A stretch of 64,000 bases of DNA from Saccostrea cucullata (Eukaryota): assembly GCF_032062105.1 (NCBI RefSeq), contig NW_026927600.1, forward strand, positions 124,001 to 188,000, in the 5' to 3' direction. A program made the position numbers and the translations under genes. Position 1 is the stretch's first letter. Each line of letters opens with the position of its first letter. Below, piece by piece: positions 1-64,000 of the stretch. The notes under the pieces were generated by a model that did no database searches, was not told the origin of the DNA, and saw only the letters and a program-made list of their open reading frames with translations.

Positions 1-539
1 TGGACTCAAGGTCACATGTGAACTGATACGGATCCACTGACGTCAGTTGTAATAATATCAATTTTATAATGTATATTTTTCTCTATTTTGTAGTTTACTA
101 GCAACAGGGATGCTGTCAAATATTACAAAGAATCACATTCTCTAGGTGAGTCCAACACTTCTTACAATCTCTTAGGCTTGGTTTAATATTTTATTAAAAT
201 ATTTATATAAAACACGAAGAGGCCCTCTTAATGTCCTCATATTTTCCAGAAATAACTGTACATAGTGAGAACCAAATTTACATAGTTAAGCAACATGTAC
301 AACTTAGTGAGAGAGGTTGGTCTTCGGGCGGGTGCGTATCATTACCGCTACATTTTCAAAATTTTCATTACCGCTACAAAAAACCTTACATTACCGCTAC
401 ATAAAAAAGTATACATTACCGCTACATTGCCTCTTTTGTTAGCCAGCCACATATACGTGTACAGTACAACCTATAAATGCATACGACCCGTTTCCCCTGC
501 TCACCACGGGGAGGTGAAAGTAAGACTTTGAGCAGGATG

Positions 540-573
<34 letters not shown>

Positions 574-672
574 ATTCTCTGATCAAAATTTGTCCGTTGT
601 CTGTCGTTGTCGTTGTAGTCGTTGTTGTCGTAGTCGTCGTCGTCATAAACTTTTCACGTTTTCATCTTCTTC

Positions 673-712
<40 letters not shown>

Positions 713-715
713 AGT

Positions 716-783
<68 letters not shown>

Positions 784-1543
784 CATGAATTAAAGAAAAA
801 TTAATGGCATTTTTAAAAAATCTTCTTCTCAAGAACCACTGGGCCAGGAAAGATGAAACTCATGTGGAATCATCCTCTGGTAGTGTAAATTCAACTTTGT
901 TCAGATCATGACCCCTGGGAGTAGGGTGGGGCCAAAATGGCCGATCAAATTTTACATAGGAATATATCATGATATATAGGAAAATCTTTAAAATTCTTTC
1001 TTCTCAAGAACCACTGGGCCAGGAAAGATGAAACTCATGTGGAATCATCCTCAGGTAGTGTAGATTCAAATTTGTTCAAATCATGACCCCTGGGGGGTAG
1101 AGTGGGGCCAAAATGGCCGATCAAAGTTTTACATAGGAATATATTGGAAAAATCTTTTAAAATCTTCTTCTCAAGAACCACTGGGCCAGGAAAGATGAAA
1201 CTCATGTGGAATCATCCTCAGGTAGTGTAGATTCAAGTTTGTTCAAATCATGTCCCCCGGGGGTAGGGTGGGGCCAAAATGGCCGATCAAATTTTTACAT
1301 AGGTATATATAGGGAAACCTTTTAAAATCTTCTTTTCAAGTACTTCAAAGCCATGCTTAGTGATATTTATAGGGAATCATCCTCAGGTAGTGTACATTCT
1401 AGTTTGTTCAAATCATGACCCCCTGGGGGGGGGGGGGGTTATAATTCCCCTCCCCCCCAGTAGTAAACTTTCAGTTCTGATCTGATATATGCATTTTCCT
1501 AGCCAATTGCTCAGGTGAGCAATGTGGCCCCTGGGCCTCTTCT
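540..1543 (+). mobile_element. Helentron-associated non-autonomous element (HINE) with ~166-bp satellite core, nested in the TIR element
   Basis: Sub-TIR GCTCACCTGAGC (546-557) and its inverse (1509-1520), 5' hairpin, GTC/GTT microsatellite, tandem units of 156-175 bp, 3' GGCCC..GGGCC palindrome, T-rich insertion site. Confidence 0.85.
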
Positions 1544-1645
1544 TTTATTATTAAAATCAATTTTATTTCATAAACTCAAAAGAAAACTATACAATATACC
1601 ATGGTACCGTGTATATAGACTCGAGTTTCCAAATTAAAATCTCGC

Positions 1646-1815
1646 CTGTCTGACAAGGTTCTGTACCAATTTCTCCATGGTCAAGGCAATGTAGGCATGG
1701 ATACAGTACCTCTCTTTTAGCTGGTCCTCGTACTGTGTGGATTCTAGGTTCCTGTCCAGCGAACTCTTCACCATCTCCAGGAAGTATGGGTAATATTCCT
1801 CTGGCTTTAACTCAC
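1646..1815 (-). pseudogene. Sin3a: Isolated, decayed exon of Sin3 co-repressor (Sin3a C-terminal domain)
   Basis: Encodes [56 protein letters not shown], which matches from memory the SIN3A segment [52 protein letters not shown]. Has a tttcag acceptor and a CAG|gcgaga donor. No other Sin3 exons seen in the window. Confidence 0.85.
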
Positions 1816-2199
1816 CTGAAACCATGGCAACTGCAGAGTTATTCATATAAATATACTCATTCTGATTAGATTGTGGGTGAATTCTGTCGATTAGAACTCA
1901 TATACCGAACCATACCTGGCTAAATCGATATGTAGCGGTAATGCGTTGTTTTGGACTGATTCGATATGTAGCGGTAATGAATTGTTTTTGGCCGGAAAAA
2001 TGTAGCGGTCGAAATTCTGAAAAAAATGTAGCGGTAATGAGTTGAAATTTTTGGCGATGTAGCGGTAATGTTAACCTCCCCTTCGGGCGCTTGGAAGAGT
2101 AAAAATGCCGAAGTTAGAAAATGAATATTGACAAAGCAAGCAAATTTAGAGAATTTTTCTCCCCCGCTGAAGGAGAAAAGGGGAAAATGCTCAAACTGG

Positions 2200-2812
2200 G
2201 GGGTGGGTGGGTGGGTGTCGAACCCACCCCCCTCCTTCCCCGGATTTGCAGAATTATTAAATAATGTACTGAAGCAAATAAAAAAATGCAAATATGGGTA
2301 TAAAGATTTGACTGCTTGTTTTTTAAGAAGATTCTTTTAATATAAAATACTTTTTCACACAATAAAAATTTGTATACGCCTTGCATCATAACTTCTTCAT
2401 TTCAGATGCTAAATACTATCATGTAGTAATTGAAAAAAAAGTGCAACCGAGATTCGAACCAGGGGCCTTTCGCTTGCGAAGCGAGAATCTTTCCCCTTGG
2501 CATTCGACGAACTTAAATCAAACTACATCCAAAAACTATGTCTCATACACATGTTTACATCACGTTCTACATTGTTAAAATTTTACAAATAACCAAGTTT
2601 GTCTAATTTACTTTACCCTCTACTGAACCTTTGACTTCAAAATCAATAGGGATCTTCCTTAGGCTATAAGAAATTATTGTGTTGCAAAATCTCAAAGGTT
2701 TCTCGAGATATTGCGTGGAAACGAAAGCGTTACGCACAGACAGAATTAACTACAGACAGACAACTAGACGGACAGACAGGCCGAAATTAATATCCCCTCT
2801 CTGCAGAGGACA
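2200..2812. repeat. Dispersed or duplicated repeat block, copy 1 (ends in a Helentron-like GACA microsatellite and hairpin)
   Basis: Colinear similarity to 5310-5800, e.g. CGGATTTGCAGAATT..AAAGATTTGACTGCTT and GTGGAAACGAAAGCGTTACGCACAGACAGAA. Confidence 0.65.
2441..2512 (-). pseudogene. tRNA-Ala(CGC)-derived pseudogene or SINE-like head
   Basis: Anticodon arm CTCGC-TTCGCAA-GCGAA, B-box GGTTCGAATC, followed by an oligo-T run. The acceptor stem does not pair. Confidence 0.6.
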
Positions 2813-2896
2813 AAATTATCAACTTGTTTTGGAATAAGTGTACAACAGCATGATAAGACATTTTAAAAATGTAGCACATACCCTAACAAAAAAATA

Positions 2897-3145
2897 CTAT
2901 AGTTAACTATAGTGTAACTATAGTAAATCAAAGTGTCAAAGTTTTCGTCAAAGTTTTTCAAAGTGTCAAAGTTTTCGCCAAAGTTTTTCAAAGTGTCAAA
3001 GTGTTCGCCAAAGTTTTTCAAAGTGTCAAAGTTTTCGATAAAGTTTTTCAAAGTGTCAAAGTTTTTCAAAGTGTCAAAGTTATCACTATAGTAAATCAAA
3101 GTTTTCAAAGTGTCAAAGTTATAACTATAGTTAACTATAGTAAAC
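2897..3145. repeat. AAAGTGTCAAAGTTTT minisatellite (18-30 bp units) flanked by ACTATAGTTAACTATAGT palindromes
   Basis: Direct tandem periodicity; the 18-bp palindrome is present at both ends. Confidence 0.85.
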
Positions 3146-3320
3146 TAGGCTTTACTGAAGTGTTCGAACGCTTCAACTCCAGGGAAAAAACAATCAAGTT
3201 AAAATTATGTGGCATATGTCCTTAATTGTGTGTGTATAGCCTAGTGGTGTATTATAATTTTTTTGTGTTTGGGGTCTCCAGTTCAACCCCCACCAACCTC
3301 TTTTCCACATTTCTTTTCCA

Positions 3321-3757
3321 NNNNNNNNNNNNNNNNNNNNNNNNNNNNNNNNNNNNNNNNNNNNNNNNNNNNNNNNNNNNNNNNNNNNNNNNNNNNNNNN
3401 NNNNNNNNNNNNNNNNNNNNNNNNNNNNNNNNNNNNNNNNNNNNNNNNNNNNNNNNNNNNNNNNNNNNNNNNNNNNNNNNNNNNNNNNNNNNNNNNNNNN
3501 NNNNNNNNNNNNNNNNNNNNNNNNNNNNNNNNNNNNNNNNNNNNNNNNNNNNNNNNNNNNNNNNNNNNNNNNNNNNNNNNNNNNNNNNNNNNNNNNNNNN
3601 NNNNNNNNNNNNNNNNNNNNNNNNNNNNNNNNNNNNNNNNNNNNNNNNNNNNNNNNNNNNNNNNNNNNNNNNNNNNNNNNNNNNNNNNNNNNNNNNNNNN
3701 NNNNNNNNNNNNNNNNNNNNNNNNNNNNNNNNNNNNNNNNNNNNNNNNNNNNNNNNN
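3321..3757. other. Assembly gap
   Basis: Run of N. Confidence 1.
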
Positions 3758-4939
3758 CCACTCCTTCCAGGAGTAGAGAGTTGAGGAGGCAAGGGTATAA
3801 GGCAGGTAAAAGAAAGGGACAAAGTTCCCTTTCGTTTTTTCCCCATCCAATGCCTCCCTCTCCCAGCATATTTTCTCTCCCTCTTTCTTACCCTCTCTTT
3901 CTTTATATTTTTTTTATTTTTCTGCTTTACAACATTGCAACACGTTTTCGTCATAGAAAAAATTATATAAGGAAACATTAATAATCATTTATAGTGTTTT
4001 AAGTCTGGCATTACTATTATCGCCAAAATTTATGGTACAGGTTAGTTTGATTCAAACTAAATCACAACCAATAATTTCTTATTATGATTTTAAATATTCT
4101 TGAAAAATTAATTTTCCAAAGAATCATATGTGTTCATTTATAATCACGAAATAAACCATCGAAATTTGCAACGCATACAAAACGTTTACGCTAAGAATAG
4201 AACTACATGTATTGAGTCATGTGCGATTCCAATTCCAACTTAAACGTTGCATGTGTATGTCAGATTTTCGTATTAAAATTTTTTTGCAGCTTTTATTGGT
4301 AATGAAAAAGACTGTACATGATATAAACCTACACGATTTTTCACGTGTAGGATGCAGATAGATTTTATTTTACTATAATTTATTCATATGATATGGCAAT
4401 GAATATTATAAAACTAAATTTAAAAAAAAATTTAAAGTGAAAGTGAACATGTCACTAAATTAAGTATTCTAATTCCTTTTATCGTTGGCGTGCATGTTTC
4501 TGACATAAAGGATTTGATATATGTATTACTTGTATTTGGTTTTCTCTACTGATGATTTGGTGTTCACTAAATCGCCTCTGGTGTAACACTGCCACCTTTT
4601 CGTGATCTTTCTGAATGGGGTGTCAATTGATTGGTTATTGGACCAATCAATTATAGAGGTTTCTTTTTTATCCCAAGTCATTCGGTTAATTAAGTTTTGA
4701 AGTTATGGAGAAGGCGGGATAAACATAATTTTTAAAAATATTTTACGGTAAATTTAGAAGAGAAAAGTAATGTCGGTGTGTATGTGATGTAGTTGCTGGG
4801 AAGAGGGGTGAAGGGGGTAGTTTCATTCAATCGGCATAAAAATTTAATGAAACCTAGACTGCATTAATTTTGTTATATTCGAAAAATACGAATTACATGT
4901 GTATCTATAAAGATTATAGGACAGATGATACAATTAAAA

Positions 4940-5040
4940 ATCACCTTGAAATCCGAGGTAGATGCAAATTCTATTATCATTCATTACCCCTATAAATATT
5001 ATATACAGAAATTAGGTATTGTGTCGGATTTCAAGGTGAT
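4940..5040. mobile_element. Small MITE-like inverted repeat
   Basis: Perfect 17-bp IR ATCACCTTGAAATCCGA / TCGGATTTCAAGGTGAT with a 67-bp spacer; no clear TSD. Confidence 0.55.
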
Positions 5041-5309
5041 ATTTTTTAATCAGGAACATGTAGATGAAGGATAGTTAGAGACTAAAAATAAAGAAAAAAA
5101 TATATTAAAATTATGATAATTATTATTTTTTAAAAATCATAAAAGTGGGGTGCATCGTAAAAGGAGAGTCCTGTCCACAAACACCTGTGGTACACTGTAT
5201 ACAGGCCCAGAGATGCCTCTGTTTTCCTGGTTTCGAATCAATTTTTTCAGTCAGTATCGAATTAAGCGTCCTCTATTGTTGCTGACTATAAAATAGTAGA
5301 TGATGCTCA

Positions 5310-5800
5310 GATTGGGGGTTGACCCCCCCCCCTTTTCCACGGATTTGCAGAATTAATAAATTATGTACTGAAGCAAACAAAAAATGTAGATATGGATATA
5401 AAGATTTGACTGCTTATTCTTTTAATACAAAATCTTTATCACACAATAATAATAGTTTGTATACGATCTTCTTTAAGCCATAGGGAGTTATGGTATAAAA
5501 TATCATTGCAAAAGCTCAAAGGTTAATCGAGGTATCGTGCGGATCCGAAACTATTAAAACAAACAGAATCTTTTTAAATTTATGACTTTGACCTTTTACC
5601 CTTTGACCTCAAAATTGATAGGGACCCTTCTTAGGCCATGGAGAGTTATTGTGTAAATTTCATTGCAAGAGCTCAAAGGCTTCTCGAGATATCGCGTGGA
5701 AACGAAAGCGTTACGCACAGACAGAACTACAGCTAGACGGTCAGCAAGACGGACGGACAGACAGACCGAAATCAATATCCCCCACTTGCACTTGTGGGGA
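5310..5800. repeat. Dispersed or duplicated repeat block, copy 2
   Basis: Similar to 2200-2812; ends in GACA/GACG repeats and a CCCCAC..GTGGGG hairpin. Confidence 0.65.
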
Positions 5801-8151
5801 GGGGAGTGAGTGGAGAGAGTGGATGGGGGGAGGTTACTGGGATGAGATATACATGTATATAAAATGGTAAAATTATTATTTTTTAATTAAAAAACAAAAC
5901 GAAACAAATGTGTACTTGTCTTTCTTTTCTTGTAGGAATTTCTGTGAATCTAGACGATGAGGCTTCGCGCCAACTCTTTAAGGTACATTTCTGAAACTAT
6001 TACACCTCGTCATGTAATTAACAAATATTCATTGGTTTGAGCCGATTCCTCCTTTTACCTGAATTCTTTATTATGACTTTTTTCTGTTTCAGTCTTCTGC
6101 ACATTGCCCGCGACATCGAATATTATTGAAACATCGCAGGATTGAGAGAACTAACAATTGACGAGGAACTTACGTGCAGAAACCAATCTCACCGTTATTA
6201 TATAGAAATTGCATTTCTTACAGTTATTTTCCGATATACATTTTTCATAAGTATAGTACTGAACAATTTTTTTGATTCAGAATTGATGAAAAAATGTGTA
6301 AATAATTATAGACCTTCAGTCTATTAAAATTTAAGGATCTTTGGTTTTATTAAAAAGGTATTCAGTTTATGTTACTCTATATTTCACCCCTGCAATTGTT
6401 TTTGAAATAGTCTGTAAAATCTTAATTTTTTCAAGTTTTGTTAACTAACACATTCGTTTGTGCTTTACAGGAACCATATATATTGAAGAAGGAACTTCGT
6501 TATGTACTTGTAATATTTACATCATTTCTCTTTCTTCTGAACATAATACTCTGCATAAAAATGAGTACCAGTTTCACATTGTGTCAGCAGTTGTATTGTA
6601 ATGCAGAGTTTTACAATTTAATTTTGCCTTTTTGCCTCTCCTCGATGTAGATTTAATTAATATGGTTCATAGGAGTATTGCGTCATAGTTGCAATAATAT
6701 AACTGGATCTTTTACGGAAGATGTTGTTGCCCTGTGTTCATATCAATTGACGCCAGCGAAATTATGTATCTAGCTCCATTGTACATAACGTCGCCCATCG
6801 GTGCATATTGACACCACGGGCGACAATATGTTCCTGCTGAGCCTCATGACACACTCAAAATAGGCGACAAAGCGCACCGTACATGTTGGCACATAATAGG
6901 ATTGTGCCCAGTGACCATAAACAGGTCCTGATAAATGTCTTGAACATTTTGTTGCCAAAAGGACTGTATTGTTCTGGAGTCAGAGAGGAAGAGCAACACA
7001 TTCTTGTATTTTTAATGAATTTATATTACATGTTATTTGCATAATCCTCCTTTTTACCGTGCAACGTGTATTTTGAATATACGTGTAAATATTTATAGCA
7101 TTTTATTGCAGCTGCTCATTAAACATGACAACTGTGTGTTTAAACATTGATTTTTTTCTTTGCGTTATTACTTGCCTGAGTGTAGCAATATTGGTTGTTA
7201 AGCCTTGAGCTGAATAAAAAGAAGTAACATATACAATAAATCTTTGTGACAACATCATTAAGAATTGCTACCAGACGGAACATTTGCATGCATTTGTTAC
7301 AAGGCCATGTCTTATAGAAAACTTCTGCCAACTGTATTCTCATCTTTGCGCAGTAAGAGGATAAGTTTATGACAAATGCTTATAAAAACTAGTTCGATTT
7401 GTGTGTATATTTATATCCTTCTTTGTCCGGATTGAAAATCTCTCCATTGCTTTTGGACTTCATGCCTAAGGTTCATAATGGCAAAAGCCAAAGACGTCAT
7501 CATCTGCATTATGGTACATGCTGCTTGTTATTTTCTTTGATATATTATGTAAAAATAAAATGCTCATTGCCATACCTTTGGTGCAGAAAGGTCGTTTTAT
7601 TTTCCTTCATTACTACTGTATCTAGATTGCGTATGACAATCTTGCATTGTACATCCATGAATTACATGTACAAAGAAGTAAGGAATTAACCTGCCTAATA
7701 AATTAAACATTACTTTTGATTTGATTTGAAAACTCTTCTTGGATATATATAAAAAGTAAAAGCATGTAAGCGCGAACATTTTGTCGCCACCGTCAATCTC
7801 ATTTAACACCCTAAACAAGATAATCTAAAGTTATCTGACAGTTAACATTTGCGAACATTAATAAATTAAAGTTGAGAATAGCCTTAGATGATCAAATTTG
7901 AATCGAATACAATGGAATACAATAAATTTCGAAAAAAATTCCATAATGAAACAAAATTTAAAGTTGATGTTTGAATATCATCGTCGGAAACTCACAGGTG
8001 ATCTCGTCTTTACGTATCACCCGTGGGTATCCGATGATGTTTGAATAAAAATGTTATACAAAATTGAAATTTTTTAAGGAAATACGTCTACCAAATTTAA
8101 GCTCTTAGAAATCAAAATTTTGACTTGAGGCAAAGGTCTTGAGGCAAGGAA

Positions 8152-8283
8152 NNNNNNNNNNNNNNNNNNNNNNNNNNNNNNNNNNNNNNNNNNNNNNNNN
8201 NNNNNNNNNNNNNNNNNNNNNNNNNNNNNNNNNNNNNNNNNNNNNNNNNNNNNNNNNNNNNNNNNNNNNNNNNNNNNNNNNNN
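8152..8283. other. Assembly gap
   Basis: Run of N. Confidence 1.
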
Positions 8284-9214
8284 CGTGGTAGTATCAGAGG
8301 AGTCTCGGATTTACGTAATCCGGGCTGTACGTCTAAGTCGATTCGGATGCCTTGATTGATGCAAAAGATAAAACTAGCTAAGAATATGTTCTCTACGAGA
8401 GGAGACAGTGCTTTTCCCCCTAGAATATGATCGATTTCTTGGCAAAGAAGGGGTTTTTGGATCATGATTTTCGCAGAAAATGTGATACACCTTTTCCCTC
8501 CTGAACTGCTCTCAAAATGAAAATAAAAATTCCAATACTTTACTGTTTATTGCCAGGACAGCACGAGTCATCCTCCATGGCTGCAAGGTAAAATTGGCTC
8601 TGAAAACAGCTTTTGTAGCTGCACTGAAAAAAGTCCTTTTTCGACCCCATTTGGCTCCATGGACCATGGTAGAAAGCACCGTTCATATTCCAAAAAATAA
8701 TTAGCTACGTACTATGAAAAAAGTCGTTTTTCAAACTCAACTATCTAATCCGAGATAAAAATGAAAAAGCCCAAATCACATTGAACGTCCTCAAAGCTCG
8801 ACCAATCGTATTTCAAAATAGGTATTACCCGGTATATTCTGCTTAAAATGTAAGAGGAGTGAGTTAGTTTGACAGAAGAAAGGGTGGATCGGAATAACAA
8901 CTATAAACCCGAACTTTCTTAAGGAATCACTGTCTAGTTTGTTGGGTATGCCAGGGCATCATAGTTGGAAACATGGGCTAATTTGCCAAATGGGCGTATG
9001 TTAGTTTAAGAGTTGTTGTAAAATACATGAATAGGGCTAGTCTGTCATTTGGTCTTCATTCACTAAAGAATTGCATGAAAATAACTTGTACACTTGTAAA
9101 GCTGATGACCATGTATAAAGTTACCTCATGCTCTGAGAATTTGTATTTGGTGAAAAGCTGATTTGATTGATTTTTATTCCTATGAATATAATTTTTGAAG
9201 TCTTTAAACATTCG

Positions 9215-9378
9215 CTTTAAAGAGGAACACACGGCGGATGTGACCGGTCGGTAGGGGATGCTCACTCCTCTATGGCACCCGATCCTACCTCTGACTGTTT
9301 AGATACTTTTCTCCTGATTTGTTTTATATGAATGGACTTTTGAGGTTGAAAAATGTTTGCCATCTTCATATATTTCAT
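9215..9378 (+). mobile_element. Penelope-like retroelement 3' end fragment
   Basis: Shares the 3' motif GTGACCGGTCGG.AGGGGATGCTCACTCCTC.ATGGCACC.GATCC.ACCTCTG with the RT-bearing copies. Confidence 0.7.
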
Positions 9379-10057
9379 TATATAAAACAGTTTAGACCAG
9401 TGAAAGAAGGTACACTAGGAACAGATTTCTCTCGTTTTGATGAACTAAGCGTAGGACAGGGTATATAATATTGAGCAATTTTCTCCCAAAGTACCTGTTC
9501 AGTCGACAATGACTAGTACTTGACGTACTCATTATCAGATAAGACATAGTTACAAGCTAGTGTGTGGGTTTTCTTGACATTGGTTGTTTGTGTAGATTAT
9601 ATACAGAAATATCTTAATACTTGTTGTCCACAAAAACAAGACAGATATAAAATGAGAATCCAGGAATAATTCCAGAATCCTTATCAGTGATTTGATAACC
9701 AGATATTAGGAACCTATCATTATGAAAATCTTAAGTGTTGTGAGTATATGTTACCCGATTTCTAAATTAAAAAAAGTTGCATCATTATATTTGAAAAAAG
9801 TTTTAACAGCTAGAAGAAAAAAATTCACTGAAGTACAATTAAACAACTTTTCTTTTAAACAACTCTTTAAAAACATCAATATATTTTGGTCCCCTCTATA
9901 ATTGATTAAAAAAGAACTATGTAATAACGGTTGGAAAAAATTCGTTCTGTTGCAATATATTAAAATCTCACGTCTGTTAATTTTGTAGTTTGATTATTTA
10001 TATCAAGATAAGTAATATTTCATAATATGAATTACCTGGTAATATAAATATTTTGTA

Positions 10058-11332
10058 TGAAACATATGGAGATAGCGAACAGTAATCAGTATCAAAAGTC
10101 CATAAAACAATACAAGAATAGGAGCAGAGCAAACAAGGACCTCCAAAATATCAGAGGTGGGATCACGTGCCATGGAGGAGTATGCATCCCCTGCCAACCG
10201 GTCACACCCCCCGTGTGGTCCTTGTCATGATCGGGAAATAACGGAAATATAAGTCGACAATTCAGTGTATAAATAATGGACTAAAAATTAGTATGAAAAA
10301 CGTCAGTCAGCATTTGACTCAATGATAAATTGTATTTGCTGACAAGATTATTGTATCGACCAGAGAACTTACGAAATGATGACTTTAAACTAGACTGCTG
10401 ATATTCTTGTTTTATCAACTTGTTTGTAAATAATTTACCCCGTTTTAGAAATTGTTCTTATATAGAGCATGCTCTTGCGTATCGAATCAACTAAGATACA
10501 TAAACTCCCTATGCAGGTGATGAAGGTATATTGCTGCGTACGTAGGGAAGCTGACGATAGAAAAGTTAAAGTCATCACGTTTATCATAGAGTTAAGTTTT
10601 TAGATTACTATTGGCATTAACAATATTTTCAAGTAAAATATCCAAATACGAAACAGATGTGTCAGACTCTGTGGTATCTTTTTATCTCAAGGTCACCAGG
10701 ATATATCGTATCGGCATAAGAATGGAAATTACCATTGTTACGGGGGAAGGCCTCAGCCAGTGTTTTCTTCTTTTCAAGCATAAGATTTTGCACTAATTCT
10801 GCTTCATATGAATACAAAAATAGGTTTGCTAATAATGGGACGCAATTAGTACCCATGGGAATTCCAATATATCGTTGGAAAACCTGCATTGTCTCCAAAA
10901 CAACATAGATATTGTCAATCAGAAACTCAAGAATTTTTTTGGAAGTCAACTTCAGAGTACTTGTGTACAATGAAAATGCTATTTAACAAAATAATTTTGT
11001 AAATGACCAATGACAAGGTAAGTAAATTTACGACTTCCATTTTTATCGAAAAAGCAGCTGTCGGTGATATCGAAAAGCCATGACTTTAATTTATCTTGGG
11101 AAATGATTGTGTATAAAGTTGAAAAGTCGTAAGTTTTGAAGCTGTTGATTTTGGTAAAATCTTGTGATTTCAAATTGTCCTAAAGTTCCTTGGAATTCTT
11201 AAGTATCCACATCTGATTTACACCACTTCTTGAATACTAGTATATTGTTGCACAATACTCTTAGAGTTTCTCCTTCATTACTGTTTATTTCTTAGTAAGG
11301 AGTAAAGAAAGAGACTTGCTTTGACATTTACT
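10058..11332 (-). mobile_element. 5'-truncated Penelope-like retroelement, decayed RT
   Basis: Frameshifted pieces encode TYDFSTLYT, LEFLIDNI and GIPMGTNCVPLLANLFLYSYEAE; conserved 3' UTR. Confidence 0.85.
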
Positions 11333-11990
11333 CAAGAAGAATTTCATCTTTTTAAAGGACTAAGCACTGCTTACTGAATTCATTTAGTGATTTGTTTCTG
11401 TATTTTTAAAACAAGATTTTATTCGGGAAAAAACTTAATTTACTTTTCTTTACACATCTTATCATGAAAACAGGTATTTGATATACATGGTCTATAAGGT
11501 AAATTCAGCATCTTCGGATAAATAGTAGTACTCAATTAAATAAAAGATAAAAGCCACTCATGATTATATAGTTAATGGGATGTATCAAGAAAAAAATGTG
11601 CTGGTTGCCACAAATTAAGTGGGTCGCTCCAAAGACGTATGAAATCAACTTCTAATCCTTATTCATGAAGGCAATCCACAGTTATCTTTCTTCTTTTGCA
11701 TTTTACAAGTAATGGTACGATTTGAAGACACCTAATAATATATATGGTATTAACAATAGTTAATGAAAAATATCATTTATAATTATACATTTAATCAAAG
11801 TTCCACTACAATAAATTAAAGTCCCCATTGTATTCATAACAGTTAACAAAAGTAAAAAAAAATTATCCCAATAATATATATATCCAATATTTAGGACTCG
11901 AAAAAAGTGACATCACATTGTCTGATACATCTGTTCCGTATTAGGGTGTAATAGGCTATAAGAAATAAGTTTATAATGTAAGGACTTCCA

Positions 11991-12327
11991 CAATCTCGTA
12001 TAAAGTGATAATTTATAAATTCCTTTGATTAATACAACTTTTGTTTGTCATTATACAGTTGTCATTAGGTCGAAAATTGACTGATGTCTTTAATACAAAC
12101 TTTCGGCAGATACTTTCTACGTAAATATCAACAGATTTCATTGCTTACTAAATCATGACAAAGGACAATGAAGGGTTACTGACCTGTCGACAGGGGACAC
12201 TTTCTCCTCAATGGCACTTGATCTCATCTCAGATATTTAAAGAGGTCTTTCTTTGCCCTGATCGTGATGTGTTTTGTTTGATTGGATTGTTGAGGATGTT
12301 ACTGTTTGGTATCTTCATATTTCATCC
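11991..12327 (+). mobile_element. Penelope-like retroelement 3' fragment (old)
   Basis: Diverged match to the RT C-terminus and 3' UTR of neighbouring copies. Confidence 0.6.
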
Positions 12328-12762
12328 CCTTCATTAAATTGAAGTAAATATCCTTATGTGAAACTATACTAAGTTTTTTCTCAAGGACATTTTAAATAGG
12401 ATAATAATATTATTTTGCTCCTTCTCTGAAATGGATAACCAGGTTCGATAAATTCTGTTACATGATATTTATAACAACAGAATTTGTGAACACTGTTGTC
12501 CCATTTTCTTCGGCCTGAAACATGGGACCGAAACCATTCACATAAATACAGTCTGTCTAGCATTATAAATCGGCAATAACACCTGTTAATTTAAAAGGCA
12601 AAAGTTTTTGCTTGATTTTGAAAAGGAACTTGCTACCATCAAAATTATGCAATGCGAGTCCCTTGAAGCACCTGGGCGGGTCTGTGTTAATCATATACTG
12701 TAAAAACGTTATCCTAAAATATTTTTTCCTGAAAATCTAGAAAACAAGCGTTTGAATGAAAC

Positions 12763-26200: not shown

Positions 26201-27841
26201 TTCATTGAGTCTATGAGTCTTTTTTTTTTTAAAAATATACCACCCACCCCGCCCCGGTTTTTTGATATTAGAGGGTATGAGAACTTTTTATTATAATTTT
26301 TATATTGATTCTTGCTTCTTGATTTCATGTTTTTTTAAAATTAAGTTATAAATTAAGTTATAAAGAATACAAGACCATGATGAAAACCTCCAAAAATATG
26401 CCATTGGTACCGTCTCAAATCACTAACCTTCAAAATAATCTTCGAACCCTGTTAGCACGACACGAATGTATTTAGACCACTGCATGATGGCAATTTTGCT
26501 TGTTTACAAATTAAAAGAATTAGTTGAAAAATAAACATTATTGGGCAGGCGGTATCTCATTTGCAGCGAGAGATCAAATTATTTATCAGATAGTGGCTGG
26601 AAACTGGAAAACAAGCACCCCGTGGATACAACAACACTAATTTACATTTTTAGCAATTTAATATTCTAGATGTTTATGCTTGTGCTGATTGCTACCGAGT
26701 GCATGTTAGACGCGGATCGTTCGTTTATGTTCTCGGGGTCTTCCCTCTAACATCTGTATGATTGAGAAAATTACATACTGGCGGAATCGAGCCATTTAGA
26801 TCGTTTAATTGCATATCTTCTCTTAGATTTGGAAAACGCGATTTTAAACGGTTAGGTGAGTTGCATGATACAGATCTATATAATTATTTGATATTAAATG
26901 AATGGCATTTTAATTTCTTTATAAGATTTTGTTCTTCTTAACCCTGCCATTAATGTTACGTGATGGATTGATCAGAAGCAGTTGGAACATTTTCTTGGAT
27001 GCAAGCTTTGTTTCATTAAATACATGTAAATATTTTTTTGCAATGATGTTTTCATCTCTGTTAATTAAATCATTTGTATTAAAATCAATGTAATAGTTCT
27101 GAATGCTGGTGTACTTTTGATATGTTGTTTGGTATAGTTGTAAACTTTGATTTATTGTATAATTTTGAAGTTGATTGGATTCTTTTCTTGGCGGTGGGAA
27201 TCTTTACATTTTTCTTCATTTTGAAATTTTTGCACAGTGAACCTACAGGCAAAATCGTCATAAACGTCAGATTCTACAGAATTAATGGCACCCTAAATTA
27301 CAGAAAGGTGTTAAATCGGCTATCTGTTTTTAAATAAATTTGGTAATCCACTGGCATGTTACAGAAAACATAGAAGCAAATCAGGTTAATGGCAAGAATC
27401 TGAAATGGTTCTCTCTGTTTTGAATTTTTTTTTTCATAAAACGCGCCTTGGGTGTAGGGACGTCGGGGTGGAGGGGGAGGGGGGATTGGGTCATATCTTA
27501 ACAGGGTGATATAACCAGTTCAGTAGATTTTTTCTGATGTCCACTGCATGCACAGTTAATTAGCATCCTTAATGAACACGTGTAGCTGATTATGCTATAC
27601 ACATGTGACTTACTGATATTTGGTTTAACCCCAGGGGGTATCGCTGTCCCTGTAGTAATGCATTTATTCTGATAGTTGTTCTTTGCAAGCCGTCTCAAAG
27701 TCTTCGGAGGAAGCAGATGTACGTACTTATTATCTATAGGCAATATCTCGGGAGGTCGTTGCCGAGCTAAATGTTCAATGAGTGTTTTTACCTAAATGTA
27801 ATATAAGAAATTTTGTTTCTTTTAGTTAAAAGTGGGCAACA

Positions 27842-28154
27842 ATGGGGGTTGGTGACGACATCGCACCACGTTTCACCCAGAAACCAGTTCTAAAACAGGA
27901 GGATAATGGCGCAAAGCTGGTCTTTCAGTGTACATTGGAGGCATCCCCTAAACCGGACATACAGTGGTTCCAAGGGACGACACCTATCTCGCAGTCCAAC
28001 CGGATCAAAATGCGCGTGGAACCCGCCGGGGGCAACAAATACAATGTAATGATGGATATATTAGGGGTCACTGCTGCAGACGCTGGGACGTATAAAGTAG
28101 TGGCCAAAAATAAACTTGGGGAAGTCTCGGCCTCTATCAACCTTAACTTTAGTG
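27842..28154 (+). CDS. unc-22: Twitchin exon, Ig1 (start codon; exon begins 27826)
   Basis: ttttag acceptor, ACAATGG start context, G|gtaaga donor, phase 1. Confidence 0.95.
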
Positions 28155-31100
28155 GTAAGACCAAAGGTTTTTTTTTTCACTTTATGTAGAAGGTTCTTAT
28201 GGGTTTGTCCTGAAGATGACAGGATTAGGTATACTTTTTGCAGCAAATAGTAGATCAAATTAATGGTTTGGTCCATAATTGAGGAACCAATAACTATTTA
28301 TGAATATGTATCTTATACATGTAACGGTATATATTTACCAACTGCCATGCAATACAAACGATGCAGTATGTTCTTTAACACAGTTTAATTTAACACACCC
28401 TATCACAGTTCCTTCCAAATCCGTATTGTCCCAGACTCCAAAAAAGTGATAAAAGCGTTGATATACGTAAAAAGTTAACTTCTTATCTGTTACATATTTC
28501 AAATTCTGTACCGATCGGTGCTTACTAGGTTCGTAAATTCTATGCGTAAAAACTAAAAGTCTGTTTCCATATGCCTCAAAATGTTGCGATGTACGAGTAT
28601 ATAATGATAATCGTTGATTTTGCGAATGTTGGAACTTTCAGGAAAAATTATCCCTTGAATATAATTTCCATGCTCATTTGCTTAAATAATTTTGGAATCA
28701 ATTAGATAATAAGCTACCTTTGTGGAATATCTTTCCTTACCCTATTGAAAAGGAAGTCTCAACTCAAATGCGGATAAAATCGTATTGACGTCAAAGTACC
28801 CATTTGCCTAGGGCAAATTTGCCGCATTCCTCTTTTTGATTAGACAGATAATTCAATGTGGAAAAAAATCTGGATACGTCTTATACATGAGAAATAGATC
28901 TTTAATTTCAACTAGAGGTCACATTAATTTTCCACCTCTAATTTACCATTCTGTTTAACAAAAGTAGCGGATTGTTGTTGTTTTTTTGTTGACATTCTTG
29001 TACTCTTGTTATTCTCAAACATAATTAAACAAATCAAAGTGTTAGAAATAGAAATGTTGATACTCATAATGATACAGAAAATCCTATTTGCTATAGCTAA
29101 TTTTTCAGACAATTAATTTGAGTTCAAGCACATTCGTGCTTACCGGGATTTTCGAAGTTGCCCGGGAATTGTTTGCAAATTATTACTCGAGCTCTACTTC
29201 CTGCTGAAGCGGGAACTTTGATTTTATCAATTTATGCAGCAGCAGACATTAATCATATTTATATACTTCTAAAAAGTCGATATTAGAATTCAAAATTCAA
29301 TGAAATTAATGCAGGTAAATGATGCTAATTTAGAACTAGAGAAGATAGCTGCACATTTATAGCTGATGGACGACCAGAGACTGCGAGAGTTACAGTCGCT
29401 GTGCTTAATTTTGTGCAGAAACATTGCTCTTTTTAGCGATTGATTTCTCTGAATCAGAGACATATAAAAACCATTTATGTCTCTATCTGAATATTTAAGC
29501 TGCCTTCTCAAAATATTTCAAACCGTACATTCCTAAATAGTCCTTCTGGGACTAAAATTGAGACCATCGGAAATTTTGACTTTGTAGTTTATATACTGCC
29601 ATTTTAGTTGCAAGGCAATTCGTTCCAATGTACTTTGTACATGTACTTGTAAATACAGTTTTATTGTACTATGTAGGAGTTAGTAGTAATACACTGTTAA
29701 ATATTTTGATACAGAAATAAATGGAGAAAAGGGTGCAGCTTTGTGCCTAATATAAATAGTTACAAATTTTTCAACATTTGAGTGGCACTGCGACTCTCTG
29801 GTCATATTTTTTTTTTAGACCAGCAAGCTTAAGATCTATCGTTTAGAGATATTGATTATCAAATCAATGACTATATAACTTAATTTCTGTTCTCAGTCTT
29901 ATAATAAATTCAGCATAGCGATAAACTATAAGTAGTCTAAAATTATTAACACAAAGTAAAGAGTTCTGAGAGAGAAAAAATATACATGTACAAGTGAAAA
30001 TGTTTCTGTAGGGAAAATGGTAAAAGTGATAAGTATTAGGCTGTAATTGGGTGACAAAAAAAAATAATTTTAAGTAACTGATCAATGATTAATATTGCAC
30101 AGCACTACAAATTTTTCAACATTTGGGTGGCACTGCACCTCTCTGGTCATAATTTCTTTTTTTAGACCAGCAAGCTAAAGATCTATTGCTTAAAGATATT
30201 GATCATCAAATCAATGACACTGACAGCCACACCAAAAAAACATTGATGCATCAAATATTGTGTATTTTTTGGACTCAAAAGGGGCCTCCTTCTAAATCTG
30301 CCAGTGGATTATATAGATTTCTTGCCATAAATAAATTGATGGCATGGATTTGTTTGCTGGTTAATTTTGTTGCAAAGATAAGCAAGTTGAGTACAAGTGT
30401 TGAGTTCAAAGGGCTTAGATTTAATTCAACATAGTTTTTGTACTTTAAATGCTTCTTATATTTGATCATGATATTACCAGTAAATTTATTTTTAGGTACC
30501 TACCAGTATATAATGACCATACTTTCTAACAAAATTAGTTCTCAAGTTGTGAAGAATATATGTTTAGTCTATCTTTTTACCAAAAAGTTTATTAGATTTA
30601 TAACACTTCACAGCAATGAACTTTTCAGTTCATCTGCAACCAATCCAACCATTCAATATGAAGTACTTATGAGTATGAACATGCTGTGTTAAAATTGTAA
30701 ATCATGTTGATTTTTTACTGAAAAGATAATTAATAATTTAAAGTGCAATGACTGCTACAATTCATTTCTGGTAATGAACAAGAATTGCAAATAGTAGTAT
30801 TTTAGCATTTTAGAGTAAAAGTCCTTTAAGATCACCATTATACAAAATGTAGAATTTTTATAAGTGTTGATGTAAGTGTTTATCCATTATGTTTATGATA
30901 TTTGTTCCTTATTTTTCTCTTTGTACTTTTACAGGTAGTCAAAAGCAGTGAGTATTATTTCAAACATTAACTGTGTTAGTCTGCATGTGCTGCATTTTCT
31001 TCAATTCATTTATCATGATCAATGCCATTTACATGTATTCAACATGTTCAATATGCCATAAATTCACCCCGTTGATACACCAAAAGCTTTTTAGTTATAC

Positions 31101-34100
31101 ATATGTTTTCTTGATTTGATTGATAGCATGTACAAATTGTCCATAACTATTTTGCTCCATCATTCTTGTTTTCATGTAATTTCATTCATCTATATTCTAT
31201 TCTGAAAACCAGCTTGCTGTTAATTCCAGAACCTTTGATCTGTAAAGATAACTGTTTCTATACCTAACATTCACCAGTGGGTCAGATATTGATCATTTAG
31301 AACGCATAGCAATCAGACTTAATTATAGGAAAAATTTTCCAGATATGAAGGGATTTGCATTCTTCATCAAAACGATATGTACACATTGTATGTATTAGTA
31401 CTGAGTACATCACTACATGTTTGTATACAAATTATATTTGTTTGTTTTTTGTTGAAAATTATTCTATGCAATGCATTTCTGTTACATTTTTTTGACATTG
31501 CAATTTACATAAATTAAAATACCTTTTTAATTGTCTTTAAGCATTTACAGCACTTACAGCATTATGTTTCACAACACATCTTTTAATCAGAAAATGTAGC
31601 CTATATATTTAATTGTTTTTGAGTGTGTAAAAACATGAAATTTTAGTATTATTTAGTACATATTTTAGCAATATACACAGCAAATTTTAGATAAATATAT
31701 GCATAAATAAACAAATTATGAGATTTTATGCCATGTATTGTATCACCTTACGGCACATGGATTATAACGCCAAAGTGTCTAAAATAGCGTCACATTTTAT
31801 CTTTGCTGAAAATGAAGTTGGATGAGTCCGACTTAAATCTAGGAATTTCATTGATACACATTCTTTAGTCTCCATAAACAGTCGAAGAACCATTTGGCAC
31901 CCTCATGCCATCTTCTGAAGAGAAATATATTCTCACCATCATTCAACTAATAGAAAATCTCATATCGGTGTTCTACTGTGGTCTTTTTCTATAACATTAT
32001 GTTACACAAAAAAAACACATTTCATTTGTATTTAAAATATTTTTATAATCTTTTTTCTTCTATAGTCAATTCAAGTTTAAAGGTGTCATTACATCATCGA
32101 AATAAAATTTAACATATAAGGGATTTTTCGTGTGTTGTGTCAACCTAAGCAAATGCCTTAAAATTTTTACAAAAACTACAAGAGAGAGAAAATGATAATT
32201 TTAATCCAAATTGGAACCAACACAATACTAGGTTACAAAATAACAGTAGCAAAAATTGCCACATATTAATTAAAACAATGAGAAATGGTATTATCTAATT
32301 TCTCTCTAAAGTGCAAGCACTTTTATATATACAGTGTCTAAGATTTACATCATCAGCTGATAATCTGAGCATCAAGAGTATATTGTTTTGGAACAGGGAG
32401 TTGACATGCAAGTTCCATCATTCTTGAGTAAATTTGGATGCTAGATAAAAATATCCTGTATCGTCAATGCTTTGTATAAATTAGGAGACAAGAAGCACCA
32501 CGTTACAAAGTGTCTGTTTTGATAATTTTTCTCCATATCAGAACCTCCCACAGTGGCAGTGAGAGCTTCATGGTAAGGCTACCTCACATATTGTTTATAG
32601 TTTAAATCGTGATCCCCTGAAATCAACACCTGCTAAAGTTTGTTCTTGCAATAGTTTCCATATCACAACAGCTGTGAATTACCATCATGAAGATTCCATT
32701 CATTTTGCCAACAGCAGCTTCGGTCCCAATGTTACATTGTGATGGGTGGAAATATTTAATCTTTTCTCATCCACCTGCATTTTTCTGCCACTTCCAATTT
32801 ATTTTCAATTCCCAGAGTGATAGAAATACACTGTTACAATCATTTCTGAAGTGCATCATTTAATTTGTTAGCTTTCAGAGTGGAAAATTTACTAGATTTT
32901 TTAGACACAAGTAGCAAAGAAAGCAAAAGATAAATGACACATGAATCTAAAAGAAATAACAGACATTATTGCTTTTCTTAAACTGACTGTAAACTTATGT
33001 AAACATGGTAAGAAACCAATATTCCAGTAGATAGAATCTTATCCTGAGTTTAATGCTTAGTTGAAGTCTGCTTTGTGTTCTTTCTCTAGACAAGATGGAA
33101 TTGCTCCAAACTTTATACAGAAACCTGTCACCAAACAAGCAGATAATGGTAAAAAGCTGTTGTTTGAAGGTCAACTCACGGCAGACCCTGCCCCACAGAT
33201 TACATGGTTCAAGGATGAACAGCAAATTACACCTGGAGGTTTGTTTTTATTAATAATTTGTTACCGGATATTAACCGGTTTATTTATTTTATGGATTATG
33301 ATAAAATAAGGAACAATATCAAGAGATTCTTTTGTATAACAGATATTTTGCTGAGTGTAAAATTGATGTACCTGTTCATTTATGAGCTGAAACATTTGTT
33401 AACTTTCTCTTTAAACACAAACATATTTGTTTGTAAAAATGAACATCAGTTATTTCATGTAATGAAATTAAGTCATCATCAGATTAACTAGTTTGACAGT
33501 TTGAAATTTTATTTAAAAAAAAAAAAGATTTTCTTTTTTTTTGAACCTAATTAATATTCTATTTTGCAGGTCGCATTAAGATTCGAACAGATCCACAACC
33601 TAATAAGAAGTACCTCTTGGTACTAGAAATCAATGATGTCAACGTAAAAGATGCTGGAAACTACAAAGTCACAGCCAAGAATGCTTTAGGAGAAAGCAAT
33701 GCTACTATCAGACTCAATTTTGATAGTTAGTATAATGATTTTCAAAATTTAGATATATGTAACGTACCCCAATTCATAAACTACATTGACCAGTGGACGG
33801 CAATATAAAGTTATCAACTGTTTAGAGAATGAAGAAAAGTAATGATTTATGACCGCAGTATTTATTTTAAATTTATATTATTTCAATTGCCTAATTTTTT
33901 TTCTCAAGAAAAGCATGTACCAATTATTTTCTCTTTCGAAACACCTGATAAAAGTTGTGGATCATTTCACTATGTTTTGTTACAAGTGACAGAACTTGGG
34001 ATTGTCATAGCACCTTAACTTATTAAAGAGTTTATCTCTTTGAAATTCAGCTGATGAATCAAAAAAACCACAAGGACAGCCACCTAAATTCACCACCAAG

Positions 34101-37100
34101 CCGACGATTCGACAGGAGGGGGGAAAGATCATTTTTGACTGCAAACTGACAGCAGACCCCAAACCCACCATCACTTGGTACAAGGGAACCGAAGTTTTAA
34201 AGGAAGGTGGCCGATACAACATGAAAATGACCACAGATAAAAACACCCACAATGCTTCCATGGAGATATCTGGTGGGGGGATGCAAGATGGAGGGGAGTA
34301 CAAAGCAGTGGCCAAAAATAGCCTTGGAGAATCCACAGCAACCATCACACTGAACTTTGAAGGTATATTATTCATTGTCCAGCTGTTTGTGTGGCATGCT
34401 CTAAATTTTTTTGTCATGAAGACACGGTACTTTAGGGAATAAGAAAAGTTAAGTAAACATGACTTCCTGCTGGTAAGGAATGTCTGTCAAGGATACTTGA
34501 GATGATTTTGAAAAAGTTTTAAAAGCTTAAGACTTAATTAGAAAAGTATATAAAAAAAACTACAATAGAAAATTATTTCATGTTTTTGTCAGGGTTACTG
34601 CCATATACATAAGGTTTGAATCAGAAAAGGATTTGAAATTTTAAGATTTAATTTCATATTTTTCTTTTTCAGGGAAAAAGCCTCCGTGAGTATTTTTGTG
34701 GGAATCTTGAATGGCAACACCTGCACACTATGGGGATAATATAGTTGCATAAGTTTACATGCTCATCATGTAACTATGGAAACTATAGAGTTTACAAGAA
34801 GCTCTTCAGTGAACAAGGAGAAACATTACATTAATCATGTCTGAAAGGTTTAAAAGCATAGGGGAAAACACGTAAATGATTCCTGGATAGCTTTGGCAGC
34901 TTTACAATGTAGAAAAACTGAGTCCATATTGTTAGTCGACAAAAATCATCAGATAACAGATGAGATATTATATACACTGTATCTACTTAGTGGCTAGATG
35001 CACAGTTGTTATAAATTTGTTTGATAGACACTTTTTATTCTTAACATGTAAACATGTATACAGAATCATTTTATTTTACGCAACTGACTTTAAGAAGAAA
35101 TCCTTTACAAAATAAAAGCAGTGATCAAGATTTACACTAGAATTGTGTTTATATAAAATCAACAGAATTAATTTTTTGAAAAAAAAATGCTAAGAAGATG
35201 GTTAAATGAAGGAAATGTGCAATTTGAAAATCATTATTGTAGACAAGGCAAAGCACCTCATTTCCTGACAAAACCAACCATCAAACAAGAGAGAATGCAG
35301 CTCTTAATGACCTGTAACGTGGAGGCCAAACCAGAGCCTAAGCTGTCGTGGTTCAGGGACAATACAGAGATTACCCCAGGGGGACGTTACATCATCGCCC
35401 TCAAAAAGGACGCCTCGGGACCAGACAGATATGTCGCCACTCTTACCATCAAGGTAACGTTTTGAGTTTGAAGACTTGAGAATTGCAAGTGGAAAGATTG
35501 AAACTTGGTTTTGGGGTAGAATTAGATATGATGTAAATACAGTCAAACTTTGTTATCCTTGACTTAATGGGTCTAGAAAAAAAAATTCAAAATTTTTGAG
35601 GATTTGAGATATAGTGGTAAAAAAAATTCAGGAAAAGGTGATTGGTACTTTAAAATTACTTCAAAATATCTATGGTATTTGAGATAGTGTTCAAAACACT
35701 AAAGTTCACTATATGTGTGTTCCTGATTGCTCGTTTTAATTTTAACAATTTGTTCAGTTCTTAGGATCAAAGAAAGTCAAAAGTACAGAAATGGTATTCT
35801 GACAATTCTTGATAAGCATAACATAGCTGTTCTTTTCTCTGAAAATTAGATTCTTCACATATTTCACATGCTTACAGTTCATTGGGAACTTTTAAGTGAC
35901 CAGTTACCTGGGGGCAGTATCTTCTCATCTCCCCTTGTACAGCTGATAAAGTCATAACTATTTCAGCACGTTTCGTATTTACATGGATTTTATAGTCACT
36001 GCCATTTTGGCATGAAGGGTCTCTGCTGGTTTTTGTGTTTTAACAAGTGATAAATGCATGTTTATCAGTGCAGATAGGTGTGGAATGAACACAAGATATA
36101 TCTTGTTATAGGATATTCAGTGCCATTTTATTAGATTTTAGAATGATATAAAAAGCATAAATTTATAAGAATTTCAATGTTTGGTTGTTGGTAAAGTTCA
36201 TTCTTTCAACATCCTGAAAGAGCATTGGCACAACAGCACTGCAGAAAAAAATCTGTTGAGAAAACCAATTCATTTATAATGGAAAACACATAATTTTTGT
36301 CATTTACATTGAATATCTGAATGAATAGGCAATTTACAATTAGTTTTGAGCAGTAATGGAATCTACTGTTCTTTTTAAAATCTCTGCATTGCTGTGGAAA
36401 CTTAAAAGACCACTCAAAACATTACGATGATGCAATTTCTTGGTTAGCTGGCAGTCATATTCACAAGTAATAATTAGTGTTCTACATAGTGAATTTTCTG
36501 AGAGCTTTCTTAGGATTTATAGAAGAGGCTGTTCCTCTCCCCTCAGTGTGTAAGTAATGAAGATTGTCTATCAATGATTTACTGTGTAGGCAACATGGAA
36601 CAACAGGAAAACTAAGTATTTTTGTGTATTTACTCGTAAAAAAGAAATGGAATTGCACTTTTAATAATTGACTTCATTTTTATATAACAAGTTTGACATG
36701 AACAAATTAACATTCAAATAATGCAATTATTAAACTATTTTGGATGGCTATATAGATGTTCTGTTATTAATTAACCTTCATATGGACTTCTGTAGTAAGA
36801 CTTCATCTGATTATCAATGCCATAACCATTAACGAGTTGCATCAAACACTGCTGGGGTATAGTGTCATATACATAAAAAAATGAACATCCTTACTCCTAC
36901 GCATTCTATTAGTTTACGTGAGGTAGCACACTTCAAGCATTAGTGTATGTAAACTGATCAGGTAATTAAACAACTGCCAAAATTGATTAGTTCCACTCTG
37001 AAAAAAAATGTTCTTATTCAATAAACTTAAAAATTAATGCATCCCCAAGGCAGTAAAATTGGTACTACAGCATTTTTAATGTTTCTTGTTGAAAACATTT

Positions 37101-40100
37101 TATTAATCTTCTAGAAGGTTAGAGTGCTCCGGGGTTATTTTTTATTTTTGTTTCTTTATGTAAAATGCTCTTAACTAAGTACCTGGAGATTTACGAGATG
37201 TTTTGTCTCAAATTGATAAAAATGATCACTTTTTTATTAGGGCTAATCAGAATTTGGATTAAAACAATGATAGGAAGTCAAGTGAGATTTTTGAATTTAA
37301 TTGGAATTTTATGACGGATTTTGATATTGGCTCTCCTGATTTGGGTGAGTTCCCATGAGGAGGTTATCAAATTCGTGTGAAGTTCAGTCACCTTGTTTTT
37401 ATCATAGGGCTGATCAAGAACTCCAAGAGGATAGGAAAGAATTCAAAATTTTGTCTTGTGTGTTTTTTTAATGAAGTTTTATTATCTTTTTTTTCATGCT
37501 CTACTTCTTAGATGAGACATCTTGGAATCTCAAGATAAAAGAAAAGTACACACATTCTCATTTATATTTAAACGTAAAATGTAATGGTCAAAACACCTGT
37601 GGAAGATTTAACAATGAATGATGCATCTTTGAAGCTTCTTTGTTTTGCTCATTTAGTTGCATATTAATTAGTCAGATCAGCATTAATCTGTAGGTATGGG
37701 TATAGGTACAGAGCTGTACAGTAGAGGAATGTTTATTGACAGAGGCAGACATCTGTGTACTGAGCATGTAAATCACCGAGGTGGCCAGTACGAAGTCTTT
37801 AATCTCCCCCTCTCCTAAGTGATCATTATGTACACATGAATATATTACTTCATTACAGATAAACATTGCCAGGAGTATCATTGCTTTATGTATAACCCAG
37901 TCAGACTCTGATTGCCTTCAGGTGCAGAAAAAAATAAACACTGCAAGACTTGATTTTTTCCCCCTATCAAAAAAACACGAAATGATATTTGTCACTTTGA
38001 TACTTTTCTGTGGCAAGTCTCCATGTTTTGCCCTTCTGGCTGGTTACAAGCAGATTAATTTGTGCTACCTCAGCAGTTTATTAATAACAAAAGCTAGAGC
38101 AGTTTTGTGTATATAGGAAAAGTTGTAAAGATGCTTGTCTCTGGTATAGCAGTCAGGAGAGTTTTCCCTGGTATCTAAACATTCACTGGATATCTGGCAG
38201 GGCTTGGCAAGAACTTCTACAGAGGCTCTGACCTTGATATATAAATCACTGATGTACATGTAGATATTGTACAGAGTAGTACCAATTTAAGGTGCACTGC
38301 ATTTTGCCTAGTATAATCAGCAGAAAAAATATGTAAGCCTTGCTCATGATCCGTGTAAGATTTATACCCCATGAAAATCAAATTCTAGTTTTCTGCACTT
38401 TTTATTAACTGATATGAATATAGGATTATTCCCTTAGGAATTACATCCATAGGCTTAATTTATCTTAATACTGACTATAAGCAAACTTTTTTCATTCTAG
38501 ACATGATAATGTTTAATGGCAGCCAAACTGATAAGAATTAATGAGTTGTACAGAGAATTAAGTAATTTTGTACATCTAATGTCTTGGAAAGAATGTGAAA
38601 GAGAAACGGTTAGAAAAGAACTAGAAAAACGATTTTAAAAACACAAACATAAAAGTAGCTTTATTTAGGATTGTATAGAGCTTAAAAGTGAAATTTAAAG
38701 TGGAAATATGATAAACTTAATTCTAGGTGGACATTTGAATTACTTGCCAATTTGTTTATGTTGATGAGTTCATCACAATTATATAAGTATGGCCTTAACT
38801 TTTTTTGATAAATTTGAAATAGGGATTCAAAATAAAGCAATTCAAAAGGAAATAAAGTATAAATACCTGATTTATTTTAAACTAACAGTGATTGTTTTAC
38901 AGATGAGTTAGCCCTGTATCATTATCTCCCTTTATGTTTTCCCATAATAAACACTTTGTAACTTAATTAGTTTATCAAGATGAAGGGGGAGAATGTGAAT
39001 TATAGTGGGAGGTGCAGCAGAAAGGATGCAGCATAATTTTTATCAGGATCCACAGAACAAGGAAATAAGGTTATCTCTACACAATCGGGTTTATCAATGA
39101 AGACAAGACTAGGTGTTTGCCAAGATAGGGGAATACACAGTCATTTAAGGAAACCTGTTTAGCATAGAGAAAGCATAACATTGTGGTGAGTTTACACTGC
39201 AGTGAATGTTTGTACTCAATCCTGATGATAAAGAAAGCTGTTTTTAGGCATGTAGGAAAACTCCTATGTATACTAGGTGCTTTTATTATTAAGATGTTTG
39301 AAGGAACCTTTTTGAGCTAAGAATTATTTCTGCAGCATTTGAAAATGATCATTTTAATCATGTATCCCCCCCCCCCCTTCCCTCCCTACACAGTGATAAT
39401 TATACATGTTACAAGTAACACTGAGGATGGTGTAGAATTTATTGCATAGATTAAAAAATACTAGAAAAACAGAAAAAAAAAATAAAAGTGATTTGTTAAG
39501 GATTAAAGCAAAAGAGGCATTGATGTAATGGAAAAGGGGGGGTGGGTTATTTTATGATTATATAATTGACAGAAACAGTAGATAAAAATATTTATTTGAT
39601 AACAAAATTAACAAGCAACATTAAAGGGACCTTTTGATATAAAAATGCATTAACCTATTGACTAACATATTAAGTTAGATTATAGTCGAAATTTGTGGCT
39701 ATTAATCTATTTTTATTGCATAATATTTTGAAGTAAGATGCATTCCCAGCAGTTGAAGCTTTAAACTTTATATCACTGATATGAAGTAATTGGGAGGGGG
39801 AATTTACGTATATAAACCCATAAAAACCTGTTTATGATATGTCTGGTTTCTATGTTTAGATCTCATTTCAACTTCATGTTTCCATGGTGCAGTAAATTGC
39901 AGCAAAATGGATTCTAAAGTTTTACAGACCTAGCTTATGTGAAGCATTCAGGGATGGCGTATAAATAGGAAATCTTTTCTATTCTTGTCAATGGGAAAAT
40001 TCTTGACTGATGTCCAATTGATATACTCTTGTTTGTTAAAAAATTTGTTTTCGTTGATTTTGTTTATTGAATGTCTCGAAAAAATCTGTAAGTTTAAATC

Positions 40101-52100: not shown

Positions 52101-55100
52101 GGAGACAAGAGCTCCATCCAAATCCGACGATCACGATTCACAGACGAGGCCAAGTATACAGCCATTTTAGAACAGGATGGAGTTCCTGTTGATGAAGCAA
52201 CATGGAGTGTGTTTGTTAAAGGTAAAAGTTATTTATTCTATTCCTATCAGCTGGATTGAAATACATGTAAAGTTTGTATTTTTCTGCTTTCTGATTATCT
52301 CTGTTTCTCAGGAATACTTGGTCAAAATCCTGGTATATTTTGAAATTTGACTTAAAAGTATTTTTCTTTTTAATTTCAGATCCCAAAGACTCTCAGCTGG
52401 ATTACAGAAATTTATTGAAACACAGGTTTAATTTATGATCATTTTCCTGTTTAAAGTATCTTTTATCTAAAAGTGACCTTTTCGTTCTATGATTTACTCA
52501 TAACACAAGAAAAAACTTTCCCAACTCATTCTTGCCAAAACTGATTGAAGTCAATATTTTAAAAAAAATTCATTTCTATGTGAGAAACCAATTTCCTTTA
52601 AATATTTCCACAGAGATCACAAGAAAAACGAAAAGGAAGAGGATGACATCGACTGGGGATCACTCAAACCAGGTACAAACTTCTATACACTGCTTATACG
52701 CCTTAAAACGTTGTGTTTTATATCTGATTACCTTTAAAAAAAAATTTGCAGCTTAATTTTATTGCCAAACAAATTGTCTTTATTGCACTAAAACTGAATA
52801 AAAATTACAGCTGGCTTACAAGTCAGAATGTGTTCTTTGCAATTTTCTAAGCCAAGCAGTTTTACAAAAGCTGTTTTTGTTGTGATTAAAACCAGTTTGA
52901 AATGAATCATCTTGTTTTAATAAAAATTCTGTAATATATTGTACCATCTGTGTTTATCATGCTGTTAGTACTTGCCAATTTCAACGCTGATGCAATATTT
53001 CTGCTGTACTGTGGTTGCCACATGTCATGTAATTAATTTCAATTTCAGATGGGCCAAGTATGTCTTTAAGCGGAGCAATAAGTGCTGTTCATTTTTGCAT
53101 TGCGCTGTAACAAACTGCAAATCAATATTTTGTGCGCTAGCCTTTAGTATTTTAATGTACAGTATAATGGGTGCATAGCATAGTAGACTCAGCATATCTA
53201 TATAAGTAGCATTCTTTGTGCGCTGTTGTTAGTTTTGCGACTTCTCTTGACAGGGTACTTCAAATTCTTGACTAAAAGAAAATGCTCCCACCACCAAAAT
53301 ATGACAGTTTTCTGTACCATTTTAAAGAAAACTCTTTTGAATAAAAAAAGGTGCCCATCTTATCAGGCTGTTGCTGTCCTGAATCTGTTGTACTCTGCTC
53401 ACATTATTTCTCTCTTATTTTTTAATACAGTTACTGTAGCTTTTGTGCTGTTAATTATAATAATTTGGCCATGCCAAATATGACTATCTTCATACTCTTT
53501 GTATTAAAACTTTTCTTCTTTTCCCCTCTTTTTTTTTATTAAAGCAAATACATGTATTAATTGTTTGAATATTTACCTGGGGTGTGTAATTTATTAACTT
53601 AAACTTACAATAATTTGATTGAGTATACTTTGATTTCAACAAAAAACTTATAGGTTTAGTTGCGACATGGTTTTTACTGGTACATTTGGTAGATGGCATA
53701 GCTGAAATTGGCTGTTCTTTAATTATTCTTTAAGATTTTAGATATGAATGAGTTGAACTGACATCATTAGTAATTTAGGACAAAAAAATTGTATACTCTG
53801 AGTATTGAATCTTGAATGAGCTTTGAGACAGCATACAACTGAAAATCTTTGATTTACAATTTTCATTGATTAAAAATTGACTAAAGATTTAAAAAAATCA
53901 TTTGAAATTTTTTTTATATTTTACATTTTTGAAAAGTCAATCTCTGTAAAGGAACAAAAAGATGATATTTTATAAGTAACACACAGCTTTGATCTTTCTG
54001 TAAAGAAGTTAATATGAGATATTTTAATTATATTCTGTAATTATTCAGGCAGTAATCAACAAATCCCAACTCTTCAGTCCAAACCCCAAACTTCGGGTTT
54101 GTATCAGGACAGTTGTTTTGAGATAGACATTTTATTTTCATTATTGTGTGGGTTTGATTAAGTGTTCGGTTTCAGTAAAACCAGTTAGAAAGGCAGAATC
54201 CAGGATTAATAAACAGAAAAAAGAGCTTGAATTTCTAGGCTACATTGAACAAGCAAAATCCTTATTTTATAATTTCAGATGTTGTAAATCATAAATCTTA
54301 TACAAGAAACACAATTTTTTCCATTGGTAAGGTGACAACTATAGGAAACAAAATATATTATTTTCGTGTGCATAAATTTCATGGAATATATACATTATAC
54401 ATAATTATTATAATATTTTAGATTCCTATCAATATGTATCAGTATTATTCTCTATATGTCTTGAGTACAATTCTTAGGTGACAAAGCTAGGCTTTATGTG
54501 TATGTCTGCTATGGTTATCGAGAGCAAAATGGAATGACAAAGAAAATTGCTCATTTGATTATTATATATTATTATATGAATGCTCAAACTATTCAAAATA
54601 TCATGTACTTAGACAATTCAAGCTCCTTAATAAATCAGAGTGTTGGTGTATAGTGCGATTATTTTCCAAAGGGTGATATAGGTGTTTATTTATGTAGAGT
54701 AGAAAATTTATTTGCAAAACTTTTTTGAGTAAAAAGTTTGCAGTTGATCAAAATTCTAGTCTTGGGAAACAATATGAGAAGCATAACATCTCTATGTTAA
54801 TTAATTTTGTTCATTTTATTAGGTGTGCAGTGACTTCCTTATTTCACTTATTTTAGATAGGCTTATATAGTCCTAGATTTATATGGTAGTTGTATATGTT
54901 TCAACCAAACATTTTTGACAACTTTGTTCTGTAGAAAAAATTTAAAAAGCATAGAAATTCCCTTGATCATCTTAGTCCTAGCTCTTTATTTAGATTTCAT
55001 TACAAGTTGTCAGCTATGTTCTATAGACTTTAGTTTACATGTATTTATTTCTATTCACCCTGCATAGTCTTGTACTTAGTTAGACACTTAATACTTTGGA

Positions 55101-58100
55101 ACACATAAAACTTCAGACACATAATTTCTAAGTTGTATGTAAAGTTAAATGATAAATCTGCACATCCACTGTGGTGTTTGTTCACACTTTTCCTTTTTCC
55201 AATCCATGGTAAATTCCTATGTTGTTTGTGCAATATCCCTTTTCAAACTCATTTTTAAAACAATTAGCAGCATTTTTAAGAGCACTTTTAGGGAAAGAAG
55301 TATTAATTTTGGTGTTTTGTGGAAATAATTTGGTTGGAATGATATTTTACAGTGGATAAGAAAGGACGTCGCCCATCAGAGATTGAAATGATGAAAAAAC
55401 AGCTGAAGAAAGTGCCAGGAAGCGACAGTGAAGATGAAAAGGTAAATTTCTCTGTCATGTTAGCTTGTAGAACTTTGGTGTTTTGAGGTTTATTTTTCTA
55501 GATACTGGTTCATGTTGAAGGAACCCTGTAAACTCTTTGATTATTCCAATAGTGGTAAGCTATTTGAATTGAGCATCAGGCAGATGTAGAAAGAATCCAA
55601 CCTCTATTGTTCTGGTAATGAATAAAGGTATTCCCTCCTACTCAGATCAAGGACCAAAAATGTCACACGAGATTTCTTAATTGAACCTTTTAATATGCAA
55701 TAAAAAATTGTTTTAGACCTACAAGAAAAAAACATAAGTTTGTACCTAATTATTTTGTTACAGTTCCGTTCATCTAGTGGCAATGCTGTTATTTATGAGG
55801 AAGATGAGGTATATTTAAAAAAGTCCCTTTAACAATTTCATTAATCCTTTTTAATCTTGAGATTATTCCTAGATGCTTCCACTTCACTTTGAACATTGAA
55901 GCTGCACCATAGTGAGTAACAAGTCATCCACCGGTTACAGAGGCTGCACAAGTTTACATCAAAATTATTTTTTGTTGTTTTTAGCAGCAACCTTTAATTT
56001 TGACATTCAGTTGTTAACCAAGTTCTTATTGAACATTACATGCAATATCATACTTGCCTTTGCACTTAGATTCTGTCAGAACTAATTATATAAGACATTG
56101 TTTTGCCAAATTTCACATTATTAACAGTTTGAATATCACGTCATACCCCTTATTTAGCAACAGCCCCAGGACAGCCTTGCAGAATGCTGAATTGATTCTA
56201 AGGAATAATTGTTTTGCTGATTATATTGTATTTATTACTGTAGAATTAGTTAATTATTTGTTGATTGAATTATCAGTGCCCCAGTAGAGGGCCTTCCAGA
56301 CGAAGCTCCCTGATCTCTGATGATCAGCCGTATTACCCCTCCTCACGCAAAGATATGTCACAACGCCGCTGGTCCAATGCCTCGACTGATTCACAAGGAG
56401 ACCCTTTTCATGTCGTTTTAAAACACAGAAAAACTGTTGATAAGGCAGGTCTTGTGTGACTGCATCCATTGCCCTAAGTTTGGGTGTGGTAGAGGAGTTG
56501 AGAACCTCATAATTCTACTACGTGAGACGTGCCTTTTAGAGGATTTTTTTTGCTGTGAAAGTCAAAATAATTTGGCAAGACTGTATAGGTTTTAGGAAGT
56601 GAACGATTAATTTTTGCTTCTGCTTACAAATCAATGCTGGTAGTATATAGTCTACAATGTTGCTTCATCAGTTGAAAAAAATAAGTGTCATATTAGTTAG
56701 TATTACATGTATGATATGCTTTCATGTTATAGGTAGATCTTCTGGTTTCTGGTTTTTAGATTGTATCAACTACATAAGATACATTCCTTCATTACAAATG
56801 GTTGATATAATGCTCTCTAAAGACCAGACATGAGGATGTACATACCATTAGAGTAAACGCTTCTCCCCTTAGCCGTAGTTAGATGAGTGTGTTAAGTTTG
56901 TCTGTGTGTGTGTTTTCATTAGGATAGAGGCAGTAGAAGACAGTCGGTTGAAACACTTGATATTCCAATTAAAAAACCATCAGCTGACAAACTGGAGGCT
57001 ATAGACCAAAAACGTAGATCCTCGATGAACCAGCGCAGAGCCTCTTTGGTAGAGCTCATTCCTGACTGGCCAACTCTTCAGCATAGGGAGGTCAAAAAAG
57101 AGGTATCAGACATGTGCAGTATAGCCTTAACAAAATATATATAACCTCTAGCTTACAATGCTTTTCTTAACTTTTTCTCAGATTCTTCTCTTTCCTTCAC
57201 TTATGCCTGAGCAAAACACCAGTTTTTAAAGATATATATACCCTTCAACCTTCTTTTATTTTAATGTTTATTTTCAGCAAGTTCCTATTCCAAAATTACT
57301 TTTTAATGATCATACACTTGCTTGAAAGAAATGAAACACATGCTTTCTCTGCACAAAACTCTTATTTGAAGATTCTTTAGTCTGAAAAACTTTTTGGTAG
57401 AAAACATTTATTTTTTTCAATGATTAAATAATAATCTGCACTTGCTTCAAAAGACCTAGAATTTCAGCCACCTTACAAGGTACTGTAAACCAAGAGATTT
57501 TTCTTTAGGATAGAAGCATGGTTTGAAGGTTTCTTAGCTTTAGCAAAAGTGTGGACTCAAATTTTAAGGCCAACTATAAAAAAAAGATTTGTTTGATGTA
57601 CTCTGCAAGAGTCTTCAAAATTGCCCCTATCCAATCAATTTTTAGCATTGAATTTTTTTTCAATGAAAATACAGATTTTCTCTATCATTAAAGTTTCGTT
57701 TATCATTTGCCCATCACACTTTTTAGATAAGTAGGATAAATCAGTTGTTTGTCAGGTGTTTAATGAAAACAGTAAATTTTAAAGACTGAATTTTGTATGA
57801 TCTTGAAAACCTGCCTATCCATCTTGAAAAATGAGGGTTAGAGTACATCAAACAAAATTTTATATAAATTTACGATGGCCTAAACAGTGAAAATATCTTT
57901 TATCTTTCTTCCTCAGCTATTTAAAAAAATAAGAAAAATATTTTGTCTACAGATTCATTCTATTTAAAGAGAAATACAATGTAGAAATTGAAGTAATTTT
58001 CATGATTTATTTATTAGATTATTTTTTACTAAAAAATAAAAGAGAATTCAGTGTTTTTTATGAAAACAAGTCCCAATTCAAACTTGTAAAGTTCTTGAAG

Positions 58101-59912
58101 TATAATATATTATTGTTATTATATAGGAACCAGACAAGTTTATCCAAGATCTGCAGGACATGAAAATCAAGGAAGGCACAAAGGAGTGCGTAATGCAGTG
58201 TGAATTCTGTAAACCTAATGCTAAAGTCAAATGGTTCAAAAATAAACTGGAGATCTTCAGTGGTCACAAGTATCACTTCAAAAACGAGGGCAACATCTAC
58301 AAACTGATACTTAACAATGTCAAACTGGAGGATGGAGGAAAGTACACTTTGGAATGTAACGGCGTCAAAACGTCCGCTTGGTTGTACGTGGAAGGTAGGT
58401 AATCCAGAGATAATGGAGATAATCATGTACGTGTATTAAATCCCTGGGGAAATTTGTTAAAAATTCTGTCCAGCGATATTTGCGCAGTATGAAAACAGCG
58501 CTTTATCTCCAGTACCCCCGCGCCCCAAATTCCCAGTCCCTTCCCAGACCCTACGTTTTATTCACACTTCGCTCCAATATTTCAGGTAAATTCAACCAGG
58601 ACTTCTTTATTCTTCTATACTTTTCTTTTCCTCTCTGGTTGATTTTGCATAATTATGTATCTACTGCATGATACATATTTATCTATGCATGAACTGCTTT
58701 TGAGAATACATCTTTTTACTGAGATGCATTGATTTCTTTAGCAGCGCTAGTATTAAGAGGGCAGTCCTTAGCAGCATTTTTAGACAATCTTGCTTGTGAA
58801 AACTAAAAATAGTCTTGTTATATAGGCAAATATGGGAATAAATGAATTCCAAAAAGTTCATTCAAATAATATCTTGGAACTTTTCTGCTTATAGTTTTGA
58901 ATTGTTGCATTTAAATCATTTTTCTTTAAGTTAATAGATATGAAATAAATACATTTTTCTACTTAAGCTTTGCGAATAGCTAGCTGTCTGTCCGTCTGTC
59001 TGTAAACAATTTTTCAAAATGCTACTCCTCCTACAGTTTTGGTCTAATTTCAATATTTGGCACACAAGTAGACTACACTAAGATACATAAATCTGTGTAT
59101 CGGTTTTTGATTTCGATGAACGGTGTTGCCATGGTTACTAAAAATAGAAATATCTGTAAAATTGTTTCAAAATGCTACTCCTCCTACAGTTTTGGTCTGG
59201 TTTCAATATAACTTGGCACACAAGTAGAATACACTAAGATACATAATTCTATATATCGAATTTTAATCTTGATGAACGGTGTTGCTGTGGTTACTAAAAA
59301 TAGAAATATCTGTAAAATTGTTTCAAAATGCTACTCCTCCTACAGTTTTGGTCTGATTTCAATATAACTTGGCACACAAGTATAAACATGCTACTCCTCC
59401 TACAGTTTTGGTCTGATTTCAATATAACTTGGCACACAAGTAGACTATACTAAGAACATAAAGAGACTTAATCAATGATCATTATTCTATTTATTGCTGT
59501 TGTAAATTTTCAAATCCCAGCTGCTTAAGTACTTTTCTCTTCCTTTGCTATAAGTTCAAACCAGTAGAGCTTCAGTCTCGACAGAGACTTCTGGTTCCGG
59601 AAAAGTAAATGTTTACGTATTATAGTGAAATTGTATTATTAAATGAACACCCATCTTTTAGCAGAATCTACAAGGTGTGTTTCAAGTTGCAACAATTACA
59701 GCTATGAGCAGAATTTTCTGGGATATTTTATTTCTGGTCAGTGTTTTGACTCAATTTTATGTATCATTGTAGCCAAGGAACCCGATTACTTCTTCACCCA
59801 GAAATTACCCGAAAAATACTCAGTCACCAGAAGGAAGGAAGCTGTCCTAGAGTGTTTCATCTCTGACCCCAGGGCAAAGGTCAAATGGTACCGCAATGGA
59901 GAACACATTGAT
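27842..59912 (+). CDS. unc-22: Twitchin (unc-22/projectin family giant muscle kinase), 5' part; gene continues past the window
   Basis: In-frame spliced chain of I-set Ig domains starting MGVGDDIAPRFTQKP, a PEVK-like region, the DYRNLL (DFRxxL-like) motif and RRASLVELIPDWPTLQHR, which resembles the mussel D1 site. Intron phases are consistent throughout. Confidence 0.95.
30935..30947 (+). CDS. unc-22: Twitchin 13-nt microexon (GSQKQ)
   Basis: Long pyrimidine tract + acag, gtgagt donor; bridges phase 1 to phase 2 as the frame requires. Confidence 0.85.
33090..33238 (+). CDS. unc-22: Twitchin exon, Ig2 N-half
   Basis: QDGIAPNFIQKP..ITWFKD; phase 2-1. Confidence 0.9.
33570..33725 (+). CDS. unc-22: Twitchin exon, Ig2 C-half
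   Basis: RIKIRTDP..DAGNYKVTAKNALGESNATIRLNFD; phase 1-1. Confidence 0.9.
34051..34362 (+). CDS. unc-22: Twitchin exon, Ig3
   Basis: PPKFTTKPTIRQ..DGGEYKAVAKNSLGE; phase 1-1. Confidence 0.92.
34673..34685 (+). CDS. unc-22: Twitchin 13-nt microexon (GKKPP)
   Basis: tttttcag acceptor, gtgagt donor; phase 1 to 2, required for frame. Confidence 0.85.
35243..35453 (+). CDS. unc-22: Twitchin exon, Ig4 N-part
   Basis: QGKAPHFLTKPTIKQ..YVATLTIK; phase 2-0. Confidence 0.92.
35540..35711. mobile_element. Degenerate Tc1/mariner-type MITE
   Basis: TA-CAGTCAAACTT left end; degenerate AAGTTCACTA-TA right end. Confidence 0.4.
41353..41443 (+). CDS. unc-22: Twitchin exon, Ig4 C-part
   Basis: DPKADDGGQYKATAVNELGESNATITLNFQ; phase 0-1. 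Confidence 0.92.
43351..43565 (+). CDS. unc-22: Twitchin exon, Ig5 N-part
   Basis: PPTFKEKPKVTQ..TLTWYKE..FYLDIM; phase 1-0. Confidence 0.92.
43821..43912 (+). CDS. unc-22: Twitchin exon, Ig5 C-part
   Basis: NFSAADSGNYKVIAKNDAGEG; phase 0-2. Confidence 0.92.
44365..46082. mobile_element. Non-autonomous TTAA-specific DNA transposon (Kolobok-like) in a twitchin intron
   Basis: TTAA at 44361-44364 and 46083-46086; TIR core AGCCATTCTCTGTAAC / GTTACAGAGAATGGCT; no transposase ORF; lacks piggyBac CC ends. Confidence 0.85.
46829..46971. mobile_element. TA-flanked MITE (Tc1/mariner type)
   Basis: TA-CTGTATACAGGG ... CCCTGTATACAG-TA. Confidence 0.75.
47020..47236 (+). CDS. unc-22: Twitchin exon, Ig6 N-part
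   Basis: PKESPPSIKDMP..AMWYFG..FLEIAN; phase 2-0. Confidence 0.92.
47474..47561 (+). CDS. unc-22: Twitchin exon, Ig6 C-part
   Basis: PTDADSGDYKCVIKNPSGE; phase 0-1. Confidence 0.92.
47659..47961 (+). CDS. unc-22: Twitchin exon, Ig7
   Basis: PANFSQKLAPKSV..VTWTKD..DSGEFKVEIKNQFG; phase 1-1. Confidence 0.92.
48400..48464 (+). CDS. unc-22: Twitchin PEVK-like exon (KKPEE x3)
   Basis: tacag acceptor, GAG|gtgact donor; phase 1-0. Confidence 0.85.
48626..48647 (+). CDS. unc-22: Twitchin 22-nt microexon (KKEEQQK)
   Basis: ttttgcag acceptor, G|gtaggc donor; phase 0-1. Confidence 0.8.
49200..49475 (+). CDS. unc-22: Twitchin PEVK-like tandem-repeat exon (PKAPEKPKEE x7 plus one partial)
   Basis: 30-nt repeat with third-position variation; first AG after a long pyrimidine tract; G|gtaaat donor; phase 1-1. 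Confidence 0.85.
49647..49712 (+). CDS. unc-22: Twitchin cassette exon (NKNSPRQIKPYQKKPTTILEE)
   Basis: caacag acceptor, G|gtaagt donor, 66 nt, phase 1-1, open frame. Confidence 0.7.
50792..50881 (+). CDS. unc-22: Twitchin acidic cassette exon (EVHGIVDSEEDGYEADDDKPEIPLIITND)
   Basis: GC-rich coding-like island, 90 nt, phase 1-1, G|gtaggt donor. Confidence 0.75.
51423..51439 (+). CDS. unc-22: Twitchin 17-nt microexon with GC donor (EGTPEK)
   Basis: Strong acceptor, AAG|gcaagt donor; the only element found that converts phase 1 to phase 0. Confidence 0.8.
51650..51782 (+). CDS. unc-22: Twitchin exon, linker and start of Ig8
   Basis: NGEYETQGPKRIVV..FKGKPSNQSVEE; phase 0-1. Confidence 0.88.
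51979..52221 (+). CDS. unc-22: Twitchin exon, Ig8
   Basis: NDISCKLDIEV..DEAKYTAILE..WSVFVK; phase 1-1. Confidence 0.9.
52380..52425 (+). CDS. unc-22: Twitchin exon with DFRxxL-like motif (DPKDSQLDYRNLLKHR)
   Basis: Phase 1-2; actin-binding-type motif known in twitchin/MLCK. Confidence 0.88.
52614..52672 (+). CDS. unc-22: Twitchin exon (DHKKNEKEEDDIDWGSLKP)
   Basis: Phase 2-1; canonical splice sites. Confidence 0.88.
53049..53057 (+). CDS. Candidate 9-nt twitchin microexon
   Basis: aatttcag acceptor, A|gtatgt donor, phase 1-1, inside a YGCY-rich tract. Confidence 0.4.
54049..54096 (+). CDS. Candidate twitchin cassette exon (GSNQQIPTLQSKPQTS)
   Basis: ttattcag acceptor, G|gtttgt donor, 48 nt, phase 1-1, open frame. 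Confidence 0.4.
55353..55441 (+). CDS. unc-22: Twitchin exon with RRPS PKA motif (VDKKGRRPSEIEMMKKQLKKVPGSDSEDEK)
   Basis: Phase 1-0, required for frame. Confidence 0.9.
55764..55808 (+). CDS. unc-22: Twitchin cassette exon (FRSSSGNAVIYEEDE)
   Basis: ttacag acceptor, GAG|gtatat donor, 45 nt, phase 0-0. Confidence 0.65.
56277..56444 (+). CDS. unc-22: Twitchin alternative D1-like exon (RRSS, RRWS; GC donor)
   Basis: 168-nt open frame, phase 0-0 if AAG|gcaggt is the donor; motif order parallels the D1 exon. Confidence 0.7.
56923..57102 (+). CDS. unc-22: Twitchin D1 phosphorylation-site exon (RRQS, RRSS, RRASLVELIPDWPTLQHR)
   Basis: 180 nt, phase 0-0; resembles the mussel D1 peptide RRPSLVDVIPDWP. 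Confidence 0.92.
58127..58394 (+). CDS. unc-22: Twitchin exon, Ig9
   Basis: EPDKFIQDLQDMKIKEG..VKWFKN..DGGKYTLEC; phase 0-1. Confidence 0.93.
58962..59596 (+). mobile_element. Helentron-like non-autonomous element with ~156-bp tandem repeats
   Basis: GTCT/GTCC microsatellite head; ATGCTACTCCTCCTACAGTTTTGGTCT recurs 4x; 3' hairpin AGTCTC..GAGACT. Confidence 0.7.
59773..59912 (+). CDS. unc-22: Twitchin exon, Ig10 N-half (last twitchin exon in window)
   Basis: KEPDYFFTQKLP..VKWYRNGEHID; the domain is incomplete and ends at a gtaagt donor, so the gene continues. Confidence 0.92.
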
Positions 59913-60864
59913 GTAAGTATCAGCCTAAAAATAGGACACTTCTACTTGAGTCTCTTTCTTTTGTTAGATATATAATTGACTTTGTATCTTATTATCTACA
60001 TTTATTATTTTCTGAAAGCTTCTTTGGACATCAGGTAAAAGGAGTGCAGAATTCATTCAATAATTTTCAAGAATTGAATTAAGAGTTGTTTTTTTTTTTA
60101 AGAAAGTGTGTATTTGTAATATCAGATGTAGTTTTTTTAGAAGATTTGTAAGGAATCTTCATATTCTTTCATTGTGTAAATGTAGAGAAAAATTATTAGA
60201 GAAAACCCAGATAAGGTAAGAAAAGTCACAAAATGCACACTCCCTCTCAAAGTAAACTAAGAGTCTCCTTATTAATGGACACTGCACAAAATTCTAAAAA
60301 TAACAGTCTCTTTGTAAGTTATCAATGTGCCTCTTTTGCACCAATCTATTCACATCTTGATGCTTGGTAAATCTCTTCCCATTTTATCTGGAATTTTTGG
60401 TATTTAGTAAGGAGGTTTTCCAAGCATAAAATGGATAGGTTGCCTTCTTAAACCAATTCCTTTTATTTAATACAATTCAAAATATTTCAAGCACTTTAAT
60501 ACAAGAACCTTTATGACTTCTTTTACAGTTCACATTATGATATAAATGTATAATTAAGCCTTTGTACCCAGCACTGTTTAAGTACATGTTCTTCTATCAG
60601 CTAACAGTTTATTTCACACTTCTGTTCTACTTATGATTTGTTTATTACTGCACAGGTGCAGGTAATCCCCTCCCTAAATTGTTGTAGTCAAGTTTTATTT
60701 AAGATTTCATTTGTTACATCTGCTTACTGTTTAATGTTGAAGTCTATCAGCCATACCAATTATCATTCCACATTGAAAACTACAAAAAATTTTTAATTGT
60801 CATTTTCTATTTTGTCTAAGTGTTTTTCTTGAGTAATTCTGCTTTTCTGAAAAAAAAAACATGC

Positions 60865-61484
60865 AAATACAAAGTATTTAAGGGGATTCAAGAATGTTTA
60901 TGGCATTTTTAAAAAAATTGTTATCATGACCCCCGGGGATTGGGGCCAAAATGGCAGATCAAAGTTTTACATAGGAATATATAGGAAAAATCTTTAAAAA
61001 TCTTCTTTTGGGCCAGGAAAGATGAAACTCATGTGGAATCATCTCAGGTAGTATAAATTCAAGTTTGCTCAAATCATAACCCCTGGGGGTAGGGTGGGGC
61101 CAAAATAGCCGACCCAAGTTTTACATAGGAATATATAGGGAAAATCTTTAAAAATCTTCTTCTCAAGAACTACATATATATTAAAAAAGTCTTTAATCTT
61201 GGTCTAGATTCAAGGTTGAGCTAGGAATATATAGGAAAAATTTTCTTCTCTCAGGAAAGATGAAACTCCTGTGCAATCCAAATTTGTCATCATCTGACCC
61301 GATAAAAGTTTTAATGAATATATTGGGAAACCTTTTAAAATCTTCTTTTCAAGTACTTCAAAATGCTTAGTGTTTCCAGGTAGTGTGATTCTAGTGTGTC
61401 CAATCCCTGGGGGGTTAAAATTTCAGTTCTGATCTGATAAGCCAATTGCTCAGGTGAGCGATGTGGCCCCTGGGCCTCTTGTTC
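60865..61484 (+). mobile_element. HINE of the same subfamily as 540-1543; sequence garbled
   Basis: Same ~166-bp unit and same 3' end GCCAATTGCTCAGGTGAGC.ATGTGGCCCCTGGGCCTCTT; many short deletions. Confidence 0.8.
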
Positions 61485-61496
61485 AATCTTGGTCTG

Positions 61497-63722
61497 TCAA
61501 GGTTGAGCAGGTGTCTCTTGCCCAATGTCATCATCTGACCCAATGTAAATGAACTGTTTCCTGTTGTGATTAAATCGATCTGGACCCTTTAAGAAGGCCT
61601 GGGTCCTAGCCTTATGTGGTGGATCTACAGTGGTGGGAATGTGGTGGATGTCTGGAAAGGGAACCACACTGGAGTTCAAATTTTGTCCTTGCATTACAAT
61701 ATCACCTGCAGAATCTAAAAACTGGCTAGGCTCAAAGGACGGATTGGCTTGGAATTTTATGTGATGATGAAGTTTTGGGTTAGGTTTTTCAATGCCCATA
61801 CCACCAGGAAAGTGGGCTGGGGACAAGGCCTCAGCTCTGATGCTGCCACGCTGATATACATCCTGAAGGTTACGTCCAGAATTGAATACAAACAGCATTT
61901 CCTTAGCTTTTGGCAGGCGCTTCTTGATGCGTTTCCTGTGAGTTATTTTGTTTGTCTTGATCAGTCTATGAACAAAGAACCAGTACATGAACGTCAGCAT
62001 GCAGTTCACGCTGCCCTCAGGAATGTCTCTCCTGTTCTTCAGGGCTTTCTCAATATCAGAGGTCAAAGGTTTGATTGGAAGAATGACCTTGGTGACAAAC
62101 GAACTTCCAAGGACATTAAAAACCTCATATTCACTTCCTGTTTTGACAAAAATAGATGTTCTTATGCTAACTCCCGCATCATATAAGATGGCCGAGTCAT
62201 GTTCATGAAGTTCTTCTCCAGCTATTATAAGTCGACTTTGTCGCATATCAAAACCAGATTTTGCCTGAATTTTTTCTTTAAACTGACCAATAGTATGCAT
62301 CACCGAAGCATAAGTTTTGTAAATGACTCCATCAGGTGTGTGGACAAACACCGCAAACTCCTCAAGTTTTAAGGAGAGAGGTGTTTTAAGATCATATACT
62401 ACATTCTGAATAATACTGCTGTTTGGAAGCTTTTTATTTCCAATGAGAAGTTGATATTGCAAAGCATTTGGCACTCCAAAATGTTCTAGTTTCTTTTTGA
62501 TGCTCCTAACAGTCTTATTGGCTGCAACCTTTACATTTTCGATTATTCCATTTCCAAGACTTACCCTCAAGGGTACCCCAAACATGAGGTCCCCATCTAC
62601 ATGTGTCATGACAACATTCATGACAATAGGGGTACCTTTAGGGACTTCACCAATTGTTCTCATAAAATTCAGCAGCTCATTGTCCTTGTAAAGTTTAATG
62701 AAATCCACAGGAACATTAGTTAATCCATGCATCAGAAATGCTACCACTGACCATCGATCATATCTAGAAGCCTTGACTTCATATCTCTGTCCATTGTCCG
62801 TAACCACTGAAATGGCTTGTGATTTCATGTGATTTTGATGAACAACAGTAGAAAGTGAAAGTCTGTCTCCTGATTTGATGGCCATCCCAGCTAGGCAGTA
62901 ATCCCAAAGAACAAATCTGGATTTGTGACTCAGAACTAAAGTATGTAGAGGGATAAAGAATTCATGAACACCATCATATTCTCTGGGACCAGAGGGGCTA
63001 AATGTTCGACTGAACACATTGAGGACAACGTCAGTACCAGTGCTGCAGGGATCCACATAGAATCTGTAGGTAATCCCCCAGAATGTGTCTACATTGATCA
63101 ACAAATCAAAGTGAGCTTGAATCATCACATACAAGATGGACCTGTTCTTCACCCTGTATTCCAGTAGTCGGCGATTGTTCTCCAGGGCTTGGTCCATATA
63201 AAGCAGTTCTTGTCTGTCAATAGGAATCCCTCTCATCTTCCTGATGTGTTTTTTAAGACTGTACACTGTCATAGAAGGATGGACAGACAGGGTGAAATTT
63301 ACGTAAAGTTGAGCAATATCGATGGTCACATGATCACGACTCCGAGGGAAAATCATGACGACTGAACCAGGCCTGACGCTGTATACACTTTTAAGATCTA
63401 AGGGAGATAACTGCCCAGGAGTCAGCATCATCAGTTTGTGTTGGTGTCTCTCATAGCCGAGATTGTTCTGTGAATATTTCACTATCCGCGACATGAGGTT
63501 GGATTCTCCTGGAGGGAAGATTGCGATGCTGTCTGGTTTGAGGTAGCTCCAGACCGCGGTAGTCTGAGCTGAGGGACCCTTGGAGTTGAGGACGGGATAG
63601 ATGAGTTCATTCTTGTAGGTTTCTGACGAATCACTGGAGAAGGAAGATTCACTCTGGTCATCATCGTCAGGGTGTCTGGTGAAACCACTCAGGCCCTGGG
63701 GCTGTAACAGTACGGAGGATCC
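61497..63722 (-). CDS. Nested antisense gene: large terminal exon encoding a tandem multi-ubiquitin-like-domain protein
   Basis: ~740 uninterrupted codons in AT-rich DNA. UBL-pattern units at ORF aa ~134-203, 208-293, 304-373, 385-455 and 458-529. Acceptor ttttttctctttgaag ends at 63723, so the listed TTG start is not real. Confidence 0.85.
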   Translation of the reverse strand, partial: GSSVLLQPQGLSGFTRHPDDDDQSESSFSSDSSETYKNELIYPVLNSKGPSAQTTAVWSYLKPDSIAIFPPGESNLMSRIVKYSQNNLGYERHQHKLMMLTPGQLSPLDLKSVYSVRPGSVVMIFPRSRDHVTIDIAQLYVNFTLSVHPSMTVYSLKKHIRKMRGIPIDRQELLYMDQALENNRRLLEYRVKNRSILYVMIQAHFDLLINVDTFWGITYRFYVDPCSTGTDVVLNVFSRTFSPSGPREYDGVHEFFIPLHTLVLSHKSRFVLWDYCLAGMAIKSGDRLSLSTVVHQNHMKSQAISVVTDNGQRYEVKASRYDRWSVVAFLMHGLTNVPVDFIKLYKDNELLNFMRTIGEVPKGTPIVMNVVMTHVDGDLMFGVPLRVSLGNGIIENVKVAANKTVRSIKKKLEHFGVPNALQYQLLIGNKKLPNSSIIQNVVYDLKTPLSLKLEEFAVFVHTPDGVIYKTYASVMHTIGQFKEKIQAKSGFDMRQSRLIIAGEELHEHDSAILYDAGVSIRTSIFVKTGSEYEVFNVLGSSFVTKVILPIKPLTSDIEKALKNRRDIPEGSVNCMLTFMYWFFVHRLIKTNKITHRKRIKKRLPKAKEMLFVFNSGRNLQDVYQRGSIRAEALSPAHFPGGMGIEKPNPKLHHHIKFQANPSFEPSQFLDSAGDIVMQGQNLNSSVVPFPDIHHIPTTVDPPHKARTQAFLKGPDRFNHNRKQFIYIGSDDDIGQETPAQP

Positions 63723-64000
63723 CTTCAAAGAGAAAAAAATTTAAATTTTTCACAGAGCCTGAATTTTTTTTTCAATTAAAAAAAATATTGTATTTTTTAG
63801 ATATTTGAATTTTTTTCTTTTATGTTGAGATTTGTTACCTTTGGTGGTATGGTAGGTAAAATAATATCACTCTGTATCACAGGCTTCTCATAAAACTGGT
63901 CCATTATTCTTCACCAGAATACACAACATTAGCATGTGTCAGCATACACATCTGTTGATCAGATGATTGTTTTATGAAATATTTATTGAATTATTTCACT

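What the first reader, a model, noticed from the sequence alone, without database searches (positions are those of the whole stretch)
61497..63722. Nested antisense gene encoding a chain of divergent ubiquitin-like domains with no di-Gly, inside a twitchin intron
Seen: a 2.2-kb intact exon on the minus strand, inside an intron that splits twitchin Ig10. It encodes at least five ~70-85-aa units with the ubiquitin beta-grasp pattern, e.g. FTLSVHPSMTVYSLKKHIRKMRGIPIDRQELLYMDQALENNRRLLEYRVKNRSILYVMI and VFVHTPDG..TIGQFKEKIQAKSGFDMRQSRLIIAGEEL. Weaker units may lie at aa ~60-128 and ~533-570. It has an acidic/Ser N-terminal patch, a basic HRKRIKKRLPK stretch and a Pro-rich low-complexity tail. No unit ends in LRGG/GG. 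Known: polyubiquitin repeats are near-identical and cleaved after GG, while ISG15 and FAT10 have two UBLs and a terminal GG. Inference: this is neither. It may be a non-cleavable linear ubiquitin-chain mimic or scaffold (proteasome/p97 adaptor, DUB decoy or immune factor). Its position could couple its expression to, or oppose it with, twitchin transcription. I do not recognise the family.
Basis: partly seen in the sequence, partly recalled or inferred. Interest (0 to 1): 0.85.

Follow-up and report, generated by a model that had tools for sequence, protein, structure and literature searches.

The report
Seven-ubiquitin-fold gene nested in twitchin
A real, strongly conserved but unstudied mollusc gene sits backwards inside one intron of the giant muscle gene twitchin; it encodes a chain of seven different ubiquitin-like folds that is predicted to form one rigid body and cannot be cut into ubiquitin-like tags, and the gene has stayed in that same intron since before bivalves and snails diverged.

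Summary
Window 61497-63722 (-) is the large second exon of a two-exon gene (exon 1 at 63839-63904, 116-nt intron). It lies antisense in a host intron that splits one Ig domain of a titin-family, twitchin-like gene. With 49 relatives, AlphaFold gives mean pLDDT 89.8 and pTM 0.88 for the core: six complete beta-grasp units, then a seventh beta-beta-alpha unit ending in a long helix. None of 38 family members has a di-Gly at six of the seven unit boundaries or at its C-terminus. Each unit is conserved one-to-one, and dN/dS against Saccostrea echinata is 0.066. Collinear relatives, all annotated "uncharacterized", occur in bivalves, gastropods and one annelid. In nine of ten loci, including Haliotis and Biomphalaria, the gene lies antisense in the same host intron next to the same half-Ig exon. 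Only the annelid lacks this. It is not polyubiquitin, ISG15/FAT10, a transposon or a virus. The "linear ubiquitin-chain mimic" idea is weakly supported: global TM to linear tetra-ubiquitin is 0.14-0.20, and key recognition residues are replaced. It is most likely a rigid, non-conjugatable multi-UBL interaction platform with motif-bearing disordered tails. Its function and any coupling to twitchin expression are untested.

The parts
63839..63904 (-). Guest gene exon 1, coding part: ATG (A at -3, G at +4) plus 21 codons, ending AAG|gtaaca
   Evidence: Conserved 21/22 in S. echinata at L001:9449-9514 and 12/16 in oyster contig L008, while the L008 DNA between the exons does not align. The '..PPK|G' junction matches the N-terminus of P0003.
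63723..63838 (-). Guest gene intron, 116 nt (gtaaca ... tttttttctctttgaag)
   Evidence: Sequence read. There are in-frame stops immediately upstream of the big ORF. Relatives have gene spans longer than their CDS.
61497..63722 (-).
   Evidence: dN/dS is 0.066 against S. echinata over 741 codons.
63561..63722 (-). Disordered acidic/Ser-rich N-tail with a [YF]xx[ILV] motif 16 residues before invariant W60
   Evidence: pLDDT about 25. The motif sits at a fixed distance after a stretch of >=48% D/E/S in 22 of 38 members.
63345..63560 (-). U1, beta-grasp unit (ORF aa 57-128)
   Evidence: AF2 model: beta-beta-alpha-beta..beta, pLDDT 82-95. No Pfam hit. Only a weak in-register HH match to U6, 32%.
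63120..63335 (-). U2, canonical ubiquitin-like unit (aa 132-203)
   Evidence: PF00240 at 49.9 bits alone. PDB ubiquitin hits. The K27 and D52(N) equivalents are invariant.
62847..63104 (-). U3, beta-grasp unit with an inserted disordered loop (aa 209-294); it holds part of the most conserved block, aa 201-240 (T215, F216, W217, Y221)
   Evidence: HH match U2-U3 at 95%. Model. Conservation.
62613..62822 (-). U4, divergent beta-grasp unit (aa 303-372) holding the conserved D324, W326, H334 and P340
   Evidence: Model. HH matches only 25-41% but in register. Conservation.
62364..62579 (-). U5, ubiquitin-like unit (aa 384-455)
   Evidence: Weak TUG-UBL1/ubiquitin Pfam hits. HH match U2-U5 at 97%. 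Model.
62139..62360 (-). U6, ubiquitin-like unit (aa 457-530)
   Evidence: PF00240 at 27.6 bits. HH match U2-U6 at 96.6%. Model.
61959..62129 (-). U7, partial unit: beta-beta-alpha plus a long helix (aa 534-590) with invariant W583
   Evidence: Model. No HH similarity to the other units. Hydropathy is too low for a membrane helix.
61884..61958 (-). Basic cluster (aa 591-615, net charge +9), NLS-like
   Evidence: There are 6-11 K/R in 30 residues in bivalves and fewer in gastropods and distant members.
61500..61883 (-). Variable, disordered C-tail with short conserved islands
   Evidence: pLDDT below 35. Occupancy 0.6-0.8 and low conservation. Alignment.
59773..59912 (+). Host (twitchin-like) exon encoding only Ig strands A-C; the host intron holding the guest gene starts at 59913
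   Evidence: Acceptor ttgtag|CC and donor GAT|gtaagt, phase-compatible with the previous exon. I-set profile positions 3-41 of 90. Ortholog at 51-98% identity, next to the guest's 3' end, in nine loci.
58127..58399 (+). Host exon encoding one complete Ig (I-set) domain
   Evidence: Orthologs at 62-98% identity in the six named mollusc loci, 52% in L009 and 44% in L010. Closest solved relatives are titin, MyBP-C and obscurin Ig domains.

Best explanation
This is a functional, single-copy, two-exon protein-coding guest gene lying antisense inside one intron of a mollusc twitchin-like gene. The product has about 763 residues by the splice model (the joined sequence was not built). It has no signal peptide or membrane helix. 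Its core of about 535 residues is seven different beta-grasp (ubiquitin-fold) units joined by linkers of 1-11 residues and predicted to pack into one rigid body. The core is flanked by a disordered acidic/Ser-rich N-tail and by a basic cluster followed by a variable C-tail. Because no unit and no C-terminus carries a di-Gly, it cannot be processed into, or conjugated as, a ubiquitin-like modifier (shown). The array most likely arose from a ubiquitin-repeat gene whose units then diverged and became fixed one by one (inferred). It most likely works as a rigid protein-interaction platform, in the way the five-UBL HUBL region of USP7 serves as a docking surface. The short motifs in its tails would then recruit or localise partners: an acidic-[YF]xx[ILV] peptide of LIR/SIM type and an NLS-like basic cluster (inferred, unproven). 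The nesting arose before bivalves and gastropods diverged. It has been kept in the same Ig-splitting intron, most simply because a guest gene that fills much of an intron is hard to move without damaging host or guest. Regulatory coupling to twitchin is possible but not shown.
For: The gene is real and under selection:
- The ORF exists and has splice signals and a conserved exon 1.
- dN/dS is 0.066 with dS 0.43.
- There are 24 full-length bivalve orthologs at 42-94% identity.
- Collinear relatives occur in Haliotis, Biomphalaria, Babylonia and the annelid Dimorphilus.
- The core, aa 55-615, is fully occupied in all 38 aligned members.

Fold:
- Pfam ubiquitin hits and HH links between units.
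- AF2 mean pLDDT 89.8 and pTM 0.88, with six beta-grasp units plus a partial seventh.
- Foldseek top matches are linear tetra-ubiquitin (2e-21) and the USP7 HUBL (4e-15).

Not a modifier: none of 38 members has GG at six of the seven boundaries, and none ends in GG.

Fixed array: every unit is conserved at similar rates against each taxon.

Origin from repeats: the ORF aligns periodically with the generic poly-UBL protein P0184.

Tails: motif statistics are and charges.

Nesting:
- The guest is antisense inside a 4,666-5,047-aa gene in six named mollusc species. That gene is shown to be I-set-rich in four of them.
- Two unnamed assemblies have the flanking Ig exons on the opposite strand.
- The same flanking exons are present throughout.
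- The TIMP-in-synapsin pair is a precedent for passive deep conservation of an antisense guest (PMC2825198).
Against: - There is no expression, localisation or interaction evidence of any kind, so function rests on architecture alone.
- The rigidity claim rests on one AlphaFold model. I had no coordinates, so I could not inspect the interfaces or check whether the ubiquitin-type patches are buried.
- U1, U4 and U7 are beta-grasp (U7 only partly) by model alone, with weak or no sequence support.
- The LIR/SIM-type motif is short. It is absent from Mytilus, Pinctada and the most distant members.
- The basic cluster weakens outside bivalves.
- The host is called twitchin from its size, domain types, a PEVK-like stretch and an RRxS linker. 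No named hit supports the label, and the kinase domain lies outside the window.
Confidence: 0.6

Rival explanations
1. One reading: an uncleavable mimic of a linear (M1-linked) ubiquitin chain that engages ubiquitin-binding domains, the proteasome or p97, or acts as a decoy for deubiquitinases or immune sensors.
For: The best structural matches are linear tetra- and di-ubiquitin. U2 is 49.9 bits to Pfam ubiquitin. Hydrophobic I44, H68 and V70 equivalents are partly kept in U2 (L, H/Y, M/L). The units are head-to-tail with short linkers and no cleavage site.
Against: Global TM to tetra-ubiquitin is 0.14-0.20 at rmsd 27-33 A. The chain is predicted as one packed body (pTM 0.88), not an open chain. 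L8 is Q in 30/38 members, R42 is E/D in 37/38, and R72 is Q. Five of the seven units are invisible or sub-threshold to the ubiquitin profile. Each unit has its own conserved signature, which a generic mimic would not need.
Confidence: 0.12
2. A muscle protein functionally tied to twitchin. It would be either a mechanically stiff beta-grasp rod of the contractile apparatus or a proteostasis factor for thick-filament proteins. Its antisense position inside twitchin would enforce co-regulated or mutually exclusive transcription.
For: The position in the same Ig-splitting intron has been kept in nine of ten loci across bivalves, gastropods and two more distant assemblies. The guest's 3' end lies only 0.25-2.1 kb from the host half-Ig exon in most species. 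The predicted body is rigid and has a basic tail.
Against: There are no expression data. Deeply conserved antisense nesting is known without functional coupling (TIMP in synapsin, PMC2825198). The annelid relative is not nested. No literature links twitchin to a nested gene.
Confidence: 0.12
3. A precursor or conjugatable ubiquitin-like modifier, that is, a polyubiquitin-, ISG15- or FAT10-like protein.
For: It has ubiquitin-family domains in tandem. One ortholog is auto-named 'polyubiquitin-C-like'.
Against: No GG or RGG occurs at six of the seven unit boundaries in 38 members. One member has an incidental GG after U7, and no member ends in GG. The units are not near-identical: four of them are linked only at profile level. 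A long non-UBL tail follows the array.
Confidence: 0.02
4. A chance ORF, a pseudogene, or the cargo of a transposon or endogenous virus lodged in a long intron.
For: It is a large intronless-looking ORF inside an intron. Transposon-derived sequence occurs in the same intron in one distant species (RVT_1 ORF in L010).
Against: dN/dS is 0.066. Orthologs are single-copy in the same intron across mollusc classes. No transposon or viral Pfam domain is present. The viral fold library returns only generic ubiquitin folds. The splice structure is conserved.
Confidence: 0.01

Closest known systems
USP7/HAUSP C-terminal HUBL region (five tandem UBL domains; PDB 2ylm, 4z96, 5c56)
   Same: It is a covalent, uncleavable array of mutually divergent beta-grasp units without di-Gly that acts as a docking platform. 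It aligns over about 530 columns with Foldseek E 4e-15.
   Different: The HUBL is an appendage of a deubiquitinase catalytic domain and has five units. Here there are seven units and no catalytic domain. Global TM is only 0.14-0.15, and there is no sequence-level relationship.
Polyubiquitin (UBB/UBC) and linear M1-linked ubiquitin chains (PDB 7yui, 5b83)
   Same: Both are head-to-tail ubiquitin folds. They give the best Foldseek E-value (2e-21) and the best sequence hits for U2. Polyubiquitin is a likely evolutionary source.
   Different: Polyubiquitin repeats are near-identical 76-residue units ending in GG that are cleaved. Here the units are 57-86 residues long and are related only at profile or fold level. 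They are individually conserved, carry no GG, and are predicted to pack rigidly.
ISG15, FAT10 and the OASL tandem UBLs
   Same: All are divergent tandem UBLs encoded as one chain. They are structural hits at 1e-8 to 1e-9.
   Different: They have two units only. ISG15 and FAT10 end in a conjugatable GG, and no member of this family does.
TIMP genes nested antisense in synapsin introns (PMC2825198)
   Same: A guest gene in reverse orientation inside one intron of a large host gene, kept over several hundred million years and lost in a derived lineage (nematodes there, Dimorphilus here).
   Different: The genes are unrelated. Here the guest sits in the same host intron, splitting the same Ig domain, in every nested locus. 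The paper describes the TIMP guests as 'encoded by different introns', although their location in the synapsin protein is conserved.

Membership tests
Ubiquitin-fold (beta-grasp) domain, Pfam PF00240 | Sequence match above the Pfam gathering score | tested here: met
   U2 scores 49.9 bits and U6 27.6 bits against a cut-off of 25.4. U5 is below the cut-off (14.1 bits). U1, U3, U4 and U7 have no hit. U3 is linked to U2 by HH at 95%.
Ubiquitin-fold (beta-grasp) domain, Pfam PF00240 | beta-beta-alpha-beta-beta(-3-10)-beta topology | tested here: met
   Six units show this topology in a model with mean pLDDT 89.8. U7 has only beta-beta-alpha plus a long helix. Foldseek matches are to ubiquitin chains.
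Polyubiquitin (UBB/UBC type) | Near-identical 76-residue repeats | tested here: not met
   The units differ in length (57-86 aa) and are related only at profile level. Each has its own conserved signature.
Polyubiquitin (UBB/UBC type) | Each repeat ends in (LR)GG for cleavage | tested here: not met
   No GG or RGG occurs at six of the seven boundaries in 38 members. One member has an incidental GG (no RGG) after U7.
ISG15/FAT10-type linear UBL modifiers | Two UBLs and a C-terminal di-Gly available for conjugation | tested here: not met
   There are seven units. None of 38 members ends in GG, and a tail of about 150 residues follows the array.
USP7-type HUBL array | UBL array attached to a USP catalytic domain | tested here: not met
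   No peptidase or other catalytic Pfam domain is found in any part of the ORF. The fold match is at domain level only, TM 0.14-0.15.
Nested (host-guest) gene pair | The guest's coding exons lie wholly within one host intron, on the opposite strand | tested here: met
   The guest CDS 61497-63904 (-) lies after host exon 59773-59912 (+). The next host exon is beyond the window but is seen in S. echinata at L001:8299-8559. The guest's untranslated ends were not mapped.
Twitchin (host gene) | Giant (about 530 kDa) Ig/Fn3 protein with a PEVK-like stretch and an N-terminal PKA-site linker | tested here: met
   Host products are 4,666-5,047 aa, with I-set hits on record for four of the six. I-set exons are present in the window, and Fn3-like exons lie downstream in L001. 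A PEVK-like ORF lies at 49190-49627 and RRxS ORFs at 56265-57141. The description of Mytilus twitchin is in PMC12040844.
Twitchin (host gene) | MLCK-type kinase domain near the C-terminus | not testable with these tools
   The kinase region lies outside the window and outside the 10-kb flanks of the fetched loci. The host protein sequences were not returned by any tool.
Transposon or endogenous virus | Transposase, RT, integrase or capsid domain, terminal repeats, or multiple dispersed copies | tested here: not met
   No such Pfam domain is found. There is one syntenic copy per genome among the hits. The viral fold library gives only generic ubiquitin folds. Terminal repeats were not searched for.

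The most novel reading that the evidence does not exclude
An ancient host-guest gene pair, at least Cambrian in age, in which a rigid seven-ubiquitin-fold protein is functionally bound to twitchin. It would be either a previously unrecognised component or proteostasis adaptor of molluscan (catch) muscle thick filaments. Alternatively, antisense transcription through the Ig-splitting intron would set when and where twitchin, or particular twitchin isoforms, can be made. The packed seven-beta-grasp body would also be a new kind of multi-UBL architecture with no solved counterpart.
Probability: 0.12. Interest if true: 0.75.

Novelty: new variant of a known kind. Interest (0 to 1): 0.6.

Why it matters
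Multi-UBL proteins are known as cleavable precursors (polyubiquitin), two-unit modifiers (ISG15, FAT10) or appendages of enzymes (USP7). A free-standing chain of seven distinct ubiquitin folds, individually conserved and confidently predicted to be rigid, has no described counterpart. It is present across molluscs and is named only "uncharacterized protein" in databases. Its antisense position in the same Ig-splitting intron of twitchin, in bivalves, gastropods and two more distant assemblies, adds a clear invertebrate example of very deep host-guest gene conservation. It also gives a concrete, testable question: does a guest gene influence expression of the key regulator of molluscan catch muscle? 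In practical terms, it shows that at least one RefSeq model of the gene is truncated at the 5' end.

Tried and rejected
- **Intron at a domain boundary.** I first concluded that the host intron sits at an Ig-domain boundary. This was wrong. A 140-nt host exon at 59773-59912, encoding only half an Ig, lies between that exon and the guest.
- **First AlphaFold run.** The run with 17 sequences on the whole ORF was too poor to use (mean pLDDT 49.9). It was replaced by the core-only run with 49 sequences.
- **Membrane anchor.** Rejected for the hydrophobic stretch at aa 571-589. The best 19-residue hydropathy is 1.33 and lies elsewhere, and the stretch is modelled as a helix of U7.
- **P0184.** Rejected as a long family member. 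It aligns in several shifted registers, so it is a generic poly-UBL.
- **Word-indexed profile search.** The search with A2 added no new named taxa.
- **Look-ups.** Those for the Mya and Dreissena orthologs were not on record.
- **Logan contig L008.** It turned out to be genomic or unspliced, so it gives no transcript evidence.
- **Literature.** Six searches (twitchin with nested gene, tandem UBL domains in molluscs, LOC identifiers, protein accessions, twitchin with DFRXXL) found nothing on this gene.
- **Cys-His-Asp site.** The idea rests on conserved C278, H334 and D324.
- **Joined product.** The joined exon 1 + exon 2 product was neither built nor searched. Each exon was handled by reference on its own.
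Full report
**1. The observation**

The window holds a 743-codon open frame on the minus strand, 61497..63728. It has no ATG before codon 79, and stops lie immediately upstream in frame. The DNA explains this. About 116 nt upstream, a 22-codon ORF runs from 63904 to 63839. It starts with an ATG in a good context and ends in AAG|gtaaca.

That small exon is 21/22 identical at the expected place in Saccostrea echinata and 12/16 identical in a third oyster contig. In that contig the DNA between the two exons does not align. The gene therefore has two coding exons, and the product has about 763 residues. I did not build or search the joined product. Residue numbers below are ORF numbers, counted from 63728.

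**2. The gene is real**

The ORF has 24 full-length relatives, at 42-94% identity, in oysters, scallops, mussels, pearl oyster, unionids, Dreissena and Mya. The 94% match to S. echinata suggests the window is from a Saccostrea species.

An exhaustive phmmer search used the part without the canonical ubiquitin unit, against 1.84 billion representatives. It added collinear, single-stretch relatives of similar length, down to about 20% identity. The named ones are from Haliotis, Biomphalaria and Babylonia, and from the annelid Dimorphilus gyrociliatus. All are annotated only as "uncharacterized" or "ubiquitin-like domain-containing".

In a 38-member alignment, residues 55-615 are occupied in every member, while both tails are variable. 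Against S. echinata, dN/dS is 0.066 with dS 0.43 over 741 codons. There is no transposon or viral domain. The viral fold library returns only generic ubiquitin folds. Six literature searches found nothing on the gene.

**3. What it encodes**

- **Sequence level.** Pfam's ubiquitin model passes its cut-off for U2 (aa 132-203, 49.9 bits alone) and U6 (27.6 bits). It is weak for U5 and silent elsewhere.
- **Profile level.** I sliced the family alignment into seven units and compared them with HH-suite. U2, U3, U5 and U6 are linked at 91-97% probability. U4 and U1 give only weak, in-register matches (25-41%). U7 gives none.
- **Structure.** The first AlphaFold run (17 sequences, whole ORF) was poor, with mean pLDDT 49.9. 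A second run on the core, with 49 sequences, gave mean pLDDT 89.8 and pTM 0.88.
- **Units in the model.** Six units have the complete beta-grasp pattern: U1 57-128, U2 132-203, U3 209-294 (with a disordered inserted loop), U4 303-372, U5 384-455 and U6 457-530. The seventh, U7 534-590, has two strands, a helix and then a long helix.
- **Rigidity.** Linkers are 1-11 residues. A pTM of 0.88 over 566 residues means the relative positions of the units are confidently predicted. The chain is modelled as one packed body, not as beads on a string.
- **Fold search.** Foldseek against the PDB confirms the fold: linear tetra-ubiquitin at 2e-21 and the USP7 HUBL at 4e-15. The global TM-scores of 0.14-0.20 show that the arrangement has no solved counterpart.
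- **Limit.** I could not read the coordinates, so the interfaces themselves are unexamined.

**4. Not a modifier, and not a faithful ubiquitin mimic**

Across 38 members there is no GG or RGG at six of the seven unit boundaries. One member has an incidental GG after U7, and none ends in GG.

Every unit is conserved one-to-one at similar rates against each taxon: 52-65% against scallop for U1-U6, and 16-24% against the annelid (U7 is 35% and 10%). This is the opposite of the concerted evolution seen in polyubiquitin.

In U2 the structural K27 and D52(N) equivalents are invariant and I44 is mostly L. But L8 is Q in 30/38 members, R42 is E/D in 37/38, R72 is Q, and G75-G76 is F-D.

The most conserved blocks are aa 201-240 (the end of U2 and the start of U3) and aa 321-340 (U4). 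They hold T215, F216, W217, Y221, D324, W326 and H334, which are not ubiquitin features. The ORF aligns periodically, in several registers, with a generic 1683-aa poly-UBL protein. That fits an origin from a repeat array.

**5. The tails**

- **N-tail.** It is disordered and rich in D, E and S. In 22 of 38 members (most bivalves and several gastropods), a [YF]xx[ILV] motif sits about 16 residues before the invariant W60. It follows a stretch that is at least 48% D/E/S. This is the signature of an LIR- or SIM-type peptide, but that reading is inference only.
- **After U7.** A basic cluster follows, with net charge +9 over 25 residues. It is strong in bivalves and weaker elsewhere.
- **Hydrophobic stretch.** The stretch before the basic cluster is modelled as a helix of U7. 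It is too weakly hydrophobic for a membrane span.

**6. The host and the nesting**

The plus strand carries I-set exons at 27830, 33061, 34044, 35172, 41353, 43344, 47637, 51957 and 58127. The closest solved relatives of the Ig exon at 58127-58399 are Ig domains of titin, MyBP-C and obscurin. The plus strand also carries a PEVK-like ORF at 49190-49627 and RRxS-bearing ORFs at 56265-57141.

The annotated host products in other molluscs are 4,666-5,047 aa, and I-set hits are on record for four of the six. This matches the published description of Mytilus twitchin: 530 kDa, 24 Ig, 15 FnIII, a PEVK-like domain, and PKA site D1 between Ig7 and Ig8 (PMC12040844). The kinase domain lies outside the window, and no named hit was obtained. 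So "twitchin" is well supported but not proven.

I first thought the intron lay at a domain boundary. That was wrong. A 140-nt host exon at 59773..59912 encodes only I-set profile positions 3-41, and the far-side exon in S. echinata encodes positions 46-90. By exon count it is Ig9-10. By the D1 landmark it would be Ig9.

The guest gene lies antisense in this same intron in the following:
- Saccostrea echinata, Pecten, Mytilus and Potamilus (bivalves);
- Haliotis and Biomphalaria (gastropods);
- two more distant, unnamed assemblies.

In every one of these loci the orthologous half-Ig exon lies 0.25-6.7 kb beyond the guest's 3' end. Its identity is 51-98%, against about 40% for paralogous Ig repeats. 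Only the compact genome of Dimorphilus lacks the nesting.

The arrangement therefore predates the bivalve-gastropod divergence, which from general knowledge dates to the Cambrian. The TIMP-in-synapsin pair shows that such nesting can persist across Metazoa (PMC2825198). Conservation of position alone does not prove regulatory coupling.

**7. Verdict**

The gene is a conserved, uncharacterised lophotrochozoan family: a free-standing, non-conjugatable chain of seven ubiquitin folds that is predicted to be rigid. The closest functional analogy is a UBL docking platform such as the USP7 HUBL. The gene is an ancient antisense guest of a twitchin-like gene. Its function and expression are unknown.

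The N runs (3321-3757 and 8152-8283) were left as they are. No virus of animals was fetched. No step needed referral.

Noticed in passing
window 58999-59382: A 156-bp tandem repeat (2.5 copies, 91% matches), with a nested 60-bp period, lies in the host intron between the complete Ig exon and the half-Ig exon.
   Followed up: no
window 49190-49627 (+); 56265-56456 and 56923-57141 (+): A P/E/V/K-rich ORF and two linker ORFs with RRxS sites lie just before the Ig exon at 58127. They fit the PEVK-like domain and the D1 PKA site described for Mytilus twitchin (PMC12040844). Exon boundaries were not worked out.
   Followed up: partly
L001:9449-9514 and L001:10001-11932: The RefSeq model of the S. 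echinata ortholog (643 aa) starts at an internal Met. It omits the conserved exon 1 and the first half of unit U1, so it looks 5'-truncated.
   Followed up: partly
L010:16977-18272: In an unnamed ENA assembly, a reverse-transcriptase (RVT_1) ORF is inserted in the host intron between the guest gene and the half-Ig exon. This stretches the gap to 6.7 kb.
   Followed up: no
window 44506-44877 (+): A sub-threshold Pfam match to Baculo_PP31 (E 0.008, 16 bits against a cut-off of 25) on an open frame in a host intron. It is most likely chance.
   Followed up: no
proteins P0034-P0170: More than a hundred proteins with 3-11 divergent UBL repeats (400-2400 aa) match units U5-U6. The few I looked up are from a fish, a rotifer, a sea cucumber and metagenomes. 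Divergent poly-UBL arrays seem widespread and little described.
   Followed up: partly
window 61749-62186 (+): A 145-codon ORF lies antisense to the guest's exon 2. It is a mechanical ORF with nothing to support it.
   Followed up: no
window 3321-3757 and 8152-8283: Runs of N (assembly gaps or masked).
   Followed up: no
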